Of a DNA stretch of 64,000 nt, positions 1-64,000 are shown one piece after another. Under the pieces are notes generated by a model. That model had not been told where the DNA came from, did not search any database, and was given only the letters and a program-made list of their open reading frames with translations. Origin of the DNA: a virus; IMG/VR virus record IMGVR_UViG_3300046501_000132, positions 96,001 to 160,000 of that record; one strand, given 5' to 3'. How positions within the stretch are numbered: the stretch's first letter is position 1; each line of letters starts with the position of its first letter. Made by a program: the position numbers and the translations under genes.

Positions 1-1
1 T

Positions 2-292
2 CAGTTGGAATGGCTGGTTGTAAAGATCAACTTCATCCGCTGGTGGAACCAACAGTCTCAGGCTCTGGTTAAGATGTCTAAAGATCGTTTGATCTCCGAG
101 ATCAAGTTGGCTGTGACTCAGAATGATGAATATATCAGTCGTTTGCTCGCAATTCGGATTAGCAACCTTGGAATCGAGGAAGTCACCGAACTGGAGAAGG
201 AAATTCAGACGATTGAAAAGCAAAAGACTGATCTGGAAAATACGACGAACAAGAAGATGATGTCGTCAGAAGTTAAAGCGCTGAAACTCTGA
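2..292 (+). CDS. DNA topoisomerase II medium subunit (gp52-like), C-terminal part; 5'-truncated by the window
   Basis: C-terminal 'RLLAIRISNLGIEEVTELEKEI' resembles the end of GyrA/gp52-type subunits; lies upstream of the clamp genes. Confidence 0.6.
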   Translation, partial: QLEWLVVKINFIRWWNQQSQALVKMSKDRLISEIKLAVTQNDEYISRLLAIRISNLGIEEVTELEKEIQTIEKQKTDLENTTNKKMMSSEVKALKL

Positions 293-299
293 CTCTCAT

Positions 300-328
300 T
301 TTACCTAACGCATAGTAGGCGATATAAT
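300..328 (+). promoter_or_regulatory. early-type promoter TTTACC-N17-TATAAT
   Basis: Matches the motif repeated about 20 times in this window; upstream of 355/gp45. Confidence 0.75.
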
Positions 329-354
329 ATCCCTACTATGTAAAGGAAACGAAG

Positions 355-564
355 ATGCCTCATTTCGCAGTTGAATTCCCGTCGAAGCCCAACACTAAGT
401 TGGTTTCTGTATCGCAGAACGAGGAAGGCGATCTTGTGATTCGCCGGTATCAAGGTAGTAAGAATATGGGGGAAGCAGTTGTTGCACTTGGCTCTGACCC
501 CGAAGTAGACCTGGATGGTAATGCTGTCCGGGAGTTGATTGAGAATTATCGAACCCTTCAATAA
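355..564 (+). CDS. hypothetical protein (69 aa)
   Basis: AAGGA SD, downstream of promoter, packs against gp45. Confidence 0.7.
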   Translation: MPHFAVEFPSKPNTKLVSVSQNEEGDLVIRRYQGSKNMGEAVVALGSDPEVDLDGNAVRELIENYRTLQ

Positions 565-570
565 GGAAAC

Positions 571-1257
571 ATGAGCAGCAAGGTAGTAAAACTGTCGCAG
601 GATACCCTGCAAGTGCTGAAGATTGCACATACCATTAATAAGTCCCTAGTCTTTAAGGCGGGCAACGAAATCAAGACCGTATCGGCTACCGGCGCAATCG
701 TTATGGAAGCGACTGTTGCTGAAACTTTCCCGGCTGATTTTGCGATTTACGAGTTGAATAAGCTGCTTGGTGTTCTAGCCCTGCCAGCGTTCAAGGATGC
801 GGAACTGGTCTTCGAAGATGGCGTTGATACGCATATGACGATCAAGGCCGGTGACTCCAAGATCAAATACTTCTACACCTCCGAAGACTTTGCTCAGCAC
901 CCCGGCCGCACCATCGTGCTCCCGAAGGTGGATGTGGAAGCGAATGTGAACCGCGATACGCTGGAAGGCTTCGAAAAGGCCGCTGCGGCTCTTGGTCACA
1001 AGGTGATGAAGTTCCAGGTGAAGGACAAGGTTCTATCTCTGATCGCTACGACTCCGGAAATCGACACCTCCAACGATTATGTCGTTGAACTGGGTGAATC
1101 GGATAGCGACGATTACGAGGCGCTGATCAAGCTGGAAAACCTGAAGTTGGTTCCAGGCGATTTCAAGGTCACGCTTCTGAAGATGAACGGTCGCGGTATC
1201 TCCCGTTGGGAACACCAGCAACGCAAGATTAATACTTTCATTGGGCTGGAACTGTAA
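571..1257 (+). CDS. gp45: sliding clamp (T4 gp45-like)
   Basis: 'KLSQDTLQVLK...INKSLVFKAGN...FAIYELNKLL' gp45 signature; 228 aa; precedes 44/62/regA. Confidence 0.93.
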   Translation: MSSKVVKLSQDTLQVLKIAHTINKSLVFKAGNEIKTVSATGAIVMEATVAETFPADFAIYELNKLLGVLALPAFKDAELVFEDGVDTHMTIKAGDSKIKYFYTSEDFAQHPGRTIVLPKVDVEANVNRDTLEGFEKAAAALGHKVMKFQVKDKVLSLIATTPEIDTSNDYVVELGESDSDDYEALIKLENLKLVPGDFKVTLLKMNGRGISRWEHQQRKINTFIGLEL

Positions 1258-1291
1258 GTAACTCCGGGGCTTCGCGGCCCCGCTCTATATC

Positions 1292-1465
1292 ATGAACCTG
1301 AAGTACGCAGTTTTGAACGTTACCCGTAACACTTTTGTTCCGCTGGACAACATCGACTACTTGCATACTTCAGACTTCGAAACCGCCAACGCGGTTTTCG
1401 AGGATTTGGTAGTAAGACGCAAGTCCGAAGAATTCCGCTTGGTTAAGGTAGAAACCCTGCATTAA
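1292..1465 (+). CDS. small hypothetical protein (57 aa)
   Basis: ATG-TAA frame filling the gap between gp45 and gp44 (MNLKYAVLNVTRN...). Confidence 0.45.
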   Translation: MNLKYAVLNVTRNTFVPLDNIDYLHTSDFETANAVFEDLVVRRKSEEFRLVKVETLH

Positions 1466-1480
1466 CCGGAACCCTATATA

Positions 1481-2437
1481 ATGAGTCAAGCATACATCTG
1501 GGCTGAAGTCTTCCGCCCCTCCAATCTGGATGAAGTCATCATCCCGGATTCGGTCAAAACTCAATTCCTAAAATTCATTGAAGATGGCCAACTGCCGAAT
1601 CTTCTTCTGACGTCTGCGTCTCCTGGTACGGGTAAGACGACTACTGCCCGTGCCCTGTGTAACGCAATCGGCGTCAAGCCCCTGTTTATCAACGCCTCAC
1701 TCAATAATAGTATTGACGACATCCGGATGATCGTGATGCAATACGCAACGACTTCTGCGGTGTCGATGTTCGGTGATGAGAAGGCAAACCACAAGGTTGT
1801 GATTTTCGATGAGGCTGACCGCCTCTCCGCTAACGCGATGGATGCGCTGAAGGGGATTATCGAAGAAACGCACAAGAACTGCCGCTTCATTCTGACGGCG
1901 AACAACAAGAACAAAATCATTGCACCGCTGCAGTCGCGGTTGACTAATATCGAGTTCCGGTTCACCAAGTCTGATTCGGATAAGATGATGGCGAAGATGC
2001 TGAAGCGCGTCTTTGACATTCTGGAACAGACGCAGACGAAATATAATAAGGCCGCCGTGGCCGGTATCGTCAAGACGTTCTTCCCGGACAACCGTGGTCT
2101 TCTGACGTTCCTTCAGATGGAAGCCCAACTGGGTGAGATCAACGAGGGTTCGCTGGCTAAGGCGGCATCCGCCAGCCCGGAGACTCTGATTGAGTCGATG
2201 AAGGCTAAGAAGTACAAGGAAGTCCAAGCTTGGGTGCTTGGTAACGCCGACCGTCTGGGTGAAGACTTCTATGAGAAGTTGTTCAAGGTTCTTGAACCGC
2301 AGATCACCGATCAATCTCTACCTCAGTTGGTTCTGATTCTCGGAGAAGCCCAGAAGTATGATAGCGTGGTTGCAAGTCGCTTTCTGCACTTCTTCGCGGT
2401 GGCGACTGAGGTGATGATGCAGGTGCAGTTCAAATGA
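1481..2437 (+). CDS. gp44: clamp loader ATPase subunit (gp44)
   Basis: 'W.E.FRP', Walker A SPGTGKTT, Walker B DEAD, 'PLQSR' RFC-family motifs. Confidence 0.95.
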   Translation: MSQAYIWAEVFRPSNLDEVIIPDSVKTQFLKFIEDGQLPNLLLTSASPGTGKTTTARALCNAIGVKPLFINASLNNSIDDIRMIVMQYATTSAVSMFGDEKANHKVVIFDEADRLSANAMDALKGIIEETHKNCRFILTANNKNKIIAPLQSRLTNIEFRFTKSDSDKMMAKMLKRVFDILEQTQTKYNKAAVAGIVKTFFPDNRGLLTFLQMEAQLGEINEGSLAKAASASPETLIESMKAKKYKEVQAWVLGNADRLGEDFYEKLFKVLEPQITDQSLPQLVLILGEAQKYDSVVASRFLHFFAVATEVMMQVQFK

Positions 2438-2453
2438 TCTGGGATATTCTGAA

Positions 2454-2879
2454 GTGGTATTGGAGGAAATAATGCCGGGATTATTTGAGTGGTTGGACGG
2501 TATTAATACCAAGACAAATCTAGAGCTTGATGAAGACGATCCTTACAAGGATTATGTTCCTTTCCAGATTAACAATGGTATGGCGCAATTCCTGGATACG
2601 GTTCTACTAGCGAACGAAATGAATAAGCGTCCTTGGTTGACTAAGGAAATGCAGTTCAAGTTCTATCATGGAGCCGTGACCAAGAAGAAACGAATGGGGA
2701 AGTGGGCGAAGGTTGAGGAGGTAAACAAGGATGACGTTGAAGTTGTTGCTACCCACTACGGAATCAATCATCAGACAGCCTCTGTATACCTGAAATTGAT
2801 GAAGCCTGAGGAATTCACCGCGCTGAAGAAAGCCGGTGATACCGGAGGGGCGGAAGCGAAGCGAGGAAGGAAGAAATAA
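2454..2879 (+). CDS. gp62: clamp loader small subunit (gp62)
   Basis: 'YVPFQIN...D.VLLANEMN...KKKR..KWAK' gp62 signature; synteny. Confidence 0.9.
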   Translation: MVLEEIMPGLFEWLDGINTKTNLELDEDDPYKDYVPFQINNGMAQFLDTVLLANEMNKRPWLTKEMQFKFYHGAVTKKKRMGKWAKVEEVNKDDVEVVATHYGINHQTASVYLKLMKPEEFTALKKAGDTGGAEAKRGRKK

Positions 2880-2900
2880 TGGGTATGAGCAGGAAGTAAG

Positions 2901-3353
2901 ATGTCGGCAGTAGCAATAGTAGGCTCGAATGCAAAAGGGGATCAAGTGATCCCCTTTTTGGTTGAGGTAGAGTTAGTAAGTGCTAACTTCTTAGCGGTGA
3001 AGGAATCGCTTGAGAGGATTGGCCTGCCTGGGAAGCCGAATGATATTGACGGATTCCCGACTCTACATCAAACCTGTCATATTCTATACAAGCGAGGTCG
3101 ATACTATATCTGCCACTATAAGCATCTATTCGCCCTAGATGGAAAGGATACGACGCTGAGTAGGGCGGATATTGCTAGACAGAATACAATCATTGCCCTA
3201 CTAGAAGAATGGGGATTGATTCGTGTGGTAAGTCCGATGATGATTCAGAAACCGACTTGTTCATTGAGGACTTTGAAGGTAGTTAAACACAAGGAAAGGC
3301 ATGAATGGAAATTTGTTAGCCGATATGATCTTGGATCCCAGCGAAACGTATAA
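2901..3353 (+). CDS. regA: translational repressor RegA
   Basis: 'FL.VKESLERIG...LHQTCHIL.KRGRYYI.HYK.LFALDG' RegA signature; synteny 45-44-62-regA. Confidence 0.93.
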   Translation: MSAVAIVGSNAKGDQVIPFLVEVELVSANFLAVKESLERIGLPGKPNDIDGFPTLHQTCHILYKRGRYYICHYKHLFALDGKDTTLSRADIARQNTIIALLEEWGLIRVVSPMMIQKPTCSLRTLKVVKHKERHEWKFVSRYDLGSQRNV

Positions 3354-3657
3354 CAAGATCAAGAGGTATGATGGAGATTTGTCGGATGGCGAAATTCGAG
3401 CGGAAGGTTATAAGTGGTCTGTTTGTCCAAATACGTTTGAATTCGACCAAGGCGACTTTGTGGACTTCTGTCGTGCACTAATTATGAAGCACGAACAGAA
3501 GCGCGGTGAGGTTGTAATCACTTCGACTCGCAGTGGTGAGCCGCTGGTTGTGACTCGCCAGAATGAGGAAGGGCAGATTGTGAAGGTTATTTGGGAGAAG
3601 AACCACCCGCAACCTTCACTGTTGGATAGAGTAAGGAGCAACTATGACTACGAGTAA
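3325..3657 (+). CDS. hypothetical protein
   Basis: ORF packs between regA and 3644; start uncertain (3301 or 3325). Confidence 0.6.
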   Translation: MILDPSETYNKIKRYDGDLSDGEIRAEGYKWSVCPNTFEFDQGDFVDFCRALIMKHEQKRGEVVITSTRSGEPLVVTRQNEEGQIVKVIWEKNHPQPSLLDRVRSNYDYE

Positions 3658-3961
3658 TAAGCTAACCGCCGCTCAAGAAGAACGGCTGACGTTGCTGATT
3701 GAGGAATGTTCTGAAGTGATTAAATGCGCAACGAAGGTGCTGCGCTTTGGTTATGATTCGATCAATCCTTATGCGCCACAGGATGGGACAAATCTGAATC
3801 AGCTACAGCTTGAACTGGGCGATCTATTCGCTATCAAGCGTCTGATGGCCAATAATGAAGATATTGATGTAAAGGCAATTGCTGGACGAGCAGTTTCCAA
3901 ATATAATAAACTACATACGTATCTACGTCAACAACACAACTTTGAAGGAAGCGATAAGTAA
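3644..3961 (+). CDS. MazG-like all-alpha NTP pyrophosphatase
   Basis: 'LIEECSEVIK...ELGDL' EExxE...ExxD motif. Confidence 0.7.
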   Translation: MTTSNKLTAAQEERLTLLIEECSEVIKCATKVLRFGYDSINPYAPQDGTNLNQLQLELGDLFAIKRLMANNEDIDVKAIAGRAVSKYNKLHTYLRQQHNFEGSDK

Positions 3962-4512
3962 TGATCAGTATGTTTCAAGCAGTAAGCGATTTGAATGTAG
4001 CCTATGGTAATTCTAAGGGCGATCCGACTAATCCGGATTGGGCGCGACTGGAGAGTCAAGCCAAGAATATTCTGGACGAATACAACGAACTGATGGATGA
4101 TGGTATCTCGGTCAAGAATATCACTGAGGTCCGTGATGCCATCTGCGACATTCTCGTATTCACTCTTGGTCTAGCGCATATGGCTGGTCTTCCGGTTGAA
4201 GAAGATATGGAAGCGGTGGATGCTTCGAATCGTACCAAGTTCTGCCGGAATAATGATGAGCTGGGTCAGACCGCTGCGAAGTATCGTGATCTGGGAGTTG
4301 AGGTCTACGTAGAAGGTTCGTTCCCTTCGATGCGGGTCAAATCTCTGAAAGATCAAGTTGGTTTAGATGGTAAGAACTATCCCGCTAACAAGATGCTGAA
4401 GTCTGTGGCATTTGTTGAGCCGATGCTCAAGCCTCTGGTTTCGTCGTTTGATCTCAACAAAGTCCTGGATGAAGTAGAAGCCGGGGCTGAGTTGCATCCT
4501 CTGGTGGTATGA
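3961..4512 (+). CDS. MazG/PRA-PH-like NTP pyrophosphohydrolase
   Basis: 'DEYNEL...EVRDAICDILVF...V..SNRTK' and 'K.LKS..F.EP' motifs. Confidence 0.75.
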   Translation: MISMFQAVSDLNVAYGNSKGDPTNPDWARLESQAKNILDEYNELMDDGISVKNITEVRDAICDILVFTLGLAHMAGLPVEEDMEAVDASNRTKFCRNNDELGQTAAKYRDLGVEVYVEGSFPSMRVKSLKDQVGLDGKNYPANKMLKSVAFVEPMLKPLVSSFDLNKVLDEVEAGAELHPLVV

Positions 4513-4625
4513 CGCGAATCGACCTTGATAAGAACAACCGAATGCTCCGCATCGGCTTCGGTAAGAATGAAGGTCGATGGTTCTTTCGCGTTGACCTTTG
4601 GTTCGTAGGTTTCCGACTGAGTTGA
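4509..4625 (+). CDS. small hypothetical protein (38 aa, MTRIDLDKNN...)
   Basis: ATGA overlap with the upstream stop and TGATG overlap with the downstream start. Confidence 0.6.
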   Translation: MTRIDLDKNNRMLRIGFGKNEGRWFFRVDLWFVGFRLS

Positions 4626-4894
4626 TGGCACCAGATAAAGGACTATCATCAAGTTTCCGTAGGAACGTTCCAGAAGACCGGAACAAGTCCTACGGCTGGA
4701 AGACTCCAGCAGAGCAGTGGCCTGGATTAGATTTCTCCTGGTATCGTCAGCAACAGGTGGGGGTGCCGCTGTTCTGGATGCCTGTGATGACAATTATTCC
4801 GACTTCAGTGGCCAGCGAGTTTATAGGCGTTCAACCTTTGGCGGAACCAATGGGTTTAATATTCTCAATGAGGATGAATTATGAAGACAAGTAA
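4625..4894 (+). CDS. small protein with a C-terminal major-capsid (gp23 Gol-region)-like segment
   Basis: 'IPTSVASEFIGVQPLAEPMGLIFSMRMNY' aligns without gaps to gp23 'IPNLIAFDICGVQPMNSPTGQVFALRAVY'; TGATG-coupled start. Confidence 0.7.
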   Translation: MAPDKGLSSSFRRNVPEDRNKSYGWKTPAEQWPGLDFSWYRQQQVGVPLFWMPVMTIIPTSVASEFIGVQPLAEPMGLIFSMRMNYEDK

Positions 4895-5405
4895 GCAGTG
4901 GTGGCAAGAAACGAAGACTGATTCAGCAAAGTTGAATGCTTGGCTCCTGAAGCAATATACCGGTGAAGTGACAGCAGCGCAGCGTATCCTGGATTTGCGG
5001 GATAAATTCAAAGCGATAGGTAGTGATCACAAGATTCTGACCTTTATTGCAAACCAGGAACAGAAACACGCCATGTGGATTCTGGAACTGCTTCAGAATC
5101 GCGGTATTGAACCTGAGATCGGTGATCCTAATAAGAGATACTGGAAGGAAACTCTACAAGGCATCGAAGACCTGGAAACTGGTGCTGCGGTTGGCGCTCA
5201 CGCCGAAGCGATGCGGTTGGATCGGATTCGTGAGATTGCTTATGATGTAACAGCCCCTCATGATATTGTGACCAAGTTCAGCAAAATCCTAATTGATGAG
5301 ATTGGGCACGAGAAGATGTTTCGCAAGCTATCGTCGCCAGAAGCCTTGGAGGCGACGCGAGCGAATCATGAATCAGGAGCCGCTGCTTTGGGTCTGGTAT
5401 CCTAA
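4881..5405 (+). CDS. ferritin-like di-iron protein
   Basis: E...QEQKH...E...DEIGH paired ExxH motifs of four-helix ferritin-like fold. Confidence 0.75.
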   Translation: MKTSKQWWQETKTDSAKLNAWLLKQYTGEVTAAQRILDLRDKFKAIGSDHKILTFIANQEQKHAMWILELLQNRGIEPEIGDPNKRYWKETLQGIEDLETGAAVGAHAEAMRLDRIREIAYDVTAPHDIVTKFSKILIDEIGHEKMFRKLSSPEALEATRANHESGAAALGLVS

Positions 5406-5439
5406 ATAGTCCTATTAGACACTTATATAATAGGGCACC

Positions 5440-5892
5440 ATGAAACTCCCAGTACATCACTTTATTGATATTCAGAAGTATCAGAAAAACAACTTGATCC
5501 TTGCTCCCACCGGGCACTTGGGAGTTTCTCGGTCGGAAATGCCGCAGATTGATGGGAAGTATCGGGAGGATTTCATCAATTGGATTCGGAGTCAAGGGAT
5601 CAAAGTCCGTGATGTTCGAATTCCCGCCAAGTCGGTTAAGCTAGTGCAGGGCGAGTACAACCGGGATAAGGTCGGCGCAATTATCGACTCCGGGAATACG
5701 GAAGGATCACCGATCTTTGTTAGCAAGGACGGCTACGTGATTGATGGAAATCATCGGCTAATTGCTCATCTTAACCTACCCGGCGCGAGTCGGTATATTA
5801 GGGTGACGGAGCTAGGGCAGGACGCCAAGACGCTGCTGGATACGATTGCTGAATATCCTAATGTAAGGTATCGAAACTTAAACAATATCTGA
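5440..5892 (+). CDS. ParB/Srx-like N-terminal domain protein
   Basis: 'PIFVSKDGYVIDGNHR' ParBc motif; TAAATA late-type promoter at 5403. Confidence 0.75.
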   Translation: MKLPVHHFIDIQKYQKNNLILAPTGHLGVSRSEMPQIDGKYREDFINWIRSQGIKVRDVRIPAKSVKLVQGEYNRDKVGAIIDSGNTEGSPIFVSKDGYVIDGNHRLIAHLNLPGASRYIRVTELGQDAKTLLDTIAEYPNVRYRNLNNI

Positions 5893-5938
5893 TCATAAAA
5901 TATTCATAAGAAATTTCTTAGAAATTTCTAATAAACGC

Positions 5939-5967
5939 TTTACTTTCCTGAAACCTATATATATACT
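5939..5967 (+). promoter_or_regulatory. early-type promoter TTTACT-N17-TATACT
   Basis: Consensus match. Confidence 0.75.
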
Positions 5968-6090
5968 TCGTTCATAGGCGTTACGAAAGATAACGCTGAA
6001 GAGTACACGGGGAGTTGTTGATACGGGGAGTTCTCTGGCCGCAGCAAGGCCATTCTTGTAAACATAAGAAAACTGACAGAGGAAAGCACC

Positions 6091-6693
6091 ATGCAAGCAC
6101 AAGCTCAAACCATCAAGATGATCGCGTCGTTCAACCGTGGGATCTACGTCCCTCTGATCGGGCGGAACGAGCAGCCGGCCAACGTTCACAACTTCCTGAA
6201 GGAAAAGGGAGCGCGGCTGAGCCTGGACCACATCAAGGCGATGATGGAAGGCCGCGAGCAGACGTTCAAGGACTTCGAACTGCTCGAAGTCTCGGGACAT
6301 CACGGTGGTGTCCAACAAGTCGAACCCGAAGCGCCCCGGCGCGGGGTTCCGGGTCGTTTGGCCCAGGCTCAAAACACTCCGCAAAAGGCGGACCTGAGGT
6401 CTACCGCCCCTGCGGTGGCTCGTGGCCGTGGTCGGGAGTACCCGCCGAGCGGTGATGATATCAAGCCGCTGAAGCGCGGAACGGTCTATGCGAACCTCAT
6501 GGAAATGCTCTTGAAGGGCGCGACCATGAAGGAAATGCTGGAATCGACCACCAACGCGACGGCTGGCGGAGTCAATGATGTTCTGTCGTGGCAGGTCAAG
6601 CATCGGGGCTATGGTCTCCGCTTCGACCAAGAAACCGGCAAGTATCACCTCGTGCTGCCGAAGGGCCACAAGGGGCTGACGTACCAGGGCTAA
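6091..6693 (+). CDS. winged-HTH protein (DUF3489-like C-terminal domain)
   Basis: 'KRGT...L...L.KGAT.KE.....AGG...V..W..K..GY' also present in 61161..62150; GAGG SD. Confidence 0.6.
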   Translation: MQAQAQTIKMIASFNRGIYVPLIGRNEQPANVHNFLKEKGARLSLDHIKAMMEGREQTFKDFELLEVSGHHGGVQQVEPEAPRRGVPGRLAQAQNTPQKADLRSTAPAVARGRGREYPPSGDDIKPLKRGTVYANLMEMLLKGATMKEMLESTTNATAGGVNDVLSWQVKHRGYGLRFDQETGKYHLVLPKGHKGLTYQG

Positions 6694-6704
6694 CCAGCCA
6701 AATG

Positions 6705-6732
6705 AAAGGGCGACGCTTAGGCGTCGCTTTTT
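6705..6732 (+). terminator. intrinsic terminator
   Basis: GGCGACGC-ttag-GCGTCGCT hairpin followed by T-tract. Confidence 0.8.
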
Positions 6733-6747
6733 CTTTAGAGGCTGATC

Positions 6748-7074
6748 ATGAATCAACCCAGAAGTATTGAACAATACCTGTTATCAAAAGGGTGGGGAGA
6801 GTTTTTGCCCCACACGCGGGCGTTGTTCCTTGACGACGATATAGAGCGGGTAGGAGTATTTCTGGTCAGACGCACGGTCGTCTGGTTAGCAACAATAAAT
6901 AAGTTGATAAAGTTCTACGTGTGCTATAAAACGTACACCAAAGAACATCTGACTCTTGTTGACGGGCTAACGGGTGCTGAGATCGTGACGTTTCACTACA
7001 CGGTCGATACGCGGGAGATCAAGAATGTTATACTTGATTTCCTCTCCGACAACTGTCATGGAGTAGGGACGTGA
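6748..7074 (+). CDS. hypothetical protein
   Basis: GAGG SD; overlaps next ORF by GTGA. Confidence 0.6.
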   Translation: MNQPRSIEQYLLSKGWGEFLPHTRALFLDDDIERVGVFLVRRTVVWLATINKLIKFYVCYKTYTKEHLTLVDGLTGAEIVTFHYTVDTREIKNVILDFLSDNCHGVGT

Positions 7075-7271
7075 TTGTATATCATATAAATACACAATCT
7101 GTTCTTGAATTGGCGGAAATAATCGCCCGTATCAAGAAGCAGATCAACCCGCACAGTTGGTGTGTGACCAGAGACTGGGATAGTGACCAAAGCGATTCCG
7201 GTGTGCTCGCGTTCTTTGATCGCGAGGGACTGCGTATTGCTGAAATCCGAGAAGGAGAACGAAAACGCTAG
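7071..7271 (+). CDS. hypothetical protein
   Basis: Coupled start with GGAG SD. Confidence 0.55.
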   Translation: MIVYHINTQSVLELAEIIARIKKQINPHSWCVTRDWDSDQSDSGVLAFFDREGLRIAEIREGERKR

Positions 7272-7348
7272 TCAGGACTCACGCGCCACCAGTATTTGTT
7301 CTTAATGGGCGCGGGAAGGTTTCGCGCCCCTGATGAGTGGAGAAGTTC

Positions 7349-7936
7349 ATGAGTTCCTGGGTGGAAAATCAGCGTAAGGAGACGTTTCTGTTGTACCAGC
7401 GGTATCTAGGGTTAGTCCTGCATTTTCAGGACGGTTCTAGCTACGATTACACGCTATATAACGGAGGCACACGCGCTACCCTAGCGGCTTTCCTAAAGAA
7501 GCCAAAGACCGAGATAGCGAAGTTCATGCAGTTAAAGAACAAGCTGTCAGGAATCACGGCGGAAGAATTTCTGTTCGCCAATGCCCGATACGATAACCTT
7601 GAGATCAACAAGCTGTTACTACCGGACGCAATGCATAAGTATAGGGTGTGGAAACTACAGTATGGTGAGCCCGAATACTTCAAAGAAAGTGTCACCTTGC
7701 AGTTACAACACATGGTCAATACCCTCGGACCTAACACCGAGATAGCCGCCGTAGCAACTCGAATTCTTGATATGGGGAATGATCGCGGTTTGGAGCTGCT
7801 GGCTTGGCTCCTTCAAGAGAACCCGATCATCATCACCGACCTACGCCGCGAGGCGGAACAGAACGTCTTGAGAAAGATGTTACTGACGAAGGTCATCAAG
7901 GCCCAGAAGTTCTACAGTTACCTTTGTTTGATCTAA
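7349..7936 (+). CDS. gp59: helicase loader (gp59-like)
   Basis: 'Y..YL.L..HF....YDY..YNG' N-terminal gp59 pattern; about 200 aa; start 7337 or 7349. Confidence 0.7.
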   Translation: MSSWVENQRKETFLLYQRYLGLVLHFQDGSSYDYTLYNGGTRATLAAFLKKPKTEIAKFMQLKNKLSGITAEEFLFANARYDNLEINKLLLPDAMHKYRVWKLQYGEPEYFKESVTLQLQHMVNTLGPNTEIAAVATRILDMGNDRGLELLAWLLQENPIIITDLRREAEQNVLRKMLLTKVIKAQKFYSYLCLI

Positions 7937-7940
7937 AAGC

Positions 7941-7968
7941 AAAAGCCACCCCAACTGGGGTGGCTTTT
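7941..7968. terminator. bidirectional terminator
   Basis: AAAAGCCACCCC-aact-GGGGTGGCTTTT between convergent genes. Confidence 0.85.
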
Positions 7969-7974
7969 CGCGTC

Positions 7975-8496
7975 TTACGCTTTCGGAATAATCGAGACTG
8001 GCGGAGCCCAGTTAGAATCTCGATTTGTGATATCCACAAAGTCAAATCCTGTGTAGGCAAACGTCGCCGTGCAGCTTACGTCGGTGTCGCGTCCGTCCGT
8101 ATCTAGTTCTAGGCTAGACAGAGAAATCGGGAAAGCGTCATAAAATTCCACCTCAATCCCTTGGAATCGTTTATCGTTCCCCACAAAGTGGACGAAAACT
8201 GAAGTAGAATCCTCTATCCCTCGCTGGGTATTTGAGCGCATCCACTTGAACATCTTGACGTAATTCAGCAAATTCTCATCAATTAGAAATTCAACTTCCA
8301 GATTATCGAACTGTAGGTGGTCCCCTGAGGTCTGCATGACAAACTCTCTACGGTTTCCGATTGCGGTAACTCCTGCGTTCACTTCCGGTAGTTGGAACTT
8401 GGTCAGCTTGATCACCAGTTCCTCTTGACCTGGGATGAAGGCGATCCAGTTTGCACCGCCCATATTGTTTAGAGTAGGGGTGTTAATGTTAGCCAT
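7975..8496 (-). CDS. gp3: tail completion / tail-tube terminator (gp3-like)
   Basis: 'LP.V....GD...F..L.V.F.IDE.L.NY..M..WM...F..AFP..LS' tube-fold motif; TAAATA upstream. Confidence 0.8.
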   Translation of the reverse strand: MANINTPTLNNMGGANWIAFIPGQEELVIKLTKFQLPEVNAGVTAIGNRREFVMQTSGDHLQFDNLEVEFLIDENLLNYVKMFKWMRSNTQRGIEDSTSVFVHFVGNDKRFQGIEVEFYDAFPISLSSLELDTDGRDTDVSCTATFAYTGFDFVDITNRDSNWAPPVSIIPKA

Positions 8497-8535
8497 TTAT
8501 TGTTCCTATTACATACGGTTCTCATATGAACCATA

Positions 8536-8564
8536 TTTACTTTTTACATAGACGCATATATAAT
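8536..8564 (+). promoter_or_regulatory. early-type promoter TTTACT-N17-TATAAT, overlapping minus-strand TAAATA boxes at 8534 and 8564
   Basis: Direct sequence match. Confidence 0.75.
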
Positions 8565-8636
8565 ATTTAGACGGTCGGATAAGAAAATGTAATAACCTTC
8601 GACTGGTGTAATTTTCTGTGAGTTAAACAATTTCTA

Positions 8637-9335
8637 ATGTCGTCGCTACGTGAAGCCCTGAAGTCTGTCAAGAGTAATATCCATGTTTTGCCTTCCGCTC
8701 CCAGGAAACCTGCTACGCGGCAACCGAAGAAGGCGGAAGTTGTACCTATTAGGCCAAAGCAGTACGTCTGCGGGCAAGAAGTTCAGTGGGCTTCGTATGA
8801 GGGTCAACGCCAAAAGGTTCCCTTTGTGAAGAAGGATGGTGATTGTGGGTTCTATGTAACCTATCCCACCAAGAACGAAGATATCAAGCTGCCTGAAGGA
8901 ACGGTAAGGGCTAGCTACAACTTCGAGAAGAAACGAGTTGAGTTCTTTAAGGCGGGATCGAAAGAACCGATCCGCTATGTGAACAATGCTCGTCATGAAC
9001 CGCTCCCGGTCCCTGCGTATATGTCAGACCTGGAGAAAATTGAGGAAGTCTTTGACATCGACCTGGAAACGGGCGAGATCACTGATGAACTCCGGATTGA
9101 TGTACTACCGGAAGGGGTCCACTGGAAGCTACGATTGCAAGAGTTTGAAGCTCAGCAGATCAAGGCCGGTGTGGAACAAAAGGCAATCACTTTCCGTCTT
9201 CAACGGTATCTCAAGAACCTGGAAGCCCTGCGAGGCGTGACGGTTGAGATGCTGGCCGCGCCGATTCCCGATGGTGTCAAGGATGCAATCGAGTATTCGG
9301 AAAAGAAACGACACGCTATTGCTGTGGGAAAGTAA
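8637..9335 (+). CDS. hypothetical protein
   Basis: 232-aa ORF, phage-like codon usage, first gene after promoter. Confidence 0.75.
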   Translation: MSSLREALKSVKSNIHVLPSAPRKPATRQPKKAEVVPIRPKQYVCGQEVQWASYEGQRQKVPFVKKDGDCGFYVTYPTKNEDIKLPEGTVRASYNFEKKRVEFFKAGSKEPIRYVNNARHEPLPVPAYMSDLEKIEEVFDIDLETGEITDELRIDVLPEGVHWKLRLQEFEAQQIKAGVEQKAITFRLQRYLKNLEALRGVTVEMLAAPIPDGVKDAIEYSEKKRHAIAVGK

Positions 9336-9755
9336 ATGGAAATCAAAGAGACTCCGCTGGATCTGAACGCTCTGCCGAAGAAGTTCTACATCTTCGTGCC
9401 GGATATGTCGGCTTTTGGTACGGCTCAACAAGTACTCAACGGCCTGATCGGCGCGCGTTGGAGGGGCCTGGAGCCCAAATGGTTGGAGAAACCGTTTGAG
9501 ACTCAATATCTGTATCAGACGGATGCGCATTATTTGTTCTGTGAATATAATGATGTATACAAGACGTGGGTGTTGACTTGGAGTCATGAGCTTGGATATT
9601 GTAATTCCGATCTGCCTGAAGTTGTGATTGGTCACAAGTATTTCTTGTCGGAAAAGACGGAACTCATTGATGTTGGCGGGACGATGTATCCGCTACGTGA
9701 CGTTAAGTCGGCGCTGGAATTCCTTCAGGTGAGTCCTGCGAAAGATGTTCAATAA
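9336..9755 (+). CDS. hypothetical protein (paralogue of 10324..10725)
   Basis: Shared 'PL....LPKKF.I.V.D' N-terminus and similar C-terminus. Confidence 0.7.
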   Translation: MEIKETPLDLNALPKKFYIFVPDMSAFGTAQQVLNGLIGARWRGLEPKWLEKPFETQYLYQTDAHYLFCEYNDVYKTWVLTWSHELGYCNSDLPEVVIGHKYFLSEKTELIDVGGTMYPLRDVKSALEFLQVSPAKDVQ

Positions 9756-9939
9756 GGAATGGGCGTTTGCCGTATCCGAGACTTTGAGGAATGACCCACA
9801 AGGGCGGGTCGCCTCTGAAGTAATCTTTGAGGCCAAGGGTTATAAGCCTCGTATGCCCGATGACGTCTATTTGCCCATTGACTGGGCAGAACCAAAGGAA
9901 GAAGATTTAACCGATGACTATCCAAAAGATGAATCCTGA
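9745..9939 (+). CDS. hypothetical protein
   Basis: Packs in operon. Confidence 0.55.
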   Translation: MFNKEWAFAVSETLRNDPQGRVASEVIFEAKGYKPRMPDDVYLPIDWAEPKEEDLTDDYPKDES

Positions 9940-10324
9940 AGTCAAGTCCCTATGGCTGGCTGCGTTGCGTAGTGGTCAGTTCGAGCAGGGCCGTGACAAT
10001 CTGTGTAATAATGGGCAATATTGTTGTCTTGGTGTATTGGCCCAGTTGCACCACAATGCTAACCCGGAAGCTGTGATTCTGTCGAAAAGAGGTGTGATCA
10101 TTGAACGGATTTATTTCAATGATGAAGATGCCATTCTACCGAAGGCAACCAAGGCATGGGCAGGCTTGAATGGGTCGAATCCTGATATCATGTACAATGG
10201 TGGTCGTACTCAGATCACGGTATTGAACGATGGTGGTCACGCCACCAACGGATTGGGCGTGCCTGAGGCGATCATGCCGCTGTCGTTCAAAGAAATCGCT
10301 GACCTTATTGAGGTGCAATTCTGA
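9914..10324 (+). CDS. conserved phage hypothetical protein
   Basis: 'WLAALRSG.F.QG...L.....CCLGVL' motif common in phage ORFs. Confidence 0.7.
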   Translation: MTIQKMNPEVKSLWLAALRSGQFEQGRDNLCNNGQYCCLGVLAQLHHNANPEAVILSKRGVIIERIYFNDEDAILPKATKAWAGLNGSNPDIMYNGGRTQITVLNDGGHATNGLGVPEAIMPLSFKEIADLIEVQF

Positions 10325-10725
10325 TGAGCGCAGTAGAATTGAAGAAGATTCCGCTGACCGACGATAATTTGCCTAAGAAGTTTGCAATTGTTGTTGGGGA
10401 TCGTGAGACTTCGAAGGCAGTCCAGCATATCCTGTTTGATATGGGAGTCAGTTGGAACTCTGGTTACGCCAGGCCAAATTATCTGGATGCTGAGGTTCTC
10501 TTTGTGACAGAGCGTGTCCACCACGGCTACCAATTTTCCTATGGTGATCTTTCCTATTACAAGCGTGAGTGGGAAGGCAAGTATCCCACCATCCAAGTTG
10601 AGAAGGAAGTTATCACCAACTATTCGTTGATGTTGGAATCGCGCCAAGTCGTCATTGACGGCAAGGCGTATGATGAGGGCAAGGTACTGGAAGCCCTGCG
10701 TGATATGGGAGTAGAGCCGCTGTGA
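10324..10725 (+). CDS. hypothetical protein (paralogue of 9336..9755)
   Basis: See 9336. Confidence 0.7.
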   Translation: MSAVELKKIPLTDDNLPKKFAIVVGDRETSKAVQHILFDMGVSWNSGYARPNYLDAEVLFVTERVHHGYQFSYGDLSYYKREWEGKYPTIQVEKEVITNYSLMLESRQVVIDGKAYDEGKVLEALRDMGVEPL

Positions 10726-11153
10726 GCAAATTTGAACATACCCGCAAGGCGTTTGAGGATCGTACATTCAACCGAAGATTCCTCTGCGGCATCACGAAGG
10801 TTAGTGATAGTCAGTTCGCATTTGCAGTGAACTGCCCTCCGCAGCACGAGTTTGTGCAACGCGGTGATGATGGCGAATATCTGGATGAAACGCTCCGGAT
10901 TATGTGGTGGGCCTGGAATGAGGCAATGGAAGAATCCACCAAGCTGAAACCGTTCTTCGCCAACTTCGAAGGTCGTTATCTAGGCGCCACTGCGTTTGTG
11001 GTCGCTAAGAACAAAGAAGATGCGTTGTCGATTATTAATGATCATCGCGTATTGAACGGCATTTCGGATAAGACCGCCCCCTCGCCTGACGAGGTTGAAG
11101 AAGTTGTCCTGACCGTCGAGGGATGTCCATATTTTGATAATGGAGATTATTGA
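10722..11153 (+). CDS. hypothetical protein
   Basis: GTGA-coupled start; ends 'NGDY'. Confidence 0.65.
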   Translation: MSKFEHTRKAFEDRTFNRRFLCGITKVSDSQFAFAVNCPPQHEFVQRGDDGEYLDETLRIMWWAWNEAMEESTKLKPFFANFEGRYLGATAFVVAKNKEDALSIINDHRVLNGISDKTAPSPDEVEEVVLTVEGCPYFDNGDY

Positions 11154-11380
11154 TGCGGTTGAATACAACTTTTGAGGGAGAACCTGAAGAACGTGGTTAT
11201 CTAACCCGGAAGATCACAGTGGATCCATTCAAGGTGACTTCTGTTGAAACGAATGAATGTGGTAAGAATATCATCAGGCTGGACAATGGTGATGGATTCA
11301 TTGTGAATTCCAAAGTTCCTGTGACCGAGATTCTTCAAAAGATCGAAGATGGTCGCAACGCTATCGTCCGTAGGCTGTAA
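11153..11380 (+). CDS. hypothetical protein
   Basis: GGAG SD, coupled start. Confidence 0.6.
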   Translation: MRLNTTFEGEPEERGYLTRKITVDPFKVTSVETNECGKNIIRLDNGDGFIVNSKVPVTEILQKIEDGRNAIVRRL

Positions 11381-11384
11381 AGCA

Positions 11385-11414
11385 AAAATGACCGGGAGAA
11401 ATCCCGGTCATTTT
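11385..11414. terminator. bidirectional terminator
   Basis: AAAATGACCGGGA-gaaa-TCCCGGTCATTTT. Confidence 0.85.
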
Positions 11415-11416
11415 GT

Positions 11417-12187
11417 TTAGATCATAGCAAGAACCCTGCCTGTGACAACCAGGTTGGGTAGCGTCGTTGTTACGACTAGATTGACGTTGTTTCCGCTAAT
11501 CGAAGATGAAAGGCTGTAGAGGTTGGAGACATTCCCAACTTCATTGTATACGGAAATGTATGTGTCCGATCCGATCACAGTAACAATCGCTTCCTGGATC
11601 TGACGTTGAGAGCCAACTGAGTTCGAAACCGATACCAGAACCTTCATCGTATTGTAACGATCCTTGCGGAATGAGAATAAGTTGTTTGGTCCAGCAGAGA
11701 CAATCGTTGTCGGAGTCGTTCCACCAGTATTATACAACCTGATCTTCGCCCAAGATGATGTTGTCGTGTCCCAACGCGAGAATTCTGATAGTCCATCCCC
11801 AGATCCATCGTCTTGGATAAACGTTACCTCATTTCCGGTATAGCCTGTATATTCAGAAGACAACGCCGCAGTACGTTCAGCTGCGTTCGTGAACACACCT
11901 CTAAATGAAGTGGAGCGAGTTAGATAATTGATCTTGCTATACTCAGCATCGGTTAGGACGTGGGTATTTGCATTCGAAAGCAACTGAGTCTTAATGTTGG
12001 CTGGAAGGTTATTGGCGTCAACCATTCCCTTCAGAATCTTAGCCAACTCAGCGGATGCAACCTTCTGAGTTCCGCCTGAGAAGTCGTTCACGATAAGCGA
12101 AGCACTCAACGCTCCGCGCATTTCGGCAATCGCCTGGTCAATTTCTTGTCCAGTGAATACTGAGATATACTTTTGTGGTGTAGCCAT
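11417..12187 (-). CDS. probable virion structural protein (fibre/baseplate-associated)
   Basis: Ser/Thr/Gly/Asn-rich beta-type sequence; TAAATA late box at 12251-12256. Confidence 0.6.
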   Translation of the reverse strand: MATPQKYISVFTGQEIDQAIAEMRGALSASLIVNDFSGGTQKVASAELAKILKGMVDANNLPANIKTQLLSNANTHVLTDAEYSKINYLTRSTSFRGVFTNAAERTAALSSEYTGYTGNEVTFIQDDGSGDGLSEFSRWDTTTSSWAKIRLYNTGGTTPTTIVSAGPNNLFSFRKDRYNTMKVLVSVSNSVGSQRQIQEAIVTVIGSDTYISVYNEVGNVSNLYSLSSSISGNNVNLVVTTTLPNLVVTGRVLAMI

Positions 12188-12265
12188 TATTGGTCCTTAA
12201 AGGTCTGACCCTTCATTTCCAGGCCATAAATTCATAGTGAGTGATATTAATATTTAGTTTTTAGC

Positions 12266-12294
12266 TTTACTATGCTATGTAAACGTAGTAGACT
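12266..12294 (+). promoter_or_regulatory. early-type promoter of the glycosyltransferase operon (TTTACT-N17-TAGACT)
   Basis: Consensus -35 and spacing. Confidence 0.65.
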
Positions 12295-12322
12295 AGAGTT
12301 TAAGATATGGAGAATATGTAAT

Positions 12323-13549
12323 ATGAAAATTGCGGCTATCTATTGGCCCACTTCCTCGGTTGGAGGAATTAACTCGGTGCTCGTCGCTCTCCGGAAGGAA
12401 GCAGAGGCCAACGGAGACACTTTTGATGTGATCCGTTGTGGGAATCTGAAGACGATCAACCCGACCAAATTCGATGAACCGCAGCTGATTCGCGGCGGCG
12501 ACACGTTCATCACCGTCCATGGCGAGTGCTCTCACCACCCGGACAAAGTTCAAGGCACGGTCAAGTTCTTGGAAGAGAACTATGACGCGCTATACTTCGC
12601 ATACATCTGTCCTCATGCCAATAAGGCTTATGGGGATGATCCGGTATTCTTGCCGATCTATACTGACACCAAACTCCCGAAGGTCGCATTCATCACGGAT
12701 GCTTACTGGGACACATACAAAGACTGGGGCCTGATGTGCCTCCCTCACGTCAAGAAGACGTTGGTGACTCAACCCGCCTACGCGGAGCCGCTTCTGAAGT
12801 ATGGACTGCCGGTTCAAGCAATTGATGCGCCGATCTTTCCTCAAGACGTAAGTCACATCAAGCGTTCGGAAGAACCGCTGGTGGTCTGGACTTCCCAATG
12901 GAAGAACATCAAGGGAATTACCAAGCTGATGCCGGTAATTCCCGAGATCACCAAGGTCGCCAAGATGGATATGTTCTCCAATGGTATCCTGTATTACCAG
13001 ATGCGAGAAACCGATGAGTGGAAGGCGGCAATCGGTCGAGATCACTTCAAGGGATTCGATGGTCAAGGTGAAGCAGATTTCTTTGGCTATGTTCCCCTGG
13101 AGCAAATTCCTGAGATTCTGAAGCACTCGTGGTTCATGATTGACCTTCAGGGAATCGGCAATCCGAAATTCAAGGCATATACGCAAGGTGCGTATAATAT
13201 CACGACAATCGAAGCGCTGTTGTATGGCTCGTGCCCGATCCTAGCCGATCAAGCCAAGCGTTCGATCATCCCTAATGAATTCTTCCTGACCGTTGAAGAC
13301 GCGCGTCAGATTCCGGACCTGATCAAGAATAATCTGAAGTTCGCTCGCGATCAAGATCGTATCGCCGCTGCGCGGGAATGGGTTCTGGAACGCCATTCGT
13401 CCAGCAATATGTATAAGCAAGTGATCGATGCTCTGAACGGGCCGGACCCAGAACCGTTCGATCCAAGCAAGATCGTAGAAGCCGCGCCTGAACCGGAAAA
13501 GAAGCCGGAACCTGCCGCTGCTATGGATATGTTCAATATGTTTGTGTGA
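12323..13549 (+). CDS. GT-B fold glycosyltransferase 1
   Basis: N-terminal beta strand + 'GG', 'KNIKG', 'YNITTIEALLYGSCPI' (GT4-like ExxxxG.P); GGAG SD at M18 of the ORF-track protein. Confidence 0.85.
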   Translation: MKIAAIYWPTSSVGGINSVLVALRKEAEANGDTFDVIRCGNLKTINPTKFDEPQLIRGGDTFITVHGECSHHPDKVQGTVKFLEENYDALYFAYICPHANKAYGDDPVFLPIYTDTKLPKVAFITDAYWDTYKDWGLMCLPHVKKTLVTQPAYAEPLLKYGLPVQAIDAPIFPQDVSHIKRSEEPLVVWTSQWKNIKGITKLMPVIPEITKVAKMDMFSNGILYYQMRETDEWKAAIGRDHFKGFDGQGEADFFGYVPLEQIPEILKHSWFMIDLQGIGNPKFKAYTQGAYNITTIEALLYGSCPILADQAKRSIIPNEFFLTVEDARQIPDLIKNNLKFARDQDRIAAAREWVLERHSSSNMYKQVIDALNGPDPEPFDPSKIVEAAPEPEKKPEPAAAMDMFNMFV

Positions 13550-13552
13550 TCT

Positions 13553-14116
13553 ATGACGACATTTTACGTGCTGGAAGCCCACATTGACGATTCGTTCTTG
13601 TCGATGCACCGTCATATGACGGATTGGATCAAACAGGGCCATACCGTGATCATCGGTTCAGTCTACACCGGAGGTCGGAAACGCGACACGGAAATCAAGG
13701 CTTACGCTGAGCTCATAGGAGCCTCTACGCACTGCTATTTCCATGACCCTGAGCTAGACCCAGACCTGGGTGAGTTCACGCTCCCTAGCTCATTTATGCT
13801 GGGCCGTGAAGCACTCACAATCGTATGTCCTATCGCTATCCAGAACCACCAGCACGTGAAGCTGAGGGAATGGGTGGAGAAGTCGGTCAAGCCCGATCTG
13901 TATTACTTGGACATTCCGTACTACACCAAGGCCAAGAACGAAGACGAGGTCAACGAGAAGCTGAAAGGCTTCAAGATTGTGAGTGTGAAGAAGCCAACTC
14001 ACATGAAGGGCAAGGACAAGTACTGGAAGTGCTTCAAAGGACAATCCAAGTATTTCTTCTATAACCCGCCTGAGAGTTGGGTTCAGATTCCGGAAATCCT
14101 ATTGGAGAAAGAATGA
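13553..14116 (+). CDS. PIG-L/LmbE-family N-acetylhexosaminyl deacetylase
   Basis: 'AHIDD' (HxDD), 'R..E', 'NHQH' (HxDH-equivalent), 'YYLDIPY' motifs. Confidence 0.8.
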   Translation: MTTFYVLEAHIDDSFLSMHRHMTDWIKQGHTVIIGSVYTGGRKRDTEIKAYAELIGASTHCYFHDPELDPDLGEFTLPSSFMLGREALTIVCPIAIQNHQHVKLREWVEKSVKPDLYYLDIPYYTKAKNEDEVNEKLKGFKIVSVKKPTHMKGKDKYWKCFKGQSKYFFYNPPESWVQIPEILLEKE

Positions 14117-15348
14117 AGATCATTATCTATGATAACTTCGTTTGCTCTCCGATGGAAGGTCGTGGTGCGGCGGGTGGTCTGGAGAAGGTGGCGAAGGATG
14201 ATGCTTTCAATCTGACTCGCGCTGGTCATGATGTGATCTTCTTGTATGCGGGACATCAATGCAAGTATGACTTCCCGTTCCGGACGATGCAAGTTCACGA
14301 GAAGTCGAAAGAAGACGTCATCGAGCAAGACGGTAGCATCGTCGCTTGGCAGAATCGGGTCGTGGCGAATGTGATCAACATTATCAAGCGTGAAGAGCCT
14401 GATATCATGTTGTATCATAGTCATACGACTTCCCCGGCCAAGAAGATCATCAAGGAAACTGGAATCCCGACGCTGATGACGATTCACGGGTTCCTGACGG
14501 GCAATCTGTTTATCGACACCGGGCGGATCACCGCCTATCGTGAACTTTGTGAAATGGGCGCGTATCTGGTCACCAATACAGAAGCCACCGGAAAGCGCAT
14601 CTTCAAGCAGGCAAAGTTGGTTCGTGATCGCTACGTCAAGAACGAGCAGGATTATTGGAACTTCGTCCGAATCATTGATGATCAGCTTCCGTTCTATCAT
14701 GACTTCCACCGGACATTCATGTTCGTGGAAGAAGAATTTGAGATCAAGGAATCGAGCGGGCGGGCGATCACCGCATCCCGCGCCGATCCTCTGAAGCTGA
14801 CCCACAAGTTCAAGGACATCAAGCACCCGCTGGACATCTTCTGGAAGTCGTTCCCATCGACAAGTAAGACTTATCCCAAGTGGCTTGAAACCAACCGTGG
14901 ATACTTCGGGGATAATCCTGATATCAAGTTCTATTGGAATTGGAAGTATAGCGGTATCATGGATACGTTCTCTCAAGCCAAGGCGTGTCTGATTACCTGG
15001 CCGGATGAGACTTTCGGATTGACTGCATTCGAAGCCGCACAAAAGGGCGTGCCGTCGATCTGTATGCATAAGGGTGAACTCAGTTGTACGGCTGAGTTCC
15101 TGTCGCGTGTTAGCAAGCCAGTTCTCATCGACTATCGGGACAAGAACTTCGTCGATCAAGTTGTAGATGCGCTCAATAATATCGATGATAGTCTTCATAC
15201 TCGTCAGGCTTTCGCAGAGGACTTCCGTACATACTTCAGCTATACTAGCTGGGTGAATGAGAAAGAGGAATTTATGCGCAGAGCGATCAATATGATGAAA
15301 GAGGTTGGTCGGCCTGAACCGAGTTCCCTGTTTAACGATTGGAGCTGA
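14113..15348 (+). CDS. GT-B fold (GT4-like) glycosyltransferase 2
   Basis: 'GGLEK', 'L...GHDV', 'T.HG', 'ETFGLTAFEAAQKGVP' canonical GT4 motif. Confidence 0.9.
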   Translation: MKIIIYDNFVCSPMEGRGAAGGLEKVAKDDAFNLTRAGHDVIFLYAGHQCKYDFPFRTMQVHEKSKEDVIEQDGSIVAWQNRVVANVINIIKREEPDIMLYHSHTTSPAKKIIKETGIPTLMTIHGFLTGNLFIDTGRITAYRELCEMGAYLVTNTEATGKRIFKQAKLVRDRYVKNEQDYWNFVRIIDDQLPFYHDFHRTFMFVEEEFEIKESSGRAITASRADPLKLTHKFKDIKHPLDIFWKSFPSTSKTYPKWLETNRGYFGDNPDIKFYWNWKYSGIMDTFSQAKACLITWPDETFGLTAFEAAQKGVPSICMHKGELSCTAEFLSRVSKPVLIDYRDKNFVDQVVDALNNIDDSLHTRQAFAEDFRTYFSYTSWVNEKEEFMRRAINMMKEVGRPEPSSLFNDWS

Positions 15349-15349
15349 T

Positions 15350-15793
15350 GTGAGTGTTCTGAATGCAGTGAAGCGCGCCTATGGGGTCATGGAACAACGT
15401 GGGTGGGATACGGTCTATTGGGCTGTCGATCTCCACGGTGTATGTCTGGAATCCAACTACAAGCAGGGTGGTTACCAGTGGATCAACCAGACCGCGAAAG
15501 AGACGCTTCAGTTGATTTCGATGCTCCCCGAGAGCAAGATCATCCTCTGGTCGTCGGTACACGCCAATGAACAATACGATATTATCAAGTTCTTTCGGGA
15601 TGCAGATATTGCAGTTTTCGATTTCAATCAAAACCGATTCGAGAAAAGCAATCACTGTTCCAACTTCGATGAGAAGTTCTACTTCAGCGTTTTGCTGGAT
15701 GATAAGGCTGGATTTGATCCGAAAACAGATTGGGCTGAGATTAACACGTATTTGACGTTGCAAGCGTATGGAAGAGGGTTGTTCAATGAATGA
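15350..15793 (+). CDS. HAD-superfamily phosphatase
   Basis: 'VDLHG', 'ILWS', 'K.Y...LLDDKAG' motifs. Confidence 0.7.
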   Translation: MSVLNAVKRAYGVMEQRGWDTVYWAVDLHGVCLESNYKQGGYQWINQTAKETLQLISMLPESKIILWSSVHANEQYDIIKFFRDADIAVFDFNQNRFEKSNHCSNFDEKFYFSVLLDDKAGFDPKTDWAEINTYLTLQAYGRGLFNE

Positions 15794-15962
15794 ACATGAA
15801 GAAGAACTGAAGAAGCAACGCGAGTCGGTGGGTGAGATCATTGCCGACATCGTAGAAGGTGCGGTTGAAGTAGCAGGCGACGTGATCGGTGGTTTCATCG
15901 AAGGCGTTGGTAATGTATGCGGCGCCATTTCTGAAGCCGCAAGTGAATGTACTTTGGACTAA
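15786..15962 (+). CDS. small acidic hypothetical protein
   Basis: GAGG SD, overlaps upstream stop. Confidence 0.55.
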   Translation: MNEHEEELKKQRESVGEIIADIVEGAVEVAGDVIGGFIEGVGNVCGAISEAASECTLD

Positions 15963-15973
15963 GGAGTCAATCA

Positions 15974-16234
15974 ATGAGTATGAGTCAGTACGCGACAAAG
16001 GAAGAATACCAAGCGTCGCAAAACAATAAGCCGGTGGTGCATTTTCTCAATGAGGCCACTTTCGAAGACAACTGGATGGGAACCGGCTGTAAGGTTGCCC
16101 ATTGTGTGGTGATCGATCACCCGCGTCTTGGTCAGAGTGATGTACGCACGAGTGCAGTCATCAAGATCAATGAGGATGGTTCGTTCGAAACTCGCAATAG
16201 CATCTACCAACCGATTCAACAACTGAACGGTTAA
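15974..16234 (+). CDS. conserved phage hypothetical protein
   Basis: AAGGAG SD; 'DHPRLG...VRTS.V.......FET.NS.Y' motif. Confidence 0.7.
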   Translation: MSMSQYATKEEYQASQNNKPVVHFLNEATFEDNWMGTGCKVAHCVVIDHPRLGQSDVRTSAVIKINEDGSFETRNSIYQPIQQLNG

Positions 16235-16734
16235 TGGCTGGGCGGGTAGTTAAACCGCCAGTCAGACGAGAAAACGCTTACACAGAGGTGAGCGTTTTTC
16301 TTGCTGGCAGCATCGAAATGGGCAAGGCGGTCGATTGGCAGTACGCACTAGGCGAATCTCTGACCTACTTCCACGAAGTGGGTAATATATACAATCCAAG
16401 GCGTGACGACTGGGACTCCAGTTGGGAACAGCGCAAGGATAATCCTCAGTTCAACGAACAAGTCACTTGGGAGTTGGATCATATTGAGGATGCAGACATC
16501 GTATTCTTCAACTTTATCCCCGATACGCAATCCCCCATCACTCTCCTAGAGCTGGGATTTGCGCTGGGTCAGATGAAGGAAGTCATCGTTTGTTGTCCTC
16601 CAGGCTTCTGGCGTAAGGGAAATATCGACATCCTTTGTGATCGTGAGTCGGTGACAGTTTATGATGACTACACGCAGGCAATCGCTGCACTATATAAGAG
16701 GATACACGGAATCTATGAGGAAATGAAACAATGA
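16234..16734 (+). CDS. nucleoside 2-deoxyribosyltransferase-like protein
   Basis: 'VFLAGSIEMG.A.DWQ', 'NPRR.DWD', 'QV.WEL', 'SPITLLELG', 'GFWRKGN'. Confidence 0.85.
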   Translation: MAGRVVKPPVRRENAYTEVSVFLAGSIEMGKAVDWQYALGESLTYFHEVGNIYNPRRDDWDSSWEQRKDNPQFNEQVTWELDHIEDADIVFFNFIPDTQSPITLLELGFALGQMKEVIVCCPPGFWRKGNIDILCDRESVTVYDDYTQAIAALYKRIHGIYEEMKQ

Positions 16735-16973
16735 ATATTGAAGTGCAAATCGCATTGCTAGAAAAACGCAAGCGTGAAATCGAACTTGATTATGAGGCTG
16801 ATGATAATCGCCTCCAAGGACTTCTGGCTGAAGGTCGGAAGATTGCCAAGATTGTAGACGCCAAGAAAGAAAAAGCCCAACATCTGGAATTCGCCATCAC
16901 CAATCTTCGCGCTCTGCATGACATTGAGGTTGAGGAAGCGGTCCCTGAGGAAGACCCTTGGGGTGATGATTGA
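16731..16973 (+). CDS. coiled-coil hypothetical protein
   Basis: ATGA-coupled; heptad character. Confidence 0.6.
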   Translation: MNIEVQIALLEKRKREIELDYEADDNRLQGLLAEGRKIAKIVDAKKEKAQHLEFAITNLRALHDIEVEEAVPEEDPWGDD

Positions 16974-17337
16974 CATCACCAAGTTTCATAATCGGGCCAA
17001 ACTGATATTCGACCGAGAGAATCTAGGCAACTACAAGCAGCGCGTAGTTGCTTTTGTCTTAGATTCCAAAGGTCGGATACTCACAGAAGGATGGAATTCT
17101 TATACCAAGACGCATCCAGTCCAACAACAAGCTGCCTTGGCTCATGACGAGAAGAAGTGTTTTCTCCACGCTGAGATCCACGCTCTCACTCGACTGCGGT
17201 ATAAGCAGTTGTCTAAGCAAGAAACAATTGTGGTGCTTCGGATGGACGTTAGTAAACGCTTACTTCCGGGCGCGCCCTGTAGCATTTGTCAAGATGTTAT
17301 CTCTCAGTTCGGGATCACGAACATCGTGCATTCCTAA
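16966..17337 (+). CDS. cytidine/dCMP deaminase-fold protein
   Basis: 'HAE' and 'PCSIC' zinc motifs. Confidence 0.85.
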   Translation: MIDITKFHNRAKLIFDRENLGNYKQRVVAFVLDSKGRILTEGWNSYTKTHPVQQQAALAHDEKKCFLHAEIHALTRLRYKQLSKQETIVVLRMDVSKRLLPGAPCSICQDVISQFGITNIVHS

Positions 17338-17361
17338 ATACAAGATATACTGGGAGAATCT

Positions 17362-17610
17362 ATGAAGACCGTCCAAGAATACCTAGAACTACTTGAAGTC
17401 AACCGGATCATTCAAGGTCTATCCAAGCGCAGTGGGAAGCCCGCCGACCATATCAATTCGATTTGGAAGGATACCGAGAAGGAAGTGCTGACTAAGCACA
17501 AATTCGGAGTTACGGATAAGTACAAAGAGATCGGTAAGCTAGTCCGTTCCAAGCTGGGCGTTGAGCCAAGCGATAAGGAAAAGGAAGACGAGGCAGATAC
17601 AAAGAAGTAA
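17362..17610 (+). CDS. putative internal head protein with capsid-targeting-like N-terminus
   Basis: MKTVQEYLELLE resembles the T4 IP CTS (MKTYQEFIAE); TAAATA at 17335-17340. Confidence 0.55.
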   Translation: MKTVQEYLELLEVNRIIQGLSKRSGKPADHINSIWKDTEKEVLTKHKFGVTDKYKEIGKLVRSKLGVEPSDKEKEDEADTKK

Positions 17611-17645
17611 TCATAAAGAGTCCATATTTCTATGGACTCTTTTTC

Positions 17646-17673
17646 TTTACTTCTGCTATGTAAAGCGTATAAT
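17646..17673 (+). promoter_or_regulatory. early-type promoter TTTACT-N16-TATAAT
   Basis: Consensus match. Confidence 0.7.
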
Positions 17674-17725
17674 AGTCCCTATCGAAACGTTTTACATAGT
17701 ACGAACTTCCTACCGGAGATATATC

Positions 17726-17950
17726 ATGAAGAACCTGCTCGCAACCCTGTGGTCGATGTTCACGCCGGAAGTCAAGACGACTCACGTCAACAGCGTCTAT
17801 GACTTGGGCTTCAAGGAAGAATCTGCCGAGTTGGCCGCCAAGCGCGCCGCTGCTCAAAAGAATCTGGAAACCTGGGGTCGGAAACCGTTACTGAAGGGCG
17901 GTGCGTTCTCCCGTAATAATTCGGTTCTCCGCACTCAAGACCAATCGTAA
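17726..17950 (+). CDS. hypothetical protein (74 aa)
   Basis: GGAG SD before MKNLLATL. Confidence 0.7.
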   Translation: MKNLLATLWSMFTPEVKTTHVNSVYDLGFKEESAELAAKRAAAQKNLETWGRKPLLKGGAFSRNNSVLRTQDQS

Positions 17951-18227
17951 GCGAATCTGTACTCACGTTAGGGTAAACCCTGATCAGAAGTGACGTCATA
18001 AAATACGTCGCTTTTTTACTACGTTACGTTTAGTTACGCTTTTCTTTCGGAACTATAGGACGTATAATAGACCCTGTCGAATCGAGAAAACGAGCACTTA
18101 CTTAATAGCGCGGTTTTCGCGGCGACGAAGCACTAAGTTTTAATCTGTATAGCTGGGGTCAAGGGTATAAGGCAATACCGCCGGTGTACCTATCTCATCA
18201 ACCTTTTCAGGTAAAGGTATTAACAAC

Positions 18228-18611
18228 ATGTTCGCCGTTGAAGCCCAAGAAGTTGTGAATTCGGACGTTCAATCCCAAGCTGTAACCGAAGTTTTTCTGT
18301 CGCACGGGTTCGGGGTATCGTTTCTGGATGACAATTCCGTTGCCCAGAACGGAGCGGTTCTTGAAGCGCTGGAGCGTATCGGCGCGGTAGAGCCGGGTGA
18401 TATTGTGAAGGATAACGGCCTCACGTCCTTCACGGTCAATGCAGTTGAGCTGGCACAATTCCTCCACCTGGTGTATTGCAGCACCCCGGAAGGAAAGAAA
18501 CTGGTTGTGGAATTTGACGGACTTTTCCCGTTCCAATCCTACGATACCAGCGGCGTGTCGCGCAACTTCAATGCCCAGCTGATCACCATCAGCGAGCAGA
18601 CGGTACAATAA
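18228..18611 (+). CDS. hypothetical protein with long structured leader
   Basis: 127-aa ORF; TATAAT at 18063; followed by terminators. Confidence 0.7.
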   Translation: MFAVEAQEVVNSDVQSQAVTEVFLSHGFGVSFLDDNSVAQNGAVLEALERIGAVEPGDIVKDNGLTSFTVNAVELAQFLHLVYCSTPEGKKLVVEFDGLFPFQSYDTSGVSRNFNAQLITISEQTVQ

Positions 18612-18640
18612 AGCCGTCCTCAAAAAGAGAGACAACATAC

Positions 18641-18701
18641 AAAAAGCCGCCCCTTTTGGGGCGGCTATTAAAAATGCCCGGTCGGTAAAACCGGGCATTT
18701 T
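18641..18701. terminator. tandem terminator hairpins between convergent genes
   Basis: GCCGCCCC-tttt-GGGGCGGC and AAAATGCCCGGT...ACCGGGCATTTT. Confidence 0.8.
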
Positions 18702-18704
18702 GTA

Positions 18705-20798
18705 TTACCACAACTTCGGCTTATCGTCGTTGCGTGTGGTTAGCGGCTGACTGACGATGGTTGTAGAGTTCTGACGGACGCTGTTATCCGACACAACTTG
18801 CACATTCGACTTTCCGGCCTTAGACGCTTCAACATCATCCTTCAAGTTGTTCACTGCGGCGGTCTTATCGACCACAGCCGCCGCTTGACTTGCCTGATTC
18901 GGCTGAATTGATCCGGTCGGCGCGCTCGCGTATTCCTTCATGGACTTCGCTACACCGCCCATCCCCGGAATATACTTCAATAGATCAGCGATTCCGCCCA
19001 CCACACCTTTGAAGCAGTCGATGATCTTGTCGAACAGAGCCACCGCTTTCTGTTTGAATCCCCCAGCAAGATCAGTATCAAATCCCAACCATCCCGCTAC
19101 CGTATCAAACAATCCCAGGATCGAACTCACCACATTAGTGAAGCCTGCGTAGACTCTTTTAGTGTAGTTGTCGTCTTCAACCTTCTCACCAAAGATGCTA
19201 GATGCGTCGTTGAATCCTTCCAAGAAGCTGAAGATACCGCCGATCACAGCAGATACTCCCGCGATCACCGGTAGGAATCGACCAACTCCCATCACCAACG
19301 AACCTACCTTCCCGAAAGCCCCGACGATTCCGGAGAATAGCGAGCCGATCCCGGAGATAATACCTGAGACTCCAGGGATCATCCCCAGTAGCCCGCCGAA
19401 CATGCCCCCTCCGGAGCTATTAGCAGCAGCAGGCGCGTTCGAAGCCCCGTTAGCTGGGGGAGGGGCTACCTTTCCGCTCGGAGCCGCCTTAGCGGTGCTA
19501 TTCGAGTGCTGTAGCGTGTTGCGTTGCTTCTTGGCTTTATTCTGAGCAAGAAGTCCCTTAACACCCTTGAAGACTTCCACCCCAGCCGCTGCTACGGGAT
19601 TCGCTTCGAAGAACCCGGACTTCAACGTGTCCTTGAACTTATCGGCGTCTCTATTTGACTTGGCTTCCTTCTTTGATTGATCTGCCAGTTGCTTTCTTAA
19701 CGCCGCCTTACGGATGATTCCTTCGCCCTTGGCATCGTCTTCGATTTTCTTCAAACGAGCCTTATGTTCGATTCCGAGTTCACGAATCTTTTGGATCCGA
19801 TCCTTGTTCCGTTGTAGTTGATCTGCCTTCTGTTGAGCAATATCAGACTTGTGCTTAGTCACCTTCAACTGGTAATCATTACGCAAATCGGACTTCAGCT
19901 GCTTGATCTTCCCTGCAGCAACTGCTCGATCAGTCCTCAGTTGATCCTGATCTTGTTGAACCTTAACCTTATGATCAACCTTGTCTTGATCCAACTTCTT
20001 CCTACGAATATCCGCTTGATCCTTTAATTGGGTCTTCAAATTATCGTAGTGTTGGGCCATTGCAACCGACTGGTCCTTAAGGTCTTGTTTTTTCTTCTCA
20101 AGCGTTACCTTATGATCGGCTTTATCTTGTTGAAGCTTCAGCTTAGCACGCTCAATCGTTTCCTTCTGGGCTTGCACTAGATTCTCAAGACGTTGCTTCT
20201 GCTCCATCTTGAGTTCTTTCAGCTTGCTAGACTTTTCCTCAAACAGCGCCTTGGATTTCAGCTTCGATTCATCCGTAATTTGGCGTGCCTTGGCTGTGGC
20301 CTCGGCAACCAAATTCTTATGAAAGGCGTCCGACTTTTCCTTAGTCATCTTGGCTTCGTTCTTAGCCGAATCCTTGATGAGCTGTGCTTGGTTCCGAGCG
20401 ATACTGATCATCATCACAGCGGCATTCTTGGTATCCAAGTTGACACTATCAATCTGTCTCAGTAGTGAGGCACGGCGCGATTCCGTTACCTTCTGCGTTT
20501 GCTCAACGAAGTTACGGAATTCAACCAACGCCTTAGTCGCTTCCCGCTTAAAGGCGGCAGAATCCGACTTCTGGGATTTGGCGACCATTCTGATCGTGTC
20601 CTTGGCGAAGGCAGTAATGTCCTTGGAAGTCTCAGGCGAGTTCTTGGCGTTCAGGGCTTGAGCCAGCGCACGTAAATCCTTCGCTTCTTGAGTTGCTGCC
20701 GCGTTAGTCTTCGGGGTCGCGGGTTCGCTGCGTGATGATTTCTTAGGCGATTCCTTCTTTGTATTAGACTTGGCGACTTGATTAGGTTCACGTGCCAT
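18705..20798 (-). CDS. tape-measure / baseplate hub protein (gp29-like)
   Basis: Long coiled coil plus Gly-rich hydrophobic helices; downstream of 48-53-hub. Confidence 0.65.
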   Translation of the reverse strand: MAREPNQVAKSNTKKESPKKSSRSEPATPKTNAAATQEAKDLRALAQALNAKNSPETSKDITAFAKDTIRMVAKSQKSDSAAFKREATKALVEFRNFVEQTQKVTESRRASLLRQIDSVNLDTKNAAVMMISIARNQAQLIKDSAKNEAKMTKEKSDAFHKNLVAEATAKARQITDESKLKSKALFEEKSSKLKELKMEQKQRLENLVQAQKETIERAKLKLQQDKADHKVTLEKKKQDLKDQSVAMAQHYDNLKTQLKDQADIRRKKLDQDKVDHKVKVQQDQDQLRTDRAVAAGKIKQLKSDLRNDYQLKVTKHKSDIAQQKADQLQRNKDRIQKIRELGIEHKARLKKIEDDAKGEGIIRKAALRKQLADQSKKEAKSNRDADKFKDTLKSGFFEANPVAAAGVEVFKGVKGLLAQNKAKKQRNTLQHSNSTAKAAPSGKVAPPPANGASNAPAAANSSGGGMFGGLLGMIPGVSGIISGIGSLFSGIVGAFGKVGSLVMGVGRFLPVIAGVSAVIGGIFSFLEGFNDASSIFGEKVEDDNYTKRVYAGFTNVVSSILGLFDTVAGWLGFDTDLAGGFKQKAVALFDKIIDCFKGVVGGIADLLKYIPGMGGVAKSMKEYASAPTGSIQPNQASQAAAVVDKTAAVNNLKDDVEASKAGKSNVQVVSDNSVRQNSTTIVSQPLTTRNDDKPKLW

Positions 20799-20799
20799 A

Positions 20800-22014
20800 T
20801 TATGCTCCCATTGTATTCACATCTACGTCGAACGAATCCTTGGTCAATTCGCACACCATAGAGTATGTTGTCTTTGTAATTAGATGCTTGATAGACCGAA
20901 CCAACCACTTTCCTGAAGAGAATTTCTCAGAGTCAACGCCTAGACCCGAGCGGGAAGGAATCTCCATCCAAACGATCTTACCGCTAGTCAAATTGCTATC
21001 ACCGGGCAGACTCACTAGGACTCTGAGGTTATCCATCAAAGTCATAGAAGACAAGCGATTAAAGGCAGATAGATGAGACTGATCAGTGCGGTAAGGAATA
21101 TACCCATCAATATTACGGATGCTTTTTGCTTCGTCATTCAGCGCATACTTATTCAACTTAATATCTGCTCTACTGAACAAATCATCATATGAATTCGTTG
21201 TCTTAGTGATCCGCTTGTTAGTCAGGTCCATCGAGAAGAAACCCCCGCCAAAGGCTTCCGCCTCATATTGCGTTAGGCGGTCGTTCCCTTCCTTATATTC
21301 AAAATCATATGCGGTATTGAATAGTCGGTCGCCTGAGTCACCACCTACCATATTGCGACTACCTATGTAGATGTACTTGTCATATGCAGTCCGGTAGATT
21401 TCCTTCAGACTCTTGAAATGATAGCCATCCGTACTTTCCCAAAAGAACATTGGAGATAGTGTCTTGCTATTTGCACGAGAAGCGCAAAACTTAATGGCCT
21501 GGAATAGACCGCAAGACGGAGTAACATAGTTGACGATTCCAACTGATTCCTCTGCTGATACTTTCTTCTTGGATTTACTCTCAGCCAGCAACTTCTGAAT
21601 GATGTCGCTGTAGGTGCCGGTGTAAGCCGCACTCATATCATTGTTCGCCGCCCACCAGACTTCCGGGGTGCAGAGAGACAACTCATTGATTTGAATGTTT
21701 TCGGTGCTATTGCTTAGACCGCGATCACCTATCTTGTATACAACAAAGTCCAGAGTGCGCGTGTCGGCGTAGATCGGTGTTTTGAATGTAATGCTCACTT
21801 GTTCACCGCCCGTGATCGGAAACGTACCAACCAAGTTAATCTGATCCCGAATCAGTAACTTGGCGGACAACGCACCTTGGAACATATCCTCATAGATGAT
21901 GAATTGTTCCATGATCGGGAAGATATCAAGAATTGTGTTCTTTGAAGGTTTCTTGATTGTGAGCATCTGAACTTCAATCGGTTGATTGATGTCGTAGTTA
22001 TCGGATGCGCTCAT
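20800..22014 (-). CDS. baseplate hub protein (gp27-like)
   Basis: 'IYED.F...LS..L...D...L....PI.G.E', 'PGDS.L..G', 'SGKWLV..IKH' hub motifs. Confidence 0.7.
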   Translation of the reverse strand: MSASDNYDINQPIEVQMLTIKKPSKNTILDIFPIMEQFIIYEDMFQGALSAKLLIRDQINLVGTFPITGGEQVSITFKTPIYADTRTLDFVVYKIGDRGLSNSTENIQINELSLCTPEVWWAANNDMSAAYTGTYSDIIQKLLAESKSKKKVSAEESVGIVNYVTPSCGLFQAIKFCASRANSKTLSPMFFWESTDGYHFKSLKEIYRTAYDKYIYIGSRNMVGGDSGDRLFNTAYDFEYKEGNDRLTQYEAEAFGGGFFSMDLTNKRITKTTNSYDDLFSRADIKLNKYALNDEAKSIRNIDGYIPYRTDQSHLSAFNRLSSMTLMDNLRVLVSLPGDSNLTSGKIVWMEIPSRSGLGVDSEKFSSGKWLVRSIKHLITKTTYSMVCELTKDSFDVDVNTMGA

Positions 22015-22562
22015 TATGTCTCCGGGTTCATGGCGGTCTCAAACTGAGTCTGGACCGAAGCGATATAGTCAGGATCAATAAGAATGATCTTACGTTTCGA
22101 TTCGTTTAATCCAATCTCAAATTCCTCAATTGAAACGGTTTCCAGTTCAGCTTGATCAATTACATCATCGTCAACGGTCAGGTCAAGTTCGATTCTCAGA
22201 GAAAGAAGATCAGCGATTAGACCGTTAGGATTGATATAGTGATGAACATCGGTTAGATTCTTGCCTGGATACTTCCGTTCAATATAGTCATTTAGTTGTG
22301 ATGGGTTGCGAGGCCACTGATTGTCGAAGTCGTAGATGTTGTTCATCATCAAGATCGTCCACCAGTAGTCTACCGTCCCATACAAACGGTAGGAGATCAT
22401 ATGTGGAAGCTCACCATCACGGATTTCATAAGGAATCTGGACACGAGCATCCTTCTTCCATTCATCCGTGATATTTGCGTAAGCTGTAATATCATTGATC
22501 AGAGTAGTAGAGCCATCAGGAAACGTATACCAGACGTTTCCCAAGTGTGTGAAGAATGCCAT
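22014..22562 (-). CDS. gp53: baseplate wedge subunit gp53
   Basis: LysM-like 'Y.I.DGE.P..ISY.LYG..DY.W.IL..NNI.D...QWP', 'NE.KR.I'. Confidence 0.9.
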   Translation of the reverse strand: MAFFTHLGNVWYTFPDGSTTLINDITAYANITDEWKKDARVQIPYEIRDGELPHMISYRLYGTVDYWWTILMMNNIYDFDNQWPRNPSQLNDYIERKYPGKNLTDVHHYINPNGLIADLLSLRIELDLTVDDDVIDQAELETVSIEEFEIGLNESKRKIILIDPDYIASVQTQFETAMNPET

Positions 22563-22571
22563 TTGTTATCC

Positions 22572-23546
22572 TTAGAATGTAGTTCCAGTATTGTTGGAGT
22601 CAGAACCAACCAAATCTTTGTGTAGAATACTCAATTCGCGGAACGTCAAGCTCAGCTGATATGATTGAGGAGATCCACTAACAGTCTTGATATAGCTTCC
22701 GCCTGGAGTGTAATTTGTCGACATGTTCGTCAGCGCACAAGTGCTAATACGAGGAATGTAGCGATTTGGAGACCCATCCTGCCAGAATACGATATCAAAG
22801 CTAGACGGATACAACAAGTAAGCATTCCCGTTTCCGATGTCGCTGCGGAATTCCGGCAGCATGTGGAAACGTAGCAAACGAAGCATATTATCCAAAGTCT
22901 CAGCTTCCTTCGCATTACGCGGGGTAAGAGTCCAAGACCAGTTGAATGTACGATTATCCACACTCTTGAATAGCGTCTCAGCATACTGATTTTCAACCGT
23001 AGCCGTAGCCAATGATGCAAGTTCCTTAGCTTTCAATGCCCCGCCGGCCAGCTTAGAAGCCATAGAGCCAACTGTGCTCAAGGCTAAGTATCCAGCCAAC
23101 TTAGCACCAGAGGCGGCGTTCATCTTACTCAAATCGGAGCCTTGGTCAATGGCCATACCAACTTGACCGAAGTCGGTCTGAGTCCATTGAGCCGCTTGAC
23201 TGAAAGATAGACCTGCAGGCAGCGGCAGGGTGATCGACTGATTAGAGCGTTCAAACGTATTAGAGAAAACCTTGACTCCACCGTTGTCCTTCTGAAGTCC
23301 GGTAGAGACTTGATGTACTACAGGCATTTCCCCGTATGCAGAGGTCAATGCGTTCTTAGGAGTAGACAACCCGCCGTTGAAAGTGATCTGAGCTTTGCTG
23401 TTCTTAATCGTGTTGATAAAGAAGGTCATGCAAGATAGGTCTTGACCAGGGTTCAGCAGGTCGGCTGGGAACATCAAGTTGCTTGACTTAGAATCAAATT
23501 CTTGTCCCTTTAGTTTGTCCACCTTAGATTGTGTAGAAGTAGCCAT
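22572..23546 (-). CDS. gp48: baseplate tail-tube cap gp48
   Basis: 'I.LP.P', 'F.S...RTF...W...PRN..EA', 'C.LT....NYTP', 'L.LTF.E'. Confidence 0.85.
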   Translation of the reverse strand: MATSTQSKVDKLKGQEFDSKSSNLMFPADLLNPGQDLSCMTFFINTIKNSKAQITFNGGLSTPKNALTSAYGEMPVVHQVSTGLQKDNGGVKVFSNTFERSNQSITLPLPAGLSFSQAAQWTQTDFGQVGMAIDQGSDLSKMNAASGAKLAGYLALSTVGSMASKLAGGALKAKELASLATATVENQYAETLFKSVDNRTFNWSWTLTPRNAKEAETLDNMLRLLRFHMLPEFRSDIGNGNAYLLYPSSFDIVFWQDGSPNRYIPRISTCALTNMSTNYTPGGSYIKTVSGSPQSYQLSLTFRELSILHKDLVGSDSNNTGTTF

Positions 23547-23567
23547 ATATGACCCCTGTTAAATTAG

Positions 23568-23589
23568 TAAATAGACATACAATTATTTA
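23568..23589. promoter_or_regulatory. face-to-face late promoters (TAAATA + at 23568; TAAATA - at 23584-23589)
   Basis: Between divergent late genes 48 and 4; T4 late consensus is TATAAATA. Confidence 0.65.
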
Positions 23590-23605
23590 GTAAAGGACAA
23601 GCAAA

Positions 23606-24094
23606 ATGAGTAATAATCGTTGGCTCAAGGGGCGCTATCGTCCCCAGAACCCTAACAAGTATAAGGGTGATATTGATAAGATTGTTTATCGCTCCAGCTG
23701 GGAGAGAACGTTCATGGTTTGGGCAGATACCGATGAAGACATCTTAGCCTGGTCGTCTGAGGAAACTAAGATTCAATACTTCGATCCGGTAAAGAAATGC
23801 GGTCGCATATATGTTGTAGATTTCAAGATTCTAACCCGCAAGCCGGATGGCGGATACCAAGTCATCCTCATCGAGATCAAGCCTGAGAAGCAGACGAAGA
23901 AGCCGCGCGATAGTCGCAATAAGGCTGAGAAGACGCTGCTGCTGGAACAAGCCACTTATCAGACGAATGTGGCTAAGTGGAGGGCCGCAATTAAATTCTG
24001 TGATGATCGGGGATGGAAATTCAAGATTCTGACTGAAGTGGACCTGTTTGGAGGGATCGACCGAGGCTATAAGCCGCAGAAGCCTGCTAGATGA
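23606..24094 (+). CDS. gp4: head completion nuclease gp4
   Basis: 'G.Y.P.NP.KY.GD...IVYRSSWE..FM.W.D', 'WSSEE', 'EIKP..QT..P', 'N.AKW.AA'. Confidence 0.93.
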   Translation: MSNNRWLKGRYRPQNPNKYKGDIDKIVYRSSWERTFMVWADTDEDILAWSSEETKIQYFDPVKKCGRIYVVDFKILTRKPDGGYQVILIEIKPEKQTKKPRDSRNKAEKTLLLEQATYQTNVAKWRAAIKFCDDRGWKFKILTEVDLFGGIDRGYKPQKPAR

Positions 24095-24177
24095 GCGTAG
24101 GAACGAAAGAAAAGGGCAGGAGCTATACGCCCCTGCCCTTTCGCTAAACATCGCTTATATCACATTTAAACTGGTGA

Positions 24178-24711
24178 TCAGTCATTCACTTCTTTCTGAA
24201 GGTTCATGTAGAACTCTTGTAGTCCGTCAAGACGGCGGGCGCACTCGTAGTAGGATTGGTAATTACGGGTGATGACGCCGATGGCTTGACCCGCAGTAAC
24301 TCCAGATTCACCGGCTTCACCATCAGGTCCGCTGGCGCGTCCGGCAATCGTATCCTGATCGTTGGCTCTGGCTGCAGCGTCGTGCAGGCGGATAAACTCA
24401 GGATCAAGAAACTCACTAGCAACAGGAGTCGTTTCATATTTGATGACCTCTTTCGTGATGGTGTTGTACTTCGTTATGATTCTGTCCTTGTAGATGACTT
24501 GTTGTTCATCTTGTTTATCGGACACTTCTTGTAGTTTATCGTTCTTCTCAACAACCTTTTCATTGGCCTTCAGTTGAGCTTCGATATAGATTTGCTTCTG
24601 ATGATCAACACCTTTGTTGTAGGCGTAGAATCCCACACCAACCAGCGCCGCGCCTGAAATGATAGCGACCAAAAGCCACTTTTGAATAAATGCTATAATA
24701 CTTGCGATCAT
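24178..24711 (-). CDS. inner-membrane spanin (Rz-like)
   Basis: N-terminal TM helix, periplasmic coiled coil, C-terminal Cys; contains a lipoprotein gene in another frame. Confidence 0.8.
   Translation of the reverse strand: MIASIIAFIQKWLLVAIISGAALVGVGFYAYNKGVDHQKQIYIEAQLKANEKVVEKNDKLQEVSDKQDEQQVIYKDRIITKYNTITKEVIKYETTPVASEFLDPEFIRLHDAAARANDQDTIAGRASGPDGEAGESGVTAGQAIGVITRNYQSYYECARRLDGLQEFYMNLQKEVND
24204..24437 (-). CDS. outer-membrane spanin lipoprotein (Rz1-like), embedded
   Basis: MKRLLLLVSFLILSLSA-C lipobox, Pro-rich mature part. Confidence 0.8.
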   Translation of the reverse strand: MKRLLLLVSFLILSLSACTTLQPEPTIRIRLPDAPADLMVKPVNLELLRVKPSASSPVITNPTTSAPAVLTDYKSST

Positions 24712-24713
24712 GA

Positions 24714-25736
24714 TTATCTCTGTGGGTAATTCTTGAAGTTGTTTATCTCGCCTTTTAGGCTTCCTAGTTGTGACTTAGTATCATTGACGACTGCAACAAC
24801 TTCCTTCTTGACATCATTGGGGATGTTCTTGATGGCCTTAACATCCTTCACTACTCCCTGAAGAACCTTGACGCCGTCTAGGGCTTGCATCTTCGCATCA
24901 CGGACTTGTTCCCGAACGTCACGAGCGACGGCCAGAACTCCATCCAGTTGACCCTTGAATTCCTTAACAGTATTTACTGTCTCTTTTACAGCGTCACTAA
25001 ACGAATCTAGCCCTGGAATCGGCAATAGACGATTCTTACCAGAACCAACTCCAGGAATCGCAACAGGCGGAATGCCGTTACCAGCGAGTTTGCCTAGGGA
25101 ACCCGAATCTGGTTCAGCGCCATAGGTGACTTTGTGAAAGGCCCAGTTGACGTCAATAACCATTTGTTGATTCTGAGCGGTGCGATCTAGACGAATTGCT
25201 CCAACAGCAGACGGCCAAGCTTCAGTCAAGGTGAACTGATATACTGTCTTGTCTTGACTATCAAGACATTCTACAATGATACTGGAAATGTAATCATCAT
25301 AGAAGTTGACCGCATGTTGGGATTCATCAACGATGAGGTTGTGCCATTGATCAAATAACGTCTTTTCTGCATAGTTGCCTGTAACTAGAAACGTTGTATT
25401 AACGTCACTATATTGACGACCGTTGGCAATCTTACGTGTATAGTTGCCGTATGAGATTTCAGTATTCGTTTCTTGAACCGCAGGAATATCGACCATCAGA
25501 CACGTTAAGGAAATCGTCTTAGAGACATCAGTGGTGCTGTTGATCGCAGAGGCGATGTCTTCCGCAGACGCAAACTGCGATGAGATAGCATTGGTCTGAT
25601 CGGTATTGTTCGCCCGATTTGAAGCCTTTGCTCCTAATCCAGCAGGTAGGTTGAATGTAATCTTGAATCGGTTAACGCGGGCAATGTTCTGCTTCTTAAC
25701 AAGAGCCAGAAAATCCCCAAGAGCAGTCTTAGCCAT
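24714..25736 (-). CDS. gp54: baseplate tail-tube initiator gp54
   Basis: 'AR.NRF.I', 'C...DIP', 'F.QW...I', 'F...EAWP..VG...L'; adjacent to gene 2. Confidence 0.75.
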   Translation of the reverse strand: MAKTALGDFLALVKKQNIARVNRFKITFNLPAGLGAKASNRANNTDQTNAISSQFASAEDIASAINSTTDVSKTISLTCLMVDIPAVQETNTEISYGNYTRKIANGRQYSDVNTTFLVTGNYAEKTLFDQWHNLIVDESQHAVNFYDDYISSIIVECLDSQDKTVYQFTLTEAWPSAVGAIRLDRTAQNQQMVIDVNWAFHKVTYGAEPDSGSLGKLAGNGIPPVAIPGVGSGKNRLLPIPGLDSFSDAVKETVNTVKEFKGQLDGVLAVARDVREQVRDAKMQALDGVKVLQGVVKDVKAIKNIPNDVKKEVVAVVNDTKSQLGSLKGEINNFKNYPQR

Positions 25737-25749
25737 GTTCTCTCCGAGT

Positions 25750-25778
25750 TAAATAGTTGTGAGTGTACTTAATATTTA
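25750..25778. promoter_or_regulatory. face-to-face late promoters (TAAATA + at 25750; - at 25773-25778)
   Basis: Between divergent genes 54 and 2. Confidence 0.65.
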
Positions 25779-25789
25779 GGGATCAGACT

Positions 25790-26488
25790 ATGGCAGCTAT
25801 TGACGTCGATGAAGACGACTTCATGAGACCGGAGATCATCCAGTCCTATATCGACAAGTTTCAGAAGGCGACTAGCAGCGGCGCGACTATGGAACGGCAC
25901 AGCCGTGAGAGCCTAGACTGGTTTCGCAAGCGGGTGGGTAAGGACTTGAAGTACAACCGTAGGCGTCTGATCAAGGACAACGGTGACTACAAGATTCGGA
26001 AAGGTCGTGAGAACAAGACCCTAGTGGGAAGACTATATTACTTTGAATATGATGCTAAGGAAGCGGGGGACCGTGAACTAGGCGTCTATGACCGATTCCC
26101 AATGGTATTTGTGTTTAACACTTCGATCTCCAATGATGGAGCGAAGCTGATCCACGCTATCAATATGCACTATCTGGTTCCGCGCGAACGGATGCTTGTA
26201 TATCTGAAGCTAATGAAGCTACGAAACAAGAAGGGTTGGACTCATGCAACGAAACTCAGGGCCAGCTGGGCCCTGTTGAAGTCGGTCGCAGAACACAATC
26301 TATTGAAGCGTGCAGTTCATACTTACCGCGTTGATCGTGTGGTCGGTTCCAGAATGGTAGAGATTCACGCAGCAGATTGGGAAATCGCTACATTCCTACG
26401 ATTGGAAGACTGGCGCAAGCCCGACTCTACGGCAGCTAACCAAAAGAGCGTTCGTAGGTCACATCTGGCTAAGTCGAAAGGTAAATAA
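25790..26488 (+). CDS. gp2: DNA end protector gp2
   Basis: 'S..WFR', 'G.LY.F.YDAK', 'YDRFP.V', 'N.HYL....R', 'WE.A..L'. Confidence 0.9.
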   Translation: MAAIDVDEDDFMRPEIIQSYIDKFQKATSSGATMERHSRESLDWFRKRVGKDLKYNRRRLIKDNGDYKIRKGRENKTLVGRLYYFEYDAKEAGDRELGVYDRFPMVFVFNTSISNDGAKLIHAINMHYLVPRERMLVYLKLMKLRNKKGWTHATKLRASWALLKSVAEHNLLKRAVHTYRVDRVVGSRMVEIHAADWEIATFLRLEDWRKPDSTAANQKSVRRSHLAKSKGK

Positions 26489-26489
26489 A

Positions 26490-26523
26490 CAAAAGCCCCT
26501 CAGAGAAATCTGAGGGGCTTTTT
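26490..26523. terminator. bidirectional terminator
   Basis: AAAGCCCCTCAGA-gaaa-TCTGAGGGGCTTT. Confidence 0.85.
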
Positions 26524-26663
26524 CATTGGTACATCGGCTCAACGTGGATCATCCGGACTTCCACATCTTTGTGTCTCAACATAATGGCCCGGAAGTACAC
26601 AGTATAATCCACGGTTTTCCAGTCGTGAGTCGGACCCCACTTTACTTGATATATCACGTGCAT
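26523..26663 (-). CDS. small hypothetical protein (46 aa)
   Basis: GAGGAA SD before MHVIYQVKWG... Confidence 0.5.
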   Translation of the reverse strand: MHVIYQVKWGPTHDWKTVDYTVYFRAIMLRHKDVEVRMIHVEPMYQ

Positions 26664-26964
26664 GTTTCCTCACACAGCAATCGGATAGGGACATACTTCT
26701 TGCAGTTCTTCAACCCAGCGCAAATAGTCGGCTTGTTGCATATCACATCCTCAAATGTTCGATGGGTCGGGAACCGTAGGACTGCGCCAGGAGAACCAGC
26801 TTGTACGCTAGCAATGCTTCTTGTACATCCCCAACATACATCCCACTCTCTTGAGCCGTATACAGCAACTCGTTGAGATGTGTAGGTTCGGCTACTTCAA
26901 TCTTTTTCAGTTCCTCACGGAGACGATCACCGGGTTGTATATCATCTTCGCGCGCCCAGATACT

Positions 26965-27567
26965 TCACTTTTTGTTCTTGATCCAATTTTCCATCCTTTC
27001 AAAAACCTTAGCAGGAGCACCCATCGCCTCCAGAATATCCTCAGCCGACATATTAGCTATTGGCTTGAGACCTTCAGCCAACAGTGCATTGTAGGCACGC
27101 GGGCGAATCCGTTGGAGCAGGTCCGGATTGGTCACAAACAGACGGAAGATTTCAGCAAACCATTCCATCGTGTTCGGAGCATAGGACGTGATCGGCTTCT
27201 CACCAGAGATCGCCCGGATACGGTCTGAGAAGAAGGAACCAGCGCGGGTTCGGTAGACGTTCACGCCAGACTTGACTTCATCGACGTGGTGACCGAGTTC
27301 ATGTTGGATGACGCCAAGCGGCGTCCGATCAGATATGAACGTTGGCCAGCTATACGAAGGATTGGGATGAGCGCAGAGCGGGACCGCAACCGTGATCTTG
27401 TTCGAGCGGTAATAGCCACAGGTACCAATGCGCTGGATGAGAGCGCACTCTTTATCGGTCTTATCGTAGATGATATTGAGGACCGGCTGGGGAATCTCGT
27501 TGACATCGCAAAACTTCTGGCAGATCAAGATTCCCAGCTTGGTCTGCCCGATTCGTTCCTGGTTCAT
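26965..27567 (-). CDS. zinc metallopeptidase (HEXXH, lethal-factor-like)
   Basis: 'HELGHH' and 'SYA..N..EWFAE.F' motifs; own early promoter at 27595-27623. Confidence 0.75.
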   Translation of the reverse strand: MNQERIGQTKLGILICQKFCDVNEIPQPVLNIIYDKTDKECALIQRIGTCGYYRSNKITVAVPLCAHPNPSYSWPTFISDRTPLGVIQHELGHHVDEVKSGVNVYRTRAGSFFSDRIRAISGEKPITSYAPNTMEWFAEIFRLFVTNPDLLQRIRPRAYNALLAEGLKPIANMSAEDILEAMGAPAKVFERMENWIKNKK

Positions 27568-27620
27568 TTCCGGCTCCGTTTAATCCATAACTCTATTATA
27601 CCTGAGCTATGTGATGAAGT

Positions 27621-27839
27621 CTAGAACTTTCTTTCGATGGAACCTATGGACAGATAGAAGTCAAACGCCTCATGGATCATAGTCTGAGTACCGAGCATGA
27701 TGAATTTGGTGCCCAAGATATTATAGGAAAAAGCCGGGGCTGAGCACCCGGCTCTCAGAACGGTTTGAGGAATATCCTTAACAACTCGATACTCCGCAAT
27801 CTCGTAAGCGTTACACAACCACTTCAACATTGGGTTCAA
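27621..27839 (-). CDS. hypothetical protein
   Basis: Packs in minus-strand operon. Confidence 0.45.
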   Translation of the reverse strand: MNPMLKWLCNAYEIAEYRVVKDIPQTVLRAGCSAPAFSYNILGTKFIMLGTQTMIHEAFDFYLSIGSIERKF

Positions 27840-28104
27840 ACTCCATAACGGGGAACATCAGAGCAGCAGTCGCATTCGCTTGTTCGGAGGTACGGGAGGT
27901 TTCAACCGTTTCCTGACCGTATAGGTATCGCTTGCGCTTTACCACTTGTAGAGTCACACCATTGGTCGTCTCACGCACCGCACGACCGATGGTGACATAA
28001 ATCCAACCGGACTTCGACACCGAGTAGCCATACAGCTTGCCTTCGATGATCGGATTGCCTATGGCATCCAGCTTCTCAAACTTATTCACGGAAGACGTAT
28101 CCAT
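27811..28104 (-). CDS. hypothetical protein
   Basis: 'DAIGNPI..G..Y' common phage motif; start uncertain. Confidence 0.6.
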   Translation of the reverse strand: MDTSSVNKFEKLDAIGNPIIEGKLYGYSVSKSGWIYVTIGRAVRETTNGVTLQVVKRKRYLYGQETVETSRTSEQANATAALMFPVMEFEPNVEVVV

Positions 28105-28360
28105 ATTGATACTTCGTTGCGTTTTCTTCAAGCCAAATCTGAGCAGTGTTCAGCTTCTGGATCAGTTCAGGCAACCAGTAGGTCGATATGCCACCGCCTG
28201 CTTTATCAAACCAACCCCCGTCATCTTCAACGAGGATATGGAAGCAGACGTGTTGATCATCCGTTAGACCCATCCCGCCACGAGGACGCAGGCCGACTCC
28301 CAAACACTTCCCCAGGAACACAACCTTGAAGTCTTTATTTACATCCACAAGCTTGCTCAT
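28082..28360 (-). CDS. hypothetical protein
   Basis: GAGG SD; operon packing. Confidence 0.6.
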   Translation of the reverse strand: MSKLVDVNKDFKVVFLGKCLGVGLRPRGGMGLTDDQHVCFHILVEDDGGWFDKAGGGISTYWLPELIQKLNTAQIWLEENATKYQYGYVFRE

Positions 28361-28472
28361 CCAAACCTCTTCACTACGTTACCCGACACCAGGTATGTCT
28401 TTCCAAAGAAATTCACAACCGTCTTGCCGGTGATCACACTTTGTAGAATGATCAGGTGGTACTTAATCGTGT

Positions 28473-28658
28473 TCACGGCACTACTACCCTCAAATTTGAA
28501 CCGGCTTCCTTGATCATGTCGTAGGCGCGGGCAGTAGCACAACTGAAGGCCACCGGGTGTTCTTTACCTTGGTGATGACAACGTTCGCTCATCCCACACT
28601 CTACGAGAAAGGGACATTCCGTTTGTGCCGGAATTTTGCCCGCGACTAGTTGGCTCAT
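28473..28658 (-). CDS. small Cys-rich protein (MSQLVAGKIP...)
   Basis: 'CPF...C...C.H.G..H...FSCA.AR'; start follows upstream stop. Confidence 0.55.
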   Translation of the reverse strand: MSQLVAGKIPAQTECPFLVECGMSERCHHQGKEHPVAFSCATARAYDMIKEAGSNLRVVVP

Positions 28659-28659
28659 G

Positions 28660-28887
28660 TCAGTCCCAGCTTCCGCCGCAGCTACCAGAGTCCGAAGAAC
28701 TGGACGAATCACACGACGATGAATAACCACTATCACCGCCGCCACTGAACGAATCGTTCAGAATTGCAAAGGCGCTGACTGGATCGGTATCGCTGCTATG
28801 CGAACTACCGTTGGTGCCTGAAAACCGCGAAGCCGGACGACCTTGGATCTTTTGCCCCGGCTTTTTCTTGTTTGCGTTATAACTCAT
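28660..28887 (-). CDS. small protein with Gly/Ser/Asp-rich tail
   Basis: GGAG SD before MSYNANKK; low-complexity SSSCDSSSSSDSGSCGG tail. Confidence 0.6.
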   Translation of the reverse strand: MSYNANKKKPGQKIQGRPASRFSGTNGSSHSSDTDPVSAFAILNDSFSGGGDSGYSSSCDSSSSSDSGSCGGSWD

Positions 28888-28937
28888 ATCAATCACTCCA
28901 TTTGATGAGGAAAGTAGATCTGAAATTACCGACAACT

Positions 28938-29240
28938 TCAGTCGCCCCACTTTCCATAAAATAGAACCCCTTCGGGTTCATCTTGAGTCAGTACAGTCAA
29001 TCGGTTGATATACTCACGACCGGAGAGAACTGTAATGGCTTCCGATCCCAATTGCTCCGGCTTGGTGCCAATCCAGCTAACGTCTTCAGCACCTTCCGAG
29101 ATTTCCTTGATTGCCGCCTCTCGGGTTGTGTAACCTTCAAAGCTGCCAGCAAGAAACCCACTATCACCGAACCCGTAGAACATCGCCTCGTAAATCTTGG
29201 CTCCGGTGGGTTCATCGTGAAAAGGCCAGTTTCCTTCCAT
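28938..29240 (-). CDS. hypothetical protein
   Basis: Operon packing. Confidence 0.55.
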   Translation of the reverse strand: MEGNWPFHDEPTGAKIYEAMFYGFGDSGFLAGSFEGYTTREAAIKEISEGAEDVSWIGTKPEQLGSEAITVLSGREYINRLTVLTQDEPEGVLFYGKWGD

Positions 29241-29606
29241 CGATCACCAGAATTTTGCGATGAAATGAACAGCTACATAAATAGCACTGCCGATCAGACT
29301 CAGAAGGAACAGGAACCAAAACGTCAGCAAAAGTTCAATCAGGGTAAACCCGCCTTGTTGTTTGCTTTTCATACCTTCACCTTGGCTTGTTCTTCCTCCC
29401 AGGCGACGTATTCTTCATACGACTGGAAAGAGGGATACTGCTTTTGTTGCTTTTCGAAGTTTGTATTGGCCAACATTGCCACGTTCTTGCTCATCGTGAC
29501 TCGTCCAACCGGAGTTTGACGAATCCAACCACCACTTACACGACTGATAACCATTTGGGCCTCGAATTGAACTACAAAGAAAGCGCCTCGAAGGGCGCCC
29601 TATTAC

Positions 29607-30185
29607 TTACACAGCCGAAGCAGCGGCAATAGCTTGCTTCGCGGCGGTACGAGCTTTGAATGCATTGCTCTTCACAGCCAGATTTGCGTTGTCCAATGCG
29701 ACCTGACACGATTTCGCATACAAGCGGAAGTCTTCAACGTCGGCTTCCGGACGATATTCCACACGATTGTCACCGAACATCAGACGAGTACGCACTTGTT
29801 CTTCGTACCAGTTGGAACCCATGACTTCCGTCAGGTCTTGATCATAGGTCAGTTCGCAGAACTTTTCGGTCAGTTCGGCGCGAGCGAACGGCGTCAGCGT
29901 CGGGAAGTTCATCACCACGATGCCGGCCGAGGCAGCGACATTCCGCAGGTTCTGCTTCGGAATGTAGAAATATGCCGGCTTGTTTTCCAGATTTTCCAGG
30001 GCTTGGTCACGACCATACGACTTGACGAAGCGTTCATCTTCGCGGCAGCGAGCAGCTTGGCCCACGACGATGTTGCCTTCGTCGTCCACCTTCCAAGCGA
30101 TGGTGACGCCACCCAGGTGATTGAACTGGCCGGTCACCGGGTCTTGTTCACGAGCGTGGATGTAGTAGACTTTGTTCTTGATCAT
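29607..30185 (-). CDS. hypothetical protein
   Basis: Strong codon bias; early promoter at 30240-30268; terminator-like hairpin near 29582. Confidence 0.75.
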   Translation of the reverse strand: MIKNKVYYIHAREQDPVTGQFNHLGGVTIAWKVDDEGNIVVGQAARCREDERFVKSYGRDQALENLENKPAYFYIPKQNLRNVAASAGIVVMNFPTLTPFARAELTEKFCELTYDQDLTEVMGSNWYEEQVRTRLMFGDNRVEYRPEADVEDFRLYAKSCQVALDNANLAVKSNAFKARTAAKQAIAAASAV

Positions 30186-30285
30186 TTGAAAACTTTCCAG
30201 TTAGTTAAGAAACATTCGATTTCCTATCGAATAGAGGATATTTTACCTATGTAAATGTGTTTCGTCTAGCTATGGAGTATGACTT

Positions 30286-30786
30286 TCAGTCCGAACCGAT
30301 GAGTGCGCGGGCCTTCAAATACGCAGCCCAATTAACGCCATCATAGACATCACACTTCACAAAATAATCTTCGAAGGGAGCAATATCCGAGTCATCATCC
30401 AAGATAATGAACATGCGGGTCCATAGATCATACTTCCGCAGCCATTCCTTAATCTCTGACCCGCGCCGGTTCTTTTCGTCGGGATAAACATCCAAGCTGG
30501 GTGTTCTCCAACCAATATCATCATAGAAGATGTAATTACCAAGGTTGGGGCATGCGGCGTTCAGAACCATCTTGAAAGACTCAAGCGTCATTCCGTAACG
30601 CCAAGTGGACGATATCACCAATTGGCAATCAAAGTCTTCACAGAGATTCCTGACCAACATACAAGAAATGGGGTCAAGGTAACTTGCGCCACCTTCATTC
30701 CCCATTGCGATACAGGCACGGGGTGTACAAAGCACCCCGTCCATATCCAAGAAGATGATATTAGATTTTCTCAACGTTTCAGCCAA
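30286..30786 (-). CDS. HAD-domain protein (Swiss-army-knife RNA-repair-type HAD)
   Basis: 'IFLDMDGVL', 'VISSTWR', 'RG.EI..WL', 'ILDDDSD'. Confidence 0.85.
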   Translation of the reverse strand: MAETLRKSNIIFLDMDGVLCTPRACIAMGNEGGASYLDPISCMLVRNLCEDFDCQLVISSTWRYGMTLESFKMVLNAACPNLGNYIFYDDIGWRTPSLDVYPDEKNRRGSEIKEWLRKYDLWTRMFIILDDDSDIAPFEDYFVKCDVYDGVNWAAYLKARALIGSD

Positions 30787-30998
30787 TCCTTCATCTGCTC
30801 ATCCGTCAGCGAGTTCATATGATTGAGAATGTTCTCAATGGGCAACCCAGGCATGACTCCAAGGTCTTTCGTCTTGCCGGTTTCCTTATCCTCAATCGTA
30901 ACCCACTCCCGATACACGGAATGCGATTCTTCGGACGGCGGACAGTGATATCGGAACAAATATCGATCAGAATGCAACCGCATAGTTGTCTTCCTCAT
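30771..30998 (-). CDS. hypothetical protein
   Basis: Operon packing. Confidence 0.5.
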   Translation of the reverse strand: MRKTTMRLHSDRYLFRYHCPPSEESHSVYREWVTIEDKETGKTKDLGVMPGLPIENILNHMNSLTDEQMKDWLKR

Positions 30999-31200
30999 AA
31001 TCCCCTGTGGGATCGTTGTCTTCCACTTGGAAGGTTACGTGACGATAGTTACTCTTGGTCTGATGTGATTTCAGGTGGGTCAACAATCCCAACTGAATCC
31101 GATCAATACCAAAATACACGATAGTCAGAAAAGCGAGCTCACCACTATTTTCCGGGTAATGCGCCGGCTTGATACCATACTGCTTAATTGCTTCAATCAT
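30967..31200 (-). CDS. hypothetical protein
   Basis: ATGA-coupled. Confidence 0.5.
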   Translation of the reverse strand: MIEAIKQYGIKPAHYPENSGELAFLTIVYFGIDRIQLGLLTHLKSHQTKSNYRHVTFQVEDNDPTGDYEEDNYAVAF

Positions 31201-31475
31201 GGCTTAAAGAACCAAAAGAAAACGTCACTAATCGTGGTGTTGTTGACACGGTCGTAATAGGCGAAGTAATAAAGCAAATCACCTATTCCGATAAGAATGA
31301 AGAAGTATATGATGAGCACCAGATACATCGGTGCTTCGATGTCCACCAATAACCTCTTTGATACTGCACACTTATATACCCATAGTCCCAGAATCGCAAT
31401 TGCTGCGGATAGCTGTAGCCAAAGCGGCGTTTTAATTGCTATAATTACGCAGATGATTATGTGAATGATGGGCAT
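31197..31475 (-). CDS. membrane protein
   Basis: 2-3 hydrophobic helices. Confidence 0.6.
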   Translation of the reverse strand: MPIIHIIICVIIAIKTPLWLQLSAAIAILGLWVYKCAVSKRLLVDIEAPMYLVLIIYFFILIGIGDLLYYFAYYDRVNNTTISDVFFWFFKP

Positions 31476-31900
31476 TGATAATTATGAACCTCAAATTTAT
31501 AAATACGATCCTTAGCACGTAGATTATTCACATTAGGAACCGTCACGCCGTTCTTCATCGCATCTTTCCAATCTTCATTGTAAAGAACATCTGTCCAGAA
31601 TAAAGCCAGTGCTCCATCCCAAAACTCGATGATAAAGGATCGGCCAATCAGACTCTTACGGCTGATCTGCTTGTATGAACTATAGCTGGTCGAACCGCCT
31701 GTGCCCAATAAACCACAACTCATAGTCTTATACTTCCACAGAGTCGCATCCGCCTCGTTCAAAACAAATTCAAGCGCGGCGGATGGACTTTGGAGAAATA
31801 GATCATAAATCCGAATTCTTGGCCTTACTACCAAATCGCTGGGAAGGGTCAAGGTAGTCCCTCCACTCGTATCTTCCCAATCGAGAATTCCCAACCCCAA
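31457..31900 (-). CDS. hypothetical protein
   Basis: 147-aa ORF in operon. Confidence 0.55.
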   Translation of the reverse strand: MGLGILDWEDTSGGTTLTLPSDLVVRPRIRIYDLFLQSPSAALEFVLNEADATLWKYKTMSCGLLGTGGSTSYSSYKQISRKSLIGRSFIIEFWDGALALFWTDVLYNEDWKDAMKNGVTVPNVNNLRAKDRIYKFEVHNYQCPSFT

Positions 31901-31982
31901 GAGTTGCGAATATCCTCAAGTCTGATGGATTCATGATAGACAGCATATACATTACTACCCGCTGTTACGACCCAGACATGCA

Positions 31983-33152
31983 TTACTTGCTCCAGCTCAA
32001 CATTTCCGTCTTCATCTGCTCGCGCAGTTGATCGATCTTGGTCGAAGCGGCGGCGCGTTCCTGGCGTCCAGCTTCCTGGATCTGCTTCACTTGCTTGACC
32101 GAGTCGATCAGCTTGTTCTGGCAGTATTCCAGAGTCTCGACATCAACCACCGAGCGTTCGGATGCCTTTGCCACTGCAATTGCGTTCATATTATTCAAAT
32201 CTGCCGCCTTCTTGAAGAATTCGTTTGTTTTATCGTCCATAGCGGACCCGATCTCAGCGTTTTCCTTCTGCTTCAGCTTGATGATCGTGAGGCTGATCTG
32301 CTTCTTCCAGGCCGGAATCGTCGTATTGATCAGATCGTTGAACTTCTCCACCATCGCCACATTGCCGGTCTGAATCTGACGGATTTCCGGCGCGGTCAGA
32401 AGAGCAATCTGCTGCATTCGCTTCAGACGGTCGATCTGCTTTTCCCACAGCTTGATCCGCTGCTCGAATTCGTTGACCGCCTGAATCTCAAACTGATCGG
32501 TCGAACTCTCCGCGTGTGCTTTCTGAACCGCATAGTCTTGGTTCATTTCGACCAGGAGCGCCTGAGCCGCTTCGATGGAGTTACCCAAGTCGTGGTATTC
32601 CTGGAGATTCTTCTCATACAGGTCTTCCAGGAACTTGTTGTCGGAGCGCATCGCGTCTTGACGCTTCTCCAGATCGGACACGACCTTACCAATGGAAGTG
32701 CTCGTGTCTTCGAACTTCGCCAGGACTTCAACCTTTTTCTTCTTGGCCGAGCCAATCAGCTTGCTCAGGAAGCCCTTATTCTTGTCCATGTTCAGATCAT
32801 CGACTTTGACCTGGCTCGTCAGCGCGAGAATCTGGGTGATGCCATCACCAAACTCGCCCATCTTGCCAGTTGTCGTTCTCTGAAGGATGACGTCCGAAAG
32901 GCGCGCGACTTCCTTACCGGCTTCAGTGCCAAACTCGCTGATGGTCATCTGATCCTTGACGCCCCGCGCTTTGGACAGTTTCTGCCCGACCTGGGCATTC
33001 AGAATTGGAACCGTTGCCGGGAGATTCCGAACCGGGTCAATTCCATCAGTGTAATTGCCCAACACCTTCATCGGAGCGACTTGCGGGGCCTCGGCCATCA
33101 TGACCTTGTTTTCGACTTTCGGCTCATTACCGAACATACTTGCATAAGACAT
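31983..33152 (-). CDS. telA: TelA/KlaB toxic-anion resistance family protein
   Basis: Coiled coil with 'P.IR.IQ..N..M..K......TIP.WK.Q', 'ERSVVD.ETL...Q..L...V.....I...G...R'. Confidence 0.88.
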   Translation of the reverse strand: MSYASMFGNEPKVENKVMMAEAPQVAPMKVLGNYTDGIDPVRNLPATVPILNAQVGQKLSKARGVKDQMTISEFGTEAGKEVARLSDVILQRTTTGKMGEFGDGITQILALTSQVKVDDLNMDKNKGFLSKLIGSAKKKKVEVLAKFEDTSTSIGKVVSDLEKRQDAMRSDNKFLEDLYEKNLQEYHDLGNSIEAAQALLVEMNQDYAVQKAHAESSTDQFEIQAVNEFEQRIKLWEKQIDRLKRMQQIALLTAPEIRQIQTGNVAMVEKFNDLINTTIPAWKKQISLTIIKLKQKENAEIGSAMDDKTNEFFKKAADLNNMNAIAVAKASERSVVDVETLEYCQNKLIDSVKQVKQIQEAGRQERAAASTKIDQLREQMKTEMLSWSK

Positions 33153-33162
33153 TTTGTTTCCT

Positions 33163-33417
33163 TTATTGATAGTAGGGTGTAGAAACACAGCCGACGACCG
33201 AATATTTCAGCGACCTCTTGGGAGGAAGCTCATCGATGTATTGGTGGTCAAACAACCAATTCCGAATCAGTTCCGCCGCGACTTCATCCTTGGCGTAGAA
33301 CAGCGCAGGCCATTGGATGCATGGGATATAGTCATTAATGAACCGCTGCCCAAGACGCTGGTGATCCTCTTTCTTGCGTTCATGGATCTCCAACAGGATA
33401 TCAAGACTCTGCATCGA
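33163..33417 (-). CDS. hypothetical protein
   Basis: 'RLGQRF.N.YI....WP.LFY' motif; start likely MQSL. Confidence 0.55.
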   Translation of the reverse strand, partial: SMQSLDILLEIHERKKEDHQRLGQRFINDYIPCIQWPALFYAKDEVAAELIRNWLFDHQYIDELPPKRSLKYSVVGCVSTPYYQ

Positions 33418-33751
33418 CAATCCCCAACTTGTTACGAACCCAGGCAAGACGCTTTTCGTTCGTATGGGCCTTATGCTTCGTTCCCTCTTGAATATAGTGG
33501 ATCATATCTTCATTGAATGGATAGGATTGGCTCAGACCATCATCCTTGAGCATGTCCTGAAGTTCCGTCCCCACTCGACCATAGTGCCAATCACCCAAGT
33601 TGGCTTGGTTTGACCAAAAATAAAGATTAGAACACAGACCGTAGCCACGAGAGAAATTCTTGGATTTCAATCCATAATCTCCCGCCAAGGGCGCGCCGGA
33701 CTCCACCCATGTAATGTAGGCCGTCAGAAACTGCTTCATCAAATCAGACAT
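33401..33751 (-). CDS. hypothetical protein
   Basis: 'FL.AY..W...GA...FSR..GLC.N' phage motif; start likely MSDL. Confidence 0.6.
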   Translation of the reverse strand: MSDLMKQFLTAYITWVESGAPLAGDYGLKSKNFSRGYGLCSNLYFWSNQANLGDWHYGRVGTELQDMLKDDGLSQSYPFNEDMIHYIQEGTKHKAHTNEKRLAWVRNKLGIVDAES

Positions 33752-33968
33752 CAGAATACACCCTTCCCGGAACCGGCTCAAAGCCAGCAAGTTGTACATG
33801 AGTTCCCCAGAAAGTCCGATAACCTTGACCGATCACGCAATAATAGCAGATCGCATGGTCTACGAACTCCGGAAACCGTTTCAGAAACTCAGCTGAATGT
33901 ACATCATTCAGTTGAATCTTGTAAGCGTCACCCGCCTTTGTGTTAGCGAGGATTTCATCCAGCGTCAT
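33744..33968 (-). CDS. hypothetical protein
   Basis: ATGA-coupled. Confidence 0.5.
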   Translation of the reverse strand: MTLDEILANTKAGDAYKIQLNDVHSAEFLKRFPEFVDHAICYYCVIGQGYRTFWGTHVQLAGFEPVPGRVYSDV

Positions 33969-34792
33969 AGAATCCCCTTGAGAGCCTTGGAAATATCCTC
34001 CAGCCCATCCTTCCCGCTGATCATGGAGTTACGAATCACGTTCTCCACGAGAGGGATGATAGTCATCCCGAGTTCATCGGCAAACGTATCACTATCGGAC
34101 AGCGACTTCTCCATCTGTTCCAACTGGCTCTTGTTAAGAACCATCAGAGACAGAGATTTGGCAAACATTTCCTTGCGCTTCAGAGCCAAGTCCTTGACCA
34201 TCTGATCCGGATTCTTCACCGCAACGTAGTTCAGAGTATTGACGGTGTTATCCAAATCCACATACAATCGGTTCAGAATCAACTTGGCACCAGAGAGTCC
34301 GTCCAGGAAAGGCTTAATATGAATTTTGGCCAGTTCCTGATATTTCCTCATCGCCGCGTCTAGCTTCGATTTTACCTCGTTTCGCACCTGAGCGGGGTCG
34401 GTCTTAGATGAGCGTAGGAAGCCGAAAATACCCGCGCCCTTACCGGAGGACTCGATTAGCTGTAGCGCCTCCAGGATGAGCGTTTTAGGCTCATTTAGCA
34501 TAGTCTTCAGCTGAGCGAACTCGGTAACGACGTTATCAACACAGCGGTTCGCTTCGGTCGCTTCGGAGACGTGCCAATCGCCAACGTCGCTGATGTCGGT
34601 GACTGCCAGTTTGGCGACTTCTTTCCCATTGAGAATAAAGTCAACTCGCGTCGAAGTGGTTGTGAGATTATTTTCCTTCAACCAGGCTTCGATGTCATCA
34701 AACCGGGAGTTGCTTTGCTTCGTTTCACCAAACAGATTCATTTTCTTGTCCACCACCCCGTTGGAATCTCCGAACAGGTTCTTGTAGCTCAT
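33965..34792 (-). CDS. helical protein, possible divergent TelA/KlaA-like partner
   Basis: All-helical; N-terminus MSYKNLFG resembles TelA MSYASMFG; 'G.G.FG.L' and 'T.IP' at positions similar to TelA. Confidence 0.5.
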   Translation of the reverse strand: MSYKNLFGDSNGVVDKKMNLFGETKQSNSRFDDIEAWLKENNLTTTSTRVDFILNGKEVAKLAVTDISDVGDWHVSEATEANRCVDNVVTEFAQLKTMLNEPKTLILEALQLIESSGKGAGIFGFLRSSKTDPAQVRNEVKSKLDAAMRKYQELAKIHIKPFLDGLSGAKLILNRLYVDLDNTVNTLNYVAVKNPDQMVKDLALKRKEMFAKSLSLMVLNKSQLEQMEKSLSDSDTFADELGMTIIPLVENVIRNSMISGKDGLEDISKALKGIL

Positions 34793-34989
34793 CAGTATCT
34801 CTGAGTTGTTACTTCGTTACCGCAAGGAGGGCACTTGATGAACTTGTGGACGTCGGCCCCTCCACCAATATCCCTCGAAGTATGAGTTTGGATATCAGCC
34901 GGAACATATTCCAACGTTGCTCCACAATTACGACAGATGATCTCTTTGACCACAGACGGATGCGGAGTTGCATTAACTACACGGACCAT
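34792..34989 (-). CDS. zinc-ribbon protein
   Basis: CxxC...CxxC. Confidence 0.7.
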   Translation of the reverse strand: MVRVVNATPHPSVVKEIICRNCGATLEYVPADIQTHTSRDIGGGADVHKFIKCPPCGNEVTTQRY

Positions 34990-34996
34990 TATTTCC

Positions 34997-35347
34997 TCAC
35001 TTGCACTTACGTTCGATTTCAGCCACAACGCGGTCGATCACGCCTTGCGGATCGGGAGTCAGAACCCGGACGCTGTTATAGCGACCAAAGTAATAGGTCA
35101 CACCCGAATCACCGTCCACTTCACGCTTCCCGCCGCTGATGTAGGAAAGAGTATTGGCGTTGATGTACGTGCCAGAAGCCGTCACCTTGATCAGACATGG
35201 GCGACCACCACCTTCAGTGCGCGGCGTATATTCGTCTTGCGGGTGGGAAATACCCTTACCAAAAGCGGGAGCAACCATCGTGAAGAACACGAGAGTTAGA
35301 GCAGCGGTCCAGATGATGAGTTTGCGGAGAGCTTGGTCCATATTCAA
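34997..35347 (-). CDS. exported protein with signal peptide
   Basis: Basic + hydrophobic N-terminus ending APAFG. Confidence 0.6.
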   Translation of the reverse strand: MNMDQALRKLIIWTAALTLVFFTMVAPAFGKGISHPQDEYTPRTEGGGRPCLIKVTASGTYINANTLSYISGGKREVDGDSGVTYYFGRYNSVRVLTPDPQGVIDRVVAEIERKCK

Positions 35348-35787
35348 TCCTCGTAATAGTCAAAGAAATCATCAAGATCATCCGGATCATCATAGAAACG
35401 ATCCGGATTTTCCGCATTCCAGGCCAACGCGGCCTTATGATATTTCACAGCGGCTTCGCGGGTCAGACAGAGACGGTTGGTGTTATGGTTCGTACCAATT
35501 CCGCAGTCACCTAACGAGCGCCAACAATCGGAGTGACGGCCGTGATGATCATACTCGCGGGCGTAGACCCAGTTGCTACGTAGATCAAAGTCGCTGTGCC
35601 CCATCGGATTTCCTTTAGCGAACCGATGATTCCGATAGCTTTGTGGAATCTGGAGAATCTTCACTTTTTGGGGTTCACCCCACAGGTGTCCATAGACGTG
35701 CCAAAGCACTACGCCAGGCTTGATATCATCATATTTGGCGATACCCTTGCAAACAGTATCCGGATGGGGCAGCAACTTATTATCCAT
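35344..35787 (-). CDS. hypothetical protein
   Basis: First gene after TATAAT at 35816-35821. Confidence 0.6.
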   Translation of the reverse strand: MDNKLLPHPDTVCKGIAKYDDIKPGVVLWHVYGHLWGEPQKVKILQIPQSYRNHRFAKGNPMGHSDFDLRSNWVYAREYDHHGRHSDCWRSLGDCGIGTNHNTNRLCLTREAAVKYHKAALAWNAENPDRFYDDPDDLDDFFDYYED

Positions 35788-35859
35788 TATACATTCTCGT
35801 TTAGTCGATAGGTCTATTATACTATGGATCCATACTTACGGGGATAATAACCCTAAAAG

Positions 35860-35896
35860 AAAAAGGGGGAATGTCTATGACGACATTCCCCTTTTT
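35860..35896. terminator. intrinsic terminator
   Basis: AAAAGGGGGAATGTC...GACATTCCCCTTTT. Confidence 0.8.
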
Positions 35897-35906
35897 CTTG
35901 ATACAT

Positions 35907-35969
35907 TTACTTCTTCACCCAACCATACCACACAAGTGCTGCACCACAGATAAATCCGATAATGAACAT
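35907..35969 (-). CDS. 20-aa single-TM peptide (MFIIGFICGAALVWYGWVKK)
   Basis: GGAG upstream; 3 nt after vWA stop; ends before terminator. Confidence 0.5.
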   Translation of the reverse strand: MFIIGFICGAALVWYGWVKK

Positions 35970-35972
35970 TAC

Positions 35973-37004
35973 TTAAACTCCGTTAGGCCAATAGAGAACA
36001 GCCGAACCTTCAAAGAGTTTCCGATTTGTGGATGTCGACTGAACATAAATCACAAACGAACCGTGATCACCAGGATTGATCTTGCAATCGCCATAGTGAG
36101 GCAGACCCATCAGATCACGAGCAGCGGCACCTTCATACACAGCGCCGGACTTCTTGTCCTGGATGATGATCTTCTTGTAGTCCTGAACCTTCCGTTCGGG
36201 CTTCACCAGTTCATAGAAACCAGCGCCCTTGGTATAACTACCCTTGATGCGACGTTCACAGAAGTCCTTGATCTGATCGCCATCTTCATCTTCGGACACC
36301 GGCCAGATAGACACTTCCTTGGAAATATCGGTCAACACCTTCTTGACGTCAGAAGCCTTCACTTGGGACATATCGGTGTAGAAACTGGAAACCGACTTCG
36401 CACCCGAAGCCCGCGCCGCGTAGAAGCCCTTCATAGCGGTCGTGGTCGCTTGGGTGGCAACTTCCATACCACGAGCCGAATTGGTATCCCATTCCAGCAC
36501 ATTCCCTTCCGGTAGGCCAAGATCGCGCATCAAGCGAGACTTATAGCCGCGCGGAACCCGGAACACGAAGGTCCAGCGGTCGGTAGATTGCAGCTGTCGA
36601 ATCAGACGACCCAGCGACGCGCCGGTGTATTTACGCGAAGAATTGTCTTCCCCATCGGTCGTCACCATGATCAGAAACGAAGTGGTTTCATCGTTCACGT
36701 CCGGGACATCGTTAAATTGCTCGATCAGAACACCAACCGAGTCGTATAGCGGAGTGCTCGAACCATCGGCAGCATAGCTGGACAGCGGAGTCAGGGCGGT
36801 CACGCTCGACAGTTTGGTTTCAAAGACATTCCCAGCCGGACGGCCAGTACCACACTTCACCACTGATACAATCGTATCCTGGTTATGGGCAATCGCTTCT
36901 TCCTTGATCGAAGACACGTTTGCATTATAGTCACGCATCGCCGCCGTGGTAATATGACCCATCGAAGCCGAGTGATCCCGGCTCAAACCAATATAATTAC
37001 GCAT
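35973..37004 (-). CDS. von Willebrand factor A (vWA) domain protein
   Basis: MIDAS 'DHSASM', 'TPLYDS', 'TDGEDNSS', 'WTFVF'. Confidence 0.88.
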   Translation of the reverse strand: MRNYIGLSRDHSASMGHITTAAMRDYNANVSSIKEEAIAHNQDTIVSVVKCGTGRPAGNVFETKLSSVTALTPLSSYAADGSSTPLYDSVGVLIEQFNDVPDVNDETTSFLIMVTTDGEDNSSRKYTGASLGRLIRQLQSTDRWTFVFRVPRGYKSRLMRDLGLPEGNVLEWDTNSARGMEVATQATTTAMKGFYAARASGAKSVSSFYTDMSQVKASDVKKVLTDISKEVSIWPVSEDEDGDQIKDFCERRIKGSYTKGAGFYELVKPERKVQDYKKIIIQDKKSGAVYEGAAARDLMGLPHYGDCKINPGDHGSFVIYVQSTSTNRKLFEGSAVLYWPNGV

Positions 37005-37078
37005 GTTGCTTATTTTCCTTATTCAATACTAACAACTCACACAAAGAGAAAGCCGCTCGACAGGAGCGGCTTTTTGTT

Positions 37079-37144
37079 TTACATCTTCATGATGGCGTAT
37101 ACAAAGATCAGCGCCATGATGATAATGAAGACTTCGTTGGACAT
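37079..37144 (-). CDS. 21-aa single-TM peptide (MSNEVFIIIMALIFVYAIMKM)
   Basis: TAATG overlap with terD stop; terminator at 37049-37075 follows. Confidence 0.55.
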   Translation of the reverse strand: MSNEVFIIIMALIFVYAIMKM

Positions 37145-37749
37145 TAGTAGCCCGGAACCTTGTAGGCCTGGAAGAAGTCTTGCAGACCCTTGTTGAAGCC
37201 CTCACCAACCGCTTGCATCACCCACTCGCCGCTGCTGTTCTTCTTGAATTCCACGAACATCATAGCGGTGGCTGTCGATGCGTTCTCGTCCAGATCGTAC
37301 TCCGCGAGGCACGTATTGTTCACGTCGTAAATCTTGGCGTAGGCGTCATCCACCTGGCCGAAGTTTTGACGGCGATTGACTGCGTCGTGGATCGTCACGA
37401 TCACGGTAGCCCGCGAGGCTTCAGCCGGCATCTTGCTGAAGTCGACCACGATCTGTTCATCGTCGCCATCGCCATTACCCGAGCGATTGTCGCCGCTGTG
37501 CTTCGCCACGCCACCAGGCAGTTCCTTTTGACCGTAGAAGCAGACCCAGCCATCGTCAGCGGTCGGCAGAGTCAGCACACGGCCGAACGGGGTTCCATCT
37601 TCCTTGAGGATGAACAGCGTTGCGTCCAGGTCGAAGTCTTGTTGCGTGTCGAACTTCTTGGGAGTCCAACCCAGACCAATGGTTGCAACCTTCAGACCGA
37701 ATTCCTTGCTGAGATTCAGCTTACCACCTTTTTCAAGCGAGAGAGGCAT
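37144..37749 (-). CDS. terD: TerD-family protein
   Basis: 'SL.KG...NLSK', 'GLGW', 'FDLDA', 'HSGDNRSG.GDGDDEQI', 'TIHDA..R.QNFGQV'. Confidence 0.95.
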   Translation of the reverse strand: MPLSLEKGGKLNLSKEFGLKVATIGLGWTPKKFDTQQDFDLDATLFILKEDGTPFGRVLTLPTADDGWVCFYGQKELPGGVAKHSGDNRSGNGDGDDEQIVVDFSKMPAEASRATVIVTIHDAVNRRQNFGQVDDAYAKIYDVNNTCLAEYDLDENASTATAMMFVEFKKNSSGEWVMQAVGEGFNKGLQDFFQAYKVPGY

Positions 37750-37821
37750 TTCCAATTCCTTGTTACGTTTCGAGAAACGGGCGGGTTATCCGCCCATTAC
37801 ATAATTATACTGCGTTTCTAC

Positions 37822-38832
37822 TTACGCCGCTACTGCATTCGTATGACGATTAGCGATGAAGCTATGAACTACGGACACCGCCAGAATCGCCGCAGCAACC
37901 CCACCCGTCAGGATTTCGTGGATTTCGAACTTGGTTGCCAGGATCATCATCAGAGCCAGCGAACCGATGGACCAGAAGGCACCGTGTTCCAGGAACTTGA
38001 GCGAACCAAGCGTACCAGCATCGACCATATGAATCGTCATCGACCGGACGAACATTGCACCAATCGCCAGACCGAGGGTAACGATGATGATCTGGTCGGA
38101 GATTGCAAAGGCGCCAATCACACCATCGAAAGAGAACGAAGCATCGAGCACGTTCAGGTAGCAGAACATACCAAAGCCATTCGCAGCGGCGCCGGCAGTA
38201 TTCTTGCTTTCGAGGACATGTTGCAGCAAATGCACGAGCATCCAGGTCACCACACCAGCAATCGCCGCGTATTGGAATTCCATGATATGGTCGGTCGGCA
38301 CGATCATGATCGACAGGATCGCCAGAATGCCCATACCCACGAGTACCAGACCGAGCGTGCCAGCCTTACCCAAGAAGGTCATCAGCGGTTCGATACCAGG
38401 GATCCAGTGATGTTCCTTTTCTTGATCCATGAAGAAAGCCAGGAATACCATTAGCAGGAAGGCACCGCCATAGCCGGCAATCTTCGTATGTGCCGCTTGT
38501 ACCGTGGCAGCATAGTTGGCCGCATCCTGGAACGGTAGAGCGAAGGATTGTCCCAGACTCAGAGAACTCGTGGCGTACACGATCAGGATCGGGAACAGGA
38601 AGCGAACCGCGAACACGGAGAACAACATACCCCACGTCAGGAACCGCTTTCGCCACTTATCGTCCATATCCTTCAGAATTTTGGCGTTCACTACAGCGTT
38701 GTCGAGGGACACCGAGACTTCCAGCAGACCGAGAATCGCAGCGGTCAGTGCGCCGACCGGACCATAGAACCAACCGCATACCGCGATTGCAACGACCGTG
38801 AAGATCGCACTTGCTTTGTAATACTTGAACAT
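37822..38832 (-). CDS. TerC-like integral membrane protein (DUF475 type)
   Basis: 'LEVS.S.DNAVVNA.ILK.M...W..RFLTWG', 'LDASFSFDGVIGAFAIS', 'LEHGA.W.I'. Confidence 0.9.
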   Translation of the reverse strand: MFKYYKASAIFTVVAIAVCGWFYGPVGALTAAILGLLEVSVSLDNAVVNAKILKDMDDKWRKRFLTWGMLFSVFAVRFLFPILIVYATSSLSLGQSFALPFQDAANYAATVQAAHTKIAGYGGAFLLMVFLAFFMDQEKEHHWIPGIEPLMTFLGKAGTLGLVLVGMGILAILSIMIVPTDHIMEFQYAAIAGVVTWMLVHLLQHVLESKNTAGAAANGFGMFCYLNVLDASFSFDGVIGAFAISDQIIIVTLGLAIGAMFVRSMTIHMVDAGTLGSLKFLEHGAFWSIGSLALMMILATKFEIHEILTGGVAAAILAVSVVHSFIANRHTNAVAA

Positions 38833-38859
38833 TTCAGTTACCTTTGATGATTGAAGGGT

Positions 38860-39543
38860 TTACTTCTTGATCCAGTTGCAGAATTCCTCGCACAGCAGGG
38901 CTTCGTACATCACATCGTCGCTCGTTGCTTCCAGATCGGGGAAGGTCACGAAGCCCACGTGATCATACTTGTCGGCCATACGCTTCAGGAAATCGAAACG
39001 CTCACGACCGATGCCGATCAGTTGCACGTAGGTATTCGCTTCACCCAGGAGCACGATCTGCTTTTCGGCTTCGATGGAGGAACCTTGATCTTCACCATCC
39101 GTAATGAACATCAGGTATGACGGTGCATCAACGGTCTTCTTGCCGAACAGACCGCCGAGGAAACCCGACTTCTTGGCGCTGCTGTCCTTGCGAATCTGGT
39201 TCATCGCAATGGCGTATTCCGTACCGGACCACAACACCCCACCGGCTTCACGGAGGAACTTGTTGCTCACGTAGGAACCGAAGTCATCCGGCGTCACATC
39301 GTTCATCTTTTGGATGGACGAACCGAATGCGTAGGATTCGATGGATTGGTTATCATCGAAGCGCATTGCAACCGGAATCAGACGGTCCACCAGTTCCGAC
39401 ATCACACCGCTGCGATATAACGGGCGCGCCGAACCGGACACATCCAGCGCCATCTTGACAGCCAGCTTGATGTCGGTCGGAACCTTGCGCTTTTCCAGGC
39501 AGAGGCGAACCAGTTCTTGTTTCTTTTCGAGATTGAGAGGCAT
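38860..39543 (-). CDS. TerF-like vWA domain protein
   Basis: 'LDVSGS....Y.SG', 'FDDN', 'GT.YA', 'FITDG', 'Q.IGIG...F.FL'. Confidence 0.85.
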   Translation of the reverse strand: MPLNLEKKQELVRLCLEKRKVPTDIKLAVKMALDVSGSARPLYRSGVMSELVDRLIPVAMRFDDNQSIESYAFGSSIQKMNDVTPDDFGSYVSNKFLREAGGVLWSGTEYAIAMNQIRKDSSAKKSGFLGGLFGKKTVDAPSYLMFITDGEDQGSSIEAEKQIVLLGEANTYVQLIGIGRERFDFLKRMADKYDHVGFVTFPDLEATSDDVMYEALLCEEFCNWIKK

Positions 39544-39885
39544 TTACTTCTTTCCTTTGATTTCGCGGATCATATCCTTGATCCAGAGTTGGCGGTAGAT
39601 GCGAGCGTTTTTGCTGCCGATCTGTTTGATGCCTTGCTTTTCCAGCCAGTCGGTTACGTATTCAAACGGACCACCGATGCGGTTTGCGATTTCTTCTTTG
39701 ATTTCGTCGTAAACATGCATATATTGGCAGTGCCTCACACCGCGAGCACCCACGAGTTCATACACCGAGGATAGCAGAGCGCCACACACCGCCGGATTGC
39801 GATCTTCCTTAATGCGTTTCTTTGCATTTTCGAGAAGAGCAATTGCAATTTCTTGTTGTTTCTTCGTTTTGATGTCCGAGAACAT
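39544..39885 (-). CDS. hypothetical protein
   Basis: First gene after promoter at 39915-39943. Confidence 0.65.
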   Translation of the reverse strand: MFSDIKTKKQQEIAIALLENAKKRIKEDRNPAVCGALLSSVYELVGARGVRHCQYMHVYDEIKEEIANRIGGPFEYVTDWLEKQGIKQIGSKNARIYRQLWIKDMIREIKGKK

Positions 39886-39914
39886 TTTATTTCCATCGGT
39901 TAGTCGATAGAAAG

Positions 39915-39943
39915 ATTATACCTATATGTTCTATGGAAGTAAA
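39915..39943 (-). promoter_or_regulatory. early-type promoter of the Ter cluster (TTTACT-N17-TATAAT)
   Basis: Exact consensus. Confidence 0.8.
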
Positions 39944-39992
39944 TACCATTTCAGAAATAAAAATGCCCCGGCTATGAACCGGGGCAAATCAA

Positions 39993-40232
39993 TTATGTTT
40001 CCAACTTACTCAGCTTCAGGGGAATTCCCTTGTATGAATAATAAGACTTGCTAAAACTATGATATACATTAGCCAATCCATCTTCCATCAGCCCGGAGAA
40101 CTCTTCAAGGAAAGCCCTTGTCTCTTGTATATCCAACTCTATACACTCAACAGGATGATCTCTCATCCTCTGGACCATCTCATACTCTTTTGCTAATTCT
40201 TTAGCAATGTCAATCTTGTAGATAATACGCAT
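39993..40232 (-). CDS. hypothetical protein
   Basis: TAATG-coupled to helicase stop. Confidence 0.55.
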   Translation of the reverse strand: MRIIYKIDIAKELAKEYEMVQRMRDHPVECIELDIQETRAFLEEFSGLMEDGLANVYHSFSKSYYSYKGIPLKLSKLET

Positions 40233-41647
40233 TATCCAAAATCCCATCCGCCCGTACTAGGCGCAGCATCGTCACCAGCGCGACGACTAATCATTTGACC
40301 CGCCGACTGAGGTTTGATCTCGTTAGGAAGACCAAGTTCAGCCAGTTCCTCTTCAGACAACCCTGCCGCCTGACTATCTACTTCATAGAACTTCTGTTTA
40401 TCCGGATTCAACCCTAGAACAAACTTACCCTTATAGCTGCTATATCGGTTCTTGATGATCTTACCGATTACCATCCCTCGCGCCGCCATTTCTTCCGGAG
40501 TAAGAATTGCGAACATAAAGTCAGCAGTAGCAGCAATACCAATAGCCAGAGAGATATTGCCCATACCCGCATCTGATGCACCTTGAGTCGCTCGATCAAA
40601 CTGTACCGCAGTCCAGATCGGCACACCGGCTTCTTGAGCAAAGGCGCGAATCTCTTCAGCCACGCTCGTGAAGTACGTATTCGTGTTACCCTTGGCGCTT
40701 GCCGGCAGCTTCGAACTTGCACAGATCGTCAGATAGTCGATACAGATCATATCTGGAACGAACTTCTTCTTGATCTTCAGTTCTTGTAGAAGATGTCGGA
40801 AGTGACCCACGTGGGCCGTGCCTGCCGGGAATTCCTTAACAACCAAACGTCCTGCGGACTTACGCTTGAGCTCATTGATTCGGTTCATATATTGAACCTT
40901 CTGCAATGAGAAGACTTGGTCGAAAGTCATATCCATGTTACATACGTCAATTCGCTCACGACAAGTCATCTCATCCATTTCCATAGAAATGTACAAGACG
41001 TTCTTACCGCGCATCAACCATTCAGACGATTGCTGAATTAGGTGAATCGACTTACCACCATTGATCGGGGCGAGTACAACGTTCAGAGTCTTATCCTTGA
41101 TACCGTTCTTGGTAACTCGGTTCAGAATCTCTAGGGCGAAGGGGTGACGTGCATGCTCAGAGTGCAACGTATCATAATGAGTCTCAGAGTCTTCCCAGTA
41201 ATCGTGACCGATATGACTATCAAAACTAACCGATAGCGCCTCCATCAACATACCAGGAATAATATTAGGGTCGGCTTCCTTATTGTTACCTTCTGCAATA
41301 TCAATAGCTTTATACATTGCATTGAACAATGCCGAGCGTTTACAATGCTGTTCGGTCTCATCAACCAACCATTGGAACGAGGGTTCATCCGGGTCTTTAT
41401 CCATCCCCTTGATTACGCACAGAACTTCCTCAAAGAATCCCTCATGGAGATTCGAATTCGTGACCCCAATAGCTAATGCCTCCTTAGTTGGAGGTACGGT
41501 ATACTTCGAGACAAACTCTTTGATCTGCTTGAAGACAAACTTATCAGCTTCGCCACTGAAGTAATCTTCTTGCAAGAACGGCAGAACGGTTCTTAGATAT
41601 GATTCATTATGAAGCAAGTTGGTGAGGATAACTCTCTCGATGGCCAT
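40232..41647 (-). CDS. gp41: replicative DNA helicase gp41
   Basis: Walker A 'APINGGKS', 'VLYISMEM', 'VKEFP', 'DYL.ICASS', 'KNRY'. Confidence 0.95.
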   Translation of the reverse strand: MAIERVILTNLLHNESYLRTVLPFLQEDYFSGEADKFVFKQIKEFVSKYTVPPTKEALAIGVTNSNLHEGFFEEVLCVIKGMDKDPDEPSFQWLVDETEQHCKRSALFNAMYKAIDIAEGNNKEADPNIIPGMLMEALSVSFDSHIGHDYWEDSETHYDTLHSEHARHPFALEILNRVTKNGIKDKTLNVVLAPINGGKSIHLIQQSSEWLMRGKNVLYISMEMDEMTCRERIDVCNMDMTFDQVFSLQKVQYMNRINELKRKSAGRLVVKEFPAGTAHVGHFRHLLQELKIKKKFVPDMICIDYLTICASSKLPASAKGNTNTYFTSVAEEIRAFAQEAGVPIWTAVQFDRATQGASDAGMGNISLAIGIAATADFMFAILTPEEMAARGMVIGKIIKNRYSSYKGKFVLGLNPDKQKFYEVDSQAAGLSEEELAELGLPNEIKPQSAGQMISRRAGDDAAPSTGGWDFG

Positions 41648-42141
41648 TAAATGTGTCTCCACGTCTTTCGATTAACGATAGCAGAGATTGCATCTTGTCC
41701 AACCCCATACTTACTTGCTAGGTGCGTTTGCTTAGCCCCATCTTTATATTGTTCACGAATTTCTAGAACGTCCGCTTCAGTCAATTTTGCCCTACCATTC
41801 TTTGAACCATTTCCAGGATTTGTGTAATATTCGCCCCGTCTATCTCTACCGCGAAAGAACATATCATCCACATTATCCTGTTGAGTTCCCCAAACCAAAT
41901 GTCTCGGATTACAACAAGCAGGGTTATCACAACTATGTCTAGCCACCAACCCTTGAATATTGGAAGCTAGAAACAACGAAACCCGGTGGGCCGGGTAATT
42001 GCGATTTTGAATCCGTATCGAACCATAGCCGTTGATTTTTCCGGAGGTCCAATTCCAACATTCATTATCTGTTTTGATGTTTACCTTCTCCCAGAACCGC
42101 TTGATATCATTCTGAGTCAGTTCTGGTATAGGATTAGCCAT
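41647..42141 (-). mobile_element. free-standing HNH homing endonuclease
   Basis: 'RFW.KV...CW.W', 'AHRVS', 'H.CDNP.CCNP.HL..GT..DN..D', C-terminal HTH; AT-richer than its flanks. Confidence 0.9.
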
Positions 42142-42457
42142 CTTGCTCCTTAACCTTCGTTACTGAATTATACAGCAATAGCTCAGACAGATTCGTCATG
42201 AGGATATTACCGATGTAATCTACAAACTTTTCTGATCGGGTGTCGAGATTATTGCGATTCTCGAAAACCTCATAATCAAACTTTACTCTCAGAGAATCGT
42301 TTTCCTCCGAGAGATTAACCTTACCAAACTGAAAGAGCACACCAGGGTATGGTGACCGCTTAGTCAGTTTAATTTGATGGAACATTTCGTCCCCACGATC
42401 AATGATCTCATAATCATCGTCGTCTACTCTATCCAACCTTGCCATTCGTTTCTCCAT
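42134..42457 (-). CDS. conserved protein at the gp40 position
   Basis: Between uvsX and 41 as T4 gene 40; 'FQFGKV...L.FDYEV'. Confidence 0.55.
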   Translation of the reverse strand: MEKRMARLDRVDDDDYEIIDRGDEMFHQIKLTKRSPYPGVLFQFGKVNLSEENDSLRVKFDYEVFENRNNLDTRSEKFVDYIGNILMTNLSELLLYNSVTKVKEQDG

Positions 42458-42504
42458 AGGACAGCCGGGGATTATACCCCGGCATTACATATTCAGAATT
42501 ACGA

Positions 42505-43608
42505 TCAGCTGAGGATTTCGCCCGTTTCCGAATCTACCTCTTGATAGTCTGGCTTACGACCAACATCCTCTTCAACCGCAGTATTAGCCAGATCGTACTT
42601 GAATCGCACGTATTCCTTGAACTCTGCGTTCTTTACTAGGGCATCAAAGAAGTCCTGACGGTTTTCTTCAATATCCTTACGACGATACGACTTACCGTCA
42701 ATGAAGCCATCTAGGTTAAACTGATAGAAACCTTGTTTCTCAGACTTCAGATGTCCCGACTCCATAGCCCAATCGAACAGACCAGAATTCTGATAGATAC
42801 CGCCTTCATAGGTAACGATCAAGCTGAACTTAGACTTCTCACGCACATAGCGGGACTTGAAAGCTGTGTAGTTGAAACTCCAACCCTTCAGTTCCTTATC
42901 ATCCTTTACTTGAGCGCGGGTAACCATCAACACCACGTCAGAAGAAAGGAATACTTGTTTACCGCCCTTGATAGTCGGTTCGGCGTATTGATTAACCATA
43001 CTATCGTAGTATGAGTTGATCGCAAAGCACGGAATCTTCTTCAGCATCAGCTTAGGGGTGATGATACGGAAGAAAGAGTTGAGCTCACGAGCACGAGTCA
43101 AGTCGGCGGCTGCGTTTTCGTTCAATGCATTTTCCACTTCCTTCTTGGAAGCGATTTGAGAAATCGAGTCGATGAACACGAATACCTTACCGGCAGAGGA
43201 TTCGTCAATTTCATCTAGAGCCTGAGTCATCTTGAACTTCAGGTCTTCGATATTCTCTAGAGCGTAGTGGATAACCCGGCTTTGATCAATACCGCGAGCT
43301 TCAAAGCACTTCTTCGCGCCGAACTCAGAGTCAAAGAACAAAGCGATGTTCTCTGGATCTTCATCCAGGAAGTCGCCCATCAGGTCTACGCAGAAGTTGG
43401 TCTTGAAGGTACGCGAGTCCCCCACGACCAGATAGATACCGGGACGAACACCGCCGTCAATATAACCAGATAGCATCTGATTAATCAGCGGAGTCTTCGA
43501 ACGGAACACGATGTCCTTATCAAAGAAAGACGAACTGTCCAGAACCGTTACCTTGTTGTCCTTAGCGGCCTTCTTCAGAAGCCTGGACATGAGACTATTT
43601 GCTGCCAT
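42505..43608 (-). CDS. uvsX: RecA-like recombinase UvsX
   Basis: 'GDSRTFKT', 'FFDSEFG', 'IDSI..IASKKE', 'D.TRA', 'KSRYVREK'. Confidence 0.95.
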   Translation of the reverse strand: MAANSLMSRLLKKAAKDNKVTVLDSSSFFDKDIVFRSKTPLINQMLSGYIDGGVRPGIYLVVGDSRTFKTNFCVDLMGDFLDEDPENIALFFDSEFGAKKCFEARGIDQSRVIHYALENIEDLKFKMTQALDEIDESSAGKVFVFIDSISQIASKKEVENALNENAAADLTRARELNSFFRIITPKLMLKKIPCFAINSYYDSMVNQYAEPTIKGGKQVFLSSDVVLMVTRAQVKDDKELKGWSFNYTAFKSRYVREKSKFSLIVTYEGGIYQNSGLFDWAMESGHLKSEKQGFYQFNLDGFIDGKSYRRKDIEENRQDFFDALVKNAEFKEYVRFKYDLANTAVEEDVGRKPDYQEVDSETGEILS

Positions 43609-43652
43609 TTTAATTCCTTTTGTTTAAGTTTTCATTTTCATTTTCTTAGTGC

Positions 43653-44246
43653 TTAATGAATTGTATGCAGCGTGAGATCTTCAAGCAGGTCTGGGTCTAC
43701 CGCCTCAGCGAGTTGTTGAACGGTCTTGACTAGACCATTAACATTCACGTAAGAATGTAGATACGTTTGGAGCATTTCATAACGACGTTGAACAGCTTGT
43801 ACGGCCATCGTATTGGTACCCACCGCGTCAAGCACCCCATTGAACTGAGAAAGCGTAATTGAATAATTACGATTCTGTTCTTGAATCTTGTTATGGAGAT
43901 AGAGATTTTGTTGCTTGAGTACGGCAATTTCATTACCTTCCTCGACAACCACCTCAACTCTCGCATCACCAAAAATCATATCAAGGACATCTTCTTCATC
44001 CTCGACACAACCATCATTCACGGCATCAATCTGCACTAGACAAGTATTTAACTTATCGGTTTCGACACGTAGAGTCACCCGGCCCACCGCATAGGAACCA
44101 TTCGGGCCTTCAGTCGTCTCGACTTGCTTCTCACTTGCGTCGCAGTCCCAAGATTCGATATCAACATTGGCAGCTAGGAGTTCAGCATATTTCTGGACCC
44201 CCTCCAAATTCACGGCAGACAGATCTACGAAAAGTGTGGTCAACAT
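43653..44246 (-). CDS. hypothetical protein with C-terminal coiled coil
   Basis: AAGGA SD; 197 aa. Confidence 0.65.
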   Translation of the reverse strand: MLTTLFVDLSAVNLEGVQKYAELLAANVDIESWDCDASEKQVETTEGPNGSYAVGRVTLRVETDKLNTCLVQIDAVNDGCVEDEEDVLDMIFGDARVEVVVEEGNEIAVLKQQNLYLHNKIQEQNRNYSITLSQFNGVLDAVGTNTMAVQAVQRRYEMLQTYLHSYVNVNGLVKTVQQLAEAVDPDLLEDLTLHTIH

Positions 44247-44254
44247 ATTTGTCC

Positions 44255-44845
44255 TTAATTCAGGGTCAGCGGAGTTTCCTTGGACTTATCATAAGTCCCA
44301 GCTTGTTGTCCGCCTTCAACACGCTTTTGATTCTGAGCATTCTTGAGATAGTATGCCTTGGTGATATCGCCTTCATTCAGTCCGATCAGAACCGCGCCAG
44401 TCTCAATCAGATTGAGTAGGCTAATCAGCGCCCGGAATTCATTCTCATTATAGATTGATTCGATGAAGTTGTATTGGGCCTTAGCAAAGTACAGATGTTT
44501 ATCCTCATACTTCCCATACATAGTCGTTTCGACTTGTTCGTTTTTCAACAAGTCTTTGATATACGATAGATCGTTGTTCAGAAGGACAAGAAGCATCGCA
44601 AAATGCACAGCATCGATCAGTTCGAATGCCGCTTTGTCTTTGTCGATAGGGACAGCAAGCGCCTTGCCGGACCACCACTTCCAGGTCGAACGGATTTCCT
44701 CAGCGAACTCAGCAACTTCCGTTTGGAAGGCAAAGATCGCCTGTCCCTTCATCACAGTCTTACGCCATTCTGGACCGTTATACTTGATATTCAGAGCCTC
44801 TTGGGCTTCGAACATCTCAATCAGGTCCATCTTATCGAAAATCAT
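44255..44845 (-). CDS. dimeric all-alpha dUTPase/dCTPase family
   Basis: 'Q..LN', 'E.AE..E....WKWW', 'E.ID..HF', 'Y..KN..N..R...G..Y.K'. Confidence 0.88.
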   Translation of the reverse strand: MIFDKMDLIEMFEAQEALNIKYNGPEWRKTVMKGQAIFAFQTEVAEFAEEIRSTWKWWSGKALAVPIDKDKAAFELIDAVHFAMLLVLLNNDLSYIKDLLKNEQVETTMYGKYEDKHLYFAKAQYNFIESIYNENEFRALISLLNLIETGAVLIGLNEGDITKAYYLKNAQNQKRVEGGQQAGTYDKSKETPLTLN

Positions 44846-45399
44846 AGCGCTCCTTCTTGATGTATGAAGGAATAGAAGAAACGATCAAACTCAGCCGTCC
44901 CATTCATTCGATTAATGAATAGTTGATCATAATCCTTGAACTCACGAACATACTGTTCGAAGTCCGAAGGGGGCAGGCCATCCCGGCTTTCACGTTCGAT
45001 CTTCAGAACCGGGATACCAACGTCCTGAATGAATTCCCATTCCTGTGGAGTCCGGAAGTCCGTAATGATAAACAGCTTATCAGGATTATAGCACTCGTCC
45101 AGAGCGTTCCAGTTGTTATCTTCGAACTTATGAACAAAGAAGTGCGGATCAACGTCACGAACCTTACCGACCGTCAACCAGATTTGGCGTGGAGTTAGGT
45201 TATTCGGGTTCTGTGGATGTACAAACGGCAAATCCTTCTGCTCCGGGGTGATATCCATCGGGAGCCAAGGGAAGATTTGAGATGCAAGACGGCGCACCTC
45301 ATCCGAAAAAGAAAGGCGCACCGCGCCCCGAGTTGCTACCAGATGATCACAAAAGAAGTCCTTGCCGCTTTTGTATTCACCCATAAATGCTACGATCAT
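44842..45399 (-). CDS. deoxynucleoside monophosphate kinase (gp1-like)
   Basis: 'G..KSGKD', 'SF.D', 'TPRQ', 'IITDFR..QE'; own AGAGG SD. Confidence 0.88.
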   Translation of the reverse strand: MIVAFMGEYKSGKDFFCDHLVATRGAVRLSFSDEVRRLASQIFPWLPMDITPEQKDLPFVHPQNPNNLTPRQIWLTVGKVRDVDPHFFVHKFEDNNWNALDECYNPDKLFIITDFRTPQEWEFIQDVGIPVLKIERESRDGLPPSDFEQYVREFKDYDQLFINRMNGTAEFDRFFYSFIHQEGAL

Positions 45400-45726
45400 T
45401 TTGCCTCTTTTAACTTGATAACTCTCATCGTAGATCCATCGTTCCCTCAGGTTTTGCTCCTTGGTGATAAATCTACAATTTCCCACACGATAAACGCCTT
45501 CATCCCGATACCTTCCGAGTTGGTAAGAATCGGGTTCCAATCCAATTTGGTTCGCTCGCGTCAACCCGGCATCTACAGCTAACCGGGTGTACTGCTCAAA
45601 CGTCAACTCACATTGTCTCTGGAGCCTAACTGCTCGTGCCTTTAGGTTTTGCCAATTCTTTAACCAGGCACGCAGTTCGCTAGGATCCAGTCCAATGACT
45701 TTTAGATAGTTTTCACGAGCATCCAT
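45400..45726 (-). mobile_element. degenerate HNH-like endonuclease domain, in frame with the dNMP kinase
   Basis: 'W..LKARA......ELTFE.Y', 'R..D.G.Y.VGNCRFIT..QN..E'; no stop before kinase. Confidence 0.55.
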
Positions 45727-45754
45727 CAACGCCTTGACCTCAGCCCGTTTCAAC

Positions 45755-46840
45755 TTACACCTCGATGTCGAATTTGCGGAATGAAGACAACTCGATGGCT
45801 CGAACCAATTCAACCGGGGCTTCAGTCAGATCAACAACCGCACTCAACTCAACACCCCGCTTCGCGGCGATATAATGAGCAACGAGTTGTGCATACACCC
45901 ACATCAGGTTATTTTCAAGCGGAACGTTGTATTCCAAGAAGGTATGACCCAGATGAGAGATAATCGTGCTCAGAATGAACTCAGGCTCATCGGTCGTGAT
46001 CGCTTCGATATATTGAGCAACCAGATCGCTGAAGAAAGCCTTCCATAGTCGAATCTCAGGGCCGATTAGCGGAACATCACTCTCATCATACGAATTCGTA
46101 TAGTTGGCGGAGATTTCGGTTGCATCATCCGCTTGACCCCGCGAAAAGTCGTATAGGTGGGCATTCGTCACGTGCCAGCGATATGGGCCCAGCTTCAGTT
46201 GAGGGCTGCTCTTCTTGATCTCGTTGTACATCAACTCGTGAAGGAACGAGAACTCAAATGGATTGATCGAGCCGGTACCAAAGATGATGTCGCCACTTCG
46301 CTGAATCACCTTAGTACAGAATTGATCTTCGCCTTCAACGTAGAAGTTGATACCCAAGTTACAGGGTCGATCCTTACCCAGTTCTCCGAAGCCGAACCGC
46401 TCTTCAATTGCCTTGGTCGAATCCTTATGAAGATCATGAATCGTCACATACGCACGGCGGGTATATAGACTATCTCGGATGAACAGATCGGGGATAGACA
46501 CCAACTGATTCTCATCATAGAATCGCGGGCCATAGGCACCGCTCCAAGTCTCACCATCATCCGAATACTGAGGCGCACGCGGGAGGAAGAAAGACAAGTA
46601 AGGATTCACACGATCATCACCGGCCATAACCCAGAAAGTCTCCGCGATTAGAGCGAAGATATTGGATTTGCGACCTTCAAGGTGTAGATGTCGGGATCGG
46701 GGATTGCCTAGCTCAAACGTTACGTCAAAGATAGACGTGCAACCACCGTTACGGGAAGGGCGATAATGGCCCTCATTGATAATTGTATTGAATGCTTCTA
46801 GAACAACTTGTGAAACGGTCCTGCCTCTTACCAGGTGCAT
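45755..46840 (-). CDS. thymidylate-synthase-family enzyme, probable dUMP hydroxymethylase
   Basis: 'YSDDG', 'GAYGPR', 'TRRA', 'PCN', 'QRSGDIIFG...N', 'HLYD'; Asn at the pyrimidine-specificity position. Confidence 0.8.
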   Translation of the reverse strand: MHLVRGRTVSQVVLEAFNTIINEGHYRPSRNGGCTSIFDVTFELGNPRSRHLHLEGRKSNIFALIAETFWVMAGDDRVNPYLSFFLPRAPQYSDDGETWSGAYGPRFYDENQLVSIPDLFIRDSLYTRRAYVTIHDLHKDSTKAIEERFGFGELGKDRPCNLGINFYVEGEDQFCTKVIQRSGDIIFGTGSINPFEFSFLHELMYNEIKKSSPQLKLGPYRWHVTNAHLYDFSRGQADDATEISANYTNSYDESDVPLIGPEIRLWKAFFSDLVAQYIEAITTDEPEFILSTIISHLGHTFLEYNVPLENNLMWVYAQLVAHYIAAKRGVELSAVVDLTEAPVELVRAIELSSFRKFDIEV

Positions 46841-46915
46841 CTTGAACTACTAGCCTCTATGGAAAATTAAAGAACGACTATTCTATATGGATTTTACATC
46901 GAAGTAAAATGAAAC

Positions 46916-47179
46916 TCACTCCACCGTAACAGTCAACGTATCACCGGGTTCGTACATGCGAATCACTTCATAGTCACCTTTGTCTATAAAATTATCACGA
47001 GTCGAATGGAGGATTGATCCATCAGATTCAAACCAAATTACAATATCTCCCTGAATAATAACGGTAGATATACGACCACCTTCTCCAGCATCACGCACCA
47101 GAATCGGGGTACGAGACGGCAAGTCAGACTTACTTGAAGTAAATTTTGAAACGGTAGGCATAGAAATCTTGTAATTCAT
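46916..47179 (-). CDS. hypothetical protein
   Basis: Operon packing. Confidence 0.55.
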   Translation of the reverse strand: MNYKISMPTVSKFTSSKSDLPSRTPILVRDAGEGGRISTVIIQGDIVIWFESDGSILHSTRDNFIDKGDYEVIRMYEPGDTLTVTVE

Positions 47180-47439
47180 TATCAAAAATCCTGTAGATAA
47201 AATTCGATGAAGTCATCCTCTTCCAATTCGAGGATTTGTTTTTGATGGAGGGTATCAACATAATCCCCACCTTCGTCATAAAGGTTCAGCTCATAAGCTA
47301 GACCCTCGTTGAGACGTTTACCATATTGTACTGCCAACTGCTTTGCTCGATCAACCTGCATGCCACTCTATTGAAAATTACAGACAAAAAGAAAGGCGCA
47401 TTAAGCGCCTTTTTGTAAACCACCTAACTACAACCAGAA

Positions 47440-47862
47440 CTACTTCGGTACTGCCGATGCGTCGATCCAGGCGCAGAACTTCGCCCAGAGTGCAAATCCT
47501 TGATCAACAAGGGCCAGCCACATGTCCCAGAAGGAACCGTGGATCACGTGAGCCGTTTCTGGAAACTTTTGGCTGAAGACCATCCATAGCACGAAGAACG
47601 CACCCATGTATAAGAAAAACTTGAGCATCTTGACTTCCGTTCTGAGATCCACACCACCGCCTACGATGTCGGAAACCGAGCTGTCTTGACTACCTTGCCG
47701 TTGAAACGAACCGGGGATCAGGCCATTGCTGATATACAGTTCCCTGATCTGTGCCGCCTTGACGTCTTGAGGCAACCCCGGAGTCTGGATGATCTTCATC
47801 TCAGCATCGCGGATTCGCACTTGTTCGTCGGGGGCGAGGGTATCACCAATGAAATAGGCCAT
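47440..47862 (-). CDS. membrane protein
   Basis: GGAG SD, own promoter 47927-47955, TM helix. Confidence 0.65.
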   Translation of the reverse strand: MAYFIGDTLAPDEQVRIRDAEMKIIQTPGLPQDVKAAQIRELYISNGLIPGSFQRQGSQDSSVSDIVGGGVDLRTEVKMLKFFLYMGAFFVLWMVFSQKFPETAHVIHGSFWDMWLALVDQGFALWAKFCAWIDASAVPK

Positions 47863-48161
47863 GATATATCTCCGATTAGGTAAGAGTCTTACATTCGGCG
47901 GTGTCTCCGCGTTTAACTATGTCTCTATTATAGGGTATTATGGAACAGAAGTAAAGCCCATTTTCTGTTTCTCAGCCTCTAATTCTCTGATTTTCTCTTG
48001 AATCGCCTTACCTGTCTCAACAACCGCCTTTAAATTGAGTTTCAACTGGTCAATCGTCTGTTGACGCGGGTATTCGGGGATAACCCCAGAGCCATACTTA
48101 ATCATATTCACCAAAAATAAAAGGGGCCGAATTCGGCCCCTTGTTAATCCGCCTGAGAGTA

Positions 48162-48908
48162 TCAGGTCGTCGCCAACCAGGACTTGATCGAGTGCTTCAT
48201 CGCACTCGTACCCTTACCGGCAACCCTTCGGTATTGTCCCCACACCGGCATCTTCTTCAAGACGTTCTCCGCTGCATGGGACATCTTCTGGGTCAGACCG
48301 AAGACAGCATCCATATTGGCCATCTTGGCCCGGACTTCTTCAGATCGGCTGGAGTTTTCCACAAACTCAAAGTCGAACTGAGGAAACTCGGACTTGACCG
48401 ATTCGGCCTGGATCGGGAGCAAGCCGATCACCCCCACGCGGAGCTTCTTGGGTGTTGCGGCCTTATGAGCCAACGCCGATTGAACTGCAACCTGTGACGG
48501 TATCAGGTTACTCACCGCTTGCTGAATGTAGCCGTCGATCATCGGCTTCAGATGTTCAAACATCTGCTTCGCCAGAAGTTGAGCCAGGGGTTCCAAGGCA
48601 TTCTTCGCCTTGTCTTCTTCCTGAGCATACTCCGCTTTCTCTTGCTCTTGACGGTCGTGTTCCAACTGGTTCAGGCGCTTACGCAGACGCTTGAACCCTG
48701 CGAGTAGAATCGGTCGCGTTTGAGTCATGTTCATCGAAATACGATGTCGCGACTCCGGGAGCACTTTCCGCATTGCTCCAAATACATCATCGGACTTGAT
48801 CCCCATCAGCGTGGAGGAATGGGTCTCAGCCGGGAACCGACGATGCAGTTCAAAGCAGACCTTATCCCATTCTTCTTGCGTCCAACGGGTCTTCGTACCT
48901 TGCGTCAT
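48162..48908 (-). CDS. protein with coiled coil and C-terminal DUF2325-like domain
   Basis: 'VGVIG...D.V..LT..MSH....G.S' pattern; own promoter 48979-49007. Confidence 0.65.
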   Translation of the reverse strand: MTQGTKTRWTQEEWDKVCFELHRRFPAETHSSTLMGIKSDDVFGAMRKVLPESRHRISMNMTQTRPILLAGFKRLRKRLNQLEHDRQEQEKAEYAQEEDKAKNALEPLAQLLAKQMFEHLKPMIDGYIQQAVSNLIPSQVAVQSALAHKAATPKKLRVGVIGLLPIQAESVKSEFPQFDFEFVENSSRSEEVRAKMANMDAVFGLTQKMSHAAENVLKKMPVWGQYRRVAGKGTSAMKHSIKSWLATT

Positions 48909-49023
48909 GATGTTAGCCTCAGATTTTGTTAAAGATCGTTCTTTGCGGTATCGGGTCTAACTAAGCCCCGATATAAGAATTATACTCTTTTCTGAGGATA
49001 AGGTAAAGCCTTAACTACGTTTT

Positions 49024-49455
49024 TTAGTCTCCGTTAGTCTCGCCCCACCAGTAATCCTGGTTTGCGATATTAAACAGATCGTGATACACATGATCCGTCC
49101 GGAAAACGAAACTACGCTTTTCCAACTTCTTCATGTAGTTGATCATATGCTTCGTCCCTCCCGAGACTCCATCCCAAACGGCAATCAGAGCGTCAGCATA
49201 ATCACCCATAGATTCGTTCCGCTCGAATCCGGCTAACTTATTGTAATGTCCATTAATATACCAATCGGCAGGACAGGACTTAACTGCGACACCATTCGCA
49301 ATTGCCCATTTCTTCCCAAGTCGGTCTGGACCTTCGGCTTCACCGCAAACAACTTCAGCAATAGAAAAGCCCGATAGTTCAACAGCTTGAACGACCAGGC
49401 CATATTGCTTCACGCTGCGGCTTCCGGCAATAATTACCTTCAGCCCTTCGGTCAC
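49024..49455 (-). CDS. SLOG-family (DUF2493/YspA-like) protein
   Basis: 'VIIAGSR', 'V.G.A.G.D.LG..WA', 'AG..RN..M..YADALIA.WDG.S.GT.HMI'. Confidence 0.88.
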   Translation of the reverse strand: MTEGLKVIIAGSRSVKQYGLVVQAVELSGFSIAEVVCGEAEGPDRLGKKWAIANGVAVKSCPADWYINGHYNKLAGFERNESMGDYADALIAVWDGVSGGTKHMINYMKKLEKRSFVFRTDHVYHDLFNIANQDYWWGETNGD

Positions 49456-50903
49456 TTCTTCGCTTTTGCCTTCTTGCGAGTTGCCTTCGATTCAGCAAAG
49501 GATTCCTGCTCGATTGCGGCCTGCTGAATCGCCTTCATCTGTTCCAGTGTATCAGCCTTGGTCTTGTCCAGCCGTTCTTCGATGAAGCGGGGGAGGAAGC
49601 CAGACCAATAACCTTCGGTGTCTTGGCTCGGTTCCATCAGGCCGTTGATCGTGATCGTGATGATCCGCTTACCCAGAAGTTCATCACGACGATTGTAGAT
49701 GTCCAACCGCTCCGCATCCGAAAGCCCCGCCGCGTTACACCGGAACTTCCCGCACTCCGATTCGCACATCAGGGAACCGAACAAATCCTTGTTCTTGGAC
49801 TTGGTGTCTGCAGCCTTGAGTCCGACCAGGCGAACGTCAATGTCCATCTGGAGCTTAATCTTGACTTGATCCTTGGATCCGTCCGAATCTTGCCAAATGC
49901 CATCCGGGTGCTTGACTACGGTTCCTTCCAGCCCGCGCTCCATTGCGTTCTTAGCATGCAGGCGAGCTTCCTTGACCGAATAGACAAGCTTGTATTCGAT
50001 CAGCTTGACCGCGCTTTGCCCCGCTGCGCCGATGAAGGCTTCCAGCTGTGCGATACGCTTCACGCGCGGTACGTTGTACTTGTTCTTCGGCTTGAACTCA
50101 TCAATTGGGATGATGTCCCAGGCGTGATACTCGATTCGATAGCCCGGTTCCAGTTCACCGTCTTGGAGCAGAGAGTTGAATTTACCATTGCCTTCTTGCC
50201 GGGGAAGCATCTTGCCGTCCTTGAACAGCAGAAGTTCTCCGTGGAGCACGAAGCCTTCGGGGACGTGGTGCTTCACTACCGTCACGACATCACCGAAGTA
50301 ATCCAACGGCATCGGTGAACCGTTGCGGCTTTCGATAGAGACGGCGCCGCCCTTGTGATGGTAGACGTTGGCGAACTGACCATCAGCCTTGATTTCAGAG
50401 TATACCCCACGTTCCCACGGCCAAGCGTCCAGATTTGCTTCGGCGGGAAGCGTACACCGCATGTACGGGATATTGGTGATCAGACCAGGCCAGACCTTGT
50501 TAATCGATCCGGTGGAGACCCCTGCCTTGACGTCGCGCTGAATCAGCAGTTGTAGTAGTTCCTTAGACCAATCACTGTCCATATCGGCGTAGAGATTCGT
50601 CAACCATGTCTTGGCCGCGTTACCGGTCAGATCACGCTTGGCGAGGGTGTCGTACACTTCCGCCATAACGTCAAACGTAAATTCGTTCGGCTCACCAGTC
50701 AGGTTGTCGAAATACGCGACTTTGCCTTTGGCAACCTTGGTATCCACCTTCCTCTGATAGAAGTTGATACGAGGTTCATAGGCCATCCGGAGATACGCTT
50801 TCAGGTCGGCGTCGTCCTTGTTGGCCTGGAGGATCGCCAACTTGTCGTTACTACTGTTCGTTGCACGCAGTTGCGTGAGTACGTCAAATACTTGTTTCAT
50901 CAT
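49452..50903 (-). CDS. gp30: ATP-dependent DNA ligase (gp30-like)
   Basis: Motif I 'EIKADG', 'SRNG', 'GEL', 'EG.VVK', 'K.K', 'FLPRF...R.DK'. Confidence 0.95.
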   Translation of the reverse strand: MMKQVFDVLTQLRATNSSNDKLAILQANKDDADLKAYLRMAYEPRINFYQRKVDTKVAKGKVAYFDNLTGEPNEFTFDVMAEVYDTLAKRDLTGNAAKTWLTNLYADMDSDWSKELLQLLIQRDVKAGVSTGSINKVWPGLITNIPYMRCTLPAEANLDAWPWERGVYSEIKADGQFANVYHHKGGAVSIESRNGSPMPLDYFGDVVTVVKHHVPEGFVLHGELLLFKDGKMLPRQEGNGKFNSLLQDGELEPGYRIEYHAWDIIPIDEFKPKNKYNVPRVKRIAQLEAFIGAAGQSAVKLIEYKLVYSVKEARLHAKNAMERGLEGTVVKHPDGIWQDSDGSKDQVKIKLQMDIDVRLVGLKAADTKSKNKDLFGSLMCESECGKFRCNAAGLSDAERLDIYNRRDELLGKRIITITINGLMEPSQDTEGYWSGFLPRFIEERLDKTKADTLEQMKAIQQAAIEQESFAESKATRKKAKAKK

Positions 50904-50967
50904 TTTCCTAGTATGAGAATCCCTTACCGATATTATAGATGGATTCTCAGATGAAGTAAAGGGATCG

Positions 50968-51162
50968 TCAGAGGCTATATGCAGGGTATTTGAAATCCGG
51001 ACATTCCTCTTGAGTATTTCCACGAACCTCACTGCAAGTGGGGAAGTCGGATACAGGAATGGTCGCCTTTTGGGTCACAGGATGGTATACCTGCGCTTGA
51101 GTACAACGCGCCTCACTAATCAAACCGCGCTTGCGAAAAGCACACTCATTACAATAGTTCAT
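50968..51162 (-). CDS. small Cys-rich protein
   Basis: CxxC...C...C...C. Confidence 0.55.
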   Translation of the reverse strand: MNYCNECAFRKRGLISEARCTQAQVYHPVTQKATIPVSDFPTCSEVRGNTQEECPDFKYPAYSL

Positions 51163-51502
51163 ACGCCTTCATTTTATCAAGCCAGTGATAATTCCATTCA
51201 AGAATTGCCTGACGGAAATTGTCGAAAGCCTTGTCGCGTTTCTCATTAGTTCCAAATACCATAGAACCGGAGCGGAATGCCCGGTCCTCTTGGGAGGCGC
51301 CCAGCAACCATACACGTTCAGTTTGAATATCCATCACCGAACGGGAGATCACCTCATAACCGTTTGAGGCTTTGAATATATAGTATTCTCCGTCATCATC
51401 CCCATACCATTTGGTTTCAGGATGTTGCCAGATGATATCAAACGTCAGACGTTTCGTGGTGCGGATGAGTCGATAATGAATTAGTTCAAGTTCAGCTTCC
51501 AT
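51149..51502 (-). CDS. hypothetical protein
   Basis: AAGGA SD. Confidence 0.65.
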   Translation of the reverse strand: MEAELELIHYRLIRTTKRLTFDIIWQHPETKWYGDDDGEYYIFKASNGYEVISRSVMDIQTERVWLLGASQEDRAFRSGSMVFGTNEKRDKAFDNFRQAILEWNYHWLDKMKAYELL

Positions 51503-51736
51503 TTCCTTTAGACATAAAAAAAGCCCTCAAGACTTCTGAGGGCAAGGGACGACGATCTTGGAATTACCAGCGCCGGTCAATTTCGATCACGCGGCTATCC
51601 CAATATACAGTTACATTATACAAGCGATACTTTCCCCGCTTCCAGAAGTGCCAAGTGCCTTCGGTGGGTGCATTTTCGATCCAACCCCACTTAGGATTAC
51701 CAAGCCTGCGTAATGCGCGAATGAATTTATCGTCTC

Positions 51737-51964
51737 TCATGATTCCACCCGTTTGAAGTTCCTGTCGAGAATAAGCACTTCAATTTCGTCCGGAATCTCG
51801 TAAGTCAACTCCGGATACCAACGATCCAACATTTGGAACAACTGGTCCCACTCCGGATATTCCACAACCAAAGAGAACCTGCCTTCCCTGATGACCGCTC
51901 TGGCTTGTTCGCGTGCGGGCCGATAAGCCCGGTATACAACAGACGCGAAGCTAACTGTTTTCAT
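51737..51964 (-). CDS. hypothetical protein
   Basis: GGAG SD. Confidence 0.6.
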   Translation of the reverse strand: MKTVSFASVVYRAYRPAREQARAVIREGRFSLVVEYPEWDQLFQMLDRWYPELTYEIPDEIEVLILDRNFKRVES

Positions 51965-52059
51965 GAGTTCTCTCCACCCTAGGTGAGCCGTAGAGCGTTA
52001 GAAACGCTTCGGGGCTACCGGAGTATAGGCGAGTCGTTTTAAGCCCGCCTATACTCCGT

Positions 52060-52299
52060 TTATACGGGAAGCCGCGCCAGCTTCACCTCACAAGGAATTG
52101 CGCCGTTTCCAGAATCAAATTGGTTCATGCGTTCCAACAGGACCGAGACGCTGATCCTGGAGGTATTGTTGATTGACACATCCAACAACACAAATTCCTC
52201 TATGTTTGGCGCGCAAACAATGATGTAATCTCGGTCCTTCATCTTGAAGGCGGTGCCAATGGCTAGATCACTCTTTTCCCAAAGATACTTGATCTTCAT
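52060..52299 (-). CDS. hypothetical protein
   Basis: TAATG-coupled. Confidence 0.6.
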   Translation of the reverse strand: MKIKYLWEKSDLAIGTAFKMKDRDYIIVCAPNIEEFVLLDVSINNTSRISVSVLLERMNQFDSGNGAIPCEVKLARLPV

Positions 52300-52604
52300 T
52301 ATTCGATCCTGAAGTTGCCGGATTCGAGCAGAAGTGCGAATTCAGCGCGCGTGTACATTGCTGTAGGATTGCCAACTTCACGCAGATGTTGGATCACTTG
52401 GCTGTATTCCAGGTCTTGATAGACGTGGCTCTCATCGTAATACAGCGGACAAGAATCACGAGTCAGCGTAATACGAATACCACCATAGTTGTCTCCGCAT
52501 CGCAGGACTTCCATCTTGGAGGTTTCCGGATTTCTCAAGACGAATCGGTCACCATCATTAGCTTTCATTACCGACTGTGGAGTCAGTTCAATCAATTGAC
52601 GCAT
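52299..52604 (-). CDS. hypothetical protein
   Basis: First gene after promoter 52629-52657. Confidence 0.65.
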   Translation of the reverse strand: MRQLIELTPQSVMKANDGDRFVLRNPETSKMEVLRCGDNYGGIRITLTRDSCPLYYDESHVYQDLEYSQVIQHLREVGNPTAMYTRAEFALLLESGNFRIE

Positions 52605-52660
52605 TTCTTTCCCCTATGGATTACAGCGATTATAGATCCATAGTATGGGAAAGTAAAGTC

Positions 52661-53203
52661 CTATTCTATGAACCATTCTGGTGGATCACAATTAGTCCAG
52701 GTTGCTATTTCTCGCTTCTCACCCCGATAATAGGCGCGGTAGGATAACACCACATTGGCCTGATGATATTTGAGAGGCATACATCTTGGAGGAACAGTGA
52801 AACCGATGTCAGGAAGATTCTTGGGGGCTTTGGCTAATAACTTACCCAATTTGATGATCGTCGCGTGATCCTTATCTTTGTTATATCGCCTCACGAACTC
52901 ACGGTTGAGTTCCATCATTAACTCATATACCCAAAAGTAATTCTGAGTTGACTCCCTCACCCAAATCGCGCAAGGGTGATTGATGTGCGTTGCAGAATAG
53001 AGAAACGTCTCATATCGAATATCGGGATGCACCCATGACTTGGTCTTACCACCATCGATCGTCCGGATAATCTGAGTTCCATCAAGAACTCGGTGTGCCG
53101 TACAGAGTAGTTGAGCCGACTCCAGTATCATCTTGATCACGTGACGATCGCAATGATACCGGGCCGCTTCTATTGGAGCACTTGCTAGGAAGAATATGTT
53201 CAC
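52661..53203 (-). CDS. pyrimidine-dimer DNA glycosylase/endonuclease V-like protein
   Basis: 'MNIF.L....AA.YHCD.HV.KMILE.AQLL.TAH', 'TH.NHPC..W', 'YR.YY...K..A.W'. Confidence 0.85.
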   Translation of the reverse strand: MNIFFLASAPIEAARYHCDRHVIKMILESAQLLCTAHRVLDGTQIIRTIDGGKTKSWVHPDIRYETFLYSATHINHPCAIWVRESTQNYFWVYELMMELNREFVRRYNKDKDHATIIKLGKLLAKAPKNLPDIGFTVPPRCMPLKYHQANVVLSYRAYYRGEKREIATWTNCDPPEWFIE

Positions 53204-53577
53204 ATTGAGTTACGCACATCAATAATGCGTCCCTCTTTATTGATGATCATATTGAAATGGGACTCAGCTACTTCAAGTCCCAGACCATCCATTGCCTTTT
53301 TGTGAACATGGATGCGGAGCTTCACAATGCGAGCGGATTGCTCCATACACAAAATCACTTCAGGCTCTAAGACGAATTGACCAATTATAAGCAACTCCTC
53401 ATGTGGAGTCACATACTGACGCGCGTAACCTAATATAAGGGCCAGACGCGCCATTATCCCCTTGAAAGTCCGGGTAGAGCTACTGCGGCGGACAATTTCA
53501 ATTGCCCGCTCGTTCATCAAAGGCAAGGGAAACTTATTTGAGTCACCCAGCAACTCCCAGAAGTTACCTTCATTCAT
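53200..53577 (-). CDS. hypothetical protein
   Basis: Coupled to downstream gene. Confidence 0.55.
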   Translation of the reverse strand: MNEGNFWELLGDSNKFPLPLMNERAIEIVRRSSSTRTFKGIMARLALILGYARQYVTPHEELLIIGQFVLEPEVILCMEQSARIVKLRIHVHKKAMDGLGLEVAESHFNMIINKEGRIIDVRNSM

Positions 53578-53681
53578 GTCTCACCCCATTTGGTTTCGAT
53601 AGACAAAAAAGAAGGGTGACGCCTCCGCCCTGGAAACGTCACCCGTCAAAATGGCCTAACACAGCCGCAAAGAAAACGATC

Positions 53682-53951
53682 TTACTTGATGGCCCTGAGA
53701 ACCTTCTTGGCCCAGCGGGCTTCTTCCCCGTTCCAGCGTTTGAGATTTAGCATCAAGTATATGATGTTAGTCTTCACGCCTTCTACCCCATATTCACTAT
53801 ACGCGCGCTCCATGCCTAAGGCATAGGATTGAGCGTATATATCGACCTTGGAGCTCACCATCGCAGCCGTAAGGGCTTTGATTTGATCTGCTGTGAATCC
53901 GTCGCGCAATAGATTCTGAGCGAGGGGTTGGGTCAACAGAACGCCATCCAT
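53682..53951 (-). CDS. hypothetical protein
   Basis: GGGAG SD; promoter 53979-54007; 'Y.L.NL..W.GE.AR..K.VL'. Confidence 0.7.
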   Translation of the reverse strand: MDGVLLTQPLAQNLLRDGFTADQIKALTAAMVSSKVDIYAQSYALGMERAYSEYGVEGVKTNIIYLMLNLKRWNGEEARWAKKVLRAIK

Positions 53952-54127
53952 GTAAAAACTCTCCCTGAGCGTAAGACTATTCTAGTCCGGTTCCTATCGG
54001 AAGTAAACCCTAGATTTCCGACAGATCATACCAATCTTCTTGCGCCTCGCGCCGCTTTTTCTTGTCCTTCTTGCCGGTGTTATGCCGACCTGGTTTCACA
54101 TGCAGAAGGGTTTCGAACAATTCTCGA

Positions 54128-54352
54128 TTACGCGGGCTGGGTGCTTTCTTTTTGCGCTTGCTCATACAATTTCTCATTCAAATAAACTGCGTGGAACGCG
54201 GCGCGGTCACGTGCTTCACGCACCACCTTGGTATTTGGCTTGGATACTTGCTCCACGCGCCAGATTCCGCCTTTGAAGTAGATGCGGGGTCGTTGTTCAA
54301 TCGTCAGGGGCCAGCGATACGCTCCCATCATAATTACTTGTGCCATGCTCAT
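54128..54352 (-). CDS. hypothetical protein
   Basis: AGGGG SD; follows 54358. Confidence 0.55.
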   Translation of the reverse strand: MSMAQVIMMGAYRWPLTIEQRPRIYFKGGIWRVEQVSKPNTKVVREARDRAAFHAVYLNEKLYEQAQKESTQPA

Positions 54353-54357
54353 TCCCC

Positions 54358-55506
54358 TTAATAGACCCGGCAGCGGGTCAGTACGGTTTGTTTGGTGCCC
54401 CGGAACTCATCATGCTTCTTGACGGTTCCGGTCAGGTTCACCACGGCGTCAATCTCACCGATATTCCGGGAAGCGAACCAGGTGAACTTGTTACCTTTCT
54501 CGTCCGCCAGCCCGTAGATATAAGTATAACCGTAAGCCCCCTCAGAAACCGTCAGGCGTGTGATACGCAGGCCTTTCAGGTCCAGCCTAGCCCCTACGGT
54601 CCCCTGATGCTCTGAGGCGCTCTGCTGAGCTTCCCGCGCGTCAGCCAAGTCCTTCATCCAAACCATCACAGCCGCCGCGATATAGCCGAACAGCTTGGGA
54701 CGGCAGATTTCAGATTGGAGAGCCAGTTGGACGTTGTGGATGAAGTCGTTGCCGACCGAAGACTTGGCTAGCATGTGGGGGATAAAACCTGAGAGTTCAA
54801 CCCGCAGGTTGTCCATATCAATCCCCTTATACATTTCCGCCTCGCGTTTGCGACCAGGATTGATATCGCTGGATGTCGGCGGCGTACCTGTTTCTTCGGA
54901 CTTAGATTTGGACACAAATCCGCATTGCTTGATGGACACGTAGGCATCCATGATCGCGCGGTCGGTATAATAAACGTGCCATTGGGCAGGAATATCGCCG
55001 TCAAACTCATCATCGCCGCTGAGCTCTGCGATTTTGTTCATGTAGGCGATCAGCGACTCCACATCCACCGAAGGGAGGAAGTCTTTGAGGCAGGTCGCGC
55101 CGACCATCATTTGGCGCCCATCCTCGTGAACGATCCAATAGGCATTCTTCTTGAGGCGGCGGGATTGGCAGTGGTCGCAGTAGAGCGGCTGCACGCGCAG
55201 CCCTTCCTTGAGTTCGTGTCCGGGCGTCGTGAATACGTAATTCTGACCGGCGATGTCCGAAGGTTGAACCTTGGAGTGGATCGACCAACCGGCCAGGCGC
55301 GGCACGTCGCCTTGAATCTCAAGCTTGACGTACTCCACTTTGATCATGATGGCGCGGCCTTCCTCATCCACACCAACCGCACGCTCTTCAACGCCTTCCT
55401 CAGTTACCTGATATGTGATCAGGGGGAGGTTCCACTTGGCTGCCTTCTTATTGAACTTAGCAACCTTAGCCTCAAACTCAGGGAGACGGAAAGCCAGGAT
55501 TTTCAT
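54358..55506 (-). CDS. conserved phage protein with zinc finger and C-terminal OB-fold
   Basis: 'CDHC...R','VG..CL.DF', 'H.G.VG.R', 'GTVKKH.E.RG.KQT.LTRC'; promoter 55550-55578. Confidence 0.75.
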   Translation of the reverse strand: MKILAFRLPEFEAKVAKFNKKAAKWNLPLITYQVTEEGVEERAVGVDEEGRAIMIKVEYVKLEIQGDVPRLAGWSIHSKVQPSDIAGQNYVFTTPGHELKEGLRVQPLYCDHCQSRRLKKNAYWIVHEDGRQMMVGATCLKDFLPSVDVESLIAYMNKIAELSGDDEFDGDIPAQWHVYYTDRAIMDAYVSIKQCGFVSKSKSEETGTPPTSSDINPGRKREAEMYKGIDMDNLRVELSGFIPHMLAKSSVGNDFIHNVQLALQSEICRPKLFGYIAAAVMVWMKDLADAREAQQSASEHQGTVGARLDLKGLRITRLTVSEGAYGYTYIYGLADEKGNKFTWFASRNIGEIDAVVNLTGTVKKHDEFRGTKQTVLTRCRVY

Positions 55507-55582
55507 TTCAGAGTCCTATCGAGTTAGTGTTGTATCGAACTATGAATCTATTATACGATAGGACTCTGAAAAAGTAAAGCCC

Positions 55583-56077
55583 TTATGAGGAAATATTTTC
55601 AACACCCAGCAGCGCAATTTCCCGCTCACCAATTTCTGCTGCACGTTTGGCGAGTCGGCGGGCGCGGGCTAAGGCTTCCTCACGTTCCGCTTTGACCATA
55701 CAATGGTGGTTGAACCCTTTGAGCACCTGCTCCGACAATTTCTCGTGGAGCCACCACTCTCCCTCCAGCCGATAGGTAGCCCGAACGGTTTGAGGGCGAC
55801 CATCAAGTGCATCGCCGTCCCAAACGACAAGTAGGATATAATCCGGGCTGTCGTCATCAGCAGGATGCAGCGAGACTTCGATGCAATCCTGGTAGGTGCT
55901 CGTTGAATTCGGGTTCTTGAAGTCTTCAATCAGCCGCCAGTCATTGGGCCTGTCGTAGTTGGTGACATCCATCAACTTGCCCTTGAGAACAAGTTCCCGG
56001 AAGACACGAGCGTGATGATAGCCGGTGAGATAGGCGGAACCGATAACGGCCAAACGCTTCTGAATATCGTTCCTCAC
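55583..56077 (-). CDS. hypothetical protein
   Basis: GGAGG SD, GTGA coupling. Confidence 0.65.
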   Translation of the reverse strand: MRNDIQKRLAVIGSAYLTGYHHARVFRELVLKGKLMDVTNYDRPNDWRLIEDFKNPNSTSTYQDCIEVSLHPADDDSPDYILLVVWDGDALDGRPQTVRATYRLEGEWWLHEKLSEQVLKGFNHHCMVKAEREEALARARRLAKRAAEIGEREIALLGVENISS

Positions 56078-56529
56078 CGGACCTCCAATACCCAGGCTTC
56101 CGCTGCATCCAGAGCAGCGGCGGACGACTCGTGACGGGTGGTCGGCTTTCCTTCGCCTTCCACAGCAGCGAGATAGTAGTGGACGTTGTATACGTCGCTT
56201 TCCACGTTGTGAAGATCGAGCATGACCAATGCAGAGCGGTCACACGACATCACCATCCAATCGGTTCCTCGTTCCTCCACCACCAACCTATCCTTCAGAA
56301 TTTTGGTCTTCAGGACGTTGATACGCTTGGTCAGCTCATCAATGAAAGCCTGATGAGAGGCGCGGGGCGATAGACCCATTTCTCCCGCGATCAGGGCGCG
56401 GGTAGAGCGACCCTTAGAGCGTAACCCCTGCGCCTCCAGCTTGATACGTCCCTTGAAGGAAGCGAGTCGATACAATTCGATACCATCCGGGGTATCGAAC
56501 ACCAACTCAGTCTTTCCGTTTGCGCTCAT
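56074..56529 (-). CDS. hypothetical protein
   Basis: GGAG SD, ATGA coupling. Confidence 0.65.
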   Translation of the reverse strand: MSANGKTELVFDTPDGIELYRLASFKGRIKLEAQGLRSKGRSTRALIAGEMGLSPRASHQAFIDELTKRINVLKTKILKDRLVVEERGTDWMVMSCDRSALVMLDLHNVESDVYNVHYYLAAVEGEGKPTTRHESSAAALDAAEAWVLEVR

Positions 56530-56729
56530 TTGCTTCTCCGAAGCGCCGGATCAAAGTCCGGCTTACACTTGTAGACTTCGTAATCGCCGTTGGTGAGCTT
56601 GCCGTTGACAAACTCCCCGAACAAGCGACATTCTTTGGCGACGACTGACACGCCGTATTCGTGACCGATCAAGAATGAAGTAATAATCAATACTACGGTC
56701 AGTACCTTCATCGCCATTCTCCCGATCAA
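56526..56729 (-). CDS. small membrane/exported protein
   Basis: TM helix plus 'C..FG.F....Y.C'. Confidence 0.6.
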   Translation of the reverse strand: MIGRMAMKVLTVVLIITSFLIGHEYGVSVVAKECRLFGEFVNGKLTNGDYEVYKCKPDFDPALRRSK

Positions 56730-57493
56730 TTGCCGATTTTCGGCGCCGGTGCATTCGTGCCGACCTGCTTCGACAGGTTGACCTTATCACCGTATTCCAG
56801 GCCCTGGCTCAGCGCGTTGTTGGACTTGTTCACCACATTGAGCTTTTTCTTCTTGACCTGGATACCAAGAACCTTTTCGATGAAGGAATCGTTGGCGTCA
56901 GCTTCAGTCTGGTAGACGTTGGATAGCACCAGGGCGGTTCCGGTCGACACCGGGGAGGGTTCGTCATCCTCCACGTCCTTCAGGTAATCTTCCGTCTTGG
57001 TTTCCTCTGCTTCCTTTCGCAGAGCAAAGCAGCGCTGGCTGATCTTCAGGGCCGCGCCGTTGCGGAAAGTGGTTCCCCAACCGGCATTGCCACCGGCGTC
57101 GCGTTGAGCCCGGTTCGATTCATCCGAAACGCTCTTGATCGCGTAGAGCGTCATTTCACGAGCGGTGATCGCGTTGCTTTCCAGGCCCACGAAGTGGAAG
57201 TTGTACTTCTGCTTCCCTGGAACCTTCGTGCGAAAGAACTTGCAGAAGAACAGTTCGGCAATCGCGTGTCCGATCATCGTGCGATACGGATCAGGGAATT
57301 GCTCCAGGAGCAACTCGTCACGATCCTCCTTGTTCTCGATGCTGACCTTGTCCATCGACAGATTGTGCTTGGTCATCAACTTCAGGGCCATCCGCATCGC
57401 GGTATCACGTTCAGCTTCCGCGCCAGCAGCGCCATCCTTGGCGTGGTTCAGCAGCTTTTGGATCTTTGCGATGATTTTGTTTTGGTCCGACAT
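56726..57493 (-). CDS. DUF2786-domain protein
   Basis: 'KII.KIQKLL..A.....E...A...A..LM.KHNLS'. Confidence 0.85.
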   Translation of the reverse strand: MSDQNKIIAKIQKLLNHAKDGAAGAEAERDTAMRMALKLMTKHNLSMDKVSIENKEDRDELLLEQFPDPYRTMIGHAIAELFFCKFFRTKVPGKQKYNFHFVGLESNAITAREMTLYAIKSVSDESNRAQRDAGGNAGWGTTFRNGAALKISQRCFALRKEAEETKTEDYLKDVEDDEPSPVSTGTALVLSNVYQTEADANDSFIEKVLGIQVKKKKLNVVNKSNNALSQGLEYGDKVNLSKQVGTNAPAPKIGN

Positions 57494-57562
57494 TTTTATT
57501 ACCCTTTCGCGGTCTGTTGTGTTAGGTTATCGCCTTACTATGTTTCGTTCAGCGATGTAATA

Positions 57563-57655
57563 ATTATAGTCGCGTATTCATGATTCGTCTAGTTCTTTTC
57601 TGACGAAACTTTCAGACTTTTACCTATAGACTTTTCTGCAGGATGGGTATATAAT
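57563..57655. promoter_or_regulatory. divergent early promoters (- TAGACG-N17-TATAAT 57563-57591; + TAGACT-N17-TATAAT 57627-57655)
   Basis: Exact 17-nt spacing on both strands. Confidence 0.8.
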
Positions 57656-57659
57656 AAAG

Positions 57660-57980
57660 GGTTCATGGTGGTCGGTATTCAGACGGTAGCATCATGAAGG
57701 TTGTTTCGGCTTACTATGGGATCGGATTAGGCCAAACCCGCAATCTAGGGCAATATGCTCGGTGTGACTCAGGGTATCCGACTGACCAGACGTTTGGTTA
57801 GCGTAAGTGAGTGTGACTTGTAGAGAACAACGTTTGTAATCTCTACGCCTGACTGGCTCCGATACTGGGACCTGAGGCTTGATGAGCTACTGCCTTTGCT
57901 GGCAGGGCCATCTTTCGCCTTTCCTTCACCGTCCAGGGGATAAAAGAATAAAGCCCCTAGCGGATTAGGCTTAGGGGCTT
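57660..57980 (+). ncRNA. candidate structured ncRNA (about 300 nt)
   Basis: Own promoter, terminal hairpin, no ORF with SD, several nested helices. Confidence 0.55.
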
Positions 57981-58082
57981 CTCAGAGAATCAGGGTTATT
58001 AGAAAGGCTACCAGACGTTCAGATAGCGTAGGAAAGGCTAGATAGACCGCTAGAGCGAGTCCCGCCAGTAGACCAACAACGC

Positions 58083-58430
58083 TCAAGCCGGAACCCTCCG
58101 ACGATGATAACCTGAGCTAGTAGCGGCTTGTTCAGACTGAAACTTTAAGTCGGCCAAGCGAATCTTATCCCGCTCGATAACCCGGAACATTTCCTTGATC
58201 TCCGCGATACGAGGCTCACCAAAGAGTAATTCCTCAATATCGTAATACGCGATCACTTGGGAATAGTTCATGATCGCTTCGGGGTAGACGGAAAAGGCTG
58301 TCTTGTAATTTCCCTTTCGGATAGCCTCTTCAAACTGTTCTTGGTAGAGTTTCCCGCTCTCCAAGTGGTCAGCTATTCGCTGCTTGAGTTGGTCCCTGAC
58401 GGAACCGATAAGATTTGATATTTCAGACAT
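58083..58430 (-). CDS. hypothetical protein
   Basis: GGAG SD; promoter 58460-58489. Confidence 0.65.
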   Translation of the reverse strand: MSEISNLIGSVRDQLKQRIADHLESGKLYQEQFEEAIRKGNYKTAFSVYPEAIMNYSQVIAYYDIEELLFGEPRIAEIKEMFRVIERDKIRLADLKFQSEQAATSSGYHRRRVPA

Positions 58431-58540
58431 GGTATATCTCCGCGCTGCTGGGCGCGTTTAGTATAGCCCTGAAAGCTCATGAGAGTCTATACGTAAAAAC
58501 CCCTAGCGGGTTAGGCTAGGGGCGTCGTGACTTGGTGAGA

Positions 58541-58807
58541 TCAGTCGGAGTTCAGGACGTGCAACGGGAGTTGGAAGTCACCGTATTGTCCTTGTTCGTT
58601 GTCGACAAGGACCATATTCGTGCTCAGAGAACCGGGCTGCACGTCGGTCATATCCATCTTGAGAAACACGACGTGTGGATTGTCCATCGCCATCTGCAGG
58701 GTTTCGCGGTTGGCTTCGTAGAACGATACGTCAGGGTCGGAAACCTGGTGAGCCTGGGAGAGTTGCTCCATGCAGGCGACGATCTCTTTCAGTTGGCTGA
58801 GCTTCAT
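58541..58807 (-). CDS. hypothetical protein (MKLSQLKE...)
   Basis: GGAG SD, ATGA coupling; ORF-track start 59068 is probably too long. Confidence 0.6.
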   Translation of the reverse strand: MKLSQLKEIVACMEQLSQAHQVSDPDVSFYEANRETLQMAMDNPHVVFLKMDMTDVQPGSLSTNMVLVDNEQGQYGDFQLPLHVLNSD

Positions 58808-59037
58808 TCTGCGCTCTCCAGATTGCGTTGTGTGACACGATTGGGCTCGGATTCCTTCGCAGGGCCGCCATATTTGTACAGATAGCCCAGACCCCCGAAC
58901 GACAGCAGGAACACGAGCGATGACCATTCGTATTGGCCTGCTCCTGCCAGGAAAGTTGCGATTGCCAGCAGAATCGCAGCGCCGATCAGGATGGTGAAGA
59001 ACTTGATAGAGTTCATTTGGGTTTCCTTGTTGGCCAT
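58804..59037 (-). CDS. small two-TM membrane protein
   Basis: Two hydrophobic helices. Confidence 0.6.
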   Translation of the reverse strand: MANKETQMNSIKFFTILIGAAILLAIATFLAGAGQYEWSSLVFLLSFGGLGYLYKYGGPAKESEPNRVTQRNLESAE

Positions 59038-59194
59038 GATTATACCTTTTGGAGATATTCAACAGCACGCGAGCCGGACAGAACCGCGTCGATGTCCGCT
59101 TTGCTTTACGAACAACAAACAGCGCCCCCTGTTGGCGTAAGGGGATTATAACCGCGAACCCCTCTGAATTTCTATCAGAGGGGGTCCAGCCGGA

Positions 59195-60208
59195 TTAGTT
59201 GACCAGAGCGTCCAGAGCTTCAACCGTGAATCCGTTATTGCGGACCATCGTGGCCTCTGCAATATCCTCCCAGCCGTTCGGATCGCCCTTCATGAACGCC
59301 GCCAGCTTGAGAATCGAGCGGAGCGAAAGCTCACGCAGATTTTCATAGTTGGCTTCCATCCATGCCATCATCATCGCCTTCTGCTCGTTGTCGATGCCGT
59401 GCACGTCGAGCATCGTCGTGTTGTTGACGACTTGCTTGATGCGCGTCATGATCTCTTTGTTCGTGTGGATGCCCAGATCCAGGTAGATCGAACGGGAGAT
59501 CAGAGCCTTGAAGTGGGGTGCCAGGTTGGTCCCCTTCTCCATCAGGCGGTCAAAGTCCAGGTTGGTGATGAACACGCAGGCGCCTTCAAAATCAAACGCT
59601 TGGTCCACGCCTTGATCAGCAAGCCACTCGGATGCCGTCAGCCACGACAGATGGCGGACGTCGCCCGTATCCAGCGCCCCCTTCAGAAGATTGAGAGACG
59701 TCTCATCTTGAAAGATGACGTCGATGTCGTCCAGGACCAGGATGTCCCCTTTGTTCCGGTGCTCGAACAACTGCTGGAACAGGGCGATGGCGCTGATCTT
59801 ACCTTTGAGGATCGTGAATTGGCCGATCTCATTTCGGTCGATAGCCTGATTCAAACGCTTCTCCAGGCTATACGATTTGCCGATGCCGGCCGCGCCGGAA
59901 ATGATCAGCGACCGCACCGCACCTTGGATCACAAACTCTGTGAGTTTGGCCATGATGTCGAAGCGGCGTTCAATCCGAATGCTCAGCTCACACTCAGCCG
60001 GCGCGTGGACTGGCGTCTTGCTCGTGTCCTCTACAATATGGAAGTCAGCCCGATTCGCGTGGACGTTGATTTCCTTCCCGTTGTGAACGATGCGCAAGTA
60101 CAATTCTCGCTTGCATCCAACATCGCCTTGTCGTTGAGCAACCAGCGGGAATTGGCCATAGAGACTCTTGCCCCGGTACAGGCTATCTTTGATCGATACG
60201 ATTTGCAT
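59195..60208 (-). CDS. AAA+ family ATPase
   Basis: Walker A 'GAAGIGKS', Walker B 'LVLDD.D', 'N.LK.ALD', 'FITN', 'AL.SR'; promoter 60280-60307. Confidence 0.85.
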   Translation of the reverse strand: MQIVSIKDSLYRGKSLYGQFPLVAQRQGDVGCKRELYLRIVHNGKEINVHANRADFHIVEDTSKTPVHAPAECELSIRIERRFDIMAKLTEFVIQGAVRSLIISGAAGIGKSYSLEKRLNQAIDRNEIGQFTILKGKISAIALFQQLFEHRNKGDILVLDDIDVIFQDETSLNLLKGALDTGDVRHLSWLTASEWLADQGVDQAFDFEGACVFITNLDFDRLMEKGTNLAPHFKALISRSIYLDLGIHTNKEIMTRIKQVVNNTTMLDVHGIDNEQKAMMMAWMEANYENLRELSLRSILKLAAFMKGDPNGWEDIAEATMVRNNGFTVEALDALVN

Positions 60209-60452
60209 TCTTATTCTCTCCAACGATTGTGTTAGGTTATCGTTGCAGCGTTATTCGTTCGTTGCATCCGATACAGGTAATTCTACGCCGATTCCTATGA
60301 AAGTAAAGACTTTTTATGAATATTTTTAGGCGTGAATAGCAGTGCTTAGATCGCCTAGAATCGTTCGGGCTAGGGTATCCAGGGCCAGAGCCCTAAACGC
60401 GCCTAGCCAGCTAAAAAGCCCCGCGATTCTCATCAACGGGGCTTTCCTAGGT

Positions 60453-61043
60453 CTATTCGGTATCGTCAGCCTTCGCTTCGCTTTCGGCTTTCGCTTCCTG
60501 CGCCGCTTGTAACTGTTTCTTAACAAATTTAATCGTCTTGAGCGTTTCGATAGCGGGAATTAATTCTGCCTGTCCTTTGTTTTCCAATATCGCCTTATCA
60601 CGGTTCAAATACCCCTGGAACCGTTTTTCGGGTGAGGCTTCCCGGAATTTCCCGATTAATTGGCGCTCCATTTCCGCTCTCAAATCCTCCGGGGTTTTAA
60701 TATCCGGATTCTTCAAAAAGCGCATAATAGACTTATCCGCCTGATGGTGCCTAGCGACGCCTAGAACTTGGAGATACTTCTTGATGAAGAATCCCTTATA
60801 TTGTAATCCAATCATCGTTTCTAGACGGTCTACGTACCGCTGCACCAACGCGTCAATATCCGTATCGGGGTGTCGGCATTCCACAAAATACCTTTCCAAT
60901 TGGACTTCGGTAATCTCCGGATGATGCCGGCTGACGTGCGTTCTCAAATCCTTAGAAGCCCGCATGACGCCTTGACACGCGGGGCACGCATATTTGCGCG
61001 ATACCTTTTTGCCGTTAATATCCCTCAAAATCCACCGCCTCAT
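60453..61043 (-). CDS. C2H2 zinc-finger-containing protein
   Basis: 'YACPACQGVMRASKDLRTHVSRHH'. Confidence 0.6.
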   Translation of the reverse strand: MRRWILRDINGKKVSRKYACPACQGVMRASKDLRTHVSRHHPEITEVQLERYFVECRHPDTDIDALVQRYVDRLETMIGLQYKGFFIKKYLQVLGVARHHQADKSIMRFLKNPDIKTPEDLRAEMERQLIGKFREASPEKRFQGYLNRDKAILENKGQAELIPAIETLKTIKFVKKQLQAAQEAKAESEAKADDTE

Positions 61044-61160
61044 TATTAGTTAATATACAAAAATTTAGGGCGGCGGAAACGTAAAACCCCCTGCTAGATT
61101 CTAGCAGGGGTTGGGGGTAAATCGCCCAGAGCGAGGGGGCGAACCCCCTGAACTTGTCGC

Positions 61161-62150
61161 TTAGGCCGTCGCTTGCTGGCGCTTGTTCGAGCGGCGGGTC
61201 ACCGTACCGGCACCGGCGCCAACCGGGGCATCCTTCGGCACCTTGACCGGTGCCTTCGGGGTCGCTTCGGGCTTCGCCTTGGCTTCTGCCTTCGGGGCTG
61301 CGTCCGGGGTAGGCTCGTTTTCACCGGCAGCTTGCTTCACCGCCTTGACGGCATCCTTTTCCGCCTTGATCTGAGCGAACTTGTCGCGCATTTCCTGCGG
61401 ACGCACCAGGCGCTTGTCGGTCGTCAGAATTTCTTCCGGAGTGTAGCGGCGCCCCGTGCCGATTTCCGACACGTAGTAGGCCATCGCGCCGTCATCGCGC
61501 TTCATCTTGTTCAGGAAGTACCCCTTGGCTTTCGGTTCCCAGTGGATCACCCCGGCCAGGCCGCCAGCCGACCAGCCGAACTCGTCCATCAGTTCCTTCT
61601 TGGTCGCGCCGTTCGGATCGCAGAGGCGCACCAGCAGCTTGTGGATCTTGGAGTCCGTCTTAACTTCGACAGGCGTTTGCGGGAGCACCACCGTCCAGTC
61701 GGTGCCGCGAACCACGGCGCGCTTGTCTTGCGTCGGCAGCGCCTTTTCGACATCAGCGGCCAGCTTCGCTTGCTCCGGGGTCAGGGTCTTGCCCTTACCC
61801 TTCGCGCCGGCAGCCGGCTTGTTGCCCCAGGCCGATGCTGCCGCTTCTTGTTCCTTCGTCATCTTGCCTTCCATCTTGACGTCGTCGGTCTTGACTTCGT
61901 CCGCCGGGGCTTCGGTCTTGGCCTTCGCAGCCTTCGCCTTGGCGGCGGCGCCCTTCGGGGTCGGCGCGGCTTCGGACTTCACCACGAAGTCACCGGCTTC
62001 AGTCTTGGAACCGTTCATCAGAGCGGCCAGGGACTTTTGGCCCAGGGTGAAGCCAGCGGCTTTGATCGCTTCCACGATCTTGGCTTGCGACAGGCCTTCG
62101 GTCGACAGGTTGAAATCGGCGGTCTTGTGGGCGATAACGATTGCGGTCAT
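61161..62150 (-). CDS. Ala/Lys/Pro-rich protein with central DUF3489-like winged HTH
   Basis: 'KIHKLLVRLCDPNGATKKELMDEFGWSAGGL'; AGGAG SD; two tandem early promoters (62234-62262, 62341-62369). Confidence 0.7.
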   Translation of the reverse strand: MTAIVIAHKTADFNLSTEGLSQAKIVEAIKAAGFTLGQKSLAALMNGSKTEAGDFVVKSEAAPTPKGAAAKAKAAKAKTEAPADEVKTDDVKMEGKMTKEQEAAASAWGNKPAAGAKGKGKTLTPEQAKLAADVEKALPTQDKRAVVRGTDWTVVLPQTPVEVKTDSKIHKLLVRLCDPNGATKKELMDEFGWSAGGLAGVIHWEPKAKGYFLNKMKRDDGAMAYYVSEIGTGRRYTPEEILTTDKRLVRPQEMRDKFAQIKAEKDAVKAVKQAAGENEPTPDAAPKAEAKAKPEATPKAPVKVPKDAPVGAGAGTVTRRSNKRQQATA

Positions 62151-62390
62151 GGTAATTCTCCTGAAAGGATGGATTGTGTTAGGTTTCTTTACTTCCGATT
62201 CGTCGGTCGTTTTTTGTATCGACCGTAGAATCTATTCTAGTCTTGATTCAACCGGAAGTAAAGAGAAATTTTAACTTTTTCGCTTTCAACTTCCGCTTCG
62301 GTATCGCGCCGCTTTCGCGTTTCGTCCTACCGATGATTAAATTCTAGTGGTCTCACGTATGGAAGTAAAGAACTATTTTCGTGATTTTTG

Positions 62391-62404
62391 TAGGTACAAA
62401 CCCT
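62391..62404 (-). promoter_or_regulatory. 14-bp box TAGGTAnAAACCCT (copies at 63415-63428 and 63692-63705)
   Basis: Three intergenic copies 21, 11 and 11 bp upstream of -35 hexamers. Confidence 0.6.
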
Positions 62405-62712
62405 AACAGCAACCCTTATTCGCGCCTATATAGAACGGGGCGATTTACCCCGAATCGTCATAGAGCGGTCTAGCAGCTCATAGGATCGATTCTGTGTCTA
62501 GTCGATAGGGAAGGATAGACCACTTCCAGATCATCGATCCTAGGCTCATCTAGGCAGTACTATCGGAAACGCGCGCCGATAGATTTATCCATATCTGACG
62601 CGCAGGGGCGGATTAACTAACCGGAATAACCGCTAGTGATATAATCATATATGAACTTCAGAAAAAAGAAAAGCCTAGGGCAAACCCTAGGCTTCGGTTG
62701 ATATCTGGTATA

Positions 62713-63342
62713 TCACATTGACCAGCGGGCACGCTTCCAACCGTAGCCATATTGGTCAGTAAACACATTTCCCAGCTCAAGAACCCAGATGCGTTCCGTA
62801 GCGGCGATGGCCTCTTCAACCGTCATCTTCGGGGCGTTTATGGGCTTGTAAAACACGTGTACGCCGCCAGCGGTCAGATTCGCCACCCGACGCACCGGGT
62901 CAATCCGAAGCGTGCACTTGTGGAGGGTATGACCGCCCGAAGCGTTGGACATGATCGCGAATATCAAACGAGCGCATTCCTCCGGCTTTTCAAAATCAAA
63001 AGTTTCCGGCAGCGGCAAAGTCTCGTTTCGCTCCACCGGATAGGCGCTTGAACCGTAGTAGAGTCGGGCGAAGTCCAACGACGCGGGTTCCGCAGCGGAA
63101 ACGTAGTTGGTGACGTTCCCCATGGAGGTCGGCGTACCGTTGATGGGCGGGCGGGCTTCGCGTCCAATCATAGCATCGTTCGGCAACTCGCGTCCTTCCC
63201 ATACAACGCGGTCTACGCGGATAACGTAGCAATCGCAGTTGCTATTATCCTTCGAATAGTCGATCAAAACACCTTCCACGTAGCAGTCCGTGCGAGTCGG
63301 AAACTCCAGCGAGCGCACGCGATATCCAATCGGGAAGTCCAT
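62713..63342 (-). CDS. hypothetical protein
   Basis: GGAG SD; promoter 63375-63403. Confidence 0.7.
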   Translation of the reverse strand: MDFPIGYRVRSLEFPTRTDCYVEGVLIDYSKDNSNCDCYVIRVDRVVWEGRELPNDAMIGREARPPINGTPTSMGNVTNYVSAAEPASLDFARLYYGSSAYPVERNETLPLPETFDFEKPEECARLIFAIMSNASGGHTLHKCTLRIDPVRRVANLTAGGVHVFYKPINAPKMTVEEAIAATERIWVLELGNVFTDQYGYGWKRARWSM

Positions 63343-63427
63343 TTGTTTCTCCGGTATTTGTCTTAGGTGTTCTTAGTATAGCGAACTTGGTCCAAGAAGT
63401 AAAGACAAATTCGCTAGGTAAAAACCC

Positions 63428-63616
63428 TTAGCAACCAGCCGGGGATGGATAGGTTGTCCCACAGACGGTCGGCTTGGGCGGCGCGACCGGGTTTGGGTCG
63501 TTGACGTGCTTGGTGGGCGCTTCATCCTCGCCTTCGCCACCGCCACAAGCGGTCAGGGAGAGTAGAAGCGCCATGGCCACTGCCAACAGGATGATCTTGT
63601 TCAGGTTCGTACTCAT
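63428..63616 (-). CDS. small lipoprotein
   Basis: Signal II 'KIILLAVAMALLLSLTA-C'; GGAG SD; promoter 63651-63680. Confidence 0.75.
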   Translation of the reverse strand: MSTNLNKIILLAVAMALLLSLTACGGGEGEDEAPTKHVNDPNPVAPPKPTVCGTTYPSPAGC

Positions 63617-63704
63617 TTGGAGCTCCATTCTATGGATTCAAGGTAGTTCTATCATAGCTGACTTCCATATGGAAAGTCTAGAGAAATCAGCTAGGTAGAA
63701 ACCC

Positions 63705-63998
63705 TTAGTTGCGCCCGAAGTTCGTGCCGGCCACGACGCCATCGGCCCAGATCACGACGCAGCGCCGTTCGCTATCGGTAATCTGCCACGCTTCCGCGCC
63801 GGTATCGAGAACTACACCGCCTTCGCAATCGCGTATTGTTTCGATGAAATACCGGGAAACGAATTGTCCCAACGGGTCATACTTGGTCACGTACCGGCCG
63901 TCAAAGAACTCGACCATCGGCGGGTTCTGGTCATGCACGAGGCAATTCCCACGGCCATACCGCTCACCCTTTTGGATTACACGAACCAGGAAGGTCAC
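63705..63998 (-). CDS. conserved phage hypothetical protein (possibly 5'-truncated)
   Basis: 'G.RYG...CL.H...P.VEF.D......GQFVSRY' motif. Confidence 0.65.
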   Translation of the reverse strand: MTFLVRVIQKGERYGRGNCLVHDQNPPMVEFFDGRYVTKYDPLGQFVSRYFIETIRDCEGGVVLDTGAEAWQITDSERRCVVIWADGVVAGTNFGRN

Positions 63999-64000
63999 GC

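Follow-up and report, generated by a model that had tools for sequence, protein, structure and literature searches.

We identified a free-standing, translationally coupled gene in a non-late region of a T4-type phage genome whose product carries a true homologue of the Gol segment of the capsid protein gp23. The gene lies in the window (the whole stretch of DNA that was analysed, 64,000 nucleotides, corresponding to bases 96001-160000 of a virus record of 170,684 bp) and encodes a mini-protein of 89 aa (P0001). It is a single-copy gene with its own N-terminal motif (N-motif) that stands among the replication genes of a 170-kb soil phage similar to PhiW-14 and RSP15, and it is a rare accessory gene of uncultured T4-type phages. 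Our analyses established the homology, the selection on the gene and the prediction of disorder, placed the gene in a non-late accessory context and showed that the design recurs. The function that we rank first, tentatively, is that of a competitor or decoy for the reader of the Gol core of nascent gp23, which would be EF-Tu or a Gol-sensing defence.

Among phage peptides read by a bacterial suicide system, the Gol stretch is the textbook example. A 29-residue Gol peptide binds domains II/III of EF-Tu and enables Lit to cut EF-Tu (PMC3014915). Lit and CapRel both read the capsid protein via short motifs (bioRxiv 10.64898/2026.01.04.697583). The Gol region has been described as the most conserved part of gp23 (PMC3014915), so a phage cannot easily mutate it. 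A selected, separate copy of this stretch alone, encoded in a non-late region, would offer an experimental handle on why Gol binds EF-Tu and on how phages cope with sensors of invariant structural motifs.

Profile searches revealed that residues 57-88 of P0001 (positions 4793-4888) match positions 15-46 of the Pfam family Gp23 (PF07068) with an E-value of 4.1e-6 and 26.9 bits, above the curated Pfam cut-off of 24.4 bits. P0001 also matched PHROG 138 (major head protein; E 2.6e-6). The preliminary description of this DNA had proposed the homology from an alignment to a T4 sequence and had named a gp23-family profile search as a check; the search thus supports it. Its ungapped alignment, with 14/39 identities between P0001 residues 48-86 and T4 gp23, was correct on recounting, and its T4 string agrees letter for letter with residues 93-131 of T4 gp23 in PDB chains 6uzc_a and 5vf3_A. 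A profile of four family members matched only T4 gp23 in the PDB (E 3e-5), and residues 48-89 of the mini-protein align to residues 93-134 of T4 gp23 (full-length PDB chain 6uzc_a). BLASTP of P0001 against the phage's own gp23 gave 18/41 identities (E 2e-8). When the whole 170,684-bp genome was searched in six frames with the Gp23 profile, three places were detected: gp23 itself (E 1e-126), the mini-gene (E 1.4e-8) and a weak third. Judged by these sequence comparisons, the capsid resemblance is true homology to the Gol region and more than chance.

The mini-protein is not itself a capsid protein. Its match to the Gp23-family HK97-fold capsid proteins (PF07068, PHROG 138) is significant but local; it covers less than one-tenth of the 376-position profile and lacks the P-domain, the A-domain and the insertion domain. 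The chain is predicted to be disordered, and the phage has a complete gp23 elsewhere (P0003, 431 aa, genome positions 45463-46758), which matches Pfam positions 1-375 and has 65% and 60% identity to the capsid proteins of Ralstonia phage RSP15 and Delftia phage PhiW-14, respectively.

Table 1 Features of the mini-gene and its surroundings, related loci, and a second fragment gene. Positions refer to the window unless the genome is named.
Feature	Position or loci	Strand	Description
regA	2901-3353	+	Pfam Translat_reg, E 1e-26
118-aa unknown	between regA and MazG	+	co-directional, upstream of the mini-gene
MazG	3644-3961	+	Pfam/PHROG matches
MazG-like pyrophosphatase	3961-4512	+	Pfam/PHROG matches
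38-aa ORF (P0002)	4509..4625	+	upstream of the mini-gene; PHROG 38838, E 4e-11
Mini-gene (P0001)	4625..4894	+	ATG-started ORF, 89 aa, stop TAA 4892-4894
N-terminal conserved motif, residues 1-34	4625..4726	+	APDKGLSSSF..., then W..P....P; near-invariant columns in family alignments
Variable linker, residues 35-50	4727..4774	+	no conserved columns
Gol-like segment, residues 51-86	4775..4882	+	corresponds to about T4 gp23 96-131; Pfam Gp23 match
Ferritin/rubrerythrin-like gene, 174 aa	4881..5405	+	downstream of the mini-gene; Pfam Rubrerythrin, E 3e-8
Context A	window, L004, L012, L013		regA, MazG, MazG-like, 38-aa ORF, mini-gene, rubrerythrin-like, ParB-like
Context B	L009, L010, L015, L020, L021	+	small-gene run between gp5-like spike and baseplate cluster
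Second fragment gene	genome 168759-169244	minus	161 aa; C-terminal likeness to a gp23 block

The mini-protein is most aptly seen as a predicted disordered chain carrying two conserved linear motifs. The N-motif has the family form Ala-Pro-x-Lys/Arg-Gly-Leu-Ser-Ser followed by Trp..Pro....Pro, and the Met-Ala-Pro start of P0001 is common to its homologues. The Gol-like segment has the conserved core P..L...[ED]..GVQP[ML]..P..L.F..R..Y. All members have Pro(-10), usually Leu(-8), Asp/Glu(-4), Gly(-1), VQP and Met/Leu(+1). What the whole family retains is the first half, [basic][basic]..P.L...[DE]...VQP[ML]; the second half, the beta-strand part P..GL.F..R..Y, was replaced or lost in three members (P0006, P0010 and P0011). 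The half kept by all members is presumably the Gol core and not the structural strand, if the Gol boundaries are where we take them to be. Positions -14/-13 are basic in most members (RR, RH, RQ, KK or VK) and Met-Thr in P0001 only. The suggestion in the preliminary description that replacing RR by MT yields a non-activating Gol variant therefore does not extend to the family, as this replacement is peculiar to the phage studied here.

AF2 modelling of the mini-protein with an 11-sequence family alignment gave a pLDDT of 52 and a pTM of 0.17, with residues 48-89 predicted to lack stable elements. The ESM Atlas model of the same protein had a pLDDT of 0.33. These low-confidence models suggest a peptide-type ligand, not a fold, and a folded domain was rejected as a candidate because the AF2 model was both low in confidence and disordered. 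When the phage's own gp23 was modelled by AF2 (31 sequences, pTM 0.65), the residues corresponding to the first half of the segment formed two short helices (residues 69-82 and 84-88, pLDDT about 72-77), and those corresponding to the second half were not confidently modelled in the gp23 monomer.

The N-motif was found once in this phage. A six-frame search of the 170,684-bp genome detected no other copy (next best E 0.08), and its derivation from another protein of the same phage was rejected on this ground. An exhaustive profile search found no N-motif without the Gol-like segment and none fused to other modules. Pfam, PHROG and an hmmsearch against E. coli EF-Tu revealed no likeness of the N-motif to EF-Tu or to any known family. 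We considered the N-motif as a pseudo-substrate copy of the switch-I loop of EF-Tu, which Lit cuts at Gly59-Ile60, an idea that came from a resemblance seen by eye (AP[DE]..K..G[IL][ST]), and rejected it because the hmmsearch against E. coli EF-Tu gave no match. T4-type packaged internal proteins have an N-terminal targeting peptide with a prohead-protease L/I-x-E site at its end; residues 1-20 of the family members contain none.

The gene context and the lack of an upstream late-promoter motif place the mini-gene in a non-late accessory region. The stop codon TGA of the upstream 38-aa ORF (4623-4625) and the ATG of the mini-gene (4625-4627) have one A in common, and the ATG of the 38-aa ORF itself overlaps the stop of the MazG-like gene. 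Downstream, the rubrerythrin-like gene overlaps the last 14 nt of the mini-gene, as it does in L004 and L013. The C-terminal Glu-Asp-Lys is common to the context-A mini-proteins and is dual-coded with the conserved N-terminus of the rubrerythrin-like gene. The preliminary description had read the locus as an 89-aa ORF that is translationally coupled in a regA/MazG run and far from the head genes. All three parts hold: the ORF list and translation contain the frame, the TGA/ATG overlap and the RegA, MazG and MazG-like neighbours agree with the coupling, and the phage's own gp23 is about 55 kb away.

No late-promoter-like CTAAATA or TATAAATA was found within 4 kb upstream of the mini-gene at the five loci scanned, and late expression of the mini-gene was rejected for this reason. 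The late-promoter-like motif nearest to the mini-gene of the window is at 5402; a CTAAATA after the rubrerythrin-like gene is conserved. We found no terminator-like sites on the + strand between 403 and 6036, and scans for sigma-70 promoters and terminators did not rise above shuffled sequences. Several frames are open at the locus, and the window has an 8-bp hairpin that is not kept in L004.

The same design emerged in about ten sequence clusters, all from uncultured T4-type phages, when protein collections of 5.8 billion cluster representatives and 1.8 billion representatives at 50% identity were searched by word index and exhaustively. These members (P0004-P0011, the N-truncated P0012 and the more distant P0013) matched the family profile with E-values of 1e-15 to 1e-46, are about 90-135 aa long, and are 30-60% identical overall. 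Most end a few residues past the R..Y of the capsid-like segment. The mini-genes occur in two unrelated contexts (A and B), both of which are runs of small non-late genes. L004 and L013 retain the 38-aa ORF, and L012 has a truncated form of it. Among cultured phages, 56 records contain this ORF, and none of them showed a second Gp23-like place. An IMG/VR scan added only two further contigs, and scans with the downstream neighbour as the query gave no new loci.

A tblastn search of 50,697 cultured phage records with P0001, P0018 and P0020 detected 1844 places in 1840 records, and practically all were full-length capsid genes, which indicates that the mini-gene is rare, accessory and found in uncultured T4-type phages. 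RSP15 and PhiW-14 had one Gp23-like place each in this search, with no second. A match annotated as 'hypothetical' in RsoM2USA proved to be its 411-aa capsid gene. The preliminary description had proposed a survey of T4-like genomes for short ORFs that retain only this segment. Small Gol carriers were found in uncultured phages; in the cultured records practically only full-length capsid genes were detected.

The exhaustive search also detected small ORFs, complete and internal, in which the same piece of capsid sequence follows N-termini of unrelated sequence. Two of them, P0018 (78 aa) and P0020 (63 aa), are encoded in runs of tightly packed small genes, and one 19-gene run contains two Gp23-positive genes. 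P0029 (394 aa), encoded between dNMP kinase and endonuclease genes in another T4-type phage, joins a T4-type portal piece (Pfam Portal_T4, E 5e-10) to a Gol piece (E 5e-19). P0007, P0010, P0013 and P0029 match the last 30 positions of PHROG 12830, a 128-position profile called 'major head protein' by similarity only; P0001 gave no match to it at E up to 1. From these matches, short proteins that end in the Gol stretch seem to exist in deposited phage genomes.

We calculated dN/dS by the Nei-Gojobori method for four context-A genes. Because synonymous sites are almost saturated, the values are approximate, but their ranking is consistent. The whole mini-gene had a dN/dS of 0.10-0.28 and the two flanking genes 0.06-0.17. 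Within the mini-gene, values were 0.04-0.15 for the N-motif, 0.08-0.37 for the Gol-like segment and about 0.7-1.9, where measurable, for the linker. Both motifs are under purifying selection and the linker drifts freely. The N-motif, which was absent from the preliminary description, is the most constrained part of the protein. Substitutions relative to L004, L012 and L009 are mainly at third codon positions and include a synonymous double change from CGG to AGA. An RNA element in place of a gene was rejected, since the hairpin is not kept and the substitutions follow codon position; Rfam at E up to 1 gave no match and a tRNA scan detected none.

We compared the mini-proteins with the capsid proteins of the same phages. 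The Gol stretch of gp23 is essentially invariant in the phage's own clade, in which the gp23 proteins are 77-96% identical overall, whereas the context-A mini-proteins are only about 50% identical in their Gol-like stretch. The Gol-like part therefore evolves much faster than the Gol segment of gp23 itself, which fits an arms race or a different constraint. Over 37 positions, P0001 has 15/37 identities to its own gp23, 16/37 to a context-B (G001-type) gp23 and 13/37 to T4 gp23. The context-B mini-protein P0010 (from G001) has 14 identities to its own gp23 and 17 to that of T4 over the same number of positions. T4 gp23 and the gp23 of this phage share 17/37, so the mini-protein is about as far from its own gp23 as T4 gp23 is, suggesting that it is ancient and yet intact. 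Tracking of the resident gp23 by the mini-protein, through gene conversion or co-evolution, was rejected because no identity preference was seen in the two independent genome pairs compared. By eye, the mini-protein and its own gp23 have Glu-Phe and Leu around VQP in common.

The closest known system is Gol, EF-Tu and the e14-encoded Lit in T4. The stretch in the mini-protein is homologous to Gol and keeps the P..L...[DE]..GVQP core. T4 Gol is active as a short free peptide (PMC3014915), which fits a disordered mini-protein. It differs in being an internal part of a 521-aa late structural protein, whereas here the stretch is in a separate non-late gene and is joined to a new N-motif. The two Arg of T4 Gol are Met-Thr in P0001, and the likeness to Gol is here one of sequence. 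A second parallel is DSAD1, a phage anti-defence protein that competes with a structural trigger and is not known to be a fragment of it. Its logic is that of the mechanism proposed below, in that a small phage protein engages a sensor of a virion protein, in this case the tail-tube sensor DSR2; the mechanism has been demonstrated for DSAD1 (PMC11087589), whereas that of the mini-protein is one that we infer. Protein fragments can act as dominant-negative inhibitors of the interactions of their parents (PMC9245647). Engineered fragments of this type likewise reproduce a native interface and titrate a partner (PMC9245647; PMC10769210), but these are laboratory constructs of bacterial proteins, and the mini-gene occurs naturally in a phage, is under selection and contributes a further conserved motif. 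Our full-text literature search, which covered Gol-like genes, capsid decoys and capsid mimics, turned up no account of a free-standing Gol gene, and we rate the design as outside the described kinds.

For the competitor or decoy, we propose the following sequence of events. A disordered, two-motif accessory protein would be made before the late genes are expressed, with its C-terminal motif serving as a molecular copy of the capsid Gol core. The mini-protein could then occupy the site for the Gol core of nascent gp23 on EF-Tu or on a host protein that senses this motif, and the invariant N-motif may provide a second contact that renders the complex unproductive. Late capsid synthesis would then trigger no abortive response, or a weaker one. 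We rank this reading first because EF-Tu is the only demonstrated ligand of the free peptide and Lit the only demonstrated reader, and we regard it as possible, though short of probable.

Several results are in favour of the decoy. The Gol homology is real, both motifs and not the linker are under selection, the gene is patchily distributed and accessory, its Gol-like part evolves fast, the capsid stretch recurs behind unrelated N-termini, and a second gene of this genome ends in another conserved gp23 block. Published work on Gol binding to EF-Tu, on the reading of short capsid motifs by Lit and CapRel, and on inhibitory protein fragments also fits. The predicted peptide-type disorder and the retention of the first half of the segment (the putative Gol core) by all members are also consistent with it. 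Other results are less favourable. Free Gol peptide has been reported to activate Lit, not to block it (PMC3014915), so an early copy of Gol could harm the phage unless it is altered. The N-motif is more constrained than the mimic part, and the main activity may therefore lie in the N-motif. A decoy for a sensor tuned to the capsid of its phage might also be expected to track the gp23 of that phage, which the Gol-like segment fails to do. Should the decoy hypothesis prove true, the family would represent a new anti-defence class, in which a phage mimics peptides of its own virion proteins, and a route to the sensors that such mimics target. Should it prove wrong, the family would still point to a new function connected with the capsid N-arm.

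The greater constraint on the N-motif (dN/dS 0.04-0.15 vs 0.08-0.37 for the Gol-like segment) could instead mean that the capsid stretch was exapted as a generic helix or hydrophobic element, with the activity residing in the N-motif and without mimicry of gp23. The replacement of the capsid-like second half in three members and the failure of the segment to track its own gp23 point in the same direction. We find this doubtful, as P(-10), VQP and most of the [DE]..G.VQP[ML] core are present in every member at 30-60% identity. In addition, the same stretch was captured independently behind unrelated N-termini, which is hard to explain without a specific role.

Small head-assembly helpers encoded outside the late head cluster are known from T4 (genes 31 and 40), and the mini-protein could be another: its copy of the N-arm might bind the scaffold core, the portal whiskers, a chaperonin or gp23, and so time or tune prohead assembly or gp23 folding. 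In the unexpanded T4 head, gp23 is disordered from residue 66 to residue 105 and faces the scaffold with this part, L106 being the first ordered residue; head length is altered by the substitutions A94V and G97S, and once the head has expanded, the portal whiskers are anchored by Met98 (PMC9546572). The joining of a portal piece and a Gol piece in P0029 also favours such a role. However, one would expect wide distribution and slow evolution of a core assembly factor, and the mini-gene is patchy and was not found in cultured relatives. The mini-protein evolves fast while the gp23 segment is invariant, and the accessory gene runs are at two unrelated sites with no preceding late promoter motif. 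We consider a head-morphogenesis helper unlikely.

The mini-protein could also be a ligand of EF-Tu that serves takeover of the host and not defence, with the Gol-like motif docking on EF-Tu and the N-motif recruiting or modifying something at that place, so that early translation is retuned. Binding of Gol to EF-Tu-GDP inhibits the GTPase of EF-Tu (PMC3014915), and the mini-gene follows the translational repressor regA in one operon-like run. This neighbourhood is not conserved, however, since in context B the mini-gene lies between spike and baseplate genes. The N-motif lacks similarity to EF-Tu or to a known family, and EF-Tu is so abundant that stoichiometric inhibition seems costly. We therefore see a takeover ligand as quite unlikely.

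Because fragments can inhibit their parents (PMC9245647), we also considered a weapon between phages, that is, a dominant-negative capsid fragment that would poison the heads of co-infecting T4-type competitors. Every T4-type capsid protein has the copied stretch in conserved form, and the gene is accessory and patchy. This same conservation means that the phage's own gp23 should be equally sensitive; we found no feature of self-immunity, and the mini-protein is equally distant from its own and from foreign gp23. This makes an inter-phage weapon improbable.

A non-functional remnant of gene 23 recombination or duplication, still open by chance, would suit the shortness of the gene and the match to only about 35 gp23 residues, but is hardly credible given a dN/dS of 0.10-0.28 with near-saturated synonymous change, the conservation of the start, length and stop position in about ten clusters and of the overlaps with the neighbours, and a distance from its own gp23 (15/37) like that of T4 gp23 (17/37). 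The preliminary description had named neutral decay as the outcome that would count against it and dN/dS as a check; the values over the whole gene, together with the design conserved in about ten clusters, argue against a decaying relic.

The competitor or decoy reading may extend beyond this family. Phages could have a general counter-immunity strategy, in which early disordered mini-proteins display the least mutable virion peptides, each joined to a handle that renders the complex unproductive, and blind the sensors that read these motifs. The displayed peptide would here be the capsid Gol core, and elsewhere a C-terminal capsid block or a piece of the portal stem. Candidate targets are Lit-like or CapRel-like systems, possibly with EF-Tu as a co-receptor. 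We offer this generalization as a speculation that is more likely wrong than right by a good measure. The mini-gene has the corresponding form, being a small non-late gene in which a 'handle' precedes copied sequence from a highly conserved part of a core virion protein; P0018, P0020 and P0029 are independent examples. In this genome the handle is not common to an array of mini-genes, as the N-motif occurs once. The same genome carries a second fragment gene, of 161 aa, whose last 26 residues are 50% identical to a block that is conserved near the C-terminus of the resident gp23 (E 3e-5 by BLASTP against a small database; Pfam E 0.12).

A second gene containing a capsid fragment was identified in the same genome (170,684 bp, C1), outside the window. 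The final 26 residues of this 161-aa ORF align with a conserved block in the C-terminal part of the resident gp23 (13/26 identical, BLASTP E 3e-5), and its end falls on positions 322-348 of the Pfam Gp23 profile (E 0.12). The stop codon is located directly after the gp23-like block. Pfam and PHROG gave no match to the first 130 residues.

Other genomes carry the Gol stretch behind N-termini unrelated to that of the mini-protein. P0029, encoded by another T4-type phage and carried by three contigs, is a 394-aa protein that combines a piece of the T4 portal (residues 142-181) with the gp23 Gol piece (residues 305-346); its gene is flanked by genes for dNMP kinase and an endonuclease. The contig encoding P0020 (Logan SRR29299497) contains a run of 19 closely spaced ORFs, each 39-92 aa long and all in one direction; two of these (79 aa and 63 aa) match Pfam Gp23. 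This run looks like a mini-gene array.

The most distant member of the mini-protein family is P0013 (locus L017 and a JGI twin), a 134-aa protein with a 30-residue N-terminal extension. Its gene directly follows, and overlaps the stop of, a gene for a 206-aa protein. The latter matches Sigma70_r2 weakly and is possibly a late sigma factor of the gp55 type.

Coordinates of the genes and motif discussed in this part.
Feature	Position	Strand	Match or basis
P0002, 38-aa ORF	window 4509-4625	+	PHROG 38838
Ferritin/rubrerythrin-like (MiaE-like) four-helix protein gene	window 4881-5405	+	
ParB/ddrB-like gene, 150 aa	window 5440-5892	+	a segment of PHROG 2859, a large profile
Conserved CTAAATA motif	window 5402; L004:6790; L013:6781		
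161-aa ORF, second capsid-fragment gene	L003:1498-1983 = C1:168759-169244, outside the window	-	BLASTP and Pfam
P0029, 394 aa	L018:5001-6185	+	

The 38-aa ORF upstream of the mini-gene (P0002) is translationally coupled to its neighbor on each side. Homologues with 51-76% identity are carried by 56 cultured phage records, among them Ralstonia phage RSP15, whose copy lies without annotation within the tRNA cluster (L029:3495-3620); further carriers include phiKZ-like Pseudomonas jumbo phages, vB_PpS_SYP, and uncultured phages of 636 kb. Substitutions between the window and the uncultured relative L004 are mostly synonymous. P0002 is independent of the mini-gene.

Two accessory genes, ferritin/rubrerythrin-like and ParB/ddrB-like, lie 3' of the mini-gene; L004 and L013, relatives with the same local gene order, retain both with 70-90% identity. 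A CTAAATA motif conserved in the window and both relatives is located immediately 3' of the rubrerythrin-like gene and ~35 nt 5' of the ParB-like gene. The motif may serve as a promoter element for late or middle transcription; the genome contains 20 copies on the + strand and 7 on the - strand.

Follow-up and report, generated by a model that had tools for sequence, protein, structure and literature searches.

The amine-bearing thymidines that we know of all come from a route that combines a kinase with an amino acid and, to our knowledge, those DNA sugars for which the enzymes are defined are neutral or acidic. One of the neutral ones is base J of trypanosomes, in which a GT-A enzyme attaches a beta-glucose to the hydroxymethyl group of hmU after oxidation of thymine. 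In the Ackermannviridae/PhiW-14 lineage of phages, hmU takes the place of thymine and is then hypermodified (PMC8989533). T4 and T6 make a hydroxymethyl pyrimidine before replication and then glucosylate it with the GT-B enzyme AGT, and the TET-associated glycosyltransferase (TAGT) has been proposed to add a second glucose in T6 DNA (PMC13390438). The HexNAc-hmC made with phage 5mYOX-linked glycosyltransferases shows that phage enzymes are able to place N-acetylhexosamine and disaccharides on DNA bases (bioRxiv 10.1101/2023.12.21.572611), and Carin-5, YerA41 and SP-15 combine a HexNAc on a thymine-derived base with a cluster containing glycosyltransferases and a deacetylase (PMC12686479). Glycosylation of phage bases, HexNAc on hmC and a HexNAc oligosaccharide on thymidine (Carin-5) are already known. 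Outside DNA, BshA/BshB, MshA/MshB, Orf2* and Dbv21 exemplify the transfer of GlcNAc followed by LmbE-type zinc deacetylation (PMC4101496). Our literature search, which did not extend to Iyer et al. 2013, found no report in which hmU is the substrate of an AGT-like transferase combined with an LmbE deacetylase.

Here we analyse a cassette of three genes, coding for a glycosyltransferase (GT1), a putative PIG-L deacetylase and a second glycosyltransferase (GT2), in a 64-kb window that spans bases 96001-160000 of a virus record with 170,684 bp, which is classed as complete (hereafter G000, 170.7 kb; Table 1). The polymerase, hydroxymethylase, dNMP kinase and dUTPase of G000 match those of the Salmonella phage ViI at 30-38% and, since the hydroxymethylase also matches gp230 of PhiW-14, the G000 phage is, judging from these genes, an uncultured relative of Ackermannviridae/PhiW-14. 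No tRNA genes were found within the window. A tblastn search of 50,697 phage records with the three cassette genes and two homologs returned no match, which is a further difference from Carin-5, YerA41 and SP-15 and means that no cultured phage with the GT1 family was available for sampling.

Table 1. Features of the cassette and of the hmU supply in G000 (window positions unless indicated otherwise)
Feature	Position	Strand	Remarks
Sigma70-type promoter	12266..12294	+	TTTACT-N17-TAGACT (-35, 17-nt spacer, -10); predicted
GT1, GT-B glycosyltransferase	12323..13549	+	408 aa; virus-restricted family
LmbE/PIG-L zinc de-N-acylase, GT2-linked subtype	13553..14116	+	187 aa; predicted
GT2, GT4-like glycosyltransferase	14113..15348	+	411 aa; PF13439 E 4e-8, above cut-off
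Small HAD-like protein	15350..15793	+	phrog_1238 E 4e-4; homologs in L003, L012, L014
Dimeric dUTPase	44255..44845	-	PF08761 E 1e-19
dNMP kinase domain	44842..45400	-	38% to ViI kinase, E 1e-34; boundary approximate, open frame extends upstream
dUMP hydroxymethylase	45755..46840	-	42% to PhiW-14 gp230; aligns with ViI gp66; uracil-specifying Asn present
Clade-1 aGPT-Pplase	C1:77575-78642 (outside window)		Pfam HMUDK_hel; without P-loop kinase domain

The initial annotation of this DNA had described three tightly coupled ORFs behind an early promoter and had read them as a unit placing a cationic amino sugar on hmU. The coupling holds, with a spacing of 3 nt between GT1 and the deacetylase and an overlap of 4 nt between the deacetylase and GT2, and the motifs quoted for the ORFs (AHIDD...NHQH; ETFGL..FEA..GVP) are all present. 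The predicted promoter element, which a strict scan missed, lines up with counterparts at the same position in five siblings, and in four of these the -10 box reads TATAAT; "early" is an interpretation of it, the class being probably early or middle. The codon-position GC of the cassette is in line with that of the core replication genes. HAD-like, nucleoside-deoxyribosyltransferase-like and deaminase genes follow downstream, the HAD-like gene being the last one of the cassette in most siblings regardless of what occupies the third slot, and the hydroxymethylase lies 30 kb away from the cassette, a distance that speaks against the scheme proposed below.

The hydroxymethylase, dNMP kinase and dimeric dUTPase that had been recognised in the window are all three confirmed by homology. 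The dUTPase is probably also a dTTPase; a bifunctional dTTPase/dUTPase has been reported in a related phage (PMC13458397). Neither ThyA nor ThyX was found in G000, with a PF00303 search of limited sensitivity that overlooked the hydroxymethylase as well. G000 shares with ViI, PhiW-14, M6, PaMx11 and SH-Ab 15599 its lineage, the hydroxymethylase, the dNMP kinase, the dUTPase and a clade-1 aGPT-Pplase (PMC8989533, PMC13458397), and the end product predicted here would, as in the ViI/PhiW-14 route, bear an amine at position 5. The difference lies in how the amine would be reached, since the kinase, the clade-2 transferase and the PLP decarboxylase of that route were not found in G000, and in the scheme proposed below the group would come from a nucleotide sugar and pass through no phosphorylated intermediate. 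Searches of G000 for the amino-acid:DNA transferase (clade-2 aGPT-Pplase) with PF18724 and ViI gp247 were empty, the same search being positive in 26 of 40 virus records. Family models and the proven ViI/PhiW-14 enzymes found no PLP decarboxylase, and no homologs of ViI gp67, gp243, gp247 and gp226 or of PhiW-14 gp37 were detected. A P-loop 5-hmdU DNA kinase, which the initial annotation had suggested seeking in the rest of the genome, was not found with PF18748, three proven kinases or a joint profile. A leave-one-out control recovered PhiW-14 gp37 at 5e-5; because PF18748 missed this proven kinase, G000 may still encode a very divergent one. With this proviso, the lack of recognisable amino-acid-route genes in the window extends genome-wide for the transferase, the P-loop kinase and the decarboxylase. 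We considered the Pfam name HMUDK_hel of the clade-1 aGPT-Pplase as proof of a kinase route and rejected it, since by its sequence the protein is of the helical clade-1 type and lacks a P-loop domain, whereas the proven hmU kinases are P-loop proteins (PMC8989533). Full-length homologs of the clade-1 protein occur throughout Ackermannviridae, including the amino-acid-route phages, suggesting that it follows hmU rather than the sugar.

GT1 is a GT-B transferase, as had been annotated: its predicted model (pLDDT 94) adopts this fold, and its best structural match among 48,161 representative chains is T4 AGT (1y6f; Z 26.5, rmsd 4.0, 345 aligned), at 12% identity, followed by BshA (Z 25.2) and PimA (Z 25.0). 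An extended GT1 profile of 137 relatives, gathered without AGT, also retrieved AGT first from the PDB (E 6e-14, 55 bits) and BshA second (52 bits). The lead of AGT is small (1.3 Z, 3 bits), and the link in sequence appears only via the extended profile, as a narrow GT1 profile gave no significant match to AGT (hhalign probability 5.8) and neither Pfam nor PHROG provided an AGT-family match for GT1. We propose that GT1 is distantly related to the T4 DNA alpha-glucosyltransferase and performs the first sugar transfer onto hmU in DNA. T4 and T6 use 5-hydroxymethylcytosine, whereas the base here would be of the uracil type, and the near-constant presence of the deacetylase implies that the sugar is an N-acyl amino sugar and not the glucose of T4/T6. 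With BshA nearly level with AGT, and with pairs of GT4 and LmbE enzymes also serving the thiol, GPI and glycopeptide pathways, the cassette could instead have a target other than DNA: a small molecule, a protein of the virion, or LPS or another glycan on the host surface, where it would mask the receptor. We consider this quite unlikely. BshA/BshB, MshA/MshB, Orf2* and Dbv21 work in cells on small-molecule or glycopeptide acceptors and are 15-17% identical to the cassette proteins. The near absence of GT1 from cellular genomes counts against such a role: 185,579 prokaryote genomes gave a single match, which lies on a MAG contig of 2 kb. The cassette of G000 adjoins a tail gene, as a virion or surface target might predict, but its promoter is host-type and not late.

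Genomic context bears on the same question. GT1 homologs taken from virus and metagenome collections and merged at 90% identity represent 51 other lineages, and a PIG-L gene is present in the GT1 locus of 37 of the 40 lineages with at least 700 bp downstream. For the 29 lineages with at least 4 kb of context, the figures are 27 for PIG-L, 20 for the dUMP hydroxymethylase, 18 for the clade-1 aGPT-Pplase and one for the kinase, and the uracil-type Asn is found in every hydroxymethylase motif extracted from GT1 lineages. A typical distant locus holds GT1, PIG-L, the clade-1 protein, the hydroxymethylase and an HD nucleotidase beside a PolA gene; such loci come in several gene orders and across unrelated phage types, and in the sibling L013 the pair lies directly upstream of the hydroxymethylase, the kinase and the dUTPase. 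This tight operon linkage in unrelated phages argues against a target other than DNA, as does the fact that GT1 and the amino-acid route exclude each other: among the 40 virus records, GT1 is present in 8, the amino-acid transferase in 26 and both together in 0. These records lack independence, some being incomplete, about 20 coming from closely related Ackermannviridae and most carriers of GT1 having entered the set via GT1. By these comparisons the conserved unit is the pair GT1 and PIG-L, not the triad, and the co-occurrence with the hydroxymethylase proposed for the triad is seen for GT1 lineages (20/29).

Occurrence of the triad in phages with no hydroxymethylase had been named as evidence to the contrary, and for the pair such cases exist in part: the prophage-like loci L051 and L081 and the incomplete contigs L015 and L070. 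In the first two, which are related to one another, GT1 and PIG-L immediately precede the terminase, and neither a hydroxymethylase nor a TET/JBP oxygenase was recognised in 21 kb. No hydroxymethylase was seen within 17 kb in L015, nor in L070, a half-complete T4-like record in which GT1 lies downstream of polymerase, recombinase and helicase. L051, L081 and L015 branch beside the G000 clade (support 89/99). These four lineages lend some weight to a role outside DNA or on another base. Conversely, the complete record G003 contains PIG-L, TAGT and the hydroxymethylase but is missing GT1, suggesting that the deacetylase is able to pair with another transferase.

The assignment of GT2 as a GT4-like transferase agrees with its PF13439 match and its E-x7-E motif, in which Glu299 and Glu307 are invariant in the alignment. 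We propose that GT2 is an accessory enzyme that adds a second sugar. It accompanies GT1 in only two other close lineages (L003, L056) and one distant locus; the siblings L012/L054, L014, L058, L052 and L013 lack it, and in the GT1 tree every GT2 carrier is paired with a GT2-less sibling. The triad therefore dissolves into a conserved pair and a swappable third slot, which, between the same flanking genes, contains GT2 in L003 and L056 and is empty in L012/L054 and L014. In L058 the slot holds TAGT, also found there in five other lineages and thus an optional second transferase as in T6, and in L052 it holds a dehydratase, an aminotransferase and an acetyltransferase of the acetamido-dideoxy sugar type (PglF/E/D-like). 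TAGT as a partner speaks for DNA as the target and for GT2 as a chain extender, and the L052 pathway supports an N-acetylated donor, although PglF/E/D-like genes are usually surface-glycan genes and would also suit a non-DNA target. GT2 relatives occur without the pair in other T4-like phages, and in L061 one is neighboured by genes for a hydroxymethylase, an APS kinase, a sulfotransferase and a GT1-like protein. Because GT1 resembles AGT, because unrelated phages have the pair within their hydroxymethylase operons and it excludes the amino-acid route, and because TAGT or an acetamido-sugar pathway can fill the third slot, we are confident, short of certainty, that DNA is the target of the GT1/deacetylase cassette.

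The Pfam match of the deacetylase is weak by itself (E 0.022), but its annotation as a PIG-L/LmbE enzyme is upheld by the fold and by an intact zinc site. The best structural match is Dbv21 (Z 18.5, rmsd 2.9, 179 aligned), the next six matches are all LmbE-like, and Z then falls to 7.3. The closest structures, Dbv21 and teicoplanin Orf2*, belong to enzymes that deacetylate GlcNAc after its attachment to a glycopeptide, a large scaffold, and HXDD plus H is the motif of the LmbE/PIG-L family (PMC4101496). The corresponding His10, Asp12, Asp13 and His101 (metal and general base) are unchanged in all 32 homologs aligned, as is Tyr123. A fusion of the deacetylase was sought among longer proteins and none was found, which is weak evidence.

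At the position of the first HxxH histidine (His144 of MshB, His161 of Orf2*), where most of the 32 homologs have His, the G000 deacetylase has Asn98, and loss of His144 leaves MshB with at most 1% activity (PMC4101496). Each of the three lineages with GT2 has Asn there, as do L052 and L016. Among themselves the three GT2-linked deacetylases show 75-89% identity, but no more than 40-50% with the deacetylases of phages that share 77-90% identity in GT1 (L003 and L058 share 90% in GT1 and 40% in the deacetylase); since deacetylase identities follow GT2 and not GT1, GT2 and this variant are, on the alignments, one moving unit. The claim of a cationic amino sugar is therefore retained in part: the zinc site and the general base are intact, and the free amine, with its positive charge, appears less certain in the G000 phage than across the family because of Asn98. 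The G000 product might then be neutral, with hmU in DNA still the target but carrying HexNAc or HexNAc-hexose, or its amine only partly freed, and with the GT2-linked deacetylase being slow, retuned or a mere binding partner. Besides the Asn substitution and the joint movement with GT2, HexNAc-hmC without deacetylation offers a precedent (bioRxiv 10.1101/2023.12.21.572611). Against a neutral product, the three residues that bind zinc, Asp12 as general base and Tyr123 do not vary among the homologs, His99 adjoins Asn98 and might stand in for the missing histidine, and the Asn variant is conserved and arose in more than one branch; we judge this outcome unlikely, if worth serious attention.

Our preferred reading, which we hold to be probable, is that an amine-bearing amino sugar is attached to hmU after replication in the G000 phage. 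In this scheme, the dUMP hydroxymethylase, the dNMP kinase and the dUTPase, as their homology shows, supply hmU before replication, in replacement of thymine. After replication, GT1 would bind DNA in the manner of T4 AGT and, without prior phosphorylation, join an N-acetylated sugar with an amino group straight to the oxygen of the 5-hydroxymethyl; this sugar would most likely be GlcNAc, alpha-linked and drawn from the UDP-GlcNAc of the host. The zinc deacetylase would cut off the acetyl group, so that the amino sugar is protonated and lies in the major groove, and GT2 might, in the weakest step of the scheme, add a second sugar at some or all sites. The fold of GT1, the operon context, the exclusion of the amino-acid route and the third slot favour the amino sugar on hmU of the initial annotation, the identity of the sugar and the DNA substrate being what we infer from them. 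The same product could arise in another order or at another level, if the UDP-sugar were deacetylated first, if hmdU were glycosylated as a mononucleotide, or if the clade-1 aGPT-Pplase were required. The clade-1 gene flanks the pair in 18/29 lineages and the HAD-like, nucleoside-deoxyribosyltransferase-like and deaminase genes lie downstream of the cassette, but the closest deacetylases act after transfer, the substrate of AGT is polymer DNA, and the clade-1 protein of the amino-acid-route phages points to hmU; we find such an order improbable.

Several features set the proposed modification apart. The 5mYOX-linked system acts on cytosine after TET-type oxidation, its text leaving deacetylation unmentioned (bioRxiv 10.1101/2023.12.21.572611), and Carin-5, YerA41 and SP-15 differ by a long phosphate-containing linker, their PolA family and an annotated polysaccharide deacetylase (PMC12686479). 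Base J shares the sugar on the hmU hydroxymethyl in DNA and differs by its beta-glucose, its GT-A enzyme and its neutrality. New here is an example from within the ViI/PhiW-14 lineage, together with the observations that the cassette and the amino-acid route exclude each other and that the third slot can be swapped. More tentatively, at slightly less than even chances, the cassette would represent a widespread, modular and kinase-free route to cationic amino-sugar thymidines, in which glucosaminyl-hmU is made in polymer DNA and the third slot diversifies it through a GT4 with a retuned deacetylase, TAGT, a sulfotransferase, a methyltransferase or the acetamido-dideoxy pathway. If true, a cassette of two genes adds a new natural base, an amino sugar on hmU, and contains the first LmbE enzyme acting on DNA; one phage lineage would reach positive charge in the major groove through two unrelated chemistries, the sugar route converging on the amino-acid amine of sister phages. 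It would also furnish a tool for the enzymatic labelling of hmU in DNA, with a free amine as the resulting handle, and the cassette offers a handle on the clade-1 aGPT-Pplase, the companion of both routes.

In the G000 phage, the cassette would substitute for the kinase and amino-acid transferase route of its relatives and block host nucleases. Restriction sites with one T occur in G000 at 0.57 of expectation, compared to 0.81 in 52 kb of ViI, and this continued avoidance counts against the hypermodification reading. Of note, since a proper unmodified control is lacking, we do not count as support the drop in palindrome avoidance as T per site rises (0.54, 0.57, 0.70, 0.90), a trend that fits modification of T.

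In the proposed sugar route (GT1, an AGT-like glycosyltransferase, with the PIG-L deacetylase) and in the amino-acid route of ViI- and PhiW-14-type phages alike, hmU is accompanied by a clade-1 aGPT-Pplase. In this phage, the clade-1 gene lies outside the window, adjoining genes for an NT5C nucleotidase and an ssDNA-binding protein.

The company kept by relatives of the cassette varies. In a sibling phage (L052), three sugar-pathway genes directly follow GT1 and PIG-L and could provide a donor of the bacillosamine or quinovosamine type. At L061, the combination of a sulfotransferase, a GT2 homolog, a GT1-like GT-B, an APS kinase, and a dUMP hydroxymethylase suggests that hmU carries a sulfated sugar. 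At three further loci (L011, L024, and L025), the cluster likewise contains or adjoins sulfotransferase-like genes. A TET-associated glycosyltransferase (TAGT) accompanies PIG-L in the L068 cluster of the complete virus G003, from which GT1 is absent, showing that the deacetylase can partner a GT-A enzyme. SAM methyltransferases occur fused to GT1 or between GT1 and PIG-L, the latter at L005, the only locus among those compared that has a P-loop hmU kinase.

GT1 and PIG-L also occur in two related prophage-like elements (L051 and L081), where they precede the GpA terminase and portal genes and where no hydroxymethyl-base source was recognized. In the T4-like virus G004, they come directly after polymerase, recombinase, and helicase genes, a place near that of genes 42 and beta-gt in T4; no TS-family gene was found in a search covering 51% of this genome.

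Features of the phage (G000) and of loci with relatives of the cassette genes
Feature	Position	Strand	Context
Clade-1 aGPT-Pplase, stand-alone (Pfam HMUDK_hel)	G000 C1:77575-78642 = L001:11576-12643		outside window
Sugar acetyltransferase, DegT-type aminotransferase, UDP-GlcNAc dehydratase-like gene	L052:11805-14762		sibling phage
Sulfotransferase, GT2 homolog, GT1-like GT-B, APS kinase, dUMP hydroxymethylase	L061:220-5485
TAGT, PIG-L, epimerase-like frame, clade-1 protein, hydroxymethylase	L068:6689-13626		G003, complete, 58.8 kb
SAM methyltransferase fused to GT1	L082:10001-11770
SAM methyltransferase between GT1 and PIG-L	L005:11613-12218
GT1, PIG-L	L051:10001-11649; L081:10001-11670		prophage-like elements
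GT1, PIG-L	L070:5452-8543		G004, T4-like virus
Nucleoside 2-deoxyribosyltransferase-like gene (PF15891), small cytidine-deaminase-like gene	window 16234-17337
Tellurite-resistance-type genes TelA, TerC/DUF475, vWA-TerF	window 31983-39543	minus
dNMP kinase open frame	window 44842-45813	minus

Across the whole genome, six-base palindromes occur at 0.67 of expectation and CTCGAG does not occur at all; the more T a site contains, the weaker its avoidance.

The PF15891 and cytidine-deaminase-like genes come after the cassette in this phage and in most siblings. The dNMP kinase frame is also open over roughly 140 codons preceding the kinase domain; this additional segment is similar to an endonuclease-like ORF that stands on its own in L013. 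Elsewhere in the genome (C1:47244-49779), two genes resemble, by eye, NAMPT and an NMN adenylyltransferase-Nudix fusion, possibly an NAD-rebuilding anti-defense pair.
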